64,000 nucleotides of DNA from positions 6,749 to 70,748 of the forward strand of contig JAEEKG010000103.1 in assembly GCA_016282315.1 (NCBI GenBank), read 5' to 3'. Below the pieces are notes generated by a model, which ran no database searches, was not told where the DNA came from, and saw only the letters and a list, made by a program, of their open reading frames with translations. Both the position numbers and the translations under genes were made by a program. The stretch is from Clostridiales bacterium (GTDB taxonomy: Bacteria > Bacillota > Clostridia > Oscillospirales > CAG-272). Shown here piece by piece: positions 1 through 64,000 of the stretch. Every line of letters begins with the position of its first letter. Positions within the stretch are counted from its first letter, which is position 1.

Positions 1-1
1 C

Positions 2-2086
2 ACAATCGACCTTAATCCTAATGCAGTTTGGGAAAACGGCGAAAAAATTAATGCCGACACATACGTTTACTCAATGAAGAGATTGCTCGATCCTGAATTG
101 CTCAACTACAGAGCTCAGGACTATATCATAGGCAGTTTACAGATTGCTAACGGCGCTGAATACTACTACCAGGGCACAACAGCTTATATGCCTATCGGCG
201 TTACAACATCTGAATACCTCGCAGCAGGCGGTAAAGTAGAAGATCTTTACATTGACGTTGTTAATTTCTGGGGTGTTGATGATTCTTACGTTGATGCAAA
301 CGGCAATGTTTCTCCACAATATGTTTCAGTAACAGATGAAACAGTTTATGGCGAATCTGTTGACGATGCTTTCTCAGGCGCAGATCTTTACGACGTATAC
401 TTTGGACCAGGTGCAGCTTATGAAGCATACAGCCCAGATTACGTATACTATGCAGTTGTTTACCCAGCAGGCGTAAGCTTCGATGTAGTAGGTATCAAGA
501 AGACTGGCGAATATCAGATTATGCTCGTATTTGCTAAATCTCTTGCCGGATTCAATCTTCTTTACAACCTTTCATCCAACTGGATTGTAAACCAGACATT
601 ATATGAAGCTAACCTTTCTAAAGTCGGTGATACAGATGCTTGGGCTAGCACATACAACACATCAGTTGAAACAACACTTTCTTATGGTCCATATAAGCTC
701 GTTTCTTATCAGAAAGACAAATCAATGAGATTTGAAAAGAACGACAAATGGTATGGTTACACAGACGGACAGCATGTATATGTTGATCCTACAGATGGCA
801 AGACATATGAATTCTACCAGACAACTGCAATCGACTGCCAGGTCGTTTCAGAAACAGGTACAAGAAAGCTTATGTTCTTAAAAGGCGAGCTTATGACTTA
901 CGGTCTTCAGTCCGATGACGTAGCTGAATATCGTAACAGCGAATATTGTTATGTATCTCCTTCAGAAACAATCTTCTTCTTCATCTTCAATGGTTATGAA
1001 GAACAACTCGCAAAGAGAGAAGCAAATGAAGGATTCGATACAACAAAGTATGACCTCCAGACAATGGCTCTTAAGTCATTCAGAAAAGCAATTGCTGTAA
1101 CATACGACAAAGAAGCTCTTTGCCAGGCATTGTTCCCGGATTGCTCTCCTGGTTTCGGTATTATAGGTGACATGTACATCTACGATCCTGATACAGGTGC
1201 TAAATATCGTGACACTGATGTTGCTAAACAGGCACTTTGTGAATTCTACAGTGTAGATGTTTCTAAGTTTGATAGCTTGGATGACGCTGTTGATTCAATC
1301 ACAGGTTATGACCCTGTAACAGCTAAGAAATACTTCAACGAGGCATTCACAGAAGCTCTTGAAAAGGGTTATATCACAGATACAGATAAAGACGGCAAAT
1401 CAGATCAGACATTGAGAATCGAATACTGCTGCTCTTCAGAAGTAAATGAAAGAATGCAACAGAGAATCGATCTTCTTAACGAAAAAGTAAATGAAGTTGC
1501 TGCTGGCACTCCATTTGAAGGAAAGATTGAATACTATCCATCAGCTCCATACGGCACTGACTGGTCAACAAAGATCAGACAGGGTCTTTCAGACGTTGTA
1601 TTGGGTGGTTGGTCAGGTTCAGCTCTTGACCCATTCGGCCTCACAGACCTCTATGTAAACCCAGAAAGATCTTATGACGGCGCTTGGTTCGAAGCAGGAA
1701 AAGTTAATGTTACAATGACATTACCTATTGACGGCAAAGACACTGAAATCACAATGAACCTCAAGGCTTGGTCCGATGCTCTTAACGGAACAGCTTCAAA
1801 GGACAGCAAGGGCGACACATACAACTTCGGCGAAGGCCAGGTTGATATCCAGGTAAGACTTGCAATCCTTGCTAAGATCGAAGCTACAGTTCTTCAGACA
1901 TACGACTACATTCCTTGTATCCAGGATGGTAGCTTGTTCCTCTTGACTCAACAGGCTTACTATGTAATTGAAGAATACAACCCAATCCTTGGTCGTGGTG
2001 GTATTGCATACCTCAAGTACAACTACAATGACGAAGACTGGGCTGCATACGTTGCTAGCCAGGCAGATGGCAAACTCAGTTATTAA
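2..2086 (+). CDS. ABC transporter substrate-binding protein, family 5 (OppA/DppA-like); 5' end lies outside the window
   Basis: The frame is open from base 2 (..TIDLNPNAVWENGEKINADTYVYSMKRLLDP..), which matches the usual N-terminal block of family-5 peptide-binding proteins. The M at 74 in the ORF track is therefore internal. Two permease genes and two ATPase genes follow. Confidence 0.85.
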   Translation, partial: TIDLNPNAVWENGEKINADTYVYSMKRLLDPELLNYRAQDYIIGSLQIANGAEYYYQGTTAYMPIGVTTSEYLAAGGKVEDLYIDVVNFWGVDDSYVDANGNVSPQYVSVTDETVYGESVDDAFSGADLYDVYFGPGAAYEAYSPDYVYYAVVYPAGVSFDVVGIKKTGEYQIMLVFAKSLAGFNLLYNLSSNWIVNQTLYEANLSKVGDTDAWASTYNTSVETTLSYGPYKLVSYQKDKSMRFEKNDKWYGYTDGQHVYVDPTDGKTYEFYQTTAIDCQVVSETGTRKLMFLKGELMTYGLQSDDVAEYRNSEYCYVSPSETIFFFIFNGYEEQLAKREANEGFDTTKYDLQTMALKSFRKAIAVTYDKEALCQALFPDCSPGFGIIGDMYIYDPDTGAKYRDTDVAKQALCEFYSVDVSKFDSLDDAVDSITGYDPVTAKKYFNEAFTEALEKGYITDTDKDGKSDQTLRIEYCCSSEVNERMQQRIDLLNEKVNEVAAGTPFEGKIEYYPSAPYGTDWSTKIRQGLSDVVLGGWSGSALDPFGLTDLYVNPERSYDGAWFEAGKVNVTMTLPIDGKDTEITMNLKAWSDALNGTASKDSKGDTYNFGEGQVDIQVRLAILAKIEATVLQTYDYIPCIQDGSLFLLTQQAYYVIEEYNPILGRGGIAYLKYNYNDEDWAAYVASQADGKLSY

Positions 2087-2127
2087 TCTAGATAAGTTAA
2101 ATTAGATATATAACTTAACCAAGATTA

Positions 2128-2155
2128 CCGCAAGGGCGTGCAAACGCCCTTGCGG
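2128..2155 (+). terminator. Hairpin after the binding-protein gene (possible partial terminator/attenuator before the permease genes)
   Basis: Perfect 11-bp stem ccgcaagggcg / cgcccttgcgg with a 6-nt loop. The trailing T-run is weak, and further AT-rich hairpins follow at about 2202-2228 and 2247-2276. Confidence 0.45.
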
Positions 2156-2324
2156 CAATGTCTTAATTAGAAAAGGGTTGTTTTTTTGGTATATTTCATT
2201 AAGACACAAATATTTATTTGTGTTTTAACCAAATATATCACCGAATAATCTTTTGATTTTGGTGATTATTACTACATTTGTTTTTCGTAATATATATTAA
2301 GTTTTCACTCGATTGGAGGAAACA

Positions 2325-3278
2325 ATGTTAAAATACACGTTGCAAAGAATTGTTTTAATGTTCTTTACCTTATTTATCATAACACTTATGTGTTTTGTAC
2401 TTGTCAGGATGTTACCGCCTGTTGAGCTGCCTATTGAGGATCCACACGCAGTAGTTATAGCTCAAAGACGTGAAGCTATGGGGTACAATAAGCCATATCT
2501 TGTTCAGTTTGGAATCTTTTTGAAAGATGTATTCACTAGATTTGACTGGGGCATAAGTGACAAACTATATTTTGGACAACCCGTAGCTGATATATTTCTT
2601 GAAAAGCTTCCGGCTACATGTATAGTTAATTTCTATTCAATTATTTTGAGCATACCAATAGGTATTATGCTTGGAATTTTTGCAGCACTCAAGAAGAATA
2701 CATGGATAGACCACGCTATATCCACACTTACGATGATAGTAATATCCGTTCCATCTTTTGTGTATGCATTCTTAATTCAGTATTTCCTGTCATTTAAACT
2801 TGGATGGTTCCCATTCTTGATGAAGGCAGGAACCGACTATTTCTCGCCAGAGATGTTTGTAAGTATGTTGCCCGCAGTTCTTTCTTTGTCATTTGGTGTC
2901 ATAGCCGGATTTACAAGAACAACTCGTGCCGAATTGACAGAAGTGCTTACAAGCGAATTCATGCTTTTGGCTAGAACAAAAGGTTTGACAAGAGGCCAAG
3001 CAACAGTACGTCACGCACTTAAAAACTGCATGGTAGTTGTTGTTCCAGCTATTTTCGGTGAGTTTATCGGAATTATGGGCGGTTCACTTATCATTGAGAA
3101 GATATTCTCAGTACCTGGTGTTGGCAGCTTGTATATAAACTCAATCAACGGACGTGACTATGCAATGTTTATGTTGCTCACAGTTTTCTATACGGTTATC
3201 GGTTTGCTAGCAAGCATAATTGTAGATATCAGTTATGGCTTCATTGACCCGCGTATCCGTATGGGTTCAAAGAAATGA
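2325..3278 (+). CDS. Peptide ABC transporter permease (OppB/DppB-like)
   Basis: Six-TM-type hydrophobic profile with the EAA-like loop (ARTKGLTRGQATVRHALKN) typical of OppB/DppB. ATG 2325 sits 4 nt after GGAGGA (2315-2320); the TTG at 2313 in the ORF track is unlikely to be the start. Confidence 0.9.
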   Translation: MLKYTLQRIVLMFFTLFIITLMCFVLVRMLPPVELPIEDPHAVVIAQRREAMGYNKPYLVQFGIFLKDVFTRFDWGISDKLYFGQPVADIFLEKLPATCIVNFYSIILSIPIGIMLGIFAALKKNTWIDHAISTLTMIVISVPSFVYAFLIQYFLSFKLGWFPFLMKAGTDYFSPEMFVSMLPAVLSLSFGVIAGFTRTTRAELTEVLTSEFMLLARTKGLTRGQATVRHALKNCMVVVVPAIFGEFIGIMGGSLIIEKIFSVPGVGSLYINSINGRDYAMFMLLTVFYTVIGLLASIIVDISYGFIDPRIRMGSKK

Positions 3279-3297
3279 TTTGCGGAGGGTAGTGACT

Positions 3298-4830
3298 ATG
3301 GATAATAATTTTGAACACATTCCGCAAGAGATGTTTGAATTTGTTCAAACTAATGCAAATTTACACGATACAAAATTCAAGACAAAGGCCAGAGGCTATT
3401 TTGCGGATGCTTTTATTCGTTTTAAGAAGAACAAATCTTCTGTTGTTGCCGCTGTAATTATCATATTCCTTATATTCTTTGCCATTGTTGCTCCAATTAT
3501 TTCTCCTTATGACATAAAGCAGAAAGATAAAATTTTTATTAACTATCCTCCTTTTGTCGAAGAAATAGCTAATGCTCATATAGGCATAATGGATGGCGGA
3601 GTAGTGTACGACAGCCAGAACGAAAACCAGATGCTTCTGTTTAAAGCTATCGAACAAGAAACAGGCAGAAACCCTGTCCTGCAAGTTCTTGACACAATTG
3701 AGAAAGAGACACTCAAACGCGGACAGGTTATTAAAGTTAAATCTTACAAAGTCAGAGTTAACAGATTTTATACCTTGGGTATGAAATATATGACTCTGTC
3801 ATATGAAGAATTTGCAAGGATTCAAGAGTTCCAGAACGAAACCGGAATTCAGGTTATATTCCCATATGTTGAACCAAAAGACATAGCAGGAATTTCAGAT
3901 AACCCTAATATTTGGTATAAAGTTACAGACAGCAAGGGTGTTCCTGCTTTGGATAAAGACGGAAATCTAGTTCCGGCATATTCAAAATCCACATCAAAAG
4001 CCGGAGCTGAATACAACAGCCTCAGAATTGAAGGCGACGACGGCAGTTACATCTACAGCATTGCAAAATCAGGTGCTGTACAGTGCAGAATTGACTATTA
4101 TGACTACTACAAGTACATCAATGGACATGCTCCCATGTACATTTTCGGAACAAACAGCATTGGTCAGGACTTGTTCTGCGCTATAGGCATAGGTGCCAGA
4201 TTCTCATTGGTATTTGCAATACTTGTTTCCGCAATCAACCTTACAATAGGTGCCATTTATGGTGCTATTCAGGGTTATTACGGAGGCGCAGTTGACTTAG
4301 TAATGGACAGAATAGCAGATATTTTGTACGAAGTGCCGTTTATGGTTGTTGCTACTTTGTTCCAGCTCCATCTCGCTGCGAAAGTGGGCGTTGTCCCGTC
4401 GTTCCTGTTTGCGTTTGTTCTGACGGGATGGATAGGAATGGCGGCTTTGACAAGAAAACAATTCTACAGGTTCAAGGGTCAGGAATATGTTCTTGCAGCT
4501 AAAACTTTGGGTGCAAGAGACTCAAGAATCATGTTTAAGCACATTTTCCCGAACGCTCTCGGTACAATAATTACAAGCTGCGTACTTGTAATTCCGGGTG
4601 TAATCAGTTCAGAAACAACCCTCACATACCTTGGAATAGTTAACCTTTCCGAATTTGCAGGTACAAGCATCGGTACGTTAATGGCTCAGGGACAGGCTGC
4701 GATGACAACATCACCTCACGCCATGTTCTTCCCGGCATTATTCGTTTCATTGCTGCTCATTACTTTCAACTTGTTTGGTAATGGTTTGCGCGATGCGTTT
4801 AACCCATCAACAAGAGGAGTGGAGGATTAA
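3298..4830 (+). CDS. Peptide ABC transporter permease (OppC/DppC-like) with a ~200-aa extracytoplasmic insertion after TM1
   Basis: It has an OppC_N-like start (FADAFIRFKKNKSSVVAAVIIIF..), then about 200 aa of soluble sequence before the conserved GTNSIGQDLF..GARFSL block and an EAA loop (AAKTLGARDSRIMFKHIFPN). ATG 3298 is preceded by GGAGGG. Confidence 0.9.
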   Translation: MDNNFEHIPQEMFEFVQTNANLHDTKFKTKARGYFADAFIRFKKNKSSVVAAVIIIFLIFFAIVAPIISPYDIKQKDKIFINYPPFVEEIANAHIGIMDGGVVYDSQNENQMLLFKAIEQETGRNPVLQVLDTIEKETLKRGQVIKVKSYKVRVNRFYTLGMKYMTLSYEEFARIQEFQNETGIQVIFPYVEPKDIAGISDNPNIWYKVTDSKGVPALDKDGNLVPAYSKSTSKAGAEYNSLRIEGDDGSYIYSIAKSGAVQCRIDYYDYYKYINGHAPMYIFGTNSIGQDLFCAIGIGARFSLVFAILVSAINLTIGAIYGAIQGYYGGAVDLVMDRIADILYEVPFMVVATLFQLHLAAKVGVVPSFLFAFVLTGWIGMAALTRKQFYRFKGQEYVLAAKTLGARDSRIMFKHIFPNALGTIITSCVLVIPGVISSETTLTYLGIVNLSEFAGTSIGTLMAQGQAAMTTSPHAMFFPALFVSLLLITFNLFGNGLRDAFNPSTRGVED

Positions 4831-4832
4831 TT

Positions 4833-7007
4833 ATGGAATTAGAGAAGAAATTATCTGTAAAAGATCTGACAATCTCCTTCAGGACATCCAATGGTAAAGT
4901 TCAGGCAGTAAGAGGTATAAATTTCGATTTATACAAAGGCGAAACACTTGCAATAGTTGGTGAGTCAGGCTCAGGAAAATCCGTTACTTCAAAAGCCATT
5001 CTGGGCATTCTTGCAGGCAACTCCATTATGGAGGGCGGAGAGATCATTTACGATGGCAAGGACTTGTTGAAAATAAGCGAAGATGATTTCCATAGAATCC
5101 GCGGAGACAAGATTGCCATGATCTTCCAGGATCCTATGTCAAGCCTTAACCCTATCGTAAGGATAGGCAGACAGCTTACTGAAGCAATGATCCTAAAAGG
5201 CAAGGCTAGACAAAAAGAGAGCAGAAAGAACTTCAACGAAAAGCTTGCTCTTCTTTGCGAAAACATGAAAAAGGCTGTTGCTCCGAATGATCCCGAAAAA
5301 GCAAAAGCCATCGATCTTAAGTGTAAACATTTTGATAAATTCGAATATAAGCATCTTGATCTTGAATCTGAATTCAATGTTGCGCATGAAGCAGCAAATG
5401 AAGCAGTGTTTGATCTTGAAAATATCATATTCGAACTTACCAAAAAAACAAAAAGAGATCTCAACTACAGAATTAGCAACGATAAGAAGCTTGCATTAAG
5501 GTCAATCCACAAATATGTTGTTAATGACAGAGCAGAAGAATTAAAGAACTATGTTTCTCAGATTTCTTCCGAGTACAATAAAATCAAAAAATCCGATGAT
5601 TTTTCCGGTCTTATAGACATACTTACTAAAGTCAAAGACATTTTGTCTGAGGCATTAGCATTTACAAAACCAAACTTTTTCTCAATGGGTTATTATCTCA
5701 CATTCAGCGGCCAGGAATTGCCTGATATGAAAGTTGAAGACCTGAACACCTACTTGAGAAAGTATCTTGACGACAACTTTATGCTCGATTTCATCAAGGA
5801 TGAAAAAGAAGCTATTATGTATTCAGCTAATGAATCATACAGAGAGAAAGAAGAGGCTATTTCGTTCTTGAACCACCATCTTGATGCTTTCAAAAAAGAC
5901 AAGTTGGATAGAGCAGAATGTCTCAAAGCGTGGAAATCTTTGTCAAAAGAAGTTGAAGAAGGTATAGATAAACTGGAACTTGTAAAAGATAGTTTCGCAT
6001 ATACTTTCTCTTCCGGCTTGAGAACTGAAATTGATGCATATTTCAATGCAATCGTCAAGAACGAAAAAGAAACGAAGCGATTTGAAAAAGATACAAAGAG
6101 ATATAACAACCAGCAGGCTAAGGGTAAGAATCCTGATTGGGCTGTTGTTCCTGCATCCATCACAGATCTCGAACTAAAAAAGCGTAATATAGTCAGACAG
6201 GTTGAGCGTCTTTGCGATCACTACACCGATAAGATCAAAGCTAAAGATAGCAGAGATTACGACAAAGAAGCAGTAGATATGATAGATTATCTCAAGGAAC
6301 AAGCTTCTGGTGTTGTTACAAAAGTTACAAAGACAATGGCTAAGAATAAGGCTATCAAACTTATGGAAGAAGTTGGTATCCCTGAGCCAAGAAAGAGATA
6401 CAGACAATATCCGTTTGAGTTCTCAGGCGGTATGAGACAGAGAATAGTTATAGCAATTGCTCTTGCGGCAAATCCGGATATCCTTATCTGTGATGAACCT
6501 ACAACAGCTCTTGACGTTACAATTCAGTCCCAGATTCTTGAACTTATCAATGACTTCAAGAAACGTCGTAATCTTTCAGTTATATTCATCACACACGATC
6601 TGGGCGTTGTTGCTAACATGGCTGACAGAGTTGCAGTTATGTATGCAGGCAAAATAGTTGAATACGGAACAGCTGACGATATCTTCTATCACTCAGCGCA
6701 TCCATACACATGGGCTTTGCTCTCATCAATGCCTGATCTTGATACAAACGAAAAACTTGATGCAATTCCGGGCACACCTCCGAATATGATTTATCCGCCG
6801 GTAGGTGATGCGTTTGCTCAGCGTAATAAGTATGCTATGAAGATTGACTTTGAACGTCAACCTCCTATGTTCAAGATAACAGATACCCATTATGCTGCTA
6901 CATGGTTACTGCACCCGGATGCACCAAAGATTGACCCACCTAAGGTTATTACAGACAGAATTGAAAGAATGAAACAGAGAAGAGGTGGTAATAATGCCGA
7001 ACAATGA
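4833..7007 (+). CDS. Peptide ABC transporter ATP-binding protein (OppD/DppD-like) with a ~380-aa insertion
   Basis: Motifs present: Walker A GESGSGKS, Q-loop MIFQDP, signature FSGGMRQR, Walker B ILICDEPTTALD, H-loop ITHD and the C-terminal HPYT oligopeptide-ABC extension. A K/E/D-rich segment (about nt 5210-6350) separates the Q-loop region from the signature motif. Confidence 0.9.
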   Translation: MELEKKLSVKDLTISFRTSNGKVQAVRGINFDLYKGETLAIVGESGSGKSVTSKAILGILAGNSIMEGGEIIYDGKDLLKISEDDFHRIRGDKIAMIFQDPMSSLNPIVRIGRQLTEAMILKGKARQKESRKNFNEKLALLCENMKKAVAPNDPEKAKAIDLKCKHFDKFEYKHLDLESEFNVAHEAANEAVFDLENIIFELTKKTKRDLNYRISNDKKLALRSIHKYVVNDRAEELKNYVSQISSEYNKIKKSDDFSGLIDILTKVKDILSEALAFTKPNFFSMGYYLTFSGQELPDMKVEDLNTYLRKYLDDNFMLDFIKDEKEAIMYSANESYREKEEAISFLNHHLDAFKKDKLDRAECLKAWKSLSKEVEEGIDKLELVKDSFAYTFSSGLRTEIDAYFNAIVKNEKETKRFEKDTKRYNNQQAKGKNPDWAVVPASITDLELKKRNIVRQVERLCDHYTDKIKAKDSRDYDKEAVDMIDYLKEQASGVVTKVTKTMAKNKAIKLMEEVGIPEPRKRYRQYPFEFSGGMRQRIVIAIALAANPDILICDEPTTALDVTIQSQILELINDFKKRRNLSVIFITHDLGVVANMADRVAVMYAGKIVEYGTADDIFYHSAHPYTWALLSSMPDLDTNEKLDAIPGTPPNMIYPPVGDAFAQRNKYAMKIDFERQPPMFKITDTHYAATWLLHPDAPKIDPPKVITDRIERMKQRRGGNNAEQ

Positions 7008-8211
7008 AGAAGTATTATTAAAAGTTGATCACCTCTGCCAGTATTTTAAAATGGGCAGCTCTGAATTGAAAGCTGTTGATGATGTCAGTTTCGACATCAA
7101 GAAAGGCGAAGTATTCGGTCTGGTTGGCGAATCAGGATGTGGTAAAACCACTACCGGTCGTTCAATTATCAAAATATATGACATTACATCAGGAGACATC
7201 TTCTTCAAAGGTATAAGAATAGGAGCAGGTGTAAGGTCATATAAGAACAAAAAACGCGAAGCAAAAAAAGAGTATTTAGAGAATAAATCCAAAGAAACCG
7301 ATCCGGCTAAACTTGCTGCAATGAAGCAAGAATATAAAGCGGTTGTTTCTGAGCAAAACAAGCAGATCAAGGCTGCAAAGCATGATCAGAAAAAATGCGA
7401 TAAAGAGTATCAGAAAAAACGGGTCGTTGAGGTCAAGGAACAATATCTTCCTATGATTGAAAAAGCTTCAGAAAGCGAAAAGAGTTCAATCAGGAAAGAG
7501 TATAATAACGAATTGAGAAAAGCTAAAAAAACTAAGCTCGTAACTCAGATTCAGATGATATTCCAAGATCCTATAGCTTCTTTGGATCCTCGTATGACAG
7601 TAAGAGAAATTATTTCCGAAGGTTTGATCATCCAGGGTGAGAGAAACAAAGAAGTAATCAACAAAAAAGTATACGAGATGCTCGAGCTTGTCGGTCTTGT
7701 AAGAGAACATGCTTCAAGATACCCACATGAGTTCTCAGGTGGTCAGAGACAGCGTATCGGAGTAGCAAGATCCATAATAATGAATCCTGAACTGATAATT
7801 GCCGATGAACCTGTTTCAGCTCTTGACGTGTCAATTCAAGCTCAAGTTATCAACTTGCTCAATGATTTGCGCAAACAATTCGGTCTGACAATAATGTTCA
7901 TAGCGCATGACTTGTCTGTTGTTAAGTATTTCTCAGACAGAATCGGCGTTATGTATTTCGGTAAAATGGTTGAATTGGCAACTTCAGAAGAATTGTTCAA
8001 GAACCCACTTCACCCATACACCAAGAGTTTGCTTTCAGCTATTCCGTTGCCGGATCCTGATTATGAAAAACAGAGAAAGAGAATTGTTTACAATCCTTTG
8101 GAATCTCACGATTATTCAGTATCCAAACCATCAATGCACGAAATAACTCCGGGACATCTCATCTATTGTAATGATGAAGAACTCGAAAAGTATCGCACAG
8201 AATTAAAATGA
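6994..8211 (+). CDS. Peptide ABC transporter ATP-binding protein (OppF/DppF-like) with a ~100-aa insertion
   Basis: Motifs present: Walker A GESGCGKTT, MIFQDP, FSGGQRQR, IIADEPVSALD, IAHD and HPYT. A Lys/Glu-rich insert (about nt 7225-7540) lies between the Walker A region and the Q-loop. ATG 6994 follows AGAGGTGG and overlaps the end of the upstream gene. Confidence 0.9.
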   Translation: MPNNEEVLLKVDHLCQYFKMGSSELKAVDDVSFDIKKGEVFGLVGESGCGKTTTGRSIIKIYDITSGDIFFKGIRIGAGVRSYKNKKREAKKEYLENKSKETDPAKLAAMKQEYKAVVSEQNKQIKAAKHDQKKCDKEYQKKRVVEVKEQYLPMIEKASESEKSSIRKEYNNELRKAKKTKLVTQIQMIFQDPIASLDPRMTVREIISEGLIIQGERNKEVINKKVYEMLELVGLVREHASRYPHEFSGGQRQRIGVARSIIMNPELIIADEPVSALDVSIQAQVINLLNDLRKQFGLTIMFIAHDLSVVKYFSDRIGVMYFGKMVELATSEELFKNPLHPYTKSLLSAIPLPDPDYEKQRKRIVYNPLESHDYSVSKPSMHEITPGHLIYCNDEELEKYRTELK

Positions 8212-8636
8212 GTAAGATCAAGCCTGAAGATAAATCAAAATTGATGATTGGCTATATCGTAAGCGGTGTAGTTCTCTTGGCTGGAATAATTGCAATGTTG
8301 TTTTATAAACAAGTATTTACTCAAACTGAAGCAAAGAATGTATTTGGCGCTTTGTCAGATTCGTTCTTTGTTCCGGGAGTAATATTTGTAGGCATCGGAG
8401 GGTTGAGCAAGCTTTCTACCTTTGGTGCATATGACACATTCGGATATTTGTTCTCAAGGTTTTCCTTTCACAATTTCTGGGTAACAGGAGCCAAGAGAAA
8501 AAAATATGACAGCTTATATGATTACAAACAGGAAAAAGACAAAAAAGGGCGCTCGTGGCTTCCTTATGTTTTCTGGACAGGCGTTGTTTCCTGTGGAATC
8601 AGTATAGTTCTATTGATCATATATTTATCAATCTGA
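8208..8636 (+). CDS. Small membrane protein, DUF3899-like
   Basis: The ATG overlaps the OppF stop (ATGA), suggesting translational coupling. It has two N-terminal and one C-terminal hydrophobic helices, and the FGAYDTFGYLFSRF block resembles the DUF3899 family. The family call is from memory only. Confidence 0.65.
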   Translation: MSKIKPEDKSKLMIGYIVSGVVLLAGIIAMLFYKQVFTQTEAKNVFGALSDSFFVPGVIFVGIGGLSKLSTFGAYDTFGYLFSRFSFHNFWVTGAKRKKYDSLYDYKQEKDKKGRSWLPYVFWTGVVSCGISIVLLIIYLSI

Positions 8637-8638
8637 TT

Positions 8639-8666
8639 GCAATCCCTTCGTATGTAAGGGATTGTT
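8639..8666 (+). terminator. Rho-independent-type hairpin after the opp genes
   Basis: Stem gcaatccctt / aagggattg(t) with a 7-nt loop, followed by ttatatt. Confidence 0.5.
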
Positions 8667-8700
8667 ATATTAAACGAGAATAAAAAAATGTAGGTGAAAA

Positions 8701-10602
8701 ATGAAAAGAGTATTAACTATCATAATTGCTTTGCTGATGGTTTTGTCAAGCATGGCTTATGCAATAGGTTGTACAAGCAAGCCGAGCGAAGAGACTACAG
8801 CTAATGTAGAAACAACATCGACTAAGGCTGATGTGACAGAGACAACTGAAAAGGATACTACCGCATCAACCACAGCAACAACTACAAGCAAAGATACTAC
8901 AGTGACCACCACTGAAGAAACGACTACAGAAGAAACAACCACTGAAGAACCCGAGCCTGAATATCTCAGACCAGTCGTTGATTTCAACGATTTTGAGTTT
9001 GTAATGGTTGAACAATCAGAAATAGATGAAGTTGAAAACTTCCTTACTAATGCCGTTGAACAGAACAACTTTGACCTGATTGTTGAAGGGTACGAAAAAT
9101 TTAATGATCTTTACTTTAAACTAAGTACAATGTCATCATTGGCAAGCATTATCTACTACAAGAATACTGTTGAGAATGCTGAGTATGACACATTATCTAC
9201 TCAACTGGACGATATGTTTGACAAATTATTGGTGTTCTTTGTTAAAACAACATATAAGATTTTGACAGAGAGCGAATTTGCGGACAAAATAAGAGGCGAA
9301 GTTGTCAGCGAAGCAGATTGTGAGTTTGTTCTTGAGAATTATGAGACATATACTGATGAATATGCTGAAATCAATGCAAGAATCTCTGCTCTTGAAGCAG
9401 AATACAACGATGCTCTTAACAACACTACCATCGATATAGACGGCAAAGCTTGTACTACAAATGATATTGTCACATTGTTCCAAAATGGCGAAATCTCAAC
9501 CATCAAGTACTACGGATATATGGAAAAATCATATAATGCAGTTGCAAAGGCAGTTGCTGTAGTATATGACAAAATAATAGCCGCATACAAAGAAAAAGCA
9601 CAAATGCTTGGCTATTCATCTGCATGTGAAATGCAATACGATCTTGTGTTTGATAGATCATATACTCCTGAAAAGGCAAGAGAGTATTGGGCATTTGTAA
9701 AAGAGTATATAGTTCCTTTGCAAAAAGAATTGAATGATTCATTAACTGGTTCAGAGGAAAACACTATATATGGATACAGTCGTAAAAAAGGTTTGCTTGA
9801 AAGATTTGACAAAGTTACAGTTGAATATTTCAAGGAAGTGTCACCTGAAATGTATAACGCATGGAGATACATCAACAAATGCAATCTTATAGATATATCT
9901 TCTGATGTAAACAGATATGATTCTTCTTTTACAACATTTTTCTATGAATACGATGTTCCATACATTTTTATTAAAGCTCAGGATGGCTTCAGTGATGTAA
10001 TGACAAGAATTCACGAGTTCGGACATTTCTTTACATACTATGTTAAAGGATTAGAGGGCACAGGTGACTATGATGTAAAGGAAATCCAGTCACAGGGAAG
10101 CGAAATGCTGTTCTTTGTCTATGTCAAGAAAGTGTTGGCTTCTGCATATAAAGCCTTATTGAAGGATCAGATAATAAGCAATCTTGATGCCATTATAGAG
10201 GGTGCTTTGCATGATGAATTCCAGCAAAAAGCATTTGAACTTGAAGTTGTAAATTATAGCACTCTGTATAAATTGTTTAGTTCATTGTCTAAAGAATATG
10301 GCATGGACTACTCAAATTATATTGTTGACGGAAATGACTTGTGGGCGCTGTATCCTCACCACTATCAATCTCCTTTCTACTATATAAGCTATGGTATGTC
10401 AGCTATATCTGCTCTGGATTTGTATGTAATCAGTAATGATGACAGACAACTTGCAATAGACAAGTATCTGGAAATAGTTAATGCTGATGAAAACGAGAAT
10501 TATCTTGACGTAATCACAAGGGTTGGTCTGCACTCTCCTTTTGAAGAGTCAACATATGAACACATTTCATCTTCGTTAAAGGCAATATTCAATTTGAAAT
10601 AA
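8701..10602 (+). CDS. Lipoprotein-anchored M3B-family oligoendopeptidase (PepF-like)
   Basis: Signal peptide with lipobox AIGC, a Thr/Glu-rich linker (TTEETTTEETTTEEPEPE), and the zinc motif HEFGH with a downstream EIQSQGSE, as in M3 peptidases. Confidence 0.85.
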   Translation: MKRVLTIIIALLMVLSSMAYAIGCTSKPSEETTANVETTSTKADVTETTEKDTTASTTATTTSKDTTVTTTEETTTEETTTEEPEPEYLRPVVDFNDFEFVMVEQSEIDEVENFLTNAVEQNNFDLIVEGYEKFNDLYFKLSTMSSLASIIYYKNTVENAEYDTLSTQLDDMFDKLLVFFVKTTYKILTESEFADKIRGEVVSEADCEFVLENYETYTDEYAEINARISALEAEYNDALNNTTIDIDGKACTTNDIVTLFQNGEISTIKYYGYMEKSYNAVAKAVAVVYDKIIAAYKEKAQMLGYSSACEMQYDLVFDRSYTPEKAREYWAFVKEYIVPLQKELNDSLTGSEENTIYGYSRKKGLLERFDKVTVEYFKEVSPEMYNAWRYINKCNLIDISSDVNRYDSSFTTFFYEYDVPYIFIKAQDGFSDVMTRIHEFGHFFTYYVKGLEGTGDYDVKEIQSQGSEMLFFVYVKKVLASAYKALLKDQIISNLDAIIEGALHDEFQQKAFELEVVNYSTLYKLFSSLSKEYGMDYSNYIVDGNDLWALYPHHYQSPFYYISYGMSAISALDLYVISNDDRQLAIDKYLEIVNADENENYLDVITRVGLHSPFEESTYEHISSSLKAIFNLK

Positions 10603-10611
10603 TTAACTTAA

Positions 10612-10637
10612 AAGAGAGGCGCGTCCTCTCTTTTTTG
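10612..10637 (+). terminator. Rho-independent terminator
   Basis: Stem aagagagg / cctctctt with a 5-nt loop, running directly into a T6 run. Confidence 0.75.
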
Positions 10638-10694
10638 TTGAAGTTGATTGTTTTTTTTTATATAATGATATTATCTAACACATCGGAGTTTTTT

Positions 10695-11099
10695 ATGAGA
10701 ATTGTTGTTATAGACGGACAGGGCGGAAAAATAGGACAATTAGTTGTAGAAGCAATCGTTAAAGAAGGCATTACGTGTGAATTGATTGCTATAGGTACAA
10801 ATAGTATAGCAACCAGTGCAATGATAAAAGCAGGAGCACATCAAGGCGCCACAGGTGAAAATCCAGTTATTGTGACATGCAGGGATGCAGATGTAATAAT
10901 CGGTCCTATAGGTATTGTTTCAGCAGATTCGCTTTTAGGTGAAATCACCCCTAAAATGGCAGTGGCAATCGGGCAGAGCAAAGCGACAAAACTTCTTTTG
11001 CCGGTCAGCCATTGTAACAATATTGTTGTAGGTGTGAAGAATTTGTCCATATCGGAACTCGTAAAGGAAACAATAGAGAATATCAAAAAAATAGTGTGA
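10695..11099 (+). CDS. DUF3842-like small soluble protein
   Basis: The start MRIVVIDGQGGKIGQLVVEAI.. and the block GATGENPVIVTCRDADVIIGPIGIV resemble the DUF3842 family (from memory). ATG 10695 follows GGAG; the upstream part of the track ORF is leader sequence. Confidence 0.7.
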   Translation: MRIVVIDGQGGKIGQLVVEAIVKEGITCELIAIGTNSIATSAMIKAGAHQGATGENPVIVTCRDADVIIGPIGIVSADSLLGEITPKMAVAIGQSKATKLLLPVSHCNNIVVGVKNLSISELVKETIENIKKIV

Positions 11100-11104
11100 C
11101 ATTT

Positions 11105-11143
11105 TACCCGGAGAAATACAAAGATTTCTTCGGGTATATTTTT
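11105..11143 (+). terminator. Rho-independent terminator
   Basis: 13-bp stem tacccggagaaat / atttcttcgggta (one G-U pair) followed by tatttttgg. Confidence 0.7.
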
Positions 11144-11242
11144 GGCGATGACGTTTTTGGAATATGCGCGGTTTTCATTGATTTTCACCATGATTTGGTA
11201 TATCATATAAACTGAAAAAATATGAGTTGAGGAAACCAAAAT

Positions 11243-12487
11243 ATGTACATAAAAAGTGATACATACATAAAAGATGATCAACTGTTCGAAACCTTAAAAG
11301 AGTCTTTAAAAGATAAAGACTTGAAGAAGGTTTTAATATTGCCTCCGGATTATACAAGAATGTATTCCGGCGCAGGCAAGATAACGGCAATGTATTATGA
11401 GCTGCTTAAAGACAGTTGTCAGATAGATATTATGCCTGCTCTTGGAACACATGAACCGATGACCCAAACCGAGTGGAACGCATTTTTCGGTTCGAATGTT
11501 CCATTTGACAAGATGATAATTCATAGATGGAGAGATGATGTTGTCAAGATAGGAGAAGTGCCATCTGAGTTCGTCTCCGAAGTTTCCGAAGGACTTGTGA
11601 AGACAAAGATAGATGTCGAAGTCAACAAGAGATTGCTTGACAAATCTTATGATTTGATCATATCCATAGGTCAGGTCGTACCACATGAAGTTGTCGGAAT
11701 GGCAAATTACTCCAAGAATATATTTGTCGGTTGCGGCGGATCGAGTATGATAAACTCTTCACACATGCTCGGAGCGTTCTACGGTATGGAAAGAGTAATG
11801 GGCAAGGATTTCTCACCGGTCAGAAAAGTGTTCGATTACGCAGAACAGAATTTCTTGAAAGAAGTGCCTTTGATGTATGTTCTTACAGTAACATCGAATA
11901 AAGGCGATGAGACATTTATTCATGATTTATTTGTGGGAAGGTCAAGGACCTTGTTCGAAATGGCTGTCAAAGAGAGCCAGAGAGTCAATTTAACGCACGT
12001 TAAGGAGCCTTTTAAAAAAGTGGTGGTATATCTTGACCCGAGAGAGTTCAAGAGCACATGGCTCGGAAATAAGGCCATATACAGGACCAGAATGGCTATA
12101 GCTGACGGAGGAGACCTCATCATACTGGCTCCCGGAGTCAAAAAGTTCGGCGAAGATCCTGAAAACGACAGGCTTATAAGAAAATACGGGTATTGCGGCA
12201 GAAAGAAAGTGCTTGGACTTGTCGAAACGGAAAAAGAATTACAAAACAATTTGTCCGTTGCTGCCCATTTGATCCATGGGTCTTCTGACGGAAGATTCAA
12301 TATAACATATTGCACAAAAGAATTGTCAAAGGAAGAAGTGGAAAATGCGGATTTTTCATATATTCCTTATGATGAAATCAAAAACAAATATGATGTTCAG
12401 AAACTAAAAGACGGATATAACAATGTGGATGGGGAGGAAATCTTCTACATATCTAATCCTGCTTTGGGTTTATGGACAATAGAATAA
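11243..12487 (+). CDS. LarA-family protein (lactate racemase-like; putative nickel-pincer-cofactor 2-hydroxyacid racemase/epimerase)
   Basis: It aligns by eye to L. plantarum LarA blocks: PPDYTRM (cf SSDHTRP), ALGTHEP (cf ATGFHRP, His108), VVPHEVVGMANYSKNI (cf IESHFFAGFSGGRKSV, His174/Lys184) and INSSH (cf MANHS, His200). Confidence 0.75.
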   Translation: MYIKSDTYIKDDQLFETLKESLKDKDLKKVLILPPDYTRMYSGAGKITAMYYELLKDSCQIDIMPALGTHEPMTQTEWNAFFGSNVPFDKMIIHRWRDDVVKIGEVPSEFVSEVSEGLVKTKIDVEVNKRLLDKSYDLIISIGQVVPHEVVGMANYSKNIFVGCGGSSMINSSHMLGAFYGMERVMGKDFSPVRKVFDYAEQNFLKEVPLMYVLTVTSNKGDETFIHDLFVGRSRTLFEMAVKESQRVNLTHVKEPFKKVVVYLDPREFKSTWLGNKAIYRTRMAIADGGDLIILAPGVKKFGEDPENDRLIRKYGYCGRKKVLGLVETEKELQNNLSVAAHLIHGSSDGRFNITYCTKELSKEEVENADFSYIPYDEIKNKYDVQKLKDGYNNVDGEEIFYISNPALGLWTIE

Positions 12488-12508
12488 AAGAGACAAGAGG
12501 GAAAAGAA

Positions 12509-13969
12509 ATGAAAAAATCAGACATCGGTCTTATAGGACTTGCAGTTATGGGCGAAAACCTGGTAATGAACATGGAGAGCCATGGATTCCAGGTATCTGT
12601 ATTTAACAGAACAACTGAAAAAGTTAAGAGTTTTGTTGAGGGAAGAGCTAAGGGCAAGAATATTGTAGGAACATATTCTCTTGAAGAATTAGTAGATTCT
12701 CTTGAAAAGCCTCGTAAAGTAATGATGATGGTTAAGGCAGGAGAAGCTGTTGATCAGATGATTGAAAAACTTCTTCCTTTGCTCGATGACGGAGACATCA
12801 TTATCGATGGAGGCAACTCACATTTTCCGGATACTGCAAGAAGAACTGCTTATGTTGAAAGCCAGGGAAAACTGTATATAGGTACAGGTGTTTCAGGCGG
12901 TGAAGAAGGTGCGTTGAAAGGCCCAAGCCTAATGCCGGGCGGTTCACCTAAAGCTTGGCCGAGCGTAAAGCCTATACTTCAGGCAATAAGTGCTAAAGTT
13001 GAAGATGGTTCTCCTTGTTGTGACTGGGTAGGTGAAAACGGAGCAGGTCACTTTGTAAAGATGGTTCATAACGGAATTGAATACGGTGATATGCAGCTTA
13101 TTTGTGAAGCATATCAGTTCATGAAAGATTATCTTAAGATGTCAGCTGATGAAATGCACGATGTTTTTGCCGAGTGGAACAAAGGCGAGCTTGACTCATA
13201 CCTTATTGAAATAACAACAAATATCCTTGAATACAAAGACAAAGACGGATCACCTCTTGTTGAAAAAATACTGGATACTGCAGGACAAAAGGGAACAGGT
13301 AAGTGGACTGGTATAGCTGCTCTTGATGAAGGAGTACCGCTTACATTGATCACTGAAGCTGTGTTCTCACGCTGCATTTCTGCCATGAAAGAAGAAAGAG
13401 TCAATGCTTCTTCAGTATTGGGTGGAGAAATTGAAACAAAGACATTTACAGACAGCGAGAAAAAAGAAATAGTTGAAAAGCTCAGACAGGCTCTGTTAGC
13501 TTCCAAGATTATTTCTTACACTCAGGGATATACATTGATGAAGTCTGCAGCCAAAACATATGGCTGGAACCTCAACTACGGCGGAATAGCTCTTATGTGG
13601 AGAGGCGGATGCATAATTCGTTCGGTATTCCTTGGCAAGATTAAGGAAGCTTATGACAAAAATCCCGAACTTGAGAATCTGCTCCTTGACCCGTATTTCT
13701 GCGACAAGATCAAATCTCTGGTTCCTGCTTGGAGAGCAATAGTTTCAAAGGCAGTTGAAGCAGGAATTCCTGTACCGGCATTTGCAGCAGCTTTGTCATA
13801 TTATGACGGACTGAGATGCTCAAGACTTCCGGCAAATCTTCTTCAGGCACAAAGAGACTATTTCGGCGCTCACACATATGAAAGAGTTGATGCTCCGAGA
13901 GGTTTGTTCTTCCACACCAATTGGACAGGCGAAGGCGGAAATACAGCTGCCACACAATATACAGTTTAA
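12509..13969 (+). CDS. gnd: 6-phosphogluconate dehydrogenase, decarboxylating
   Basis: Classic Gnd sequence throughout: IGLIGLAVMGENLVMNMESHGF, GTGVSGGEEGA, GAGHFVKMVHNGIEYGDMQLI, RDYFGAHTYER. Confidence 0.95.
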   Translation: MKKSDIGLIGLAVMGENLVMNMESHGFQVSVFNRTTEKVKSFVEGRAKGKNIVGTYSLEELVDSLEKPRKVMMMVKAGEAVDQMIEKLLPLLDDGDIIIDGGNSHFPDTARRTAYVESQGKLYIGTGVSGGEEGALKGPSLMPGGSPKAWPSVKPILQAISAKVEDGSPCCDWVGENGAGHFVKMVHNGIEYGDMQLICEAYQFMKDYLKMSADEMHDVFAEWNKGELDSYLIEITTNILEYKDKDGSPLVEKILDTAGQKGTGKWTGIAALDEGVPLTLITEAVFSRCISAMKEERVNASSVLGGEIETKTFTDSEKKEIVEKLRQALLASKIISYTQGYTLMKSAAKTYGWNLNYGGIALMWRGGCIIRSVFLGKIKEAYDKNPELENLLLDPYFCDKIKSLVPAWRAIVSKAVEAGIPVPAFAAALSYYDGLRCSRLPANLLQAQRDYFGAHTYERVDAPRGLFFHTNWTGEGGNTAATQYTV

Positions 13970-13984
13970 TAAGGGGATTGAGTT

Positions 13985-15061
13985 ATGTTGAATATTAAGA
14001 AAGAATATAAATATGCTCTTGTAGTACCAACAAGTATGGGCGTCAGGATTTGTCCTAAAGACGGTCAACCAGTAGCTGCTTCAGATACATTCTTTATGCA
14101 GGCAACAAGTGCTGAAACAAATGTTGCAAGCATCTCTTCTTACCTCGGACTTCCAACACACGTTCTGACTACTTTTGTAAAAGACAGCCCAATAGCTGCA
14201 TTCATTAAACAGAATCTCCGTTCAAGAGGCATGACATTTGAAGGCGCAGAAGTTGAACAGGGCGGACCGTGGGGTTATCGTCATCAGTTCAATATTGCTG
14301 ACAGCGGCTATGGTTCAAGAGGACCAAGAGTTACAAATGACAGAGCAGGCGAAGTTGGTAGAACTCTTAACGTTAAAGATTTTGATTTGGAAAGATTGTT
14401 TGGAAAAGAAGGTGTTGCAGTACTTCATCTTTCAGGACTTATTGGAGCTTTATCCGAAGAAACTAGCAAATTCTGTCTTGAACTTGCCAGAGCTGCTAAG
14501 AAATATGGAACACTCATTTCATTTGACTTAAACTACAGAGCTTCTTTCTGGAAAGGAAGAGAAGAAGAACTCAGAAATACTTTTACAGAGATTGCTTCTG
14601 TGGCAGACATTCTTGTCGGAAATGAAGAAGACTTCCAGTTGTGCCTTGGAATCAAAGGACCTGAAGCGGGCGGAAAAGATATAGCTGCAAAGATTGACGG
14701 CTTCAAAGGCATGATTAACTGCGTCAAAGAAAAATTCCCGAATGCAAAAGTGTTTGCAACAACACTAAGACAAGTTGTCAATGCAAATTCACATCTCTGG
14801 GGAGCAATAATGCTTTCTGAAGACGGATGGAGTGTTGTTGAACCGAGAGAAATCCACGTTCTTGACAGAATAGGCGGAGGAGACGGATTTGTAGGTGGTC
14901 TCATCTATGGTTTAATCAAAGGATTCTCATATGAGGATGCTTTCCATTTCGGATGGGCAACAGGTGCTTTGGCAACCACATTCCTGACAGACTATGCTCA
15001 GCCTGCTGATGAAGAACAGGTATGGAGTGTCTGGAGCGGAAACGCAAGAGTTAAGAGATAA
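13985..15061 (+). CDS. PfkB-family sugar/sugar-acid kinase (KdgK-like)
   Basis: The ribokinase-superfamily C-terminal motif VLDRIGGGDGFVGGLIYGL and the overall length fit 2-dehydro-3-deoxygluconokinase-like kinases. Substrate is not determinable from sequence. Confidence 0.8.
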   Translation: MLNIKKEYKYALVVPTSMGVRICPKDGQPVAASDTFFMQATSAETNVASISSYLGLPTHVLTTFVKDSPIAAFIKQNLRSRGMTFEGAEVEQGGPWGYRHQFNIADSGYGSRGPRVTNDRAGEVGRTLNVKDFDLERLFGKEGVAVLHLSGLIGALSEETSKFCLELARAAKKYGTLISFDLNYRASFWKGREEELRNTFTEIASVADILVGNEEDFQLCLGIKGPEAGGKDIAAKIDGFKGMINCVKEKFPNAKVFATTLRQVVNANSHLWGAIMLSEDGWSVVEPREIHVLDRIGGGDGFVGGLIYGLIKGFSYEDAFHFGWATGALATTFLTDYAQPADEEQVWSVWSGNARVKR

Positions 15062-15074
15062 CATGTTTATTAAC

Positions 15075-15114
15075 AAAAAATGAGTGAGAGAATGTTTTTT
15101 CTCACTCATTTTGC
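15075..15114 (+). terminator. Rho-independent terminator of the larA-like/gnd/kinase unit
   Basis: Stem aaaatgagtgag / ctcactcatttt around a T-rich loop. Confidence 0.7.
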
Positions 15115-15517
15115 AAAAATGGATTAAAGTTGTAACCTTTTGGCATATATTTCTTACTATTATGGTGAAAGGACTTTCAAAAACACGGGCAAAAAAATTG
15201 GGTGGACAGTACGCTTATTTGAAAAAGGATCTGAATACTACCTCACAGCTCCATCGATTTGGGGATATACTCCGTAAACATACGCTCTCAGCGGAGTTAT
15301 AGAAAAATACTATTCAATAATTACTTTCTATTACTACCCAGACGAAAAACCAAATGAATCTAACTCATCATATATAACAGAACCAATTGTATTTACAACA
15401 TATGAGGTAACCGAGAAGGCTGATATTTCATAGACCATGATTTTTCATGCAAAACCAATGGTTTTTCCATAGATATTCAGCATGCAACCATTGTCAGATA
15501 ATCTTGTATAACCAAAA

Positions 15518-15555
15518 GAGCTGTTTAAATCCCCGTTGATAGGGATAAACAGCTC
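15518..15555 (-). terminator. Bidirectional hairpin terminator downstream of the C1 peptidase gene
   Basis: Arms gagctgttta..tccc / ggga..taaacagctc, flanked by A-run/T-run sequence on both sides (accaaaa / attattttt). Confidence 0.6.
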
Positions 15556-15600
15556 ATTATTTTTGCTTATTATTTCGCTATATTACTACACAAAAACAGA

Positions 15601-18303
15601 TTAATTGTCTTCGCAAACGTATATGTAATTGTCTGACCATTCAGAGGCTACGTAATAGGCATCATCATCTTCATTATATAGATATTCAGCCATTTCATCA
15701 TCCATTTCCATGCCCGTGACGTCGAAGTATGCTAATGCATTTATTTCATAGTTGCAGTTTTCTTCTATTTCAAATTCGAAATTTGTTCCGTTAACGGTTG
15801 CAAATGACCATTCATCTTTATAGGCAACTGAGTAACAGACTAAATATCCTGCAGGGTTATATTTTGATAAATCAGTAAACGAACCCTTTAACATTCCGTC
15901 TTCGACATATACATCAATAATTTCCGGTGAATTTGGTACAACTTCAAAATATACAACAGGGGATACGTCTTCTGCTAATTCTATTCCAATAGGGGTAATT
16001 ACAGCTTTGCCCACTCCGCAGCTGTCAATGTTAAAGAACTCAACTTCATAGTCTTTACCTTCGGTCAGTATAATTCCATTGGTGGCATATACCTCACAAT
16101 TAGGTAATTCTTCATTATCTTCAAATATGTAATTGTCAACGATTATTCCATCTATGTATACTCCTTTGACTTCAAAGCGAACCACAGTTGTTCCAATTCC
16201 ATCAACACTGACTGTGATGTGAACCACGCCTGGATTCTTTGCTAAAACTCTCAGGTATCCTCCGTTCTTGAGTTCCTCAACTTCAATTACATCCTGATCT
16301 TCTTCTATAACGCCCCAATGAATTTCGGGCATGCCCATTTCTCGGTCACCATCTCCTTCGAAACGTATTTTTATGACAGTCATGTCCATATCTTCTCTAA
16401 GATACAGAGTCCATTCGCTATCTGAAAGAGCATCAACTATATTGAGTTCCATTCTTCCTTCAACTGGAATACTAAATGCCTTAATCGGGAAGTTGTCAAG
16501 ACAGAACGTGTAGTCATGGTGCTTTTCAGTTGTTTCATCAGCTTTTTCTTGGGCGATTTTTGTATAATCAACCCACTCGCCGTCTTCAAACATAAAGCTT
16601 TCATTTTTGTTGATGACAGTGTTTACACTCTTATCGGACAAATGAGTGTAGTCACCGGAAACGTTTACTATATATTTGCCGTCACCATCGGTCATTGTGA
16701 TGACAACTGAGTACAATTGATTGTACTGAAGCAATGTCTGAGAGTCTAGTTTAATTCTGTAATAACCGGAGTGTGCAATGTCTTCGCATCCCTCGCTTAC
16801 AAGCAAACCATCCTCAGGATTTGTATAGTTGTCTCCAAGAAGGTAAACGCTGTATTGAACATGTAAACCATCTACCGGAGCAATGAATGAGATGGCATCG
16901 AGCAGCTGAGTTCCGCTTGTCTTGAAAACGTTAGACATCTTGTGCTCTGTTTCGTATCCTTCGTTGTTAAAAAATGCATTTGCGAAGTAGTTGTGCTGGT
17001 CGATTTTGTAGTCATTTTCGGAAGTTTTTTCTTCAAAGCCATATACAGTAATATCTGATATGGACATGTCGTAATATGACATCCAAAAATATCCTGATCC
17101 GACCATGATAGGATCACCGTTCTCATCTGTCATGACATTTCCGTTGCTGTCCTTTAACGGAACCTGTATGCCCCATTCACCTGTGCCGCAGTTTGGAAAT
17201 TCTTCTTCGCCTGATCCCCAGCTGTTTTTGACAAGCCATGCACCGTTTTCAGGCGGTTGATGTCCCTCTTGGAAGTTTTCCTTTGGGTAATTGTCATCGT
17301 ATCCGACAACAGTCACAGCATGATCTCCAGACTCATTTTCCCATGTATAATGAGCCCAGGTATCAGTGTTTAGATACTTGCCCGGTGCTTCATCATCGGC
17401 ATCAGGGCTTGCCTGGTCTGCCTTGAATCCTATATTTAATCCTCGTCTTTGCAACAGCTGGAGTTTCATTGCTTCAACAGCTTCGGGATTATATGTATAT
17501 TCGCCGTCAACATATTTTGCCGGAGAATCAAGATGCAATGCATAAAGAAGCACATAGTCAAATTTGAAGCGGTATTCTTCAGGGATTGACCAGTCGTCAT
17601 CAGCACTGTAAGCGAAGTTTTTAAATTCTCCATTAATGATACGCTGTTGTGTATAGCCGTTTGCACCTTTGTATATAAACACTTCATTTCCTTCTTTGTA
17701 TTCCTCGGAAAGACCTACTCCTTGAGCAAACATTTCTATGGCATGGCTTGAGAAACCGCCGGTGTTATAAAGCGAATCATTGCCTGTGCTTGCGGGAATG
17801 TGACCCTCGCCGTTTTGAGGATTGTTTTCGTCATCTATGGGAAGGTTAAGAAAATAAGTAAACTGTTTCTCTGAAAGATCAAAGGTTTTGTAAGCATCGG
17901 GGTCATCTAGATACAATGAACCTAGAATGCTTATTTCAGATGCTGCAATTGCAGCAAATCCCCAGCACGTTCCGTACGGGTTCTGCATTTTGACCTTTGT
18001 GACAAAACATCTGTCTCCAATTCCATCTCCGTCAGTGTCAATTGAGCGCAGGTCAAACGATGATGGAATACCATATTCTCTCCAACCATCTTCATCGAGT
18101 GTAAATATGAAAGGTGTTTCCACCTCAATGGGGGTGTCCGTTTCAATCGGACTTGTCGTGGTTTCATCATGTATAGCAGTAGTTTCGGTAACAGCAGTTG
18201 TTTCAGTGTTTTGGTTGACAACCGCGGATGAACATGATGTGAGCACGAGTGAAATTGCCATAATTATGACAATTGCCAGTGAAAACAAGGCTTTTTTTGA
18301 CAT
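15601..18303 (-). CDS. Papain-like (C1 family) cysteine peptidase lipoprotein with long beta-rich C-terminal region
   Basis: Lipobox LTSC. Catalytic blocks QNPYGTCWGFAAIAASE (Gln/Cys), GDHAVTVVGYDD (His) and WLVKNSWGSG (Asn). AGGAG precedes the ATG. About 450 C-terminal residues look like Ig-like or other beta-rich domains. Confidence 0.85.
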   Translation of the reverse strand: MSKKALFSLAIVIIMAISLVLTSCSSAVVNQNTETTAVTETTAIHDETTTSPIETDTPIEVETPFIFTLDEDGWREYGIPSSFDLRSIDTDGDGIGDRCFVTKVKMQNPYGTCWGFAAIAASEISILGSLYLDDPDAYKTFDLSEKQFTYFLNLPIDDENNPQNGEGHIPASTGNDSLYNTGGFSSHAIEMFAQGVGLSEEYKEGNEVFIYKGANGYTQQRIINGEFKNFAYSADDDWSIPEEYRFKFDYVLLYALHLDSPAKYVDGEYTYNPEAVEAMKLQLLQRRGLNIGFKADQASPDADDEAPGKYLNTDTWAHYTWENESGDHAVTVVGYDDNYPKENFQEGHQPPENGAWLVKNSWGSGEEEFPNCGTGEWGIQVPLKDSNGNVMTDENGDPIMVGSGYFWMSYYDMSISDITVYGFEEKTSENDYKIDQHNYFANAFFNNEGYETEHKMSNVFKTSGTQLLDAISFIAPVDGLHVQYSVYLLGDNYTNPEDGLLVSEGCEDIAHSGYYRIKLDSQTLLQYNQLYSVVITMTDGDGKYIVNVSGDYTHLSDKSVNTVINKNESFMFEDGEWVDYTKIAQEKADETTEKHHDYTFCLDNFPIKAFSIPVEGRMELNIVDALSDSEWTLYLREDMDMTVIKIRFEGDGDREMGMPEIHWGVIEEDQDVIEVEELKNGGYLRVLAKNPGVVHITVSVDGIGTTVVRFEVKGVYIDGIIVDNYIFEDNEELPNCEVYATNGIILTEGKDYEVEFFNIDSCGVGKAVITPIGIELAEDVSPVVYFEVVPNSPEIIDVYVEDGMLKGSFTDLSKYNPAGYLVCYSVAYKDEWSFATVNGTNFEFEIEENCNYEINALAYFDVTGMEMDDEMAEYLYNEDDDAYYVASEWSDNYIYVCEDN

Positions 18304-18359
18304 TGTTGATTCTCCTCTGTGTAAAAATATACTTTATAACTTACGCAAAAATTCTGCAA

Positions 18360-21300
18360 TTACTTGGATAGAAATACAGGTGTGGTATATATTCCGTAAT
18401 TTCTCAGCATATATTCCGGAGTATAGAATCTTCCTCTCGGTCTCCACATGCCAGGATCTGTATAAGAAGGTTTCAATATCGTATTGTGAAGCTGGCCGAA
18501 TGTATTCATTCTGTTTCCGTACAAGGTTATTGAGATATCATGGACTCCTTTATCGAGCGTGCCAATTTCAAGTCTGTTTGGCGGGAAAGCGAGCATTCCT
18601 GAGATTCTTTTGCCGTCTAAGTCAACAGATATAGCGGTTCCGGAGAAACGCTGAATCTGAAGAGTCTTTTCACCTTCGCCTGTATACTTGAATTTGTATG
18701 AAACATTGCCTCCGTAGAATGGCAGTCCTTGTTTAGCCAAATCGTCAAAATACAGTCTTTCAGGCTTTTTTGTTATACATATGTTTCTTCCGATGCAATT
18801 AACTCCGAAATCACCGAGCAAATAGTAAGCTTCGAGCTGAGTAGAGTAACCGAAATCCAGATCAATCAAAAGTTCGTTTGATCCTTTCTTAATATCCGGC
18901 AAATCTATAACTTTTATTGCTTCTTCATCTACATAATAGCCTTTTGGCGTCATGTTGGCTTTTTTGCCGTTCAGAGTAACTTGTGAATCATTAATCGATT
19001 CAAGTCCGAGCTGAGCCTTTGTGTCTATTTCAGATTGAATGATAAATCTAAGTCTGACTTTATGTCTTTCTTCTTTAGAATTCTGATTCTTTGTCACCCA
19101 AGGCTGCACCATGCCCGATGTGCGCTGTTTTATGCCCAGTTGTGTACGAATGTCATTATCTGCAAACAGAACATATTCAGGGGCGTGATACTCGCCTTCA
19201 TCTACAGAATATGAAGGGAAGTCAAGAAGTAAAACATTAGGCTCAGAAAGAGTGTATTCTGCAGAAGAATCCAGCAATTCAGACTTTTCAAATTTAGTCT
19301 CTTCAAATCTGAATCCGTTTTTACATCTGCCTTTTTCCAATCTCAAAAGGATAGAATCGCATCTTCCGCAAATCCATTTGAATGTTGTTTTACCATCCGA
19401 ATACTCAGCAGCCATAGGTTTTGTTTCACCTGTGATTGTATCAAAAAGGGTTAGTTTCCACTCGCCCTTGATTGTTATGTTGTAACCTTCTATTGGTGAA
19501 ACATCGTAGTCTTTGGGTTCTGTGACATGAGCTATGAACAGATGTCTGTACTTTCCGTCTTTTCTCATGTTATACACAAGATTTGATGCATATTCACCTG
19601 ATAAATCAGCCAGGAGCACTTCGCGGTCATCTTCAATGTTTTCAAGTAAATCTCTCTTGCTCCAGTCGATGTCTGTGCATTTCCACGCCAGAAGTTTTGC
19701 CCTTTCTGACGGAAGTGCATCAACGTATGATGGAACATCTCCCATGAATATTACTTTTCCGCCTTTATCTGCGAATTTTTCCAGATAATCAAGCGTAGAT
19801 GAGCGTATTGTCAAAAGGCTCGGAACAACTATTACAGAATAGTTTTCTTTTCCGACCTGGAATCCTTTGTCTGTCTCCTTATATAGCCCTGTCAGAAGGG
19901 ATTCGGAAATGAGATCAAAATCCTGAGAACTGAAGACGAGCCAGTTAATAATCTCATAGAATTTTCTTTGAAGTTCATTTCTCTCATCTCTTGTCTGAGA
20001 CATCGGACCGAATTTCAGCCAATATGATTCAATTGGATGTATCACGCCTATGTTGACTACAGGCTTTCCCCTTGTCATCACAGTGTTGACTCTTGCAAAG
20101 TGATCTTCTATGTATTTGTACTCTTTGAACCAAGGGGATTGATATCCGATGGACGCTGGATAATCCCTCTTTGCTTCTCCTCCCATAGATACCCAGAACA
20201 AGTGCGGAACTCTGAAAGTTACGCCAAACGCAGCTTGCCAGTCACCTTGTTGTTTGTGGCCTTTGAAGTCATAATACCAGTTTGTAACACCATAAAGTTC
20301 ACTCATCATTCCTTCTCGACCATATTGTCTGCATGCGCTTTGGCACTGTTTGGCTGTTGACAATTCGTGGTGATCAGCCAGCATGTCAATTCCTGGTATA
20401 GAGAAAGATCTGTATGAACGCATTGTTTCGCCTGTGGCAACTGTCTGCCACTGCAAGGCGGGTTCCATCATCATATGAGCAGTGAAGTCAAGATTGTTCT
20501 TTTTACACCACTTTCCGATGGTGTCGGAAAAAGCAGATGCAAATCTTTCTGCCATGTGATCATGCATATGGTATCTTGCCTGTGAAATTCTGTCATCAGA
20601 CAATTCAAATACCATTTCAGGCAGCTTGTCTAAAAATGAATAGCCATAGGTCTTTTTGAAAGTGACATCAAAATCTGTAGTAAAAGGCAACAAAACAGGG
20701 CTCTTGTCATCAGGACTTGAAAGGAATGTCTTATTTGTCATCTGAGGCTCATCAGAGAATATTGATGGGACTGTCTTTCCGAATTCATCTCCTATTTTTG
20801 CCTTATATCTTTCGTGGGTAATCTCAATAAACTCTTCGATGGCCTTTTTGTTCATGGTGTCTACATATGTCTGGCCGTTATACCAACTGGAGGGAACGGC
20901 ATACTCTACATATGCAAACAGTTTTGTTCCTGCTGCCTTTTCTTTAACATCTATTTTTTTGTATTCCTTTATTTTCTGTTCCTGGTCCAAAATGACGTCG
21001 TAGCAGGACAATAAATAATACTTATCTTTTGGAAGCTCAGGGTTAGCTGTTTTTTTATCACTGGATAAAGTTAAAGAGTCATCCAGATAGGGAATAGTAG
21101 TTATTTTAAGTGTTTTCTGACGGTTTTCAATCTTTTTGGTATTGTAACCTCCTGCAAAACCGGAAGGCCATTTGTCTTCATCATATAAGTATGCACGCAT
21201 GCCTTCGGATTTGGCTTTTTTTACACATCCTTTTACCAAGTCCATAAAGTCATCTTCGAGATATGGAGTTGCCAGACCTACTCTGGGATGCATGTGAAAT

Positions 21301-21461
21301 CCGCCGAAGCCCATTTCTTTCAGGTATTCTATTTCTTTTTCCAATAGATCCAGAGTCATATCGCAGTTCCATGCCCAGAACGGAGCACCTCTGTATTCAG
21401 AAGTCGGGTTTCTGAACAGATCTAAATCAAGATTCTTTTCTTTGCTTTTTGGGTAAAACAC
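18360..21461 (-). CDS. Large cytoplasmic glycoside hydrolase-like protein (family not assignable by eye; GH106-like N-terminus)
   Basis: No signal peptide. The N-terminal block YRGAPFWAWN..MGFGGFHMHPRVGL..AYLYDEDKWPSGFAGG recurs in proteins annotated as glycosyl hydrolases (from memory). GTG start with AAGGAAG upstream. Confidence 0.7.
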   Translation of the reverse strand: MFYPKSKEKNLDLDLFRNPTSEYRGAPFWAWNCDMTLDLLEKEIEYLKEMGFGGFHMHPRVGLATPYLEDDFMDLVKGCVKKAKSEGMRAYLYDEDKWPSGFAGGYNTKKIENRQKTLKITTIPYLDDSLTLSSDKKTANPELPKDKYYLLSCYDVILDQEQKIKEYKKIDVKEKAAGTKLFAYVEYAVPSSWYNGQTYVDTMNKKAIEEFIEITHERYKAKIGDEFGKTVPSIFSDEPQMTNKTFLSSPDDKSPVLLPFTTDFDVTFKKTYGYSFLDKLPEMVFELSDDRISQARYHMHDHMAERFASAFSDTIGKWCKKNNLDFTAHMMMEPALQWQTVATGETMRSYRSFSIPGIDMLADHHELSTAKQCQSACRQYGREGMMSELYGVTNWYYDFKGHKQQGDWQAAFGVTFRVPHLFWVSMGGEAKRDYPASIGYQSPWFKEYKYIEDHFARVNTVMTRGKPVVNIGVIHPIESYWLKFGPMSQTRDERNELQRKFYEIINWLVFSSQDFDLISESLLTGLYKETDKGFQVGKENYSVIVVPSLLTIRSSTLDYLEKFADKGGKVIFMGDVPSYVDALPSERAKLLAWKCTDIDWSKRDLLENIEDDREVLLADLSGEYASNLVYNMRKDGKYRHLFIAHVTEPKDYDVSPIEGYNITIKGEWKLTLFDTITGETKPMAAEYSDGKTTFKWICGRCDSILLRLEKGRCKNGFRFEETKFEKSELLDSSAEYTLSEPNVLLLDFPSYSVDEGEYHAPEYVLFADNDIRTQLGIKQRTSGMVQPWVTKNQNSKEERHKVRLRFIIQSEIDTKAQLGLESINDSQVTLNGKKANMTPKGYYVDEEAIKVIDLPDIKKGSNELLIDLDFGYSTQLEAYYLLGDFGVNCIGRNICITKKPERLYFDDLAKQGLPFYGGNVSYKFKYTGEGEKTLQIQRFSGTAISVDLDGKRISGMLAFPPNRLEIGTLDKGVHDISITLYGNRMNTFGQLHNTILKPSYTDPGMWRPRGRFYTPEYMLRNYGIYTTPVFLSK

Positions 21462-21583
21462 AATGATGTCTTCCTTTCAAACTATAGTTGCAAGAAAATT
21501 ATACCATATTCTTTATGTATGTACACGAAAAAAACTATCAATGAATAACGAAAAACAAAATATGTTGAAGTATATAATTTGTT

Positions 21584-21612
21584 TTGTATTTTTTAACAGA
21601 TCGTGATATAAT
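21584..21612 (+). promoter_or_regulatory. Sigma-70-type promoter for the small membrane protein gene
   Basis: TTGTAT (21584-21589), a 17-nt spacer containing TG (extended -10), then TATAAT (21607-21612), about 70 nt upstream of ATG 21686. Confidence 0.5.
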
Positions 21613-21685
21613 TCCACAAGAGGCAGTAAAGCCTCATACAATAGCAATTAAACTAAGTTTTTTTGACTATGGAGGGAGAGAATGT

Positions 21686-21925
21686 ATGGATAGTTACGTA
21701 AAATGGATGGATGGTCATTCCAGACTTATTAAGATTATTCTGTGCATCTGGATTCTTGACATTACATGGGCTGTCTATCGTATTGGTCGTGCCGCAAGCA
21801 AAAAGAATTGGTTACACATGGTTTTGGGTATCATCTGGGTTGTTGCAGCAGGAACAGTAGGTTGGGTTCTTGATATCATCTGGATTGTACTATTTAACAG
21901 AATATTCTGGTTTACCGAGGACTAA
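21686..21925 (+). CDS. Small two-TM membrane protein (79 aa), function unknown
   Basis: ATG 21686 follows GGAGGGAG. It has two hydrophobic helices (IILCIWILDITWAVY, VLGIIWVVAAGTVGWVLDIIWIVLF). The upstream part of the track ORF overlaps the promoter. Confidence 0.6.
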   Translation: MDSYVKWMDGHSRLIKIILCIWILDITWAVYRIGRAASKKNWLHMVLGIIWVVAAGTVGWVLDIIWIVLFNRIFWFTED

Positions 21926-21956
21926 TCAACTCAAAAGAATGCTAAATAAAGATAAG

Positions 21957-21996
21957 AACGTTTGACTATTTTGTTTTTCAAACGTTTTTATTTTTT
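21957..21996 (+). terminator. Rho-independent terminator
   Basis: Stem aacgtttga / tcaaacgtt followed by tttattttttat. Confidence 0.75.
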
Positions 21997-22162
21997 ATGC
22001 TGTTAAAATGCCATTTTGAATCAAATATTGACAAAAAATGATGCGTTTGTTATAAATAAAGCGCGAAAACAAAAATATAAAACCACTGTTTTCTCATGTT
22101 ATATATTTGTTTTCGGAAGCAAAAGCCAAAAACACGCAAGTAATTGCTATAAAAGGTGTATT

Positions 22163-22993
22163 ATGTCAAACAATAAACCATTGAACAGAGAAGATTACGA
22201 AGAACCTAATTGTCCATTCTGTGTAGACAATTACCAGAACAAAAAGCCTGTAAAAAGCATCGACACAAACAGGATGATGTCAAAGCTTGATGAGTTTCTT
22301 GACAGGGATGATTTTGATTCAGCACAAAGGTTATTGGACTATTGGCTGAATGAAGCAAAACTGGGCAATGATCTCAGGGGAGAATTGACTATTCAGAATG
22401 AATTGATGGGCTTGAACAGAAAATGCCAGAACAGAGAAAGAGCAGAAAGTGCCGTGAAAAGAGGACTTGAACTTGTCAAAGAGCTTGGTCTTGAAGGCAC
22501 TGTGACTTCTGCTACTACATATCTGAACGCAGGAACTGTATATAACTCATTTGATGAACCCAAACTATCTCTTGATTACTATAAAAAAGCTCAGGCCATC
22601 TATGAAAATTCAAATGTAGATAAATACAAACTTGGTGGTTTGTATAACAACATGTCTTTAGTATATGGCAAACTGGGAGAATATAGAGAGGCAAAAGAGT
22701 TAATAAATAAAGCAATCAGCCTCATGAAGGAAATAGGCAACAAACTTGAAGAAGCCATTTCATATTTAAACCTAGTGGATATACTGAACGCCGAGAGCCA
22801 GGACGATCAGGTTTTGCAAGAGATAGAAGAGTATTTGGACATCTCTGAAAAACTGCTCAACAGCGATGTTGAAAGAGATTTGTACTATGCATATGTTTGT
22901 GACAAATGTATTCCGTCTTTTGATTATTACGGAAGATTTGGCTTTGCTGAAGAATTGAGGAAGAGAGTGACAAAAATATATGAGGGGCATTGA
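22163..22993 (+). CDS. TPR-repeat protein with N-terminal CxxC element
   Basis: ATG 22163 follows AAAAGGTG. The N-terminus has NCPFCVDNY. Repeated about-34-aa helical units contain TPR-like A/Y/L spacing (..ATTYLNAGTVYNSFDEPKLSLDYYKKAQAIY.., ..LYNNMSLVYGKLGEYREAKELINKAISL..). Confidence 0.7.
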   Translation: MSNNKPLNREDYEEPNCPFCVDNYQNKKPVKSIDTNRMMSKLDEFLDRDDFDSAQRLLDYWLNEAKLGNDLRGELTIQNELMGLNRKCQNRERAESAVKRGLELVKELGLEGTVTSATTYLNAGTVYNSFDEPKLSLDYYKKAQAIYENSNVDKYKLGGLYNNMSLVYGKLGEYREAKELINKAISLMKEIGNKLEEAISYLNLVDILNAESQDDQVLQEIEEYLDISEKLLNSDVERDLYYAYVCDKCIPSFDYYGRFGFAEELRKRVTKIYEGH

Positions 22994-23918
22994 ATTATCC
23001 AGAAAGTACTATGAAGAGTGTGGCAAGCAAATGCTTCAAAAAAAGTTTGAATATATCTTGCCCAAACTTGCTGTGGGGCTGGTAGGTTCAGGGTCAGAGT
23101 GTTATGGATATGATGACGTTGTATCACAAGACCACGATTTTGAACCCGGTTTTTGCATTTTTGTTCCGGATGACATTGACTCTAAAACAGAGTTTGAACT
23201 CGAAAGAGCGTATGCCAAACTGCCAAAAGAGTTTTCGGGTTATTTCAGATCCAAACTGAACCCAATAGGCGGCAACAGACATGGAGTTATCAAAACCGGA
23301 GATTTCTACAAAAGATATACAGGGTCAAGAACAGGTTTTGACAATTTGATGGAATGGTTTTATGTTCCGGAGTATTATCTGGCGGAAGCGGTGAATGGTG
23401 AGATTTTTATAGATAATTACGGAGAGTTCAGCTCAATCAGAAAATCTCTTTCATATTATCCCGATGATGTCAGGACAAAAAAACTGGCTGGATATCTGCT
23501 CATAATGGGTCAGGCCGGACAGTACAATTACAAAAGGTGTATTGATCACAATCAAAAGGGAGCGGCACAGCTTGCTGTGATCAGATTTGCTGAAGCATCA
23601 ATGAGTGTTGTTTTTCTTCTGAATAAAAAGTATATGCCATACTATAAGTGGTCGTTCAAAGCATTGTCAGAGCTTGAATTGTTGAGCCATTTGGGCAGTG
23701 ATTTTGAGTATCTTATTTCATCATCCAATGACGATGGTGACATAGAGAACAAGATGAATGTCATAGAAAACATATGTGAAGAGATATCAGATGAGTTAAA
23801 AAGACAATTTGCTTGTGATATACCCGGATGCGAAATGGAAAAACTCGCTTATTCTATAAACAATTGTGTGGTAGATGGAAACATAAGAAACGAGAATATC
23901 TTGTTTGCTGTAAACTGA
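22980..23918 (+). CDS. DUF4037-like (nucleotidyltransferase-fold) protein
   Basis: The block VGLVGSGSECYGYDDVVSQDHDFEPGFCIFV matches the conserved start of the DUF4037 family (from memory). It overlaps the upstream TPR gene by 14 nt. Confidence 0.7.
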   Translation: MRGIELSRKYYEECGKQMLQKKFEYILPKLAVGLVGSGSECYGYDDVVSQDHDFEPGFCIFVPDDIDSKTEFELERAYAKLPKEFSGYFRSKLNPIGGNRHGVIKTGDFYKRYTGSRTGFDNLMEWFYVPEYYLAEAVNGEIFIDNYGEFSSIRKSLSYYPDDVRTKKLAGYLLIMGQAGQYNYKRCIDHNQKGAAQLAVIRFAEASMSVVFLLNKKYMPYYKWSFKALSELELLSHLGSDFEYLISSSNDDGDIENKMNVIENICEEISDELKRQFACDIPGCEMEKLAYSINNCVVDGNIRNENILFAVN

Positions 23919-23931
23919 ATCAACAATAACA

Positions 23932-23962
23932 ATATGAGGCTGTCTTGAAAACAGCCTCATAT
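23932..23962. terminator. Bidirectional terminator between convergent genes
   Basis: Perfect 12-bp stem atatgaggctgt / acagcctcatat with a 7-nt loop. Confidence 0.65.
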
Positions 23963-23964
23963 AA

Positions 23965-24393
23965 TTATCTGCCCAGTATTTTGTACATGGTTTTATATAG
24001 CATTTCAGCTTCTTCTTGCGACAAACTGATACATGAACCAACTTTCATGGGAATACTTTTGGCTTTTTCCTGCAGCTGGATTCCTGACTCAGTTATATTT
24101 ACACAAGTGATTCTCTCATCCTCAGGATTGTTACATTTTTCCAACAAACCTCTTTTTACAAGTTTTTGAATTAGGGGTGTGATGGTTCCTGAGTCGAGAT
24201 GAAGTCGTTCGCAAATCCTTTTTATAGTTGTGTGATTATCTTCCCACATCACCATCATTACAAGGTATTGTGTATATGTAAGTCCAAGAGGTTTTAAATG
24301 CGGAGTATACAAATTCACAATTTTTCTAGCACAAGCATAAAAAGGGAAGCACAACTGATTTTCCAGTTTAAGTTGCGGATATACTTTGCTCAT
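23965..24393 (-). CDS. ohrR: MarR-family peroxide-sensing repressor, OhrR-type
   Basis: Collinear with B. subtilis OhrR by eye: LKLENQLCFPFY (sensing-Cys block; Bsu MKLENQLCFLLY), TYTQYLVMMVMWE and LHLDSGTITPLIQKL (Bsu LYLDSGTLTPMLKRM). Confidence 0.85.
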   Translation of the reverse strand: MSKVYPQLKLENQLCFPFYACARKIVNLYTPHLKPLGLTYTQYLVMMVMWEDNHTTIKRICERLHLDSGTITPLIQKLVKRGLLEKCNNPEDERITCVNITESGIQLQEKAKSIPMKVGSCISLSQEEAEMLYKTMYKILGR

Positions 24394-24397
24394 GATA

Positions 24398-24709
24398 TCA
24401 AAGATTTGATTCTATCCAGCTGGTGAGATTAGGTTCCGGTTGGAATCCGACTGTTCTTGAAGCTTCAACACCGTTCTTTAAAAGAATGATGCATGGAATG
24501 TTTGTTATATTGAATCTGTTAGCAAGTTCGCCGTTTTCATCAACATCTACATTATAGAATTCAACTTTTCCTGCCATTTTTTCAGATATTCTTTCCAAAA
24601 CAGGTGCTGTCATTCTGCATGGTCCGCACCATGTTGCTGAGAAATCTACAACTGCTACATTTGCTTTTTCTACTGAAGCAAAATTATCATTTTTAACAAT
24701 ATTTACCAT
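24398..24709 (-). CDS. trxA: Thioredoxin
   Basis: 103 aa with the WCGPCR active site and a typical Trx fold length. Confidence 0.9.
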   Translation of the reverse strand: MVNIVKNDNFASVEKANVAVVDFSATWCGPCRMTAPVLERISEKMAGKVEFYNVDVDENGELANRFNITNIPCIILLKNGVEASRTVGFQPEPNLTSWIESNL

Positions 24710-24730
24710 ATATTTTTATCTCCTTTTAAA

Positions 24731-25606
24731 CTATTTATTGATTCTTTTCTTACTGTCGAGATATGCACATGCGGATAGAGCTGCAATGTTGCCTTCTCCG
24801 GCAGATTTTATGTACTGATATGGCAGCCCCGTTATATCTCCGCAGGCAAAACATCCTTCAATGTTTGTCTTCATGTTCCTGTCGCAGATAACATGAGCGC
24901 CTTCGGTTATTAAGCCGGGAACCAGATTGGATGGCGCAACACTGTCTCTTAGAATGAATACACCATCATATGTATAAGAATTGCCGCTTAATGTTGAAAC
25001 AATTGTCTTCTGGTTTTCTCTTTTGACGCCTATTGGCTTTTCATTTACTATTTCAATAGAATCTTTGACATCAACTTCATCTGAATACTGAACGTAAAGG
25101 GAAACAGATGAGCAGATTTCACTCAGAAAGTCAGCTTCGGATTCCTCATTTTTTGAATAACAGAGAACCGCTACGTCTTTATTTCTGTAAAGAGGTGCGT
25201 CACATGTTGCGCAATAACTTACTCCGTTTCCAAGATATTCCGATTCGCCTTCAAGTGTCTTTCCTGAAGTTACTCCTGTAGCCAATATTACGCTGTCAGC
25301 TTCATAAAACATTCCGCTTGAACCCTGCAAAGAGAAGTAGTCTCCCATGGAATATACAGCAGTAATTCTGTCTTCAGTAATAGATAAACCGAAAGCATTT
25401 AAGTGATCCATGAACCTTTGACGGAGTTCTTTTCCTGATACATCCGGAACTCCCAGATAGTTTCGAATCAAATGTCCTCGCTCAATTTTCTCACTCAGAG
25501 TCTTTTTTCCGAACAACAATATCTTTTTGTTTCTTATGCTTGCAGTAATAGCTGCTTCAAGTCCGGCCGGACCTGTACCTATTATGGCTATATCAACTCT
25601 TTCCAT
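24731..25606 (-). CDS. Thioredoxin-reductase-like flavoprotein lacking NAD(P)H-binding motifs (FFTR/DTR-like)
   Basis: FAD motif IIGTGPAGLEAA and redox CATC (CATCDAPLY) are present. The position of the GGGxSA NADPH motif reads VLCYSKNEESEA, and no HRR motif is present. Confidence 0.8.
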   Translation of the reverse strand: MERVDIAIIGTGPAGLEAAITASIRNKKILLFGKKTLSEKIERGHLIRNYLGVPDVSGKELRQRFMDHLNAFGLSITEDRITAVYSMGDYFSLQGSSGMFYEADSVILATGVTSGKTLEGESEYLGNGVSYCATCDAPLYRNKDVAVLCYSKNEESEADFLSEICSSVSLYVQYSDEVDVKDSIEIVNEKPIGVKRENQKTIVSTLSGNSYTYDGVFILRDSVAPSNLVPGLITEGAHVICDRNMKTNIEGCFACGDITGLPYQYIKSAGEGNIAALSACAYLDSKKRINK

Positions 25607-25609
25607 GTT

Positions 25610-26140
25610 TTAACCGAGAAGTCTGACTACAAGTTTTTCAAGATCCTTCATATCATTTGTGGGCTCAAATCTTGCTACTACATTGCCGTTGCGGTCAACA
25701 ACAAACTTTGTGAAGTTCCATTTGATGTCCGGACTTTCCTTGTCCTTTATAAATGCATTCATTGCCAAAGCTTTTACGCCTTTTCCGAATCCGTTGAATC
25801 CGATCTCTCCTTTGAGATAACCGTATACAGGAAGAGCATTTTCACCATTAACGTCAGATTTCTTCATCTGAGGGAACTGTGTGTTGTACTTTAATGTACA
25901 GAACTCTTTGATTTCCTCATCGCTGCCGGGAGCCTGATTTCCGAACTGATTACAAGGAATATCTATTATTTCAAGACCTCTGTTGTGATATCTTTCATAC
26001 ATTTCTTCAAGAGGTTTGTATTGAGGAGTGAAGCCGCATCCTGTTGCTGTGTTTACAACGATTACAACTTTTCCTTCATATTTTTTAAGGGATATTTCTT
26101 CACCCTTAGCTGATGTTACTGAATAATCATAAAATGACAT
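25610..26140 (-). CDS. Glutathione peroxidase-family (thioredoxin-dependent) peroxidase, Cys-type
   Basis: Motifs NTATGCGFTPQY, FPCNQFG-like PCNQFGNQ and WNFTKFVVDRNG. GGAGG precedes the ATG. Confidence 0.9.
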   Translation of the reverse strand: MSFYDYSVTSAKGEEISLKKYEGKVVIVVNTATGCGFTPQYKPLEEMYERYHNRGLEIIDIPCNQFGNQAPGSDEEIKEFCTLKYNTQFPQMKKSDVNGENALPVYGYLKGEIGFNGFGKGVKALAMNAFIKDKESPDIKWNFTKFVVDRNGNVVARFEPTNDMKDLEKLVVRLLG

Positions 26141-26180
26141 ATGTTTTCCTCCAAATTGATATTATTTTTTTCTTCCGAAA

Positions 26181-26250
26181 TAGATTTTATCAAATCTAAT
26201 TTTCGTTGTCAATAGGTTTGATAAAATTTAATTTGATAAAATCTAATTTT
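26181..26250. promoter_or_regulatory. Candidate OhrR operator repeats (TTTGATAAAAT motif, three copies)
   Basis: 26181-26198 is the palindrome TAGATTT-tatc-AAATCTA, which overlaps the -10 element and spacer. Near-copies in inverted orientation lie at 26217-26232 and 26232-26247, upstream of the -35 element. Confidence 0.45.
26184..26212 (-). promoter_or_regulatory. Promoter of the gpx / trxR-like / trx / ohrR operon
   Basis: The minus strand reads TTGACA (26212-26207), a 17-nt spacer, then TAAAAT (26189-26184), about 40 nt upstream of the gpx ATG. Confidence 0.6.
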
Positions 26251-26406
26251 GTTCCCGAATGAATTAGTACTGGGGAAGAGCATCACAAACTGAATTGCTT
26301 TTTGTTGTACATTTGTACATTGTGTATATTGAAAATAATATTTATATTTAATATAATTTGTAAGGTTAGTAACACAAATTAAGTTTTGCTTTTGATAGGA
26401 GATAAT

Positions 26407-28236
26407 ATGGCAGAACAAGCACATATTAAAAAAGGTAACCGAAAAGCAAAAACAAGAATGCTGTTTAACTTCCTCAAAGGTTCATATTTATTGTTTTTTG
26501 CAGGAATTGTTTTCACATTTTTGATTTCTTTCACGGATACCTTAAATCCTCAGATAGTCAGTGCTGTAGTTGATGGTGTTATTGGGGACGGCGCAGAGAA
26601 TGTACCGCAGGTAGTTGAGAAAATCATTGAGTTGTTTGGTGGTTATCAAGGTTTAAAGGACAACATGATTTTGACAGCTGCCATGGTAGTATCCATAGCG
26701 TTCATTTCAGCCATCGCATATTTTTCTAACAGGTATTTCATCACTAATGCTTCGGAAACATTGATGAAAAACATGAGGGACAGGATATTTACACATATTC
26801 AGCACCTCCCATATTCCTGGCATATGAAGAATAGAACAGGCGACATCATTCAAAGATGTACATCTGATGCGGATAATATTAGGAACTTTATTACTGAACA
26901 GCTGATTTCACTGTTCAGGATTATTGTCATGCTCACTTTATCTGTTTACTATATGTATTCAATGAATCTGACACTGGCTATAATCTCAACTTCATTTATC
27001 CCGCTCATACTCATATACTGTATCCTTTACAGAAGTAAAGTTGGCAAGAGATTCAGAGAAGCTGATGAGGCTGAAGGACAATTATCTGCCATGGTGCAGG
27101 AAAACCTTACCGGTGTAAGAGTAGTCAGAGCTTTCGGCAGGGAAAAGGAAGAAAGGGATAAATTCACAGCTTTCAACAACGAATTCGCAGGAATGTGGAT
27201 GAAACTGAACAAACTGTTCACATTCTTCTGGTCATCAACTGACGGAATCGGATATCTTCAGAACGTGGTCGTTGTTACTGTCGGAACAATGCTTTGCATA
27301 CAGGGAAAAATATCTTCAGGTAACCTTATAGCATTCATTTCATACAATGTAATGATGATAGGACCTATCAGACAGCTGGGCAGAATGCTTGCAGAACTTA
27401 GTAAGGCAGACGTTTCTCTTGACAGAATCTGCGAGATTATGTCAGCAAAAGAAGAACATGACAGACCAAATGCAATCGAACTTGACAAGATAGGAGATAT
27501 ATCCTTCAACCATGTCTCATATGGTTACGAAGAGAGAAAGGTTCTTGACGACGTCAGCTTCACAATCAAAGAGGGGCAGACGATAGGAATCCTCGGCGGA
27601 ACAGGCTCGGGAAAGACTACGATAATTTCGCTTCTCGGAAGGCTGTACGATCTAGAAGAGGGATGCGGCAACATAACCATAAATGGCGGAACAGATATTC
27701 AGGATGTCAAAGCTCATTGGCTAAGAAAAAACATCGGCATAGTAATGCAGGAGCCTTATCTGTTTTCAAGTACTCTTGGCGGCAACATTGCAATTTCTAC
27801 AGATGATGCTTCCGAAGACGAAGTGAGAACTGCAGCAAGAATAGCAAGCCTTGATGAGACAATAGAACAGTTCAAGGATAAATATGAAACATTTGTCGGT
27901 GAAAGGGGCGTTACTCTTTCAGGCGGACAAAAGCAAAGAGTTGCCATTGCGAGAGCAGTGCTGGCAGGAACTCAGGTGATTGTGTTTGACGACGCACTGT
28001 CTGCAGTCGATACTCAGACCGACGCCAAGATCAGAAAAGAACTGGCAGTACATTTTGCAAATTCAACTGTCATTCTCGTTTCTCACAGAATAACAACTCT
28101 GATGAATGCTGACAATATTATTGTTCTGGACAAAGGCCGGATAGTTGAACAGGGAACTCATGATGAACTTGTTAAAAAAGATGGTCTGTACAACACTATT
28201 TACAAGATTCAGAAGAGCGGATCGGAGGTGGAATAA
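26407..28236 (+). CDS. ABC exporter permease/ATPase fusion, half-transporter A of a heterodimer
   Basis: Six-TM domain plus an NBD with Walker A GGTGSGKTT, signature LSGGQKQR and Walker B VIVFDDALSAVD (Asp replaces the catalytic Glu). ATG 26407 follows AGGAG. Confidence 0.9.
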   Translation: MAEQAHIKKGNRKAKTRMLFNFLKGSYLLFFAGIVFTFLISFTDTLNPQIVSAVVDGVIGDGAENVPQVVEKIIELFGGYQGLKDNMILTAAMVVSIAFISAIAYFSNRYFITNASETLMKNMRDRIFTHIQHLPYSWHMKNRTGDIIQRCTSDADNIRNFITEQLISLFRIIVMLTLSVYYMYSMNLTLAIISTSFIPLILIYCILYRSKVGKRFREADEAEGQLSAMVQENLTGVRVVRAFGREKEERDKFTAFNNEFAGMWMKLNKLFTFFWSSTDGIGYLQNVVVVTVGTMLCIQGKISSGNLIAFISYNVMMIGPIRQLGRMLAELSKADVSLDRICEIMSAKEEHDRPNAIELDKIGDISFNHVSYGYEERKVLDDVSFTIKEGQTIGILGGTGSGKTTIISLLGRLYDLEEGCGNITINGGTDIQDVKAHWLRKNIGIVMQEPYLFSSTLGGNIAISTDDASEDEVRTAARIASLDETIEQFKDKYETFVGERGVTLSGGQKQRVAIARAVLAGTQVIVFDDALSAVDTQTDAKIRKELAVHFANSTVILVSHRITTLMNADNIIVLDKGRIVEQGTHDELVKKDGLYNTIYKIQKSGSEVE

Positions 28237-30056
28237 TGGATAATACTGATTACAAGTCCAAGTCACTTCCGTTCTTCGGCATACCTAAGCTGGCGCCGTT
28301 CATAAAGCCATATAAGAAAAAGATGGTTCTCATGGTTATTTTCGGAATTATGGTCTCAGTATTGGACGTACTGCTTCCTCAGTTCCAGAGATATGCAATA
28401 AACCATATAACTGACGGAGTGTTTGAAAAAACTATCGTTACTTTTGTCGTTCTCTATGTAACCACTGTGCTACTAGAGTGCACGACAAACTATTTGTCAT
28501 GTCTGTTTTCTGCAAACCTTGAAATTTCAATAGCAAGGGATCTCAGAAACGCGTGCTTTAACCATCTCCAGACATTGTCTTTCACTTACTATAACCAGAA
28601 CGGAGTGGGTTACATTCACTCAAGAGTCATGAGCGACAACATCAGAATAGGTGAAGTTGTGTCATGGGAACTCATGGGAGTTGTCTGGAACATGTCTTAT
28701 GTCATCGGAACAATGGCTGTTATGTTTGCGACAAACGTCACTCTGACGCTGCTCGTCATAACTGTAATACCTGTAGTGCTGTTGATGTTCTCAATCTTCC
28801 AGAAGAAACTGGTCTTTTATCACAGAAGAATTCGTGAAATCAACTCAAGGATTACTAGTAATTTCAATGAGGGAATTACCGGCGCAAAGACAATCAAGGC
28901 ACTTGTAGTTGAAGACAAGATGATCAACAAGTTCAAATCTGAAACCCAAAACATGAGGAGAACTTCAATAAATCACTCAAAAGTGAGAGGTCTGTTTGCA
29001 TCAACAATCGTATTTGCATCTTCTTTTGCTCTTGCGATTGTACTGTGGCGAGGTGGTATACTGACAAATGAAGGCGTAATGGAACTCGGAACTTACTCTG
29101 TATTCATGTCATACTCACTCGGTATAGTTGAGCCTATAAGATGGCTTGTTGACTCGGTTTCCGGATTTATAATGACACAGGTTAACATTGAGAGAGTAAC
29201 AAGGCTGCTGAGCATTTCTTCAGATGTAAACGACACAGAAGAAGTTATCAAAATATACGGCGACACATTTGAAACAAAAAAGGAGAACTGGGAGCCTCTC
29301 AAAGGCGACATCGAGTTTAAGGATGTTTCATTTGTTTACCCAGACGGAAAAGAAACGGTTCTTGAACATTTCAATCTTAAGATTCCTCAGGGCACTACAC
29401 TTGCCATTGTAGGCGAAACGGGTGCAGGAAAGTCAACTTTAGCCAACCTTGTGTGCAGATTCTATGAGCCCACAAAAGGACAGGTCCTGATTGACGGAAG
29501 GGATGTAAGAGAAAGATCCCAGCAGTGGCTGCACTCAAACATGGGATTTGTGCTTCAGACACCTCATCTGTTTTCAGGTAGCATTATTGACAATATAAGG
29601 TTCGGAAAACTTGATGCAACTGAAGAAGAAGTCATGGAGGCGCTGAGAAGCGTTTCTGCTGAGGGAATAGTTGAAAAAGCTGAAAAAGGATTAAACACCG
29701 ATGTAGGTGAGGGCGGAGACTTTCTGTCAACTGGAGAAAAGCAGCTCATATCCTTTGCGCGTGCCATAATTGCCGATCCCAGAATATTGATACTGGATGA
29801 AGCAACTGCATCTGTTGATACATTGACCGAACAGAAGATTCAGAATGCAATAACGAGTCTCATTAAGGACAGAACGACAATCATGATAGCTCACAGGCTG
29901 TCAACCGTAGTCAATGCGGATATGATACTTGTCGTGGCTAACGGAAAGATAATTGAACAGGGAACCCACAGGGAACTCATGAAAAAGAGGGGGCACTACT
30001 ATGATCTCTATATGCGTCAGTATGATGAAGACGCTGTAAAACAAACTCTTGGTTAA
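28236..30056 (+). CDS. ABC exporter permease/ATPase fusion, half-transporter B of a heterodimer
   Basis: Walker A GETGAGKST, degenerate signature LSTGEKQL and Walker B ILILDEATASVD. Its start overlaps the upstream stop (ATAATG). Confidence 0.9.
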   Translation: MDNTDYKSKSLPFFGIPKLAPFIKPYKKKMVLMVIFGIMVSVLDVLLPQFQRYAINHITDGVFEKTIVTFVVLYVTTVLLECTTNYLSCLFSANLEISIARDLRNACFNHLQTLSFTYYNQNGVGYIHSRVMSDNIRIGEVVSWELMGVVWNMSYVIGTMAVMFATNVTLTLLVITVIPVVLLMFSIFQKKLVFYHRRIREINSRITSNFNEGITGAKTIKALVVEDKMINKFKSETQNMRRTSINHSKVRGLFASTIVFASSFALAIVLWRGGILTNEGVMELGTYSVFMSYSLGIVEPIRWLVDSVSGFIMTQVNIERVTRLLSISSDVNDTEEVIKIYGDTFETKKENWEPLKGDIEFKDVSFVYPDGKETVLEHFNLKIPQGTTLAIVGETGAGKSTLANLVCRFYEPTKGQVLIDGRDVRERSQQWLHSNMGFVLQTPHLFSGSIIDNIRFGKLDATEEEVMEALRSVSAEGIVEKAEKGLNTDVGEGGDFLSTGEKQLISFARAIIADPRILILDEATASVDTLTEQKIQNAITSLIKDRTTIMIAHRLSTVVNADMILVVANGKIIEQGTHRELMKKRGHYYDLYMRQYDEDAVKQTLG

Positions 30057-30066
30057 GGATTAGATT

Positions 30067-31089
30067 ATGAGCAATAAACCACTTGAAATATATACAGGAG
30101 AATGGTCAGAAGGCCACATTCAGGGAATAGCCGTAGACAAAAAAAGAGAATTTATCTATTACAGTTTTACTACTGTATTCGTCAAAGCACGATTTGATGG
30201 TACGATAGTAGGCTGGGTAAATGGCTTTTTGGGACATCTTGGCTGCATAGATTATTGTGACGAAGATGGCAAAGTATACGCATCTCTTGAATATAAACAC
30301 GATGCGATAGGATCCGGAATCGAAAAATCCACGGGAATAAAGATTTCAGATGAAAATGCGTTTTATATAGCAATAATTGATGTGGATAGAATTGATAGGC
30401 CGAATATGGACGCAGAAAAGGATGAAGTCGTAAAGACAACGTATCTTCCTAAAGTTGTTGAATGGTTTGACAGTAAAGCTCCGAATGGACTTGAGCACAA
30501 ATATGCTGTCAGCGGAATTGACGGAACAGCTGTGGGACCTGTATTCGGAGACAAGAACAATCCTAAAAAGCTGATGGTTGCATGCGGCATATACGGAGAT
30601 AATTCCAGAGACGATAACGATTACAACATCATCATGCAATATGATATCAAATCATTGAATGACAAAAGCCAGGTATCATCTCAATTGGCTCCGCACCACT
30701 CAGGAATTGAACCTGAAGAAGTGTATTTTGTATATACGGGTAATACCGATTGGGGAATTCAGAATCTTGAATATGATGAATATACAAACAAGTGGCTTGT
30801 GGCAGTATATAAAGGACATAAAGAGCAATTTCCAAATTATCCTTTCTTCTTAATTGATTCGGACACAAAACCAAAAGATGAGATTGTGACATACGGGGAG
30901 AAAGGAAAAGTCCTTGAATTGTATAACGAAGGAATACATTTTAAAAAGGGAACAACTGGAATGTATTCTTTTGGTGATGGTTCCTACTACTTTTCTCATG
31001 ATTACAGAAATGAAAACGGAAAGTATGCAAGCAAAATAAGATTATATAAATACGACGAAAAAGAGTTCTTTGTTTTACAAACAAATTAA
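30067..31089 (+). CDS. Hypothetical cytoplasmic protein (340 aa)
   Basis: Long ORF with coding-like composition and no signal peptide, tightly packed between the ABC exporter and ilvA. No recognisable motif. Confidence 0.6.
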   Translation: MSNKPLEIYTGEWSEGHIQGIAVDKKREFIYYSFTTVFVKARFDGTIVGWVNGFLGHLGCIDYCDEDGKVYASLEYKHDAIGSGIEKSTGIKISDENAFYIAIIDVDRIDRPNMDAEKDEVVKTTYLPKVVEWFDSKAPNGLEHKYAVSGIDGTAVGPVFGDKNNPKKLMVACGIYGDNSRDDNDYNIIMQYDIKSLNDKSQVSSQLAPHHSGIEPEEVYFVYTGNTDWGIQNLEYDEYTNKWLVAVYKGHKEQFPNYPFFLIDSDTKPKDEIVTYGEKGKVLELYNEGIHFKKGTTGMYSFGDGSYYFSHDYRNENGKYASKIRLYKYDEKEFFVLQTN

Positions 31090-31109
31090 TGCATTACGGA
31101 GGCAGTTTT

Positions 31110-32315
31110 ATGTTGACAATGGACAAAGTTTATGATGCCAGAAGAGTTCTTGATGGCGTCGTCAGACACACTGACATTCAGAAGGCACACAGGTTTATAA
31201 AAGAAGACTTGTTGTTTTTTAAACCCGAAAACCTGCAAAAGACAGGTTCATTCAAGGTGAGAGGTGCAGCATATAAAATTGCTAAGCTCTCAGATGAAGA
31301 GAAACAAAAAGGCGTCATTGCTTGTTCAGCAGGCAACCACGCCCAAGGTGTTGCTCTGGCTGCTAAGAAAAGCGGTATCAAATCCATAATTTGCCTTCCG
31401 GCAGGCGCTCCCATTTCAAAGATAGAAGCGACAAAGAGTTATGGTGCTGAAGTTTGTCTTGTACCCGGTGTTTATGACGATGCTTACAAGAAAGCTCTAG
31501 AGCTAAGAGACGAATTTGGATATACATTTGTTCATCCTTTTGATGATGAAGACGTAATTGCGGGACAGGCAACCGTAGCGTTGGAAGCGCTGGAAGATCT
31601 GCCTGACATTGGTGCAGTTGTGGTTCCTATAGGCGGAGGCGGCCTGATTTCAGGAGTTGCTTTTGCTGTCAAACACATCAATCCAAAGATTAAAGTATAT
31701 GGTGTTCAGTCTGAATCAGCACCGAGCATGTTGAATTCAATAAAGGACGGAAAGATAGAGACTTTGAACAGCGTCAACACAATCGCAGATGGAATTGCTG
31801 TCAAAACCCCTGGAGAAAACACATTCAAACTCGTAAATGAATATGTTGACGACATAGTAACAGTTTCCGACAAAGAAATATGTTCAGCTATTCTTGCCCT
31901 GATGGAAAAACAAAAGATGATAGCTGAAGGCGCAGGTGCTGTATCAGTAGCGGCAGTTATGTCCAACAAAATTCCAATAGAAGGAAAGAGAGTACTAAGC
32001 ATTATTTCAGGCGGAAACATTGATGTTACAAACCTTTCAAGCGTTATCAAGAGAGGATTGATGAATGCAGGAAGGATTACATCGCTGAAGATAGAACTTA
32101 TGGACAAACCGGGACAACTTGAAAAAGTTGTTGACGTTATTTCAAAGTGCGGAGCTAACATCAAGGAAATCAGACACAACAGAGCTGCTAATACTGAGAA
32201 TATATACAGTTGTTATCTCACTGTCGAGATGGAAACCCGTGATTATGAACATGGAAAAGAAATTGTAGATAGACTTGAAGAAATGGATATTCGAGTTATC
32301 AAATTCAATGATTAA
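31110..32315 (+). CDS. ilvA: Threonine ammonia-lyase (threonine dehydratase) with C-terminal ACT-like domain
   Basis: PLP-lysine block GSFKVRGAAYK, SAGNHAQGVA and GGGGLISG. ATG 31110 follows GGAGG. Confidence 0.9.
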   Translation: MLTMDKVYDARRVLDGVVRHTDIQKAHRFIKEDLLFFKPENLQKTGSFKVRGAAYKIAKLSDEEKQKGVIACSAGNHAQGVALAAKKSGIKSIICLPAGAPISKIEATKSYGAEVCLVPGVYDDAYKKALELRDEFGYTFVHPFDDEDVIAGQATVALEALEDLPDIGAVVVPIGGGGLISGVAFAVKHINPKIKVYGVQSESAPSMLNSIKDGKIETLNSVNTIADGIAVKTPGENTFKLVNEYVDDIVTVSDKEICSAILALMEKQKMIAEGAGAVSVAAVMSNKIPIEGKRVLSIISGGNIDVTNLSSVIKRGLMNAGRITSLKIELMDKPGQLEKVVDVISKCGANIKEIRHNRAANTENIYSCYLTVEMETRDYEHGKEIVDRLEEMDIRVIKFND

Positions 32316-32329
32316 TGGAGGAAGACAAA

Positions 32330-32704
32330 ATGAGTAAAGTTGTTTACACAAAAAATGCACCGGAGGCAATAGGACCATATTCACAGGCCATTGTCACATC
32401 AAACCTTGTTTTTACATCAGGTCAGATTCCGATTGATCCGTCATGCGGTCAAATCAAGGCTACAGATATAAAAGAACAGACAGAGCAGGCATGTATGAAC
32501 GTAGGCGAAGTACTTAAGGCTGCAGGAACATCTTTTGATAAAGTTGTTAAAACTGTATGTTTCTTGCACAATATTTCAGATTTTGCAGCTTTTAACGAAG
32601 TATATGCTAAGTATTTCGTATCTAAGCCAGCTAGATCCTGTGTAGCTGTTAAGGATCTTCCTAAAGGCGCACTGGTTGAAATAGAGGCAGTTGCCGAAAT
32701 CTAA
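32330..32704 (+). CDS. ridA: RidA-family reactive enamine/imine deaminase
   Basis: APEAIGPYSQA.., a YjgF/RidA-length protein ending ..PKGALVEIEAVA. ATG 32330 follows GGAGGAAG. It lies directly downstream of ilvA. Confidence 0.9.
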   Translation: MSKVVYTKNAPEAIGPYSQAIVTSNLVFTSGQIPIDPSCGQIKATDIKEQTEQACMNVGEVLKAAGTSFDKVVKTVCFLHNISDFAAFNEVYAKYFVSKPARSCVAVKDLPKGALVEIEAVAEI

Positions 32705-32722
32705 AAATTTCTGGAGTAATAG

Positions 32723-33859
32723 ATGTATAAATTTGCTGCGACTTGTCTATTCGGGCTTGAAGGCTTATTAGGCGAAGAAATAGACAATCTGGGATATAAA
32801 CGACTCGATACTATTGACGGAAGAGTTTTTTTTGAAGGCGACGATACAGCGGTTGCGAGAGCGAATATTAATCTCAGGACTGCTGAGAGATTGTTTCTCA
32901 TTGTAACAGAATTTGATGTATATGACTTTGATTCTTTATATGAGAACACAAAACAGGCAGACTGGGGATATTATCTCCCGGTCGATGCTGTTTTTCCTGT
33001 CACCGGGCACTCAATCAAGAGCAAATTGTTCAGCGTTCCAGATTGTCAGAAAATCATAAAAAAAGCCATTTCAACGAAACTAGGCGAAAAATATAAAAAG
33101 CGTTGGCTTGAAGAATCGGGGGACAGGTACAAGATTGAGTTCTTTATTCTGAAAGATCACGCATATATTATGTTAGATTGTTCAGGTGATTCTCTCCATA
33201 AAAGAGGATACAGACCTGAGTCAACTACTGCGCCGTTGAGGGAAACTCTTGCCGCGGCAATGGTAAAAATCTCCAGACCAAGAGAGAATGTCTTGTTCTG
33301 GGATCCTATGTGCGGTTCAGCAACAATACCTATTGAAGCTGCGCTGATTATGACAAATACAGCCCCTGGTCTGAACAGACATTTTGATGCTGAAAAGTTT
33401 ATATTCTTAGATAGTAAAGTTTGGTCTGAAGCATTTGAAGAAGCCCGCAATGCAATTGTAGACACTCAATTTGAAGCATATGCATCAGATATCGATGAAA
33501 ACGCTGTTGAGATTGCAAAACAATGTGTGAAAAAGGCCGGAATGGATAAAGTAATAAAAGTGTTCAGACAAGATGCTTTGAAAATCACAACAGAAGGAAG
33601 AAGGGGGACAATTGTTTGCAACCCTCCTTACGGAGAACGACTGGTGACACTTAAAGAAGCAGAAAAGCTGTACACAAATATGGGAAAGCATTTTGCAACT
33701 CTGGAAAACTGGCAGATATACGTGTTGACCAACAATGAGTATTTTGAAAAGTTGTTCAACCGAAAAGCGGATAAAAAGAGAAAGCTTTACAACGGCATGA
33801 TTCCGTGCATATATTACCAGTTCTTTAAAAGAGTTGATCGGAAGGAAAAAGAAAAATGA
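32723..33859 (+). CDS. THUMP-domain class I SAM-dependent RNA methyltransferase (RlmL/YpsC-like)
   Basis: N-terminal THUMP-like region, SAM-binding DPMCGSATIPIEA and catalytic NPPYGERL. Confidence 0.85.
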   Translation: MYKFAATCLFGLEGLLGEEIDNLGYKRLDTIDGRVFFEGDDTAVARANINLRTAERLFLIVTEFDVYDFDSLYENTKQADWGYYLPVDAVFPVTGHSIKSKLFSVPDCQKIIKKAISTKLGEKYKKRWLEESGDRYKIEFFILKDHAYIMLDCSGDSLHKRGYRPESTTAPLRETLAAAMVKISRPRENVLFWDPMCGSATIPIEAALIMTNTAPGLNRHFDAEKFIFLDSKVWSEAFEEARNAIVDTQFEAYASDIDENAVEIAKQCVKKAGMDKVIKVFRQDALKITTEGRRGTIVCNPPYGERLVTLKEAEKLYTNMGKHFATLENWQIYVLTNNEYFEKLFNRKADKKRKLYNGMIPCIYYQFFKRVDRKEKEK

Positions 33860-35355
33860 TTTTGGAAAGAATCAATCAGTTGGTTGATTATGCGATCAAT
33901 CACGGTTTAATTACATATGAAGACAGGATTTGGGCAATCAACAGATTGCTCGAAAAACTCAGAATCGGTTCTTATGAAAGTGTTGAGTTCAAAGAGTGTG
34001 ATGATTTACAGCAAATTCTGTCGGAGATAATCGAATATGCCGGAGAAAATGGCCTTCTAGAAGGGGAAGGAACGGTATATTCAGACCTGTTTGATGCATC
34101 TGTGATGGGGCTTTTGACACCTCCTCCGCATGATGTCATTAAAACATTCAAGGATAAATACAGCGTTTCACCGGAAAGCGCAACCGAGTGGTATTATGAC
34201 TTTTCAAAATCTACTGATTACATAAGGACATACAGAGTAAAAAAGGATTTGAAGTGGGTAACTCACTCTGTTTATGGCGATATAGATATCACCATAAACC
34301 TGTCTAAGCCTGAAAAAGATCCGAAAGCAATAGCAGCAGCAAAATCAGCTCCGCAAAGCGGTTATCCGAAATGTCTGTTGTGCGCTGAGAGCGAAGGCTT
34401 TTCCGGCAATCTGAGATATCCTGCCAGACAAAATCACAGAATAATACCTATGGATCTGTATGGAGAAAAATGGTATCTCCAGTACTCTCCGTATGTCTAT
34501 TACAACGAGCATTGCATCGTACTATGTTCTGAGCACAGGCCAATGCAGATAAACAGGGCATTATTTGAGAGAATGATGGACTTTATAACCATTCTTCCTC
34601 ACTATTTCTTGGGGTCAAATGCTGATCTTCCGATTGTGGGCGGCTCAATCCTGAGTCATGACCACATGCAGGGAGGAAGATATGTATTTGCCATGGAAAA
34701 AGCACCTGTAATAAAGGATCTTTACTTTGACGGTTATTCGGACGTTGAAGCAGGTATAGTTAAGTGGCCTCTGTCCGTAATAAGGTTAACTTCCAAAAAC
34801 AGAAAACAACTTTTGGATCTAGCTGAAAAGATACTGGATAATTGGAGAGTATACTCAGATAAAGATTACTTTATTTTCGCTGAAACAGACGGCGAAAAAC
34901 ACAATACAATAACTCCTATTGCCAGGAGAAAAGGTGAAAGTTATCAACTGGATTTAGTCCTGAGAAATAATATTACGACAGAGGAGTATCCGCTGGGCGT
35001 ATACCATCCACATCAGGACAAACACAATATCAAAAAAGAAAACATAGGACTCATTGAGGTAATGGGCCTTGCGGTTCTTCCTTCCAGATTGAAAAAAGAA
35101 ATGGCAGATCTGGAATACGCCATACTCGAAAACAGAGATTTGGAAAAAGATGAAGAATTGTCCAAACACAGCAAGTGGTTTGATTCTTTTAAAGATAAAT
35201 ATACTTTCACAAAAGAAAACACCTGGGAAATACTGCAACAACAGATAGGAAATACGTTCGTAGCTGTTCTTGAAGACGCAGGTGTTTACAAGTGTAATGA
35301 AAAAGGATTGAAAGGCTTTTTGAAATTTACAGATACAGTGAATTCAAAGAAATAA
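33856..35355 (+). CDS. galT: UDP-glucose--hexose-1-phosphate uridylyltransferase (type 2, Firmicutes-type GalT)
   Basis: About 500 aa. The N-terminus (INQLVDYAINHGLITYEDRIWAINRLL) and central blocks (GYPKCLLC, LSHDHMQGG) are typical of Gram-positive GalT. Confidence 0.9.
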   Translation: MILERINQLVDYAINHGLITYEDRIWAINRLLEKLRIGSYESVEFKECDDLQQILSEIIEYAGENGLLEGEGTVYSDLFDASVMGLLTPPPHDVIKTFKDKYSVSPESATEWYYDFSKSTDYIRTYRVKKDLKWVTHSVYGDIDITINLSKPEKDPKAIAAAKSAPQSGYPKCLLCAESEGFSGNLRYPARQNHRIIPMDLYGEKWYLQYSPYVYYNEHCIVLCSEHRPMQINRALFERMMDFITILPHYFLGSNADLPIVGGSILSHDHMQGGRYVFAMEKAPVIKDLYFDGYSDVEAGIVKWPLSVIRLTSKNRKQLLDLAEKILDNWRVYSDKDYFIFAETDGEKHNTITPIARRKGESYQLDLVLRNNITTEEYPLGVYHPHQDKHNIKKENIGLIEVMGLAVLPSRLKKEMADLEYAILENRDLEKDEELSKHSKWFDSFKDKYTFTKENTWEILQQQIGNTFVAVLEDAGVYKCNEKGLKGFLKFTDTVNSKK

Positions 35356-35466
35356 CGCCATTTGTTTTACACGGATTCGTACTTTTTGTTGAAAATGTAC
35401 ATATATTAATTAAAGTCATAGTGTTAAAATAGAGAAAACTAAGGAAAGGATTTTCACTGGTTTTTT

Positions 35467-36639
35467 ATGGATTTATTTGACAAATGTTATCAGTTTACCG
35501 CAGCTGACGAAGTGAGAGAAAAAGGAATATACCCGTATTTTCACTCTCTTCAGTCCAAACAGGCAAACGAAGTAATAATGGAAGGTAAGAGAAGAATCAT
35601 GCTGGGGTCCAACAACTATCTTGGACTGACCACCAATCCTGAAGTTATGGAAGCGGCTATCAAAGCCACTGAAAAATATGGTACCGGTTGTTCCGGATCG
35701 AGATTTTTGAACGGAACACTTGAATTGCACCTTGAATTGGAAGAAGAGCTTAGTAAATTCCTGAGAAAAGAAGCAGTAGTAACTTTTTCGACTGGATTTC
35801 AAACAAATATAGGAATAATAAGCAGTCTTGTAAGAATAGGTGATTATGTTGTATGTGACAAAGAAAACCATGCAAGTATATATGATGGATGCAAATTGAG
35901 TTTCGGCAAAAAGGTGACATTCAATCATTCAGATATGCAGGATTTGGAGAGAGTACTAAGTACGATTCCGGAAGACGCAGCTAAACTCATCGTAACAGAT
36001 GGAGTTTTCAGCATGGGTGGAGATATAGCTAACTTGCCTGAAATAGTTAGACTCGCAAAAAAATATAACGCGAGAGTAATGGTGGATGACTCACATGCGC
36101 TCGGCGTTATAGGTGAAGGCGGAAGGGGAACAGCCAGTTATTTCAACCTTGAAAATGATGTTGATATATACATGGGAACGTTCAGTAAATCCTTGGCAAG
36201 TCTTGGCGGATTTATGGCCACATCATATAAAGTTGCAGATTTCGTGAGACATAATTCCAGACCTTTCATTTTCTCTGCATCTATGACTCCTTCTTCAGCT
36301 GCAGCCGCTCTTGCTGCACTCAGAGTTTTGGAAGCCCATCCGGAACTTGTGGACAAGCTAAAACACAACTCTCAATATATGCGTCAGAGACTTATTGAAC
36401 ACGATGTAAAAATCATGATGTCAGAAACGCCTATTATCCCGATTTATACATATGAACTGGAAAGAACTCTATATATAACCAAGAGATTGTTTGATGAGGG
36501 CGTATACGCAAATAGCTCTGTTCCGCCGGCAACTCCTCCGGATGGATGTCTTGTTAGAACAAGTTTGATGGCAACTCACACCGACGAATTGATAGATGAG
36601 GCTGTGGAAATAATATCCAGAGTACTCAAGGAATGCTGA
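35467..36639 (+). CDS. Alpha-oxoamine synthase family PLP enzyme, serine palmitoyltransferase-like
   Basis: Block-for-block similar by eye to Sphingomonas SPT: IMLGSNNYLGL, GSRFLNGT, HASIYDGC, GTFSKS (PLP Lys), RPFIFSASMTPS and PPATP. Confidence 0.8.
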   Translation: MDLFDKCYQFTAADEVREKGIYPYFHSLQSKQANEVIMEGKRRIMLGSNNYLGLTTNPEVMEAAIKATEKYGTGCSGSRFLNGTLELHLELEEELSKFLRKEAVVTFSTGFQTNIGIISSLVRIGDYVVCDKENHASIYDGCKLSFGKKVTFNHSDMQDLERVLSTIPEDAAKLIVTDGVFSMGGDIANLPEIVRLAKKYNARVMVDDSHALGVIGEGGRGTASYFNLENDVDIYMGTFSKSLASLGGFMATSYKVADFVRHNSRPFIFSASMTPSSAAAALAALRVLEAHPELVDKLKHNSQYMRQRLIEHDVKIMMSETPIIPIYTYELERTLYITKRLFDEGVYANSSVPPATPPDGCLVRTSLMATHTDELIDEAVEIISRVLKEC

Positions 36640-36640
36640 T

Positions 36641-37450
36641 ATGAGCGCTGAAAGCAATTCTAAACCGATTGTGGTAATCACGGGTGGTTCTAGCGGTATA
36701 GGGCTTGAAACCGCTAAAATACTATCCAAAACATGTGTTGTTTATGTTTTGAGCAGAAAAGAATTCAGTTATGAGGGCTTAAAACACATAAAAGCGGATG
36801 TTTGTGACAATGATTCACTGAATAATGCTATTTCTTCGATTATAAATGAATCAAGGAGAATAGATATCCTGGTGACCAGTGCTGGTTCGGGTGTATCAGG
36901 AGCAGTTGAATTCACGGATGAAGCAGCTGTATCAAAACAAGTCGGTGTAGTTTTTGAAGGAACAGCAAATGCTGTAAGAGCTGTATTGCCTTACATGAGA
37001 CAACAGAAAAAGGGAAGAATTGTTTGTATCAGTTCAGTTGCTGCTGTTGCACCGATTCCTTTTCAGACATATTATTCTGCAGCTAAATCTGCTGTAAATA
37101 CTTTTGTTTGTGCTACAGCAAACGAAGTTAAGCCATTCGGAATAACAATGTGTTCCATAATGCCAGGCGATACTAAGACCGGGTTTACGGAGAACAGAAA
37201 GAAAATCGAGACTGGTGATGAAGAGTATTCAGGCAGAATATCTAAATCTGTTAAGACAATGGAAAAGGATGAAATCAACGGAGTTCCTGCCGAAGTAGTA
37301 GGAAGATATATTGCAAAGAAGGCCACATCAAAAAGAGTAAAGCCCATTTATGCTGTGGGATTTATATACAAACTAGCTTGCGTAGCATTAAAAATACTTC
37401 CTGTACGATTCGCAAACTGGGTTTTGTATAAAGCATACGCAAATAATTAA
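36641..37450 (+). CDS. Classical short-chain dehydrogenase/reductase (SDR)
   Basis: ITGGSSGIGLETA cofactor motif and catalytic YSAAKSA. Its start is 1 nt after the upstream stop. Confidence 0.85.
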   Translation: MSAESNSKPIVVITGGSSGIGLETAKILSKTCVVYVLSRKEFSYEGLKHIKADVCDNDSLNNAISSIINESRRIDILVTSAGSGVSGAVEFTDEAAVSKQVGVVFEGTANAVRAVLPYMRQQKKGRIVCISSVAAVAPIPFQTYYSAAKSAVNTFVCATANEVKPFGITMCSIMPGDTKTGFTENRKKIETGDEEYSGRISKSVKTMEKDEINGVPAEVVGRYIAKKATSKRVKPIYAVGFIYKLACVALKILPVRFANWVLYKAYANN

Positions 37451-37469
37451 TGTAAAGATTTAACAAGCA

Positions 37470-37720
37470 CTCAGCAAGAAGTCTCCCTCCTCTATAGGAG
37501 GCGAGATGAATTGTGAGAAAGAGTGCGCTCAACCTTGTATTTATGCAAATATAAGTAATGCGAATAACAACCGGTCGGGACGCCGGAGCTAGACTCCTTA
37601 TGCTTGTGGGGATACCTGCATCGAAGAGTAAAAAAGATTGGATGATGCAAATCATCTATGAAGCCCACACCTCAGTGTAAACAGGTGGTGGGTAGTTCAC
37701 CCAGAACTGCTTTTATATAT
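37470..37720. ncRNA. Candidate structured RNA (unidentified) in a 390-bp intergenic region
   Basis: Four stable hairpins lie in a stretch that is visibly more G+C-rich than the flanking spacer. They are 37482-37506 (9 bp with one bulge), 37534-37555 (9 bp), 37641-37656 (gatgat-GCAA-atcatc, a GNRA loop) and 37664-37692 (8 bp with one bulge). I could not match it to any RNA family I know. Confidence 0.25.
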
Positions 37721-37802
37721 TATATTTTTGTAAAACATGCACAAAGAAATTGCTTGAATTTGTGCCTGTTAACGATGTTTGTTAAATAATTAATAAATTA
37801 CG

Positions 37803-37833
37803 AATGGCACCGCCCTCAGGGTTTGGTGCCATT
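37803..37833 (-). terminator. Hairpin terminator downstream of lacZ
   Basis: Stem aatggcacc / ggtgccatt with a 13-nt G+C-rich loop, 8 nt past the lacZ stop. Confidence 0.5.
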
Positions 37834-37840
37834 TGCAATT

Positions 37841-40807
<2,967 letters not shown>

Positions 40808-40891
40808 TCAACACAAAAACCTATCAAAATAGATATTATTTTTTCTCTACTATTTAAACACAAAAGAGCCGAAAATGCAGTATCAGTATCA

Positions 40892-41444
40892 CTATATGCA
40901 TTCATCAGCTCTCTTTTTTTGATTCACAGCTCCCTGTATTTCAGGAATAACTACTTGTACACAAAACTTATTGTTTTCTTCGTAAAAATCAAGCATACCA
41001 CTATATTTATGAACTATTTTTTTTATTATTTTTGTTCCGTACCCATGAGATGAGTCATCATTCTTTGTTGAGTAAAGATTTGGATTGCTTTTTAATACTG
41101 AACTATCGATTGTGTTTTTACAAATGATGATTCTGCTCGAGTTTTGTCTCATGAAACACAAATCTATTTCTTTTCCCGAAGAAAGATTTGCTCCTTCAAT
41201 CGCATTATCTATGATGTTGCAAATTAGACAAGCTAAATCTGTTTCTTTTATGTCAGAAGTGTTGCCAAGAGAACCATGAACACTCGTCTTTAAGTCATGT
41301 TTTTTTGATAGTTTATCATTAACCAAGTAATCGATTATTCTATTACCTGAAGAATAATAGTACTTTTCCTCTTAAAAAGATGATCTTACTTCGTTTATAT
41401 AAGTAATGCAGCTTTCGATTCTATTGTCGTTTAGCAAGCCATTT
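40892..41444 (-). pseudogene. AgrC-like (HPK10, GHKL) sensor histidine kinase, C-terminal fragment with in-frame TAA
   Basis: ATPase-domain blocks are present (LICNIIDNAIEGA, SSHGYGTKIIKKIVHKYSG). The same frame continues upstream (NGLLNDNRIESCITYINEVRSSF*EEKYYY..) through a TAA at 41381-41383 and up to the IS boundary. Confidence 0.8.
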
Positions 41445-41608
41445 TCTTAACTTCCTAAGAAATTAACCCTCACTGGTTTTAACCCTCGGTTTGATTATTC
41501 AAAAAGTCAATAAAATATTGGCGTTTTTTCGTTTTTTTTATTGCAAAAAACGTGCAGATATGGCATAATTATTAAGGGTTAATTAACCCTTAAAGAAAGA
41601 GCTATATC

Positions 41609-43354
41609 ATGTACTTGAATTGCAAAGTTAAAATACCTGAAAAAGGTGGAAATATAAGCATCAAAACCATTAGCGGAACCTCCTATGTTTATCTGGAAAA
41701 AGGGCGCGTATACAATAAAGAAAAGCAATACAACACCCCTACCAGGATCTGTATCGGCAAGAGGGATTCGGAGCAACCCGGCTTCATGCATCCGAATGAG
41801 AAGTTCTTGAAATTCTTTCCGAAAGAATTGCTTCCATTCGAAAAAGGTACTCAGTTCAGAAGTGGTTGCCTCCACTTTGGTGCATACACGGTTATTCGAA
41901 AGATAGTGGCAGAATATCAACTGGATGAAGTGTTAGGCCGAATTGTGGGTCAGGATGCAGGACTCTTTTTGGATTTGGCAGCATATTCCATTATTACTGA
42001 AGATAATGCGAGGCAGTATTATCCGGATTATGCCTATAATCATGCGTTGTTTACCGACAACATGAAGATTTATAGTGATTCAAAAGTGTCAGACTTTATA
42101 GGCAAGGTATCAATAGATCAGAGAATTGCCTTTTTGAACGAATGGAACAAGAAACGAGATCACAGAGAAAAGATATACATTTCAAATGATGCTACGAATA
42201 AGATAAGCCAAGCCGGAGATATCGAACTGGTAGAACTTGGCCATGCCAAGAAAGACTTAGAAACGGATATATTCAACTATTCTATAGCCTATGATCGAAA
42301 CAATCATGAACCATTGTTTTATGAAGCATATCTGGGTAGTATCGTAGATGTATCTCAGTTGCAGCACACATTAAAAAAAGCCAAAAGCTATGGCTATGAA
42401 CATGTCGGATTCATCCTGGACAGAGGATATTTCTGCAAAGAAAATATTGAGTTTATGGATGAGAGCGGATATGACTTTGTAATCATGGTCAAGGGAATGA
42501 AGACTCTTGTCAGTGAATTGATTCTGAATGTGCAGGGACAATTTGAAAATGACAGAGCCAAAAGCATTCGTTCTTATAAAGTAAGCGGGACAACCATCAA
42601 GCAAAAGCTGTTTGCCACAGACAAAAATGAACGGTATTTCCATATTTTCTATGATGATGGAAGGAAGGCAAAAGAAAGAGAAGCGCTTGAAGAAAAGATT
42701 GACCGGATGGGTCGAAAACTAAAGGAATGTATGGGCGAAACTATACATCCTCGTGGCGATTTTCAAAAGTATTTTGATCTTGTGTATTATCATGAAGGAA
42801 AGCCCGACGAAGTCTTTATGACCGGAATTGAGAAGACGGAAGTCATCAATCGGGACATTGAGTTGTGTGGCTATTTTGCAATAGTGACATCTGAAAAGAT
42901 GTCGGCAAAAGAGGCTCTGGAATTGTACAAGAGCAGAGACGAGTCTGAAAAGACATTCCGTGGGGATAAATCCTATCTTGGCGCAAATGCGGAACGGGTT
43001 TATTTGACGGAATCAATAGACACAAAGATATTCATTGGGTTTGTGGCTACAATCATTCGGAGCCGGATTTATGATCTTCTCAGGGAAGAAGTGGCACGGA
43101 TGGAGAAAAAGCAGAATTATATGACGGTTCCTGCGGCCATAAAAGAACTTGAGAAGATTGAACTACTGAAAGGGGCAGATAACGAATATAATCTTGATTA
43201 TGCTGTCACGGCAACGCAAAAAGCAATTCTTAAAGCTTTTGATATGACAGCAGAGGATATTCACAGACAGGCGCGAGCAATCAGCTCTGATTTGTTAAGA
43301 GTTGAACTGGAAACAATAGAGAAACAAAGCCAAAGGAGTGAATCAAAATCATGA
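41609..43354 (+). CDS. DDE transposase, IS4 superfamily (IS1634-like)
   Basis: 581 aa. The Y-(2)-R-(3)-E-(6)-K signature is present (LYKSRDESEKTFRGDK), and the N-terminal ..SYVYLEKGRVYNKEKQYNTPTRICIGK resembles IS1634-type transposases. Confidence 0.8.
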   Translation: MYLNCKVKIPEKGGNISIKTISGTSYVYLEKGRVYNKEKQYNTPTRICIGKRDSEQPGFMHPNEKFLKFFPKELLPFEKGTQFRSGCLHFGAYTVIRKIVAEYQLDEVLGRIVGQDAGLFLDLAAYSIITEDNARQYYPDYAYNHALFTDNMKIYSDSKVSDFIGKVSIDQRIAFLNEWNKKRDHREKIYISNDATNKISQAGDIELVELGHAKKDLETDIFNYSIAYDRNNHEPLFYEAYLGSIVDVSQLQHTLKKAKSYGYEHVGFILDRGYFCKENIEFMDESGYDFVIMVKGMKTLVSELILNVQGQFENDRAKSIRSYKVSGTTIKQKLFATDKNERYFHIFYDDGRKAKEREALEEKIDRMGRKLKECMGETIHPRGDFQKYFDLVYYHEGKPDEVFMTGIEKTEVINRDIELCGYFAIVTSEKMSAKEALELYKSRDESEKTFRGDKSYLGANAERVYLTESIDTKIFIGFVATIIRSRIYDLLREEVARMEKKQNYMTVPAAIKELEKIELLKGADNEYNLDYAVTATQKAILKAFDMTAEDIHRQARAISSDLLRVELETIEKQSQRSESKS

Positions 43355-43554
43355 GCAGAAGAGCGTTATCAATAGACCAAAAAATAGAAAAAGCCGAAGC
43401 ATTGGTTGCCTCGACTAAAGCAAAATATGACAAAGCGTTGGATGATTTAAAAATGCTTATTGACAAGCGAAAAGAGATGGAGAGCAAAAAGATTATTGAG
43501 CATATTATGCGGGTAACAAAACGGCTGATGAAAAGTCTCTTTCATACGATCTGA
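43351..43554 (+). CDS. Small helical ORF inside the IS (67 aa), possible accessory protein
   Basis: Its start overlaps the transposase stop (ATGA). The sequence is charged and coiled-coil-like (KIEKAEALVASTKAKYDKALDDLKMLIDKRKEMESKK). It lies inside the inverted repeats. Confidence 0.4.
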   Translation: MSRRALSIDQKIEKAEALVASTKAKYDKALDDLKMLIDKRKEMESKKIIEHIMRVTKRLMKSLFHTI

Positions 43555-43599
43555 AGGCCCAAAAGACGATTGAGGGTTAAAATTCTCAGGAAGTTAAGA

Positions 43600-44377
43600 C
43601 AGTTACTACAGCAAAGTGGTGATTTATATCAAGCTTTATGCTTTTGATTTCATTCAAATACTTTTTTGTTTCATTAATTTGTTCATCTTCATGGTTGTAT
43701 AAATCTTTCAGAATTTGTGCTTCATATTTAATTGTCAGAAGCTTCTGTACTTGATATAAAGAAATATAAAGGATAAGATTTACAACTGCAAAAATGATTG
43801 AAATTGTAAAAACTTGCCTTTTTATTTCTACTGACGTGTTGAGAACAATTAAGCCTAACGACTTTACTATTCAAAACAAACTTGATGCAGAAAAGAACAG
43901 TGATAACAAAAAAACTTTCCATTCACTTTTTTTATTTGATTTGAGCAGAAATAAAACAGATTTTAGTACCGATAATACTATGATTGTTTGTATCAATTCA
44001 ATAATACTCCATGTAAAAGCATCATTGGCTTCTATCATTGTTTTGAAGTCTTTGAACAATAAGATTGCAGCATGATAAATCGCTAAATTGGCCAAAATGA
44101 TTGTCGATTCTAGAATGATGGCCGGAATAAGACCCTTTAATTTTTTTGATGAAATCATTCCATAGACTACAAAAAGAACAAAAATGACCAAGTTTGTAAT
44201 AACATAATTGTTAAAAATGTAATGAAACACTGCAATAAACAAAAATAATACCAGAATCACCGGAATCAAGGATTTGTTCTTCTTTATGTTAAAAGCATAG
44301 CCATTGAAAGCGGTTATGAAATATATAACAAGAATGCTATTTGACAATAGCAGTGCAATATCAAATACAATAATCAA
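43600..44377 (-). pseudogene. AgrC-like sensor histidine kinase, N-terminal fragment (TM sensor domain and H-box) with in-frame TGA
   Basis: TTG start 7 nt after AAGGAG, followed by six hydrophobic helices. A TGA lies at 43871-43873. The same frame then continues (..YQVQKLLTIKYEAQILKDLYNHEDEQINETKKYLNEIKSIKLDINHHFAVVT) to the IS boundary. Confidence 0.8.
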
Positions 44378-44487
44378 TTAGTACTCCTTTTTCTTGTAAA
44401 CAGTAGGAAATCCTTTTTAAAATGCAAAAGTCGCCGTCTGCTAATAAAAAGTTTGTGATTGTTTATGGTTGTCAAACATAGATTGTT

Positions 44488-45111
44488 TTAGTCCACAAAT
44501 TTAATATGTTCTTTGTTTACATAAAAAGCAGGATGAACTTTAACAAATCTATTGCAACTTAAATCTTTTTCAAAATTATGAAGTGCACCCCGACAATGTA
44601 TGGTTCTATCTGAAATCAAATGAAATAAAGTATAATTACCGGAACTTTCCAAATATTCTATATCTTTTTGAATAACAACTTCATCCTTGTCATGTGTTGA
44701 TACTATGATTTTTAGATGATTTTCATCCAACTTGGCTATTAATTTTAGCAACAAATTTTCCAATTCTTCGTCGGTTTTTGTTTTTCTCGAAAAATAAGTA
44801 GGGGAATAATCAAATGAATCGTAGACATAATCATTGTGTGCGAATACGAAGACAATCATTGAATTAGAGAATTGTTTGTTGATTATTTTGGCTAAATCAA
44901 AACCATCAATTTCGGGCATGCCAATATCTAGGAAAACTACATCGACATGCTGTTTCCTCATTGCTTCCAACAACTCGTTTCCTGTTTTATATGGAGGGAG
45001 AACTATAAGTGATGATAAAAATGAATCGCTAGTGTTTTGAAAACATGAATTGATTTTTTGGAAAAGCATCTCTGAATAAGATGTGTTGTCATCGCAAATT
45101 GCAAATGTCAT
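44488..45111 (-). CDS. LytTR-family response regulator (REC + LytTR DNA-binding domain)
   Basis: REC blocks AICDDN and VVFLDIGMPEIDG. LytTR block IEYLESSGNYTLFHL..FVKVHPAFYVNKEHI. GAGGA precedes the ATG. At 207 aa it is about 25-30 aa shorter at the C-terminus than AgrA-like proteins. Confidence 0.85.
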   Translation of the reverse strand: MTFAICDDNTSYSEMLFQKINSCFQNTSDSFLSSLIVLPPYKTGNELLEAMRKQHVDVVFLDIGMPEIDGFDLAKIINKQFSNSMIVFVFAHNDYVYDSFDYSPTYFSRKTKTDEELENLLLKLIAKLDENHLKIIVSTHDKDEVVIQKDIEYLESSGNYTLFHLISDRTIHCRGALHNFEKDLSCNRFVKVHPAFYVNKEHIKFVD

Positions 45112-45192
45112 GGATGGTCCTCAAATGTAAATGATTGTCTTTTTTGTACAATTTTACTTTTTTACGATTGCAAATCAATACCATGGTTCTTA

Positions 45193-45223
45193 CCATTTAT
45201 CCCTGTTTTTTGCCATTTATCCC
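45193..45223. promoter_or_regulatory. Pair of 11-bp direct repeats (CCATTTATCCC), candidate LytTR-regulator binding site
   Basis: Identical 11-mers at 45193-45203 and 45213-45223 (20-bp register) lie in the divergent region between the response-regulator gene and the rhs gene. Confidence 0.45.
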
Positions 45224-45314
45224 AGAATAGTTGTTTTTGAACAGTTTGCATGTATACTTTTCATTGCGAATTTCTATATTTCGTAGTTGAGCATATTGAA
45301 AGGTAAAATCTAAA

Positions 45315-48300
45315 ATGAAAAACGATTATTCAGTAATCAAAAGAGTGTTGTCAATTTCAATTGTGATTGCAACATTTTTAACCATGCAGGGTATAGTCAT
45401 TTTGGCTGCAGACATAAAAAATGACATAATTGGTAATGAATATTCTTCATACAACGGCATTGATGAAAATGTAGTTGAATACAACTATGAAGAAGATGAA
45501 ATAGACCTTTCCACTCCATTAAATCCCTTTATTGAGATATACGAAAAGATAATTGAAGAAATAAGAAGTGGAAGACTTGCGCCTGTAACAAATGAAACAA
45601 GACTTTCAGAGTTGGAAAACAGAGCCGAAAGAGAAATAAGAACAAGAGATCTTACTGTACAGGATTTGAATTACAATGAATATGTAAGGGACTATACAAA
45701 CAAATATGTTATAGAAAAAGGAAGCGAAACAATAGACTTGAGCACACTGTCGGTAGGCAGAGAATTCAGTGTGGGAAAAATAGTGGGACGAAACGGAATC
45801 GGCACAGAACTGCTCATCAGGTACGACCTGGATGAAAGCAGCAGTTTTGCGCCGCATTTTATAAAATCTGAAAATGTGAAATACAGCGTAAAAAGAACAT
45901 CTATTCTTATAGATTTGACCAATGAAACGGTTTGCTATCTTGAAACGGAAATCAATACTTATTCGACATATAATGCTGCATATAACGATGCATCACATCA
46001 GAATTCCGGAGTATATGAATATAGCGAAAACGGCATAGATTACTGCTTTATACAAGGACAGCTTATGTCTTTCGACTCATATTATGAGTACGAACTCTAT
46101 TATGACCAAAAAGATATACATTTGACAAATATGCAATTGTCTGACGGCTGGAGATTTAATATACCATACATAGAAATCCAGGTTTGTGGTGGGAACAATT
46201 TGTCATATTATCAGGTTCTTCATCTTGACAATGGCATGTCTGTAAATATGCAGGATTATATAGTAACGCAAAGACCGCTTGAAGATATAATGGTTACGAC
46301 AGGAACATTTGCAACAAGTGCAGGGACAGCGACAGTAAAAGCGGTTCTGCTTAACGGAACAACATATTATTTCAATTCAATCAACGACTGTATAAGAAAA
46401 GAAGACAGATACGGAAACGGAATAAATTACATATATAACCCGCAGGAAGGGTACATTTCTGAGATAATTGCAGATACAGGTGCAAAGATAGTATTTGCAT
46501 TCACCAATTCTTCTATAACAATAACATCTCCAGATGGCGGTGTAGTGACTATAGGGATAATCGTAGATACAGACGACAACAGAGAAGTCACATCGATAGA
46601 TTATGGCGCAAATGAAATATACACTTTTGAATATGCCAAATCTGGTTACAATATATTTGACGGAAATAATATCATAGACATAGTTGAATACAATAAACTC
46701 ACCAAGTTAACTGAACCTAGCGGAGCGTACTGCCAGTATATATACAGCACAGTGTCTGCAGGCTGGGGAACATACAAAAGACACTACCCGGTTCTCCAAA
46801 GTAAGAGTGTAAAAGAGAACAATGAAACAAAGTATCTAACAACATACGGGGCCACCGGAACAGCATTTGATACACAAAGTTTTGAAAGCATGAATGTGGA
46901 TGATTATACGTACACAATTAGTGTAACAGAAGGTGTCAAGGCTTCATACTACACGTTTAACATCAATAATCTCTGCACAAAACAAATATTCAGTGACGAA
47001 ACAGTAACAAAGACGTATAACGAATATTATCTTCCCACAACAGTCACAAAGAAGGTGGGAAGCATGATTGCTGCAGAAAGCTATACCTATGATTCAAGAG
47101 GAAATGTTCTTACATATACAAATCCACAGGGAAATGTGACAACATGCACATACAGCCAGTTATACGGTCTTCTTCTGTCAAAGACTTTTGGAAACTTGAG
47201 GGTGGAAAGCACTCTTAGTCAGGACAATAAGGCGATATCAAAAGTAGAAAAATACTGGAACAATACTCTGGTCAACAGAACTGACTTTACATATGATACA
47301 TATGGTAACGTTTTGACTGAAACTGAATACATTTACCCCGGAACAAATACAAGAACAATAACATATTCCTATACAGATAATGTCACAAGATCCCAAGGCA
47401 TTGATTATAGTGGCATGTTTGTCACATCAAAGACAATAACAGGAGTGAAAGACGCAGACAACCAGACTGTTGGAACAATAACTTATTCAAACAGTTATGA
47501 CTTGCTCGGAAGAGTATTGTCAAGTACTGATGCTGAAAATAATACGACTACTTACACATATAACACAAAAGGGCAGCTTACTACAGTAACATATCCAAAC
47601 AATTCAACAGAAAACTACAATTATGATTCTGCTAATGAGAGGGTAACATATACAGACAGAAACGGATATGCACTGACAACTCAATATGACTATCTAGGCA
47701 ATGTTCTAACTGTAAAAGAAAACAGTACAAACTATGTGCTGCAGACAAACACTTATGACTTATATGGAAGAACAGCAACAAGTGCCAATTACGGATCCCA
47801 ATCTGTGACTGAATACACTTATGACATAAAGGACAGGGTAACATCACAAAAGATAAAGAACTCACAGGGAACAGTCCAATACCAGGAAAACTATTCATAT
47901 TCAGTTGTTGGCACAGGAGGAGCATATTATCTCAAAACAGTTAAAACGATACTTGGAGATACAAACTCACCATCAATAGTGACAAGTGAATATGTAAACA
48001 AAATGGGACAAAAAGCAAGAAGTGGTGAATTTATAGGCGAAACGGAAGTTTTGACAATAAATACCTATGACATTTACGGAAATGTGTTGTCTGTAAGCAG
48101 AAACGGCAGGACAGTAAGTTATACTTATGACTATAACGGCAAAGTACTTACAGAGACAAATGCCCTTAACAATACAACAACATATACTTATGACAACCAG
48201 GGAAATGTACTCACGGCAACAGATCCACTGAATGGTCAGGTGACCAATACATATGACATACTTGGCAGAAAGATAAAGACTACAACAATCCTTCAGACAG

Positions 48301-51113
48301 GTGTCACAAACATAACAAAAGAATACTACAACAAAAACAATCAGAATACAGAGACGAAAGTGACGGATTCAAACGCCACGGTTTTCCTGCGCACTCAGAA
48401 TACATATGACGGCATGGGAAATGTTACGGCAGTGACGCAGTATGACGGGAATAATACAATAACAAAGAGTCTGACATACAACAATGCAGGAAAAGTATTG
48501 ACAGAGACGATAAACGGAAAAACCACAACAAACACTTATGATTTCAGAGGCAACCTTTCAAGTGTGACTGATGCTATGAATCACGTTGAAACATATGTAA
48601 TTGATTCGAATGGTCTTTTGACAATCAAAACAGACAGGAACGGAACAGTATTTGCATATACATATGACAGCCTTGGAAGAGTACTTACGGAAACGGCGAT
48701 GAAGAACAACTTAAGTCAGACGAAGACTTATACATATACAAAAACAGGACTTTTAAGGAGCACGAACAACAACGGAGTAGTGGTTACAAACACATATGAT
48801 AACTTCGGAAGGCTGACAATTCAGAATGAAAGTGACGGGATAACCCACAGATATTTTTATAACAACAATAATGAGAGAATCGAGTACAAACTCATAATAA
48901 ACGGAGAAACAGAATTGTGGGAGAAATACACATATAACGCAGCAGGGCAGATGCTTACTACGAATGAAGTTAAAAAGACTGAAATTCAGGTAAGCACAAT
49001 AAACCAGTCTGGACATCAGAGCAATTCGGTCTTATCTTCAGACGGAATAGTGCTTGGAACATATTCCATAGTAAACAGCAATGGAGATATATTGGTATAT
49101 GACTCAACAAGCACAATAGTAATGAACATCAAGTTTACGGGAATAAACGTATGCGGAGAGATTTATCTTGACAGCCTGGGCAATGTTGATTCAGGATATG
49201 TTATCTACAGCGGTGAAGAATATGACTTTGGAAACATAAGTTATTATGATCCGGAAGAGATGCTCGGACAGGGAGTATCTGTAATCTACTACATCACAAA
49301 TGCAAGTGGAACAATTACAGATACAATAATGGCGGATGTTCCACTAACCCCAATGCCCGGAGAAGGGATAATCAGCTGGGTATATGAAGGATTTTTGTGT
49401 CCTACAGAGTCAGAAGTTGAATATGTCGAACAGTCGCCATTTGTGACATATACTTATGACGCAAGAGGCAATGTAACCAAAGAAGAATACAAAAACGGGA
49501 CAGAAACCATATATACATATTATTCATCAGGATTACCTCACACAATTGTAAACAAGAAGGGCAACACAACATTGTCCTCATTCAGTTATACCTACTATCC
49601 TGACGGAAACATAGCAAGTGTGACAGAGATTGGAAAAGTGACATACTACGGCTATGACGGATATGGAAGATTGACCGAGGAAAGAACAGTTGCAAACAAC
49701 AATATAAAGATGGTATCATATACTTATGACAACAATGGTAACAGAACGAGCAAAACAGAGAACGGGATTTTGACCAGTTATACTTATGACAACAACAATA
49801 GAATAACGACGGAACTGACAGGAACTATACTCACGTATTATTCATACGATAACAATGGCAATCTGCTCAGCAGCCTGGCCGGAGGAAACTACACAGGAAC
49901 ATATACCTATGACCTGTTCAACAGGGAAAAGAGTTTCACACCAAACTATATAGGGTACACTTACTATACATACAGAGCAGACGGACTGAGACACTCAATC
50001 GGAAGCACAACACACTGCTGGGACGAAACAAATATAGTTTGTGATATTGATGGAACAGACTATACTCTCTATTTCAGAGCAATAAGTCTTGTGGTCTACA
50101 GAGAAAACAAGACGGACAAGTACTATCTCAAAAATATCCAGGGAGACACAGTTCAGCTGACAAACGCAAGTGGAGTTGTAGCAAAGAGTTACAAATACAA
50201 CGGATACGGCGATGAGAAAGACAAAGATCCAAGTGACAACAACCCATTCAGATACAGAGGAGAATACTACGATAAAGTAACCGGAACGATATATCTTAGA
50301 GCAAGAAGTTATTCAGCATCAAGAGGAGTATTCACAACAGAAGACCCTATCAGAGATGGAAACAACTGGTTTGGATATTGCACTGGCAATCCGGTTAATA
50401 TTATTGATCCAACTGGATGCATTAGCAGGGATACCGTTTTAGCTATATTAGATAGTGACAGTGGTCCTGAAGGCAATTTTAATCCTTTGAAAAGAAAACC
50501 ATACAAGGATAATATGGATGTTATTAATGGAATTGTACATTTTTGCTTCGGTTTTTCTTTTGAAGCTGTTATAGACGAGATTGATTTATCATTTTTCAAA
50601 TACAATCATGCTTTTTCCAAAACAATAATGATTGAGTACACTGACAGTGAAGAGTTTTTTAATGTTTCATCTGACCTCTCATCACATAGTTTTAGCGTAT
50701 CATTAAGAAATCTAAAAGATGACGAAGAGATAGGTATTAATTTTTACATGGATGGAATAGGCATTGAAACCAGATTTGGTGATTATTCATTCGAATTAAA
50801 AAAGGGTGTTGATTTTTATGACTTTTCGTTCAACTATTTTCTTTCTAATGGTTGGCGTGATAGTCATACATTTACCATAAGCGAGAATGATTTGAATAAA
50901 CGCATCGACTGTTTAAAATGGCAATCTAAACAAAAGGAAACAGTACCATTGACTTTGCCAAAACCTATTTCAGAACCTTCAATTGTTGATAAAGTGGTTA
51001 TAATTGGTGCGGCGTCGTTGGTGGTTGGATTTGTGATTGGTGCGTGTGCTAAAATGAAGCCATCAATGGCTATAAAAGAAGGGTTAAATCCTTTGAAAAT
51101 CTTATTTAACTAA
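45315..51113 (+). CDS. Rhs/YD-repeat polymorphic toxin with N-terminal signal sequence and variable C-terminal domain
   Basis: N-terminal signal-like sequence, many YD repeats (YTYDSRGNVLTY, FTYDTYGNVLTE, YTYDNQGNVLTATDPLNG ...), and the Rhs core end NPFRYRGEYYDKVTGTIYLRARSYSASRGVFTTEDPI..NPVNIIDPTGC at about 50240-50420. An unrelated tail of about 230 aa follows. Confidence 0.9.
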   Translation: MKNDYSVIKRVLSISIVIATFLTMQGIVILAADIKNDIIGNEYSSYNGIDENVVEYNYEEDEIDLSTPLNPFIEIYEKIIEEIRSGRLAPVTNETRLSELENRAEREIRTRDLTVQDLNYNEYVRDYTNKYVIEKGSETIDLSTLSVGREFSVGKIVGRNGIGTELLIRYDLDESSSFAPHFIKSENVKYSVKRTSILIDLTNETVCYLETEINTYSTYNAAYNDASHQNSGVYEYSENGIDYCFIQGQLMSFDSYYEYELYYDQKDIHLTNMQLSDGWRFNIPYIEIQVCGGNNLSYYQVLHLDNGMSVNMQDYIVTQRPLEDIMVTTGTFATSAGTATVKAVLLNGTTYYFNSINDCIRKEDRYGNGINYIYNPQEGYISEIIADTGAKIVFAFTNSSITITSPDGGVVTIGIIVDTDDNREVTSIDYGANEIYTFEYAKSGYNIFDGNNIIDIVEYNKLTKLTEPSGAYCQYIYSTVSAGWGTYKRHYPVLQSKSVKENNETKYLTTYGATGTAFDTQSFESMNVDDYTYTISVTEGVKASYYTFNINNLCTKQIFSDETVTKTYNEYYLPTTVTKKVGSMIAAESYTYDSRGNVLTYTNPQGNVTTCTYSQLYGLLLSKTFGNLRVESTLSQDNKAISKVEKYWNNTLVNRTDFTYDTYGNVLTETEYIYPGTNTRTITYSYTDNVTRSQGIDYSGMFVTSKTITGVKDADNQTVGTITYSNSYDLLGRVLSSTDAENNTTTYTYNTKGQLTTVTYPNNSTENYNYDSANERVTYTDRNGYALTTQYDYLGNVLTVKENSTNYVLQTNTYDLYGRTATSANYGSQSVTEYTYDIKDRVTSQKIKNSQGTVQYQENYSYSVVGTGGAYYLKTVKTILGDTNSPSIVTSEYVNKMGQKARSGEFIGETEVLTINTYDIYGNVLSVSRNGRTVSYTYDYNGKVLTETNALNNTTTYTYDNQGNVLTATDPLNGQVTNTYDILGRKIKTTTILQTGVTNITKEYYNKNNQNTETKVTDSNATVFLRTQNTYDGMGNVTAVTQYDGNNTITKSLTYNNAGKVLTETINGKTTTNTYDFRGNLSSVTDAMNHVETYVIDSNGLLTIKTDRNGTVFAYTYDSLGRVLTETAMKNNLSQTKTYTYTKTGLLRSTNNNGVVVTNTYDNFGRLTIQNESDGITHRYFYNNNNERIEYKLIINGETELWEKYTYNAAGQMLTTNEVKKTEIQVSTINQSGHQSNSVLSSDGIVLGTYSIVNSNGDILVYDSTSTIVMNIKFTGINVCGEIYLDSLGNVDSGYVIYSGEEYDFGNISYYDPEEMLGQGVSVIYYITNASGTITDTIMADVPLTPMPGEGIISWVYEGFLCPTESEVEYVEQSPFVTYTYDARGNVTKEEYKNGTETIYTYYSSGLPHTIVNKKGNTTLSSFSYTYYPDGNIASVTEIGKVTYYGYDGYGRLTEERTVANNNIKMVSYTYDNNGNRTSKTENGILTSYTYDNNNRITTELTGTILTYYSYDNNGNLLSSLAGGNYTGTYTYDLFNREKSFTPNYIGYTYYTYRADGLRHSIGSTTHCWDETNIVCDIDGTDYTLYFRAISLVVYRENKTDKYYLKNIQGDTVQLTNASGVVAKSYKYNGYGDEKDKDPSDNNPFRYRGEYYDKVTGTIYLRARSYSASRGVFTTEDPIRDGNNWFGYCTGNPVNIIDPTGCISRDTVLAILDSDSGPEGNFNPLKRKPYKDNMDVINGIVHFCFGFSFEAVIDEIDLSFFKYNHAFSKTIMIEYTDSEEFFNVSSDLSSHSFSVSLRNLKDDEEIGINFYMDGIGIETRFGDYSFELKKGVDFYDFSFNYFLSNGWRDSHTFTISENDLNKRIDCLKWQSKQKETVPLTLPKPISEPSIVDKVVIIGAASLVVGFVIGACAKMKPSMAIKEGLNPLKILFN

Positions 51114-51143
51114 GAAATAAGCATATTAATTAACAGTTTTGAT

Positions 51144-52292
51144 ATGAGGATGGGTATGAGAGTTATTAGGTTATCAGCGTTTTCAATTATGATTGTAATC
51201 ATGTTTTTACTTGTGTGCAGTTGCAAAGGTTTTTTTGATATTAGAATGCCAAAACCCATTGAAAAGTATAACGGAATAAGTGATGATGAAAAAGAATTGG
51301 CAATAGAATCATTAAAAGCATGGGTAGATGATTATAGTGTAAGTCCGCAAGTGATATATAGAGTGTTTGTAATTGTAGATGGAATAAACACCGAGGTTAT
51401 TTATGGTGATTTAACGAGAAATAAAGTGTTGTGGTTGCAAATGCTTTCGTCAATAGAGCGTAAAAAAATAGGCTATTTGAAATCACATTTTCAGGGTAAT
51501 TTGTTATACATCGTGCCATATAAAGAAAAGTTGGCAAAAGTGGACTTTTACGAATGCAATGTTAAAGATGTGAAAACCTATGATTGTTGGCGGAATTACA
51601 TTACTGAAATATATGATTCAAATGTTGATGGAATGAATAAGCTTTTTGATTTGGTTTTTAACTTTGATAATATCAGTGATATATCAAAAGGAGAAAAAAC
51701 AGTTGCCATCCAAACGGCAAACTTTTATAAATTCACATTTGAAGATGTTCAAATAAGTCCGCTAACCAGTCTTGTAATAGATAATTGCGATGTTAAGTTG
51801 AATAATGATTATTTTGTGGTTGAATTGTATGAAAATAATATGTTAACAATAAAAACCAAAGTCATTTTTAACAATCAAGAGCAAGAAATTTTTATGAGTT
51901 TACAGTGCAGTGACTCTAAAAGTTTCGACAAAGCTGTTCTTGATTATATAAAAGAGAAAGACGCCATCAGTTTTAATGATGGGTGGCCTGAAGAATACAA
52001 ACTTTTTTTGAAGGATACAATCAAAACTTCTGATGTTCCCGTGCCCATTGGCATGTCAGAATACAATGAAATATGGAAAGATGGAAAATCATGTTTTATT
52101 GCGAATTTTTTGTCAACAGAAGGCTTTGTAGAAAACTATTCAAGTTTATTGTTGGAAAATGGCTTTTCGTATTTGAAATATGGGGAGTTGTATCAAAAAT
52201 ATTATAAAGATGAAAAAGGTGATTACTTCAGAGTAACGATAAGATTTAGTAGTTTGGATGGTACTGACATTATCGAAATGTATATCTCTTGA
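51144..52292 (+). CDS. Exported protein (signal peptide, possible lipobox LVCSC); candidate immunity protein for the Rhs C-terminal toxin
   Basis: It lies immediately downstream (30 nt) of the rhs stop on the same strand. GAGGA at 51146-51150 favours ATG 51156 as the start. No recognisable family. Confidence 0.55.
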   Translation: MRMGMRVIRLSAFSIMIVIMFLLVCSCKGFFDIRMPKPIEKYNGISDDEKELAIESLKAWVDDYSVSPQVIYRVFVIVDGINTEVIYGDLTRNKVLWLQMLSSIERKKIGYLKSHFQGNLLYIVPYKEKLAKVDFYECNVKDVKTYDCWRNYITEIYDSNVDGMNKLFDLVFNFDNISDISKGEKTVAIQTANFYKFTFEDVQISPLTSLVIDNCDVKLNNDYFVVELYENNMLTIKTKVIFNNQEQEIFMSLQCSDSKSFDKAVLDYIKEKDAISFNDGWPEEYKLFLKDTIKTSDVPVPIGMSEYNEIWKDGKSCFIANFLSTEGFVENYSSLLLENGFSYLKYGELYQKYYKDEKGDYFRVTIRFSSLDGTDIIEMYIS

Positions 52293-52596
52293 GTTCAAAA
52301 GGGATAAGTGGTGTGATTACAGATTTATTTATGTGTGAGAAATGTAGGTGCAGAGCTTTGAGCATCACTATGCGTTGTGCCTTTTTTGGCAATCTTTGAG
52401 ACGTTTGAACTAAGCGTTTAACATTTCGGAACACTATTCCAAAAAAGGAGTTTTGTCTTTTATGAGTTCTCGCCATCAAAAACACTTGTTAAGCATTGTC
52501 AACTGTTACTTATAAATGGTGGTTTTTCAATTGATAAAGACAATTCAAAGTTGCTATACAAAGAAAAATGAGAAGTTATAATAAGTGTATTAATAG

Positions 52597-52675
52597 ATGA
52601 TTCTTCATCTTATGTTATGATTGTCATAACTACGTACACAAAAAAAACATATCTGATCCAAAAACAGAATTAAGT
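52597..52675 (+). repeat. Direct repeat copy 1 (about 80 bp)
   Basis: ..atcttatgttatgattgtcataactacgtacacaaaaaaaacatatctgatccaaaaacag.. is nearly identical to 54287-54366. It contains the palindrome gttatga-ttg-tcataac. Confidence 0.8.
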
Positions 52676-52890
52676 ACATAGTCATTGTTGTGTTAATAAT
52701 TGCTCTGACTATAGTAATCGCTTTTGTTGTCATACCAAACATTGTTTGGAGATTGTTATGGTAGAGGATTCGGTATCAGAATTTTTATTAAGGATAGGTT
52801 CAGTTGGTCACTATGTGTATGCGACACGTAAAGACATAGTATTATTCAAAATATAGTTAAAACTTCAGAAAGGAATATATTACATAAAAT

Positions 52891-53976
52891 ATGATGAGCG
52901 ATAACAAAAAAGAACTTGGAATTGTTGGCATAATACTCTTTTCGTTGTTAGTACCAATAGATTGGTTAATAATGAGTTTTTTTGATATATTTGGTGGGAT
53001 TGTTTCCATCAGTGCACCTGTATTAATGATTATGGGATTTAGATTATTTTCGAATGCCTTTGATAAAAAAAAGTGGAGAATGGCAATTGTTTTAACAACT
53101 ATAGTTTACATTATTGTTTTAATTCTGACATGGTATAGTTTTTTATCTCTTAATGCATATAAATCTCTAATCCAAGATTATGAATTGCATCCAGAATTAT
53201 TTACAAACAAGCCATCGTATTTGAGATGTTTTGCAAATCCAAATGATAGATTTGTCGAACTTGGCAGTAGTGATGTATCGTCACTGTTTGAGACATTGTT
53301 GATTGCTTTAATAATATTTGTTAACTATGTGTTTAATTTCAAAAGAGATATTAGAATTTTGGCACAACCAACTAATCCCAAACCCCAAGAGAGTATAACA
53401 AACAAATTGTTGAGCAAGAACAGCGGTAGAATAATTGTTGGCTTGGTTTCTTCCTTTCTATCATTGACTCTTTTCGTATTATTTTTGTACCTAATTACCA
53501 AAAGCGAACGCTTTGCTGGATTTGAGTGTGTACCTATATTGTTTATTCCGACGATTGTATTTAAATCTCTATCAGTAATTATTCATGGAGTTGTAAAAAA
53601 ACCAATGAGGACCATTTTGATTTTTATAACAATCAGTGTAACCCTTTCGATTATTGCAATTGTTTTAACAGGTGTTTTATTAACTGGTGATTGGGATGAA
53701 TATACATTTTATTATCCATTTTACCACAATGTGAATAATTACATATTTGCTATCAAACAAGGTCTTTTGTGTGCTATTTTATACTCACTTATTTATCCCA
53801 TTTTTGGCATAGTAGAAAACTTTGCCTTATTTAACATAAAAAAAGTGTTTACTATCGATGCTTTTGAGGACTTTTGTGGTAGAAATGTTTGTGAAAAAAA
53901 AGATCACGATGAACCAACAAAAGAAGATAATATAGAAACAAAAACAGATTTAGAGGAGAACCATTCGACAAAGTAA
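52891..53976 (+). CDS. Polytopic membrane protein (361 aa, about 8 TM), function unknown
   Basis: Long hydrophobic ORF with a weak RBS. Its last ~10 codons and stop (from ~53945) are encoded by rhs-core-homologous DNA read in another frame. Confidence 0.65.
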   Translation: MMSDNKKELGIVGIILFSLLVPIDWLIMSFFDIFGGIVSISAPVLMIMGFRLFSNAFDKKKWRMAIVLTTIVYIIVLILTWYSFLSLNAYKSLIQDYELHPELFTNKPSYLRCFANPNDRFVELGSSDVSSLFETLLIALIIFVNYVFNFKRDIRILAQPTNPKPQESITNKLLSKNSGRIIVGLVSSFLSLTLFVLFLYLITKSERFAGFECVPILFIPTIVFKSLSVIIHGVVKKPMRTILIFITISVTLSIIAIVLTGVLLTGDWDEYTFYYPFYHNVNNYIFAIKQGLLCAILYSLIYPIFGIVENFALFNIKKVFTIDAFEDFCGRNVCEKKDHDEPTKEDNIETKTDLEENHSTK

Positions 53977-54289
53977 CCTAAACGATATATCTTAGATCAA
54001 GAAGTTATTCTGCATCAAGAGGAGTATTCACTGCAGAAGACCCTATCAGAGATGGAGATAGCTGTGGGTTGGGTATAGTGTAGAAAATCCAGTTAATAGG
54101 ATTGTTTTTAATGGTGAAGGATGGTGGTATTGGGTAATAGTTGCTGCAGTTGTTGATTGCACTGCAGCAAAAGTCATTACTGCTGGCGGTTTTTCAGCGG
54201 CAGCAAGAGTTGTATTGGCAGTGGCGTCAGGAACGGCGGTCGCAACAACTGGAGCAACAATAGCAGCAAGCGCGACTATTGATCAATGA
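53945..54289 (+). pseudogene. Orphan rhs C-terminal cassette (core-end fragment plus different short hydrophobic C-terminus), decayed
   Basis: 53945 to about 54100 aligns to 50249 to about 50400 of the main rhs gene (..RFRGEPFDKVT*TIYLRSRSYSASRGVFTAEDPIRDGD..). It has an in-frame TAA at 53979-53981 and a 2-nt length difference that shifts the frame before ..WVGYSVENPVNRI... A Gly/Ala-rich hydrophobic tail then runs to the TGA at 54287-54289. Confidence 0.75.
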
Positions 54290-54366
54290 TTATTTATCTT
54301 ATGTTATGATTGTCATAACTACGAACACAAAAAAATAACATATCTGATACCAAAGACAGCTTAATA
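54287..54366 (+). repeat. Direct repeat copy 2 (about 80 bp)
   Basis: It matches 52597-52675 with a few substitutions and two 1-nt indels. It begins at the stop codon of the orphan cassette. Confidence 0.8.
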
Positions 54367-54463
54367 TGGCAAAACAAAGTCATTTTTGTGTTGCATTTAC
54401 AAATATAAGAGATATAATTTGTCTTGTTGTTTTTGAAAAAATAATTGCTTTTAAGGATTAGAT

Positions 54464-55585
54464 ATGGTTAAAAAAATTGTGCATTTTGTCAAGATGCACG
54501 TAGTGTTCTGTATTGCAGCTCTTGCTGCAATAATCAGTTGCTTTTTAATTCCTCCAGATGAAGGATATCTTTCATATATTGACTATAAGACAATTGCGTG
54601 CCTTTTCGCCACCCTGGCCGTTGTTTGCGCATTGAGAAACATCATGTTCTTTACAATATTGTCCAGAAGAATTGTAAGAATAGTGGGCAATTTGAGAACG
54701 CTTGCAATTACTCTTGTCGTAATGACATTCGTAGGATCCATGCTGATTGCAAATGACATGGCATTGATCACTTTTTTGCCGCTTGGATATCTCTCATTGT
54801 CAGTTACAGGTCAGGAAAAGCACAGCGCATTTATATTCATACTTCAGAATATCTCAGCAAACCTCGGAGGCATGCTTACTCCGTTCGGAAATCCGCAGAA
54901 TCTGTATTTGTATTCGTACTTTAATATTCCAACTGGCGAATTTCTGCAAATAATGCTTCCGCCGTTCTTGTTGGCAGTTACTATGCTTATTATTTGTTGT
55001 CTTCCTCTTCCTGCAGAAAAGCTCAAGGTTGATGAACAAGTTGCTAAGCCTCTTCCGAAGGTCAAGACAAGTCTGTACATAGCGCTGTTTATACTGTCAA
55101 TTCTCGCAGTTTTCCGAATTATTCCGTATTATATAGTTGCGGTTCTTATTCTAGTGGTGCTGTTGTTTATTGACAGAGAAGCATTGGCGGCTGTTGACTA
55201 TCCTTTGTTGCTTACATTTGTTGCATTCTTTATATTTGCAGGCAATATGTCAAGATTACAGGTCTTAAATGATTTGTTGTCATCATTGCTTGAAAAGAAT
55301 ACATTCTTTGTTTCAATCGGGTCTTGTCAAGTAATAAGCAATGTTCCGACAGCGATACTTTTATCCAGGTTTACTACAAATTACAAAGATTTGCTATTGG
55401 GAGTCAACATAGGTGGTACGGGAACGCTTATTGCGTCTCTAGCCAGCCTCATAACATTCAGTGAATTCAAGACTTTGTATCCTACTGAAGTTAAGAAATA
55501 TATCAAGATGTTTGTATTGCTCAACTTGCTGTTCCTTGTGGTTTTGAGCGGAGCAACGTATTTGTTGTCTTTATTTGTAAAATAG
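54464..55585 (+). CDS. Polytopic ion/anion permease (ArsB/NhaD / CitMHS-superfamily-like)
   Basis: 373 aa with 10-11 hydrophobic helices and no soluble domains. Its general resemblance to ArsB/NhaD-type permeases is from memory only. Confidence 0.6.
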   Translation: MVKKIVHFVKMHVVFCIAALAAIISCFLIPPDEGYLSYIDYKTIACLFATLAVVCALRNIMFFTILSRRIVRIVGNLRTLAITLVVMTFVGSMLIANDMALITFLPLGYLSLSVTGQEKHSAFIFILQNISANLGGMLTPFGNPQNLYLYSYFNIPTGEFLQIMLPPFLLAVTMLIICCLPLPAEKLKVDEQVAKPLPKVKTSLYIALFILSILAVFRIIPYYIVAVLILVVLLFIDREALAAVDYPLLLTFVAFFIFAGNMSRLQVLNDLLSSLLEKNTFFVSIGSCQVISNVPTAILLSRFTTNYKDLLLGVNIGGTGTLIASLASLITFSEFKTLYPTEVKKYIKMFVLLNLLFLVVLSGATYLLSLFVK

Positions 55586-55593
55586 TAAAAACT

Positions 55594-55624
55594 CAGGCCT
55601 TGGATGGTTTTCATCCAAGGCCTG
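55594..55624. terminator. Bidirectional terminator between convergent genes
   Basis: Stem caggccttggatg / tcatccaaggcctg with loop gttt. Confidence 0.75.
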
Positions 55625-55635
55625 GTAAATATTTG

Positions 55636-56769
55636 CTATTTGACAGGTTTTTCGATTGGTTTTAAGAAGCAAGCTCTTGATTTGTGATGTTCTTTATTGA
55701 ATCTTGCCCATGTTGCCTGAATTTCTTTGTTGTCTATCAGAGTTGGACCGGTTTCTGCGTATTCAATTCCATCCTCGATAGCATTTCTTATTGATTGTTC
55801 CAATATGATGGCTAAAGCACCTTTGTCTCTGTATTCAGGGTCAACGGCTACCAAAAGCATATCCAGTACTTTTGCATGCTTTATCTGGTACAAAAAGTCA
55901 ACAAAACCAAATGGGAACAAATGACCGTTGTGTCTTTTCAATGCGTCGACCGGAGTGTGTATCATCAATCCATATGCCACGAGTTCATTGTTCTCGTTAT
56001 GAACCATAGGGAGGTATTTCGGGTCTATCATTGGAAGATATTGAGCTGCCAAATGGTGCATTTCTTCTTTGCTGTAGGGAACATAACCATATAAGTCCGC
56101 GTAGCACTTGTTTGTCAAACTAAGAACTTCTTCAACATATGGTTTGAGATTCTCATGCTTTTTCAGTTTGACAGGTTTAAGCTTGAACTTTTTCTGGGAT
56201 AGTTCAGACAGTTTTGCAAACAGAGGATCAACTTGTTTCGGAATCGGAATCTTGTATTCTTTCCAAACAGCATCTTCTACAAATCCAAGTTTCTTCAAAT
56301 GTTCAACGTAGTACTCGTATGTATAGAAAGTCATGAATGTGTTCTTCTGATCAAAGCCATATGTCAACATTCCTTCTTTGTCCTGATCGCTGTAGCCCAA
56401 AGGACCGACGATTTCTTCAAGACCATACTCAAGACCGAATTTCTCGACAGCTTTTATCATAGCTTTAGTAACTTCAATATCATCTATCATGTCGATTCTG
56501 TTGAATCTAACACGCTTCTGATTATATTTTTCATTGGCGTATTTGTTTATGATTCCGCAGATACGACCGACAATTTTTCCATCCTTGTAAGCTAACAAAA
56601 GCCTGAATATGCAGTGGCTCGTTTGAGGGTTTTTCCCTGGAGAGAGATTTTCAATCTCATCTTCATATAGATAGGGTGTGAAATATGGGCAGTCTTTGTA
56701 AAGTGATATAGGAAAGTCTATAAATTGTCTTAACATTTTCTTTCCTTGAACTTCGCGAATTTCAATCAT
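55636..56769 (-). CDS. Uncharacterised cytoplasmic protein, GNAT-like acyltransferase fold suspected
   Basis: 377-aa ORF with GAGAGGA upstream. Its N-terminus (MIEIREVQGKKMLRQFIDFPISLYKDCPYF) resembles a family usually annotated as GNAT N-acetyltransferase (from memory). Confidence 0.5.
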   Translation of the reverse strand: MIEIREVQGKKMLRQFIDFPISLYKDCPYFTPYLYEDEIENLSPGKNPQTSHCIFRLLLAYKDGKIVGRICGIINKYANEKYNQKRVRFNRIDMIDDIEVTKAMIKAVEKFGLEYGLEEIVGPLGYSDQDKEGMLTYGFDQKNTFMTFYTYEYYVEHLKKLGFVEDAVWKEYKIPIPKQVDPLFAKLSELSQKKFKLKPVKLKKHENLKPYVEEVLSLTNKCYADLYGYVPYSKEEMHHLAAQYLPMIDPKYLPMVHNENNELVAYGLMIHTPVDALKRHNGHLFPFGFVDFLYQIKHAKVLDMLLVAVDPEYRDKGALAIILEQSIRNAIEDGIEYAETGPTLIDNKEIQATWARFNKEHHKSRACFLKPIEKPVK

Positions 56770-56844
56770 GATGAATCCTCTCTGAATTGTAATTTCTGCT
56801 TATTCCCAATTTACGATTATATAAGTATTTTTTCAAAATTGCAA

Positions 56845-57939
56845 TTAGTTAACAACGTTTTCTTGTCTAGATAAGTCGTTATCTCTCCTTTTTATGTTCA
56901 GCAGTCTTTCAAATCCGCCATTGCGAATGAATTCTGCTAGGACATATTGATCAAATACAGGTACAGTACAAGCTAAAAAAGCCAATTTTTTCTCATAAAC
57001 CCGCATCAAGGTGTCCGGAAGAATCATGTATCCGACCCTGATAGAAGGAGAAATGCTTTTTGAAAAAGTATTCAGATATATCACCTTGTCATTCTTGTCA
57101 AGTGAAAACAAAGTGTTCAAAGGCTTTTTGTTGTAAACGAATTCCGAGTCAAAGTCATCTTCTACTATGTAAGAATTGTTCTTTTCAGCCCACTCTACAT
57201 ACTCAAGTCTTTTTGATGCAGAAGTTGTGACACCTGACGGAAAGCTGTGAAATGGGGATACATGCAAAACATTTGCTGTGCAATTGTCTAATTCTGAAGA
57301 AAGAATACCATCTTTGCCAAGATTGAGTTGTGTTATTTTAACTCCATTCAGCTCATACACCTTAAAGATTTTTTCGTAAGATGGATTTTCTATTGCGATT
57401 GTTTTGTCAGAAAAAAGGTAAACAAATAAATTGTATAGATATTCAGCTCCTGAACCGACAATTACGTTGTTAGGATTCACATTCATGTTTCTGTATCTTT
57501 TCAAAAATGTAGATATTTCATTCCTTAGGCAAGCACAACCTCCTGATGGTTGTTTTGCGCTCAGTATTTCAGGCTTTTCCGAAATGATTCTTCTCATGAT
57601 TTTGGAAAACGCAGGGAAGAATGATGAGGATTCTTGGTAGTATTCTTCCTTTTCATCAAGCAGCTGGAAATTAGTCTCGGGTTCAGACTTTGTTATAACA
57701 GAAGATGAAACGTAATAACCGCTCTTAGGCCTTGATTCTATATACCCTTCATCCAGTAGCATTGAATAGGCGTTTTCAATTGTAATGACACTGATAGACA
57801 AGTGGTTTGACAGAGATCTTTTTGATGGAAGTTTTTCTCCTTTTTTTATCATCCCTGTTTCAATATCTTGTCTTATGCACTTGTACAAATACATTGTTTT
57901 GGACATGTTTTTTCTATTGTCCATAGAATATGTTAGCAT
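56845..57939 (-). CDS. MocR/PdxR-type regulator (GntR wHTH fused to aminotransferase-like domain), short form
   Basis: wHTH block KLPSKRSLSNHLSISVITIENAYSMLLDEGYIESRPKSGYYV and aminotransferase-like domain with NTFSKSISPSIRVGY (PLP Lys). It ends about 100 aa earlier than typical MocR proteins. The exact start is uncertain (M1, M6 or M12). Confidence 0.75.
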   Translation of the reverse strand: MLTYSMDNRKNMSKTMYLYKCIRQDIETGMIKKGEKLPSKRSLSNHLSISVITIENAYSMLLDEGYIESRPKSGYYVSSSVITKSEPETNFQLLDEKEEYYQESSSFFPAFSKIMRRIISEKPEILSAKQPSGGCACLRNEISTFLKRYRNMNVNPNNVIVGSGAEYLYNLFVYLFSDKTIAIENPSYEKIFKVYELNGVKITQLNLGKDGILSSELDNCTANVLHVSPFHSFPSGVTTSASKRLEYVEWAEKNNSYIVEDDFDSEFVYNKKPLNTLFSLDKNDKVIYLNTFSKSISPSIRVGYMILPDTLMRVYEKKLAFLACTVPVFDQYVLAEFIRNGGFERLLNIKRRDNDLSRQENVVN

Positions 57940-58034
57940 AAACTGACCTTAAAAAATATTTTATTTCTGACAATACAAATAATATCAGATGGGTATATAA
58001 TAATAGCATCACAATTGCCAGTCAAGAGGTGTTT

Positions 58035-58580
58035 ATGGAAAATACAAAAAAAATACCACTTAAGATCATTACAGTGACAGCAGTTTTTACGGCAATGAAC
58101 GTAATAATGAGTTCATTTTCTTTACCGGTTCCGGGAGGACATCTGTATTTGAACGATGTTGTAATTGTTATAGCCGGATTGTTGTTGGGACCACTTCCTG
58201 CTTTTGTTGTGGGAGGCGTAGGTGCCTTTTTGGGCGACTTGTTCTTTTATCCGACGCCAATGTTTGTATCCCTTGTAACTCACGGACTTCAGGCAGTTGT
58301 TATATCCCTGATATCACATAAGATTCAAGGCAAGAACATAATTATGGGAAACAATGATGAACCAATATTTTGGAGATCAGTCGTCGCCGTTCTGTTGGGT
58401 GCATTGATTATGATAACAGGATATACTCTTGGCAGAGCATATATTTACGGTACTCCGGAAGCAGCTTTGCTCAAATTGCCTTATCAGATACTGCAAGCAT
58501 TTGTCGGAGCCTTTGTCGGAATGATTTTAGTATTTGTTGTCGATTTGAAAGATGTGTATAAGAAGATTCTGCGGTTGTGA
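58035..58580 (+). CDS. ECF-transporter substrate-capture (S) component
   Basis: About 180 aa with six TM helices and a start typical of S components (IPLKIITVTAVFTAMNVIMS..PGGHLYLNDVVIVIAGLLLGP). ATG 58035 follows AGAGG. Confidence 0.7.
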   Translation: MENTKKIPLKIITVTAVFTAMNVIMSSFSLPVPGGHLYLNDVVIVIAGLLLGPLPAFVVGGVGAFLGDLFFYPTPMFVSLVTHGLQAVVISLISHKIQGKNIIMGNNDEPIFWRSVVAVLLGALIMITGYTLGRAYIYGTPEAALLKLPYQILQAFVGAFVGMILVFVVDLKDVYKKILRL

Positions 58581-58608
58581 TAAAAAAAGCAAAATGGACA
58601 ATAATTGA

Positions 58609-58640
58609 GAACCCCAAAAACGAGGATGTTTTTGGGGTTC
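58609..58640. terminator. Bidirectional terminator between convergent genes
   Basis: Perfect 13-bp stem gaaccccaaaaac / gtttttggggttc with a 6-nt loop. Confidence 0.7.
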
Positions 58641-58659
58641 ATTGATTTATTCCGAGATG

Positions 58660-60276
58660 TTATTCTTTAGCCCCTGTTTCTACTGCAGCAGGTTCTGTGC
58701 CTGTGGTAGATTGCTCGGGTGTAGCTTGTTGTTTTCTTTCTTCGAGTTGACGACAAATGTTTTCGTATGTTGTTTCATCGAGTTTATATTTCTTTTGATA
58801 GAGAATATATGAGATGAAACCGAATACAATAGGAATCAAAACCATTGCCATTAAAAGGCCAAGAGTCTGTGTACTGCTTACACCATCAATAACTGATTTA
58901 ATACCTTCCATACGTTGAGCATCCGTAATGGTTCCAAGTTGAGCCTGTTGTTCAAAGTCTGAAATCTGGTTAGTCATATTTGTTATGTTGAATATGAGGT
59001 AAGTAAGGGAAGTGATAGCAACTACTATAGCGCTGCCCATCTTTGTCAGAAGAGGACGCATTGATGTAATGATTGCTTCATTTCTGTGTGTTGTAATGAG
59101 TTGGTTGTACTCAACTGTATTTACGATAGAGATCATCATAATCAGGTAGAATGCATACAAACCGAGGTTGACAACCATATAACCAACTGTGAGAACTATA
59201 AAGCTTATATCTGCCAATCCGTTTCCGCTTGGAGAGAGAACGAGTCCTCCAAGAATTTCGAGTACGCTTCCTCCGGCAACCATTATCATGCCGAATGTCA
59301 TGAGTTTCTTTCTTGAGAACTTTCTAGACAAAGCAGGATAAATAAGCATTAGAACAGCTGTAGCTGCTACGCCGACCATGGAGAAGACTGAATACAATCC
59401 GCCTTCGTAACCATATCTGAAATAAATGAAGCTTGAGCCTATACCGCCGAATACTAATGAGTTGGCAATTTGCTGGAACAGGAAAATAACTATCATCCAA
59501 CGCAATTGATCGTTTTGTTTGATGGTTCTGAAGAATCTTCTGAAATTCAGTTTCATCTTCGGTTCCATATCATCGCCTCTGTGCTCTTTTACTCCGATAA
59601 TAGTGAAGAGTATAAAGACAGGGCCTAAAATAGCAATAATGAGAGCTATGACTCCGTATGCAGTTGCTGCATTTCCTCCGATTGCCATATTACCGGTTGT
59701 GAGAATCGGAATAAGAACCGATGCCAAGGTTGAACCAACACCTGCAAAGAATGTTGCTCTTGAAGTGTATTGGTTGCGCAAATCAGCGTCTCTTGACATT
59801 GCAGGAATCATTCCCCAATAGGATATGTCGTGCATGGTGTAAGTGATACTGTATGCGAAATAGATGACTCCGAAGAATATAACAAACGGCCATCCGGACA
59901 ATTGCATGTTGAATGCAAGATAAATAACAATGGAAGTAGATAAAACGCCTATTAACAACCAAGGTTTAAACTTGCCCCATTTAGTCCTTGTTGCCTCAAT
60001 AATATTACCCATTATCGGGTCGTTCAAAGCATCAAAAATTCTTGCTGCAACCATGATACCTGTGATTGCAATCAATTGTTCACTTGTAAGTTGTTTTGTA
60101 AAGAGAATGTAGGTTAAAATGCAGTTATTGAACAGGAAATACATCATGTCGCGTCCAATAGTGCCGAGAGGGTAGAAAATCAGATTCTTTTCTCTTTTTC
60201 TCCTTTTCTTTTCAGAAATAGGAGCACCCGGATTATCCACATTATTCTCAATTGGTTTTGTTTTTGAGTCTTTCAT
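58660..60276 (-). CDS. Glycoside-pentoside-hexuronide (GPH):cation symporter family transporter
   Basis: MelB/LacS-like N-terminus (FYPLGTIGRDMMYFLFNNCILTYILF), 12 TM helices and a hydrophilic C-terminal tail. ATG 60276 follows GGGAGG. Confidence 0.85.
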   Translation of the reverse strand: MKDSKTKPIENNVDNPGAPISEKKRRKREKNLIFYPLGTIGRDMMYFLFNNCILTYILFTKQLTSEQLIAITGIMVAARIFDALNDPIMGNIIEATRTKWGKFKPWLLIGVLSTSIVIYLAFNMQLSGWPFVIFFGVIYFAYSITYTMHDISYWGMIPAMSRDADLRNQYTSRATFFAGVGSTLASVLIPILTTGNMAIGGNAATAYGVIALIIAILGPVFILFTIIGVKEHRGDDMEPKMKLNFRRFFRTIKQNDQLRWMIVIFLFQQIANSLVFGGIGSSFIYFRYGYEGGLYSVFSMVGVAATAVLMLIYPALSRKFSRKKLMTFGMIMVAGGSVLEILGGLVLSPSGNGLADISFIVLTVGYMVVNLGLYAFYLIMMISIVNTVEYNQLITTHRNEAIITSMRPLLTKMGSAIVVAITSLTYLIFNITNMTNQISDFEQQAQLGTITDAQRMEGIKSVIDGVSSTQTLGLLMAMVLIPIVFGFISYILYQKKYKLDETTYENICRQLEERKQQATPEQSTTGTEPAAVETGAKE

Positions 60277-60366
60277 AAGACCTCCCAAAATTGTAGTTGG
60301 ATATAGTATAGTAAATTTTTACTAAAAAAGATATGGAAATCACTATTTTTATGTCACTATTGTACA

Positions 60367-60780
60367 TTAATCGACAAAATGTGTAAATACTGATGATTTA
60401 TTTTTTATTAAGTCAATTATCGACTTGTCTGCGGGTAGCCAATTGACAGTATCAAGTTCATCCGGACCTAACCATTTTGCGGATTTGTGTTCCTTGAGTA
60501 TAAGGTTTCCTTTTTTTACACTTGCGAGATAACAGTCCATTTTTAAATGAAAATTCGGGTAGTCATAGTCAATAGATGTGAAAATATCTCCTATAGATAT
60601 TTCAGTGTCCAATTCTTCGAGAATTTCCCGGTGCAATGCTTGTTTTCCGGTCTCATTTTGCTCTATTTTCCCGCCTGGAAATTCCCAATAATCCTTCCAT
60701 TCTCCATATCCTCTTTGAGTTGCGAATAATTTCCCTTTGTCACGTATAATGGCGGCAACGACATGGATAGTTTTCTTCAT
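60367..60780 (-). CDS. Nudix hydrolase (MutT-like (d)NTP pyrophosphohydrolase)
   Basis: Nudix box GGKIEQNETGKQALHREILEELD. Confidence 0.9.
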   Translation of the reverse strand: MKKTIHVVAAIIRDKGKLFATQRGYGEWKDYWEFPGGKIEQNETGKQALHREILEELDTEISIGDIFTSIDYDYPNFHLKMDCYLASVKKGNLILKEHKSAKWLGPDELDTVNWLPADKSIIDLIKNKSSVFTHFVD

Positions 60781-60989
60781 ATATGCAATCTCTTTTCACA
60801 AATAGTCTTGTGAGAATTATACATGAGTGAAAAAATAATGTCCACAATTTAATAGACTACTCATGTGAATGTTGTATGAAAATTGAACTAGTAGCCATAA
60901 TTTTATTGACAATTATTACCAAATATTTTAAAATACTCATGTTATAGAGTGAGAATCTAATCACTACTTTTTGTTAAAAGGAAATTGCC

Positions 60990-63953
60990 ATGAAAAGGTA
61001 TCACTTCAGTAAAGAAATACTAGACTTCATTGAATCCAATAAAGTGCCGATGGGAGTTTATCAATACGTTGACAAACGTATTGTTACTTTAGCGTTGTCT
61101 GATGGATTCTGTGATTTATTTGGTTATGATAATAAAGCAGAAGCATACTATGATATGGACAATAATTTGTATGACAGAACTCACCCGGATGATGTGGCAA
61201 GAATAGAAGAAATTGGCGTTGAGTTTATAACCAAAAGAAACGATTACGAAGTAATATACAGAACACAAAAGAAAGCAAAAGATGGATATATAATTATCCA
61301 TGCTACAGGCAAAAAGGTAATAACAGAAGACAATGCTACTATAGCATATGTTTGGTATACAAGTGAAGGAGAATACTCAGAAACCGAATACAACAAAGAA
61401 TCAAAGTTGAATGTGACTTTGAGTACAGCTCTTCGTAGTGAGAGCATTTCAAAGGGCATGAAGTATGATGTCTTGACAGGTTTGCCAAACATGGATTATT
61501 TCTTTGAACTTGCTGAAGCAAGACGAGATGCAATTATTGAATCAGGTGAAAAACCCATAATGCTGTTCATAGATGTGTCAGGACTGAAATATTTCAATCA
61601 CAAATATGGATTTGATGAGGGAAGCAAATACCTTCAATTGTTTTCAAAATGTATTTTGAGTACATTCGGATTAGATAATTGCAGCCGTATAGGGCAGGAT
61701 CACTTTGCTGCAGTCTCAATTGACAGTGGTATTGATAAAAAAATCAAGCAGTTCTTTGAAGATTGTAAGATTATTAACTCCGGAAACTCATTGCCTGTTC
61801 GTGTAGGTATATATCGTGATGAAGATGATGGCTATGTTTCAGTCAGCTTGGCATGTGACAGAGCAAAAATGGCGTGCGATTCAAAAAGGGGAACTTTTGA
61901 ATCTGTTTATTGCTATTACAATGAAGAGCAGAAACAGGATGTTCTTAAAAGACAATTTGTTTTATCCAATTTTGATAAAGCTTTAAGTGAAAAACACATC
62001 CAAGTTTATTATCAGCCAATAGTAAGAGCTATTAACGGAAAAGTATGTGATGAAGAAGCATTGTCGAGATGGATTGACCCCGTCAAGGGATTATTGTCTC
62101 CTATCGACTTCATTCCTTATCTTGAAGAGGCAAGACTGATATATAAGCTTGATTTGTACGTACTTGAGAGAATAATTGAAAGAATAAAAAAGCAAAATGA
62201 AACAGGCTTGACTATTGTTCCGATTTCCATAAACATATCAAGATCAGACTTTGATGTTTGTGACATAGTTGAAGAAATACGCAAACGTGTCGATGAGGGT
62301 GGAATTGACCATAAGCTCATAACTATTGAAGTTACTGAGAGTTGCTTGTCTAAAGACTATAAGTTTATGAAAACCCAGATTGAACGATTCAGAGAATTAG
62401 AATTTCCTGTATGGATGGATGATTTCGGAAGTGGTTATTCTTCACTCGATGTTTTGCAGGACATCAAATTCGATCTCGTTAAGTTTAACATGGGATTTAT
62501 GGCTAAAGTCCAAGAAGGAGAAAGAGGAAAGATAATTCTTACAGATCTTTTAAAAATGGTTTCTTCACTTGGAATAGATACAGTGTGTGAAGGTGTTGAA
62601 ACTGAAGAGCAAGTGCGGTTTCTGAAAGAGATTTGTTGCTCAAAGATTCAAGGATACTTCTATTGCAGACCAATTCCTTATGAAATGATAGTTGATAGAT
62701 ATAAAACAGGAAAACAAATTGGTTTTGAGAATCCCGATGAAAAAGGATATTTCAGCGCAATAGGCGGAATGAATCTTTATGACATTTCTTTGTTCTCAGA
62801 GGATGAAGAATTGTTGCCTGGAACTTTCAATACTATTCCTATGGGCATTATTGAAGTCAGAGGAGATAAGACAAGGTTTGTAAAGAGCAATAAGTCATAC
62901 AGAGAGTTCATAAAAAGATATATTGGTTATGACCTTGCTTATGAAGGATCTGAATTTGTTCCGTACGACAATGCTTTTATGAATAACATTGTTAAAACTT
63001 GTTGCGAGCAAGGTATTAAATCTTTTTATGATGAAACTATGCCTGATGGCTCAATTGTTCATTCCTTTGCAAGAAAAATAGGTGTAGATCCTGTAAATGG
63101 TACAATTGCGGTTGCTGTTGCAGTCTTATCCATTGAAGACAAAAAAGAAGGCGCAACATATGCAAGCATAGCAAGATCGCTTGCTGCCGACTACTACAAT
63201 CTCTACTATATAGATTTAGATACGGACAAGTTCATTGAATATTCATCTTCAGTGGGCGGTGATGAACTTGCTATGGAGAGGCATGGAGAGAATTTCTTTG
63301 AAGAGAGTAGATTGGCTGCAGACAGGATTTATAAAGAGGACAGAGAGAACTTCTTTGCTGTATTCAATAAAGAGAATATTATTCATGATCTGGATGAACA
63401 AGGAGTGTTTACCACAACTTACAGATTAATGGATAAAGGTTATCCGATGTATGTTAATATGAAGATAACCAGGATGCAGACAAGTGGAAACTACATCATC
63501 ATGGGTGTCAGCATTATTGATGCTCAAATGAAGAGCAAAGAGTATTTACATGAAGTTCAAAATGAGAGAAATGCCCTTGCCAGATTGATGGCTTTGTCTG
63601 ATGATAAATATTTAAGCATATATGTCATAGATCCTGAAACTGATACATATATTGAACATGATGCTACAAAGGAATACGAGAGCCTGAGTCTTGAAAAAAG
63701 AGGCGAAAATTTCTTTGAGAAGTCTGTAGAGAACAGTAGAAAAGTTGTTTTTTCCGAAGACTTGCATTTTATTCAGGAAAGATTAACAAAAGAAAACATA
63801 TTGAAAGAAATTAAAGAAAAAGGTGTATTCTTTATTCGATACAGATTGATAATCAATGATGATCCTATTCCGGTTAGTTTGCGAATTGCAATGATTCATG
63901 AAGACGGAAAAGACAAATTGGTTGCTGGTGTAAAACTAGACAAGGTTTCTTGA
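60990..63953 (+). CDS. PAS / degenerate GGDEF / EAL c-di-GMP phosphodiesterase with about 400-aa C-terminal extension
   Basis: EAL-domain blocks EEALSRW, DDFGSGYSSL, EGVETEEQ and KIQGYFY are present. The GGDEF position reads RIGQDHF. The C-terminal region contains two clearly paralogous modules (YYNLYYIDLDTDKFIEY..GENFFEES.. and KYLSIYVIDPETDTYIEH..GENFFEKS..). Confidence 0.9.
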   Translation: MKRYHFSKEILDFIESNKVPMGVYQYVDKRIVTLALSDGFCDLFGYDNKAEAYYDMDNNLYDRTHPDDVARIEEIGVEFITKRNDYEVIYRTQKKAKDGYIIIHATGKKVITEDNATIAYVWYTSEGEYSETEYNKESKLNVTLSTALRSESISKGMKYDVLTGLPNMDYFFELAEARRDAIIESGEKPIMLFIDVSGLKYFNHKYGFDEGSKYLQLFSKCILSTFGLDNCSRIGQDHFAAVSIDSGIDKKIKQFFEDCKIINSGNSLPVRVGIYRDEDDGYVSVSLACDRAKMACDSKRGTFESVYCYYNEEQKQDVLKRQFVLSNFDKALSEKHIQVYYQPIVRAINGKVCDEEALSRWIDPVKGLLSPIDFIPYLEEARLIYKLDLYVLERIIERIKKQNETGLTIVPISINISRSDFDVCDIVEEIRKRVDEGGIDHKLITIEVTESCLSKDYKFMKTQIERFRELEFPVWMDDFGSGYSSLDVLQDIKFDLVKFNMGFMAKVQEGERGKIILTDLLKMVSSLGIDTVCEGVETEEQVRFLKEICCSKIQGYFYCRPIPYEMIVDRYKTGKQIGFENPDEKGYFSAIGGMNLYDISLFSEDEELLPGTFNTIPMGIIEVRGDKTRFVKSNKSYREFIKRYIGYDLAYEGSEFVPYDNAFMNNIVKTCCEQGIKSFYDETMPDGSIVHSFARKIGVDPVNGTIAVAVAVLSIEDKKEGATYASIARSLAADYYNLYYIDLDTDKFIEYSSSVGGDELAMERHGENFFEESRLAADRIYKEDRENFFAVFNKENIIHDLDEQGVFTTTYRLMDKGYPMYVNMKITRMQTSGNYIIMGVSIIDAQMKSKEYLHEVQNERNALARLMALSDDKYLSIYVIDPETDTYIEHDATKEYESLSLEKRGENFFEKSVENSRKVVFSEDLHFIQERLTKENILKEIKEKGVFFIRYRLIINDDPIPVSLRIAMIHEDGKDKLVAGVKLDKVS

Positions 63954-64000
63954 TTAATATGATAATAAAAGCACGATGAACCCTTCAGATGGTATTTCAT

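Follow-up and report, generated by a model that had tools for sequence, protein, structure and literature searches.

That an Rhs tail may act on membranes and be paired with an exported immunity protein is already a known concept, with precedents in Tse5, the C-terminal domain (CTD) of BiTLP, TelC/TipC and Imm65. Tse5 (RhsP1) of Pseudomonas aeruginosa is an Rhs pore-former (PMC9637101, PMC10684867). The hydrophobic CTD of BiTLP, a YD-shell protein of Bacillus inaquosorum, is reported to be toxic only when exported, with entry of propidium iodide (PMC13018210). The LXG toxin TelC of Streptococcus intermedius was assayed for toxicity fused to a signal sequence (ss-TelCtox), and its immunity protein TipC has a signal sequence and was purified as TipC-delta-ss (PMC5555719). 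Imm65 and other exported immunity proteins are lipobox-anchored or secreted, their location matching the site of the toxin, according to Zhang et al. 2012 (PMC3482391).

The locus we describe is like the WapA-type Rhs/YD systems in having a signal sequence, an RHS shell, a core of the form DPxG...DPxG with a tail after the motif, a (here putative) immunity gene immediately downstream, and orphan core fragments and orphan immunity genes following. It differs from them in that neither tail nor partner has a match among the described Tox/Ntox and Imm families, that a large lipoprotein takes the place of their small cytoplasmic partner, and that a transmembrane (TM) helix ends the tail. It lies in a stretch of 64,000 nucleotides (the window) from a rumen Ruminococcus-like Firmicute, whose Rhs protein is Sec-exported. 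A histidine kinase gene adjacent in the window is split by an IS element. The Rhs gene and its parts are as follows.

45315..51113, + strand: Rhs/YD-repeat polymorphic toxin gene, 1932 aa (ORF list, RHS/YD profile matches, hydropathy)
50196..50420, + strand: Rhs-associated core, aa 1628-1702, the final conserved block ahead of the polymorphic tail (TIGR03696)
50421..51113, + strand: CT-A, a 230-aa orphan C-terminal tail and putative toxin, aa 1703-1932, which follows DPTGC and has no family match
50481..50933, + strand: predicted folded domain of CT-A, tail residues ~21-171 (helices, beta meander, helix 155-171; AF2/DSSP)
50994..51050, + strand: C-terminal TM helix VVIIGAASLVVGFVIGACA, Rhs aa 1894-1912 (Kyte-Doolittle score 2.57)
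51051..51110, + strand: 20-aa Lys-rich tail KMKPSMAIKEGLNPLKILFN after the TM helix (sequence, flank charges)

On its repeats, on a core motif ahead of the tail and on the polymorphic tail itself, the window protein belongs to the Rhs/YD polymorphic toxins. Its N-terminus carries a Sec-type signal or anchor (aa 6-32); the RHS shell follows and then a variable C-terminal tail, with matches to the Pfam profile RHS_repeat (PF05593, E 2.7e-41, 12 stretches) and the NCBIfam profile YD_repeat_2x (TIGR01643, E 4.6e-31). The Rhs_assc_core profile (TIGR03696, E 1e-16) covers aa 1628-1701, and the conserved core ends with DPTGC (aa 1698-1702), part of a predicted autoproteolysis motif, DPIRDG...DPTGC, that reads DPIRDGNNWFGYCTGNPVNIIDPTGC. 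CT-A begins exactly at this motif, where Rhs proteins bear exchangeable toxins. Identity to the Rhs homologue at locus L006 falls from 90-100% in the core to 43-73% directly after DPTGC, and DNA homology with the sister locus L001 ends at DPTGC and restarts at the lipoprotein gene downstream (LP-A in the window). Cores that are 80-91% identical bear unrelated tails, namely A, B and those of L013, L014 and L015. We consider it reasonably likely that nt 50421-52292, from the start of CT-A to the end of LP-A, are a toxin/immunity cassette of the polymorphic kind, belonging to an Rhs protein that is exported by Sec.

CT-A is an orphan in both sequence and fold. There is no family match to it in Pfam, NCBIfam, PADLOC or the PDB sequences, the sole NCBIfam line lying below threshold (E 0.044, 12.8 bits vs a cut-off of 432), and the known toxin families considered (nuclease, deaminase, ART, peptidase, Tox-WTIP and others in Pfam/NCBIfam) gave no significant profile match. 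Across 5.8 billion clusters, and in 1.84 billion representative proteins scanned exhaustively with HMMER, CT-A has one true relative, in a sister lineage; a second HMMER match, a eukaryotic repeat protein, is not a true relative. An earlier reading of this DNA (the sequence-only reading) had begun the tail after DPTGC, given it as about 230 aa (aa 1703-1932) and found it unassignable to any toxin type it could recognise, and on all three points it agrees with the profile, PDB and Foldseek searches; the fusions to LXG or other scaffolds that it suggested looking for are absent from the 1.84 billion representatives.

The AF2 model of CT-A, built on an alignment of two sequences, has a mean pLDDT of 59 (53-85 in the core) and, together with the sequence, gives a layout of linker, two to three helices, 9-strand antiparallel beta meander, helix, Pro/Ser linker, TM helix and tail; the predicted core is an up-and-down meander with helices flanking it. 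Foldseek finds no significant match to this model (best E 0.011, TM ~0.2), and the weak best neighbours are small ligand-binding barrels: fHbp and TbpB barrels, lipocalins, Ups1 and START-like domains. The predicted meander and these neighbours would suit an outer-face toxin that forms no pore, in which the TM-held meander binds or cleaves a lipid-linked envelope precursor (lipid II, undecaprenyl phosphate) or another surface component and the lipoprotein blocks the site. TelC/TipC, as proposed for CT-A/LP-A a Gram-positive interbacterial toxin with an immunity protein that has a signal sequence, is a precedent for action on a wall precursor (PMC5555719), although TelC is a soluble Ca-dependent lipid II phosphatase on a T7SS/LXG scaffold with no TM helix, whereas CT-A is not on LXG. 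Non-catalytic toxins, and secreted or TM immunity proteins against surface-acting toxins, are described by Zhang et al. 2012 (PMC3482391). We nevertheless regard a non-pore activity as rather unlikely, as all the structural matches are insignificant (E at least 0.011, TM 0.16-0.21), two sequences allow no catalytic motif, and the model is of low to moderate confidence.

Hydropathy (Kyte-Doolittle, 19-residue window) finds two hydrophobic segments in the entire Rhs protein, aa 6-32 and aa 1894-1912, of which VVIIGAASLVVGFVIGACA is the sole internal one. The single homologue of CT-A has a hydrophobic 19-mer in the same columns, followed by a conserved CAKM.P....KEG, and because the segment keeps its position there even though dN/dS over the TM and tail region is about 1.2, almost neutral, we take these features to be beyond chance. 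The helix that the sequence-only reading had placed at about nt 50988-51050 is therefore real and conserved in position, with computed limits of 50994-51050. The 20-aa tail that follows (KMKPSMAIKEGLNPLKILFN; four Lys, one Glu) is predicted to be cytoplasmic by the positive-inside rule, the topology being inferred. A sortase-type sorting signal was rejected: the hydrophobic segment and charged tail are present, but no LPXTG-like motif precedes the C-terminal TM helix, the window reading ...VPLTLPKPISEPSIVDK-TM and the homologue ...EPFGLPIIVSEPSIDNN-TM with nothing motif-like conserved. A tail of 20 aa is also long for a sortase sorting signal.

With an N-terminal signal, a single other hydrophobic 19-mer right at the C-terminus and a C-side richer in Lys/Arg, the Rhs precursor has a layout for which Sec topogenesis rules predict N-out/C-in. 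The TM helix and Lys-rich tail might then be a stop-transfer anchor in the producer, displaying the precursor as a type I membrane protein, with CT-A as a tether or cis-acting module and the lipoprotein as a partner in the same membrane and not as protection from an incoming toxin; tails B and C have the same layout as CT-A, and a further means of anchoring would help, given that a search of the first 695 aa gave no cell-wall-binding or S-layer domain. We think such a role improbable, since the tail occupies the exchangeable toxin position and is swapped for unrelated tails on cores of 80-91% identity, occurs also as an orphan cassette with its lipoprotein (a pattern of toxin/immunity modules, not of structural anchors) and has the near-neutral TM and tail region noted above, and since Rhs tails normally sit inside the shell.

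A toxin whose tail inserts into a membrane has its nearest counterparts in BiTLP and Tse5. The BiTLP CTD resembles CT-A as a cleaved hydrophobic C-terminal fragment, with one predicted TM region, of a Sec-exported Gram-positive YD-shell protein, and the passages on the toxic fragment describe no lipoprotein partner (PMC13018210). CT-A differs in that a sizeable beta-rich domain precedes the helix, and homology between the two is not evident at the level of the searches, BiTLP being absent from the HMMER matches in the 1.84 billion representatives. Tse5 shares with the putative mode of CT-A an Rhs-encapsulated, non-enzymatic, membrane-inserting tail, but is delivered by a T6SS from a Gram-negative host, and neither HMMER over the same representatives nor the PDB sequences show sequence similarity between them. 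The Tse5 tail is helical and its immunity protein membrane-bound.

The features of the downstream gene are these.

51144..52292, + strand: mechanical ORF of the lipoprotein gene, 382 aa (ORF list)
51146..51150, + strand: Shine-Dalgarno sequence GAGGA, 5 nt 5' of ATG 51156 (sequence; a homologous AGGAGGA lies upstream of the L011 gene)
51156..52292, + strand: LP-A, 378-aa lipoprotein and putative cognate immunity protein (start set by homologues and Shine-Dalgarno sequence)
51210..51224, + strand: lipobox L-V-C-S-C, the predicted lipidated Cys being residue 27 of the 382-aa ORF (alignments)

Because GAGGA stands at 51146-51150 and the homologues begin MRVIRL, the true start of LP-A is probably ATG 51156, so that the 382-aa protein of the sequence-only reading exists as an ORF and is probably four residues too long; its proposal that the protein is exported fits the signal segment and the lipobox with its invariant Cys. 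LP-A has one hydrophobic segment, at the N-terminus, followed by the lipobox, and by these two marks is predicted to be an exported lipoprotein. The lipobox columns read L-V-C-S-C in the window, L-V-S-S-C in the A-type homologues and L-S-S-C in the divergent lipoprotein LP-C, and we take the LP-A lipobox to fit the PROSITE PS51257 pattern. No significant profile match to known immunity families (Pfam Imm*, SUKH, others) was found; the sub-threshold Pfam lines are DUF6956 (19.1 bits vs a cut-off of 27) and WxLIP_PGBD (15.5 vs 27.3), the best E in a PDB profile search is 0.11, and the structure model is unusable (pLDDT 41). The 2012 survey describes a single immunity family made up of lipoproteins, Imm65, which goes with Tox-JAB-1 (PMC3482391), whereas LP-A has no Pfam Imm match at all. 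At 378 aa LP-A is large for an immunity protein, which counts against the cassette.

The LP-A family comprises three subtypes only, all from rumen Clostridia, and a profile search returned no members outside the contexts of CT-A/CT-C-type tails or their scars. Every copy is preceded, at a distance of 25-42 nt, by an Rhs tail laid out like CT-A or by the scar left from one; at L006 and L008-L012 the homologous tail CT-A' and the lipoprotein gene LP378 are 28 nt apart. LP-C (33% identity to the window lipoprotein, E 4e-21) lies directly 3' of the orphan tail CT-C, which has a CT-A-like layout, in a classical orphan array, and at L019 CT-C is fused to an Rhs core fragment. At L001 the tail has been displaced by another and the lipoprotein gene remains, with a scar of 18 codons of the old tail A' (EPLKIVQERTDNFLTLH*) between Imm44 and LP378. 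Signal sequences read by eye show that, within the same Rhs clade, the compartment of the neighbour matches the type of tail: lipoproteins come after tails A and C, N-terminally anchored proteins after the L013 tail, and proteins without a signal sequence after the soluble C-terminal-domain tails of L014 and L015. The lipoprotein tracks tails A and C and not the Rhs scaffold generally, L013 and L014 being without one. CT-B is homologous to CT-C (z = 5), yet a multi-TM protein and not a lipoprotein comes next, and the rule for neighbours is therefore not uniform. There is no terminator-like site between the Rhs and lipoprotein genes.

Tail and lipoprotein genes diverge much faster than the Rhs core and are nonetheless under purifying selection. 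Compared between lineages, core, tail and lipoprotein are 90-91%, 58% and 70% identical, with dN/dS of 0.08-0.12, 0.52 and 0.35 respectively at similar dS; for the folded domain of CT-A against its L006 homologue dN/dS is 0.36, from which we conclude that this domain is under purifying selection. Comparative genomics supports CT-A and LP-A as a cognate pair, as the sequence-only reading had suggested, the basis being adjacency in two divergent pairs, an orphan lipoprotein beside a scar, and fast rates compared with the core. The conserved adjacency could partly reflect common ancestry, as the rumen lineages that carry the family are few and closely related. In the sister lineage the module may be decaying, where the Rhs gene has a premature TGA and, in one MAG, frameshifts as well, and where one MAG also has a lipoprotein gene damaged by the same class of lesions (frameshift/stop). 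These lesions, the extremely narrow distribution and the IS element in the neighbouring kinase gene would suit a decaying or non-functional remnant, currently without a role, but we judge this very improbable, since in the window the ORFs are intact (1932 and 378 codons), a good Shine-Dalgarno sequence precedes the lipoprotein gene, and dN/dS is low for both the folded tail domain and the lipoprotein.

Beyond LP-A lie two further features.

52891..53976, + strand: polytopic membrane protein, 361 aa, ~7-8 hydrophobic segments (hydropathy, blastp)
53945..54285, + strand: degraded orphan rhs fragment with core 3' end, in-frame stop, frameshift and the first ~60 codons of a tail (repeat and translation)

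The fragment is an 87% repeat of 50249-50368 and has 80% identity to L015:436-771, and its tail part is Gly/Ala-rich, hydrophobic and of the L015 type. Polytopic immunity proteins are typical for membrane-inserting toxins, examples being CdiI (EC93 ionophore) and TsaI (TspA). In L001 a 319-aa protein homologous to the 361-aa one (blastp E 7e-11) comes directly after CT-B, a tail of related layout, and in the window both the lipoprotein and the 361-aa gene are downstream of CT-A, so that the polytopic protein two genes down might confer protection, alone or with the lipoprotein, which would then be an accessory, a receptor or merely a linked gene. We hold this to be quite improbable. At L006 and L011, both with CT-A', the lipoprotein is present and a homologue of the multi-TM gene absent, the L006 lipoprotein being followed by opposite-strand housekeeping genes; in the window the multi-TM gene is set apart by ~600 nt closed in all frames and abuts the degraded rhs fragment; and it is the lipoprotein that tracks tails A and C. 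The 361-aa protein is probably an orphan immunity gene that CT-A does not need.

On balance we favour, with moderate confidence, CT-A/LP-A as a toxin/immunity pair acting outside the cytoplasm. In such a pair the core aspartyl protease would free CT-A following export, and its beta-rich domain would act on a neighbouring Gram-positive cell, at the outside of that cell's cytoplasmic membrane, with the one C-terminal TM helix inserting so that the Lys-rich tail lies inside; in the producer and its kin, lipoprotein tethered to the outer leaflet would bind and block the beta domain there. Our best guess at the toxic act, a tentative one, is permeabilisation or depolarisation of the membrane by the inserted and possibly oligomerised tail. 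Delivery is complicated by standard Sec topogenesis, under which the producer's own membrane should hold back the C-terminal TM helix. A speculative and doubtful extension is that tails A, B and C form a class of tail-anchored Rhs toxins, in which the TM helix serves first as a stop-transfer, the whole shell is displayed on the Gram-positive producer as a type I membrane protein, shielding in cis comes from a lipoprotein of the outer leaflet or from a polytopic protein, and the tail is handed to the neighbour's membrane on contact; if true, a contact-dependent toxin would be mounted and delivered in a manner not described before, with no T6SS, T7SS or wall-binding domain.

The sequence-only reading had put the pair forward as the best candidate in the window for a new toxin/immunity family, with a suggested target at the membrane or cell-wall face, and of this the very rare orphan family stands, while the concept has the precedents named at the outset. 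How a Sec-exported Rhs protein gains access to its target without an injection machine is a question posed explicitly in the 2026 paper on a teneurin-like protein (PMC13018210). The interbacterial weapons of rumen Clostridia are almost unstudied. The module is small (230 + 378 aa), and we regard it as a rare, lineage-restricted example of a well-known system and not as a new principle; if confirmed, it would enlarge the catalogue of polymorphic toxins by a new toxin fold and a new immunity family of lipoproteins, and would be another Gram-positive case of an Rhs tail acting outside the cytoplasm.

The 1932-aa protein matches RHS_repeat in Pfam (E 2.7e-41, 12 stretches) and YD_repeat_2x in NCBIfam (E 4.6e-31), and an Rhs-associated core (TIGR03696, E 1e-16) occupies residues 1628–1701; by these matches it is a bona fide Rhs/YD protein. 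As the core ends here and the DPTGC motif lies at residues 1698–1702, the start of the C-terminal tail, which we call CT-A, corresponds to the point at which Rhs proteins switch from core to exchangeable toxin.

45315–51113, + strand, Rhs gene, 1932 aa
50421–51113, + strand, CT-A tail, residues 1703–1932 (230 aa), starting directly after DPTGC

The sequence-only reading had described a tail of about 230 residues after DPTGC, ending in a hydrophobic helix and 20 further residues, and both descriptions hold. A Kyte-Doolittle scan of the whole Rhs protein finds only two hydrophobic segments, an N-terminal signal region (residues 6–32) and VVIIGAASLVVGFVIGACA (residues 1894–1912, nt 50994–51050, score 2.57), the latter followed by 20 residues that include four Lys and one Glu. 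A sortase sorting signal at the end of CT-A was considered and excluded because no LPXTG-like motif is conserved there.

CT-A has no match in Pfam, NCBIfam or PADLOC, nor among PDB sequences, profile searches included. A word-indexed search of 5.8 billion clusters returned a single homologue, P0001 (59% identity), and an exhaustive profile scan with HMMER, covering 1.84 billion representatives, gave P0001 again together with one eukaryotic repeat artefact. Because P0001 is the one homologue in both searches, we find no CT-A on an LXG or other scaffold in public data; the earlier suggestion to look for the domain on such polymorphic-toxin scaffolds has thus been followed up, with none among the 1.84 billion representatives. 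In all, the word-indexed search, the HMMER scan and scans of metagenomes and genomes brought in one homologue of the tail and two more subtypes of the lipoprotein. The AlphaFold2 model of CT-A, built on a two-sequence alignment, is of moderate quality (mean pLDDT 59, pTM 0.62, with blocks of 53–85 over residues about 21–170) and predicts two to three helices that lead into a nine-strand antiparallel meander and, after it, a helix at residues 155–171, with low confidence in a Pro/Ser linker, the TM helix and the end tail. Foldseek comparison of this model with PDB and BFVD gave no match at E <= 0.001, the top matches being assorted small beta barrels (E 0.011, TM about 0.2). The initial impression that the tail carries no recognisable toxin motif therefore stands across Pfam, NCBIfam, PADLOC, PDB sequences and Foldseek.

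Directly downstream is LP-A, a lipoprotein and the putative cognate immunity protein.

51144–52292, + strand, LP-A ORF as called
5 nt before ATG 51156, + strand, Shine-Dalgarno sequence GAGGA

LP-A has a single N-terminal hydrophobic segment followed by the lipobox L-V-C-S-C, and its homologues start with MRVIRL and have the lipobox L-V-S-S-C, the Cys being invariant, which bears out the signal peptide and lipobox proposed at first sight. The real product is most likely a 378-aa lipoprotein starting at ATG 51156, 42 nt past the Rhs stop, because of the MRVIRL start of the homologues and the placement of GAGGA before this ATG. The interval from the Rhs stop to the LP-A start contains no terminator-like site, and scans of the module and its surroundings for promoters, terminators and RNA elements were uninformative. 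Seven close homologues share about 70% identity with LP-A; family databases and PDB profiles gave nothing above curated threshold, and the AlphaFold2 model was unusable (pLDDT 41), its Foldseek list being noise. A profile search with LP-A and its divergent homologue LP-C added no further members, so that all known copies of the family stand directly behind a tail of the A/C architecture or a scar of one. A 567-aa lipoprotein, which comes after the LP-A-type homologue LP378 in L001 (11206–12909) and L011 (2383–2862) and is missing from the window, was rejected as an LP-A relative, as no relationship was found.

The related loci come from metagenome assemblies and MAGs, including uncultured Ruminococcus sp. 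RUG13708 and Clostridiales bacterium RUI217; RUG and STEW19 in the labels presumably denote cattle-rumen data sets. In L006 and L008–L012 a sister-lineage tail, CT-A', is followed by LP378 at a distance of 28 nt, and in L006 opposite-strand housekeeping genes come right after LP378, so no other gene of the neighbourhood is needed. In two independent assemblies of this lineage the same in-frame TGA interrupts the Rhs gene some 190 codons ahead of DPTGC (L006:2254–2256 and L012:6043–6045), where the window has GGC (Gly), and in L012 (MAG RUG13708) the Rhs gene is in addition frameshifted and the lipoprotein gene cut short. Probably the toxin is being lost in the CT-A' lineage, or a 410-aa C-terminal piece is made from an internal GTG.

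Loci L001–L005 share flanking genes and a LytTR two-component system with the window and hence represent the same chromosomal locus. Their Rhs core is 80% identical to that of the window, but their tail, CT-B, is unrelated, and is followed by genes for a 319-aa polytopic membrane protein, Imm44 (E 1.4e-11) and LP378, in that order. DNA homology between L011 and L001 ends at DPTGC and returns for the final 55 nt of the CT-A' gene, and between Imm44 and LP378 L001 retains EPLKIVQERTDNFLTLH and a stop, the terminal 18 codons of a tail of CT-A' type. By this alignment L001 is a textbook C-terminal displacement that has left an orphan putative immunity gene. A classical orphan array is found in L015, where one cassette holds a 218-aa tail, CT-C, in which a beta-rich domain and a helix precede a single C-terminal TM helix and 14 final residues; LP-C, of 383 aa, lies 25 nt beyond it and matches LP-A with E 4e-21 (33% over 184 aa). 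In L019 a truncated CT-C is still fused to an Rhs core fragment and precedes an LP-C-like gene. Homology of CT-A to CT-B or CT-C is unproven (blastp E 1–6, hhalign probability 2.4%, shuffle z 0.7–2.1); given the same layout and a homologous partner, common ancestry is plausible but unproven, with no sequence similarity detectable. CT-B and CT-C are homologous to each other (shuffle z = 5), yet their neighbours differ.

Comparison of the window with L006 shows that identity falls from 90–91% in the core to 70% in the lipoprotein and 58% in the tail.

dN/dS between the window and L006
Rhs core: 0.08–0.12
Tail, whole: 0.52
Tail, folded domain: 0.36
Tail, last 60 residues: 1.2
Lipoprotein: 0.35

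As dS is alike in all regions (0.35–0.57), tail and lipoprotein change several-fold faster than the scaffold while still under selection, which is the usual signature of a toxin/immunity pair. Pseudogenisation in the sister lineage is not the cause of the fast tail, since the part of the core downstream of the premature TGA, which serves as a control, keeps a dN/dS of 0.08.

A second gene in the window has to be weighed as a possible source of immunity.

52891–53976, + strand, 361-aa polytopic membrane protein
53945–54285, + strand, degraded orphan rhs fragment, copying the 3' end of the core at 87% and broken by an in-frame stop and a frameshift

The 361-aa protein, which has no significant match in Pfam, NCBIfam or PADLOC, is homologous to the protein encoded after CT-B (E 7e-11) and is on that account an alternative immunity candidate. 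However, the gene is missing from the CT-A' loci, and in the window it stands at a distance of about 600 nt and adjoins the degraded rhs fragment, so that we read it, provisionally, as an orphan immunity gene. The final 10 codons of the 361-aa ORF lie within the fragment, which continues into about 60 codons of a Gly/Ala-rich hydrophobic tail with 80% DNA identity to the start of the intact main tail of L015. A B-type tail remnant upstream of the 361-aa gene was sought by tblastn and none was found. The gene and the fragment are flanked by a direct repeat (52588–52663 and 54277–54354; 59–76 nt, 86–90% identical, with the palindrome GTTATGA-TTG-TCATAAC), which occurs nowhere else in the window, is absent from the 19 related loci and may be a recombination or deletion boundary.

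The LytTR system lies upstream of the Rhs gene and is divergent from it. Because it flanks the Rhs gene in L001–L003 as well, the arrangement suggests that it regulates the toxin. In the window an insertion sequence at about 41450–43600 (DDE_Tnp_1 transposase ORF 41609–43354) interrupts its histidine kinase gene (40931–44377), leaving residues 18–275 at 44377–43604 and residues 276–446 at 41443–40931; the kinase of L001 is intact (449 aa). The response regulator (44389–45120, − strand) may also be truncated, its ORF encoding 207 aa versus 267 aa in L001, with similarity running about 100 nt past the stop. A CitMHS transporter gene, which in L001–L003 stands upstream of the two-component system (L001:1–81), is placed on the downstream side of the Rhs island in the window (54464–55585, + strand), and synteny with L001 returns at about 55648, where a 377-aa ORF matches GNAT (Acetyltransf_1) below threshold. 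Judged from gene order, the Rhs island is rearranged.

Within this Rhs clade, tail layouts and signal sequences were judged by eye. In L014 (1171–1935) and the main tail of L015 (598–1365), 60–100 hydrophobic residues rich in Gly, Ala, Val and Thr follow the cleavage motif and precede a soluble domain, and the proteins encoded next lack signal sequences; a possible role for these stretches is membrane translocation of toxins that act in the cytoplasm. Behind tails A and C come lipoproteins. In L013 (3524–5465) two paralogous proteins of about 207 aa come after the tail, both bearing a membrane anchor at the N-terminus, which makes this tail another putative surface-acting toxin with exported immunity candidates. 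Pfam scans of the L013, L014 and L015 tails were empty, and these tails therefore give no functional anchor. The proposal that an exported partner implies a site of action outside the cytoplasm draws support from the way in which neighbour type varies with tail layout across the clade.

CT-A thus occupies the toxin position, is tightly and repeatedly linked to a lipoprotein, and both evolve fast. We consider that the two probably form a toxin/immunity module acting outside the cytoplasm. The Rhs protein would be exported by Sec and its tail released by the core aspartyl protease; the beta domain would then work at the exterior side of the cytoplasmic membrane of a neighbouring cell, where the C-terminal helix would hold it with the Lys-rich tail facing inwards, as the positive-inside rule predicts. 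In kin cells the lipoprotein, sitting on the outer leaflet, would bind and neutralise it. Ordinary Sec topogenesis, on the other hand, predicts arrest of the TM helix in the producer's own membrane, and the Rhs protein may for this reason be a surface-tethered type I protein, a reading that we regard as rather improbable.

Assuming a module that acts outside the cytoplasm, the leading candidate for the toxic act, put forward tentatively, is membrane permeabilisation or depolarisation, favoured because two precedents point that way. One report (PMC13018210) describes a hydrophobic, TM-containing C-terminal domain of a Bacillus YD-shell protein that is toxic only with a signal peptide and admits propidium iodide; it resembles CT-A in being a TM-containing tail of a YD-shell protein. 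Tse5 is an Rhs pore-former (PMC9637101, PMC10684867), and CT-A would resemble it as a membrane-acting Rhs tail. Next comes binding or cleavage of a lipid-linked wall precursor, by analogy with TelC/TipC (PMC5555719), which we think unlikely.

The repeats, core motif, polymorphic tail and orphan cassettes that mark Rhs polymorphic toxins are all present, and by these features the system belongs to that kind; neither tail nor lipoprotein falls into any described toxin/immunity family. Published precedents exist both for an Rhs tail that acts on the membrane and for an immunity protein that is exported or a lipoprotein, the latter in the lipoprotein immunity family Imm65 and the secreted or TM immunity proteins for surface-acting toxins described by Zhang et al. 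2012 (PMC3482391). On these grounds CT-A/LP-A is a new and very rare putative toxin/immunity family of a known kind, and one that should come as no surprise to specialists.
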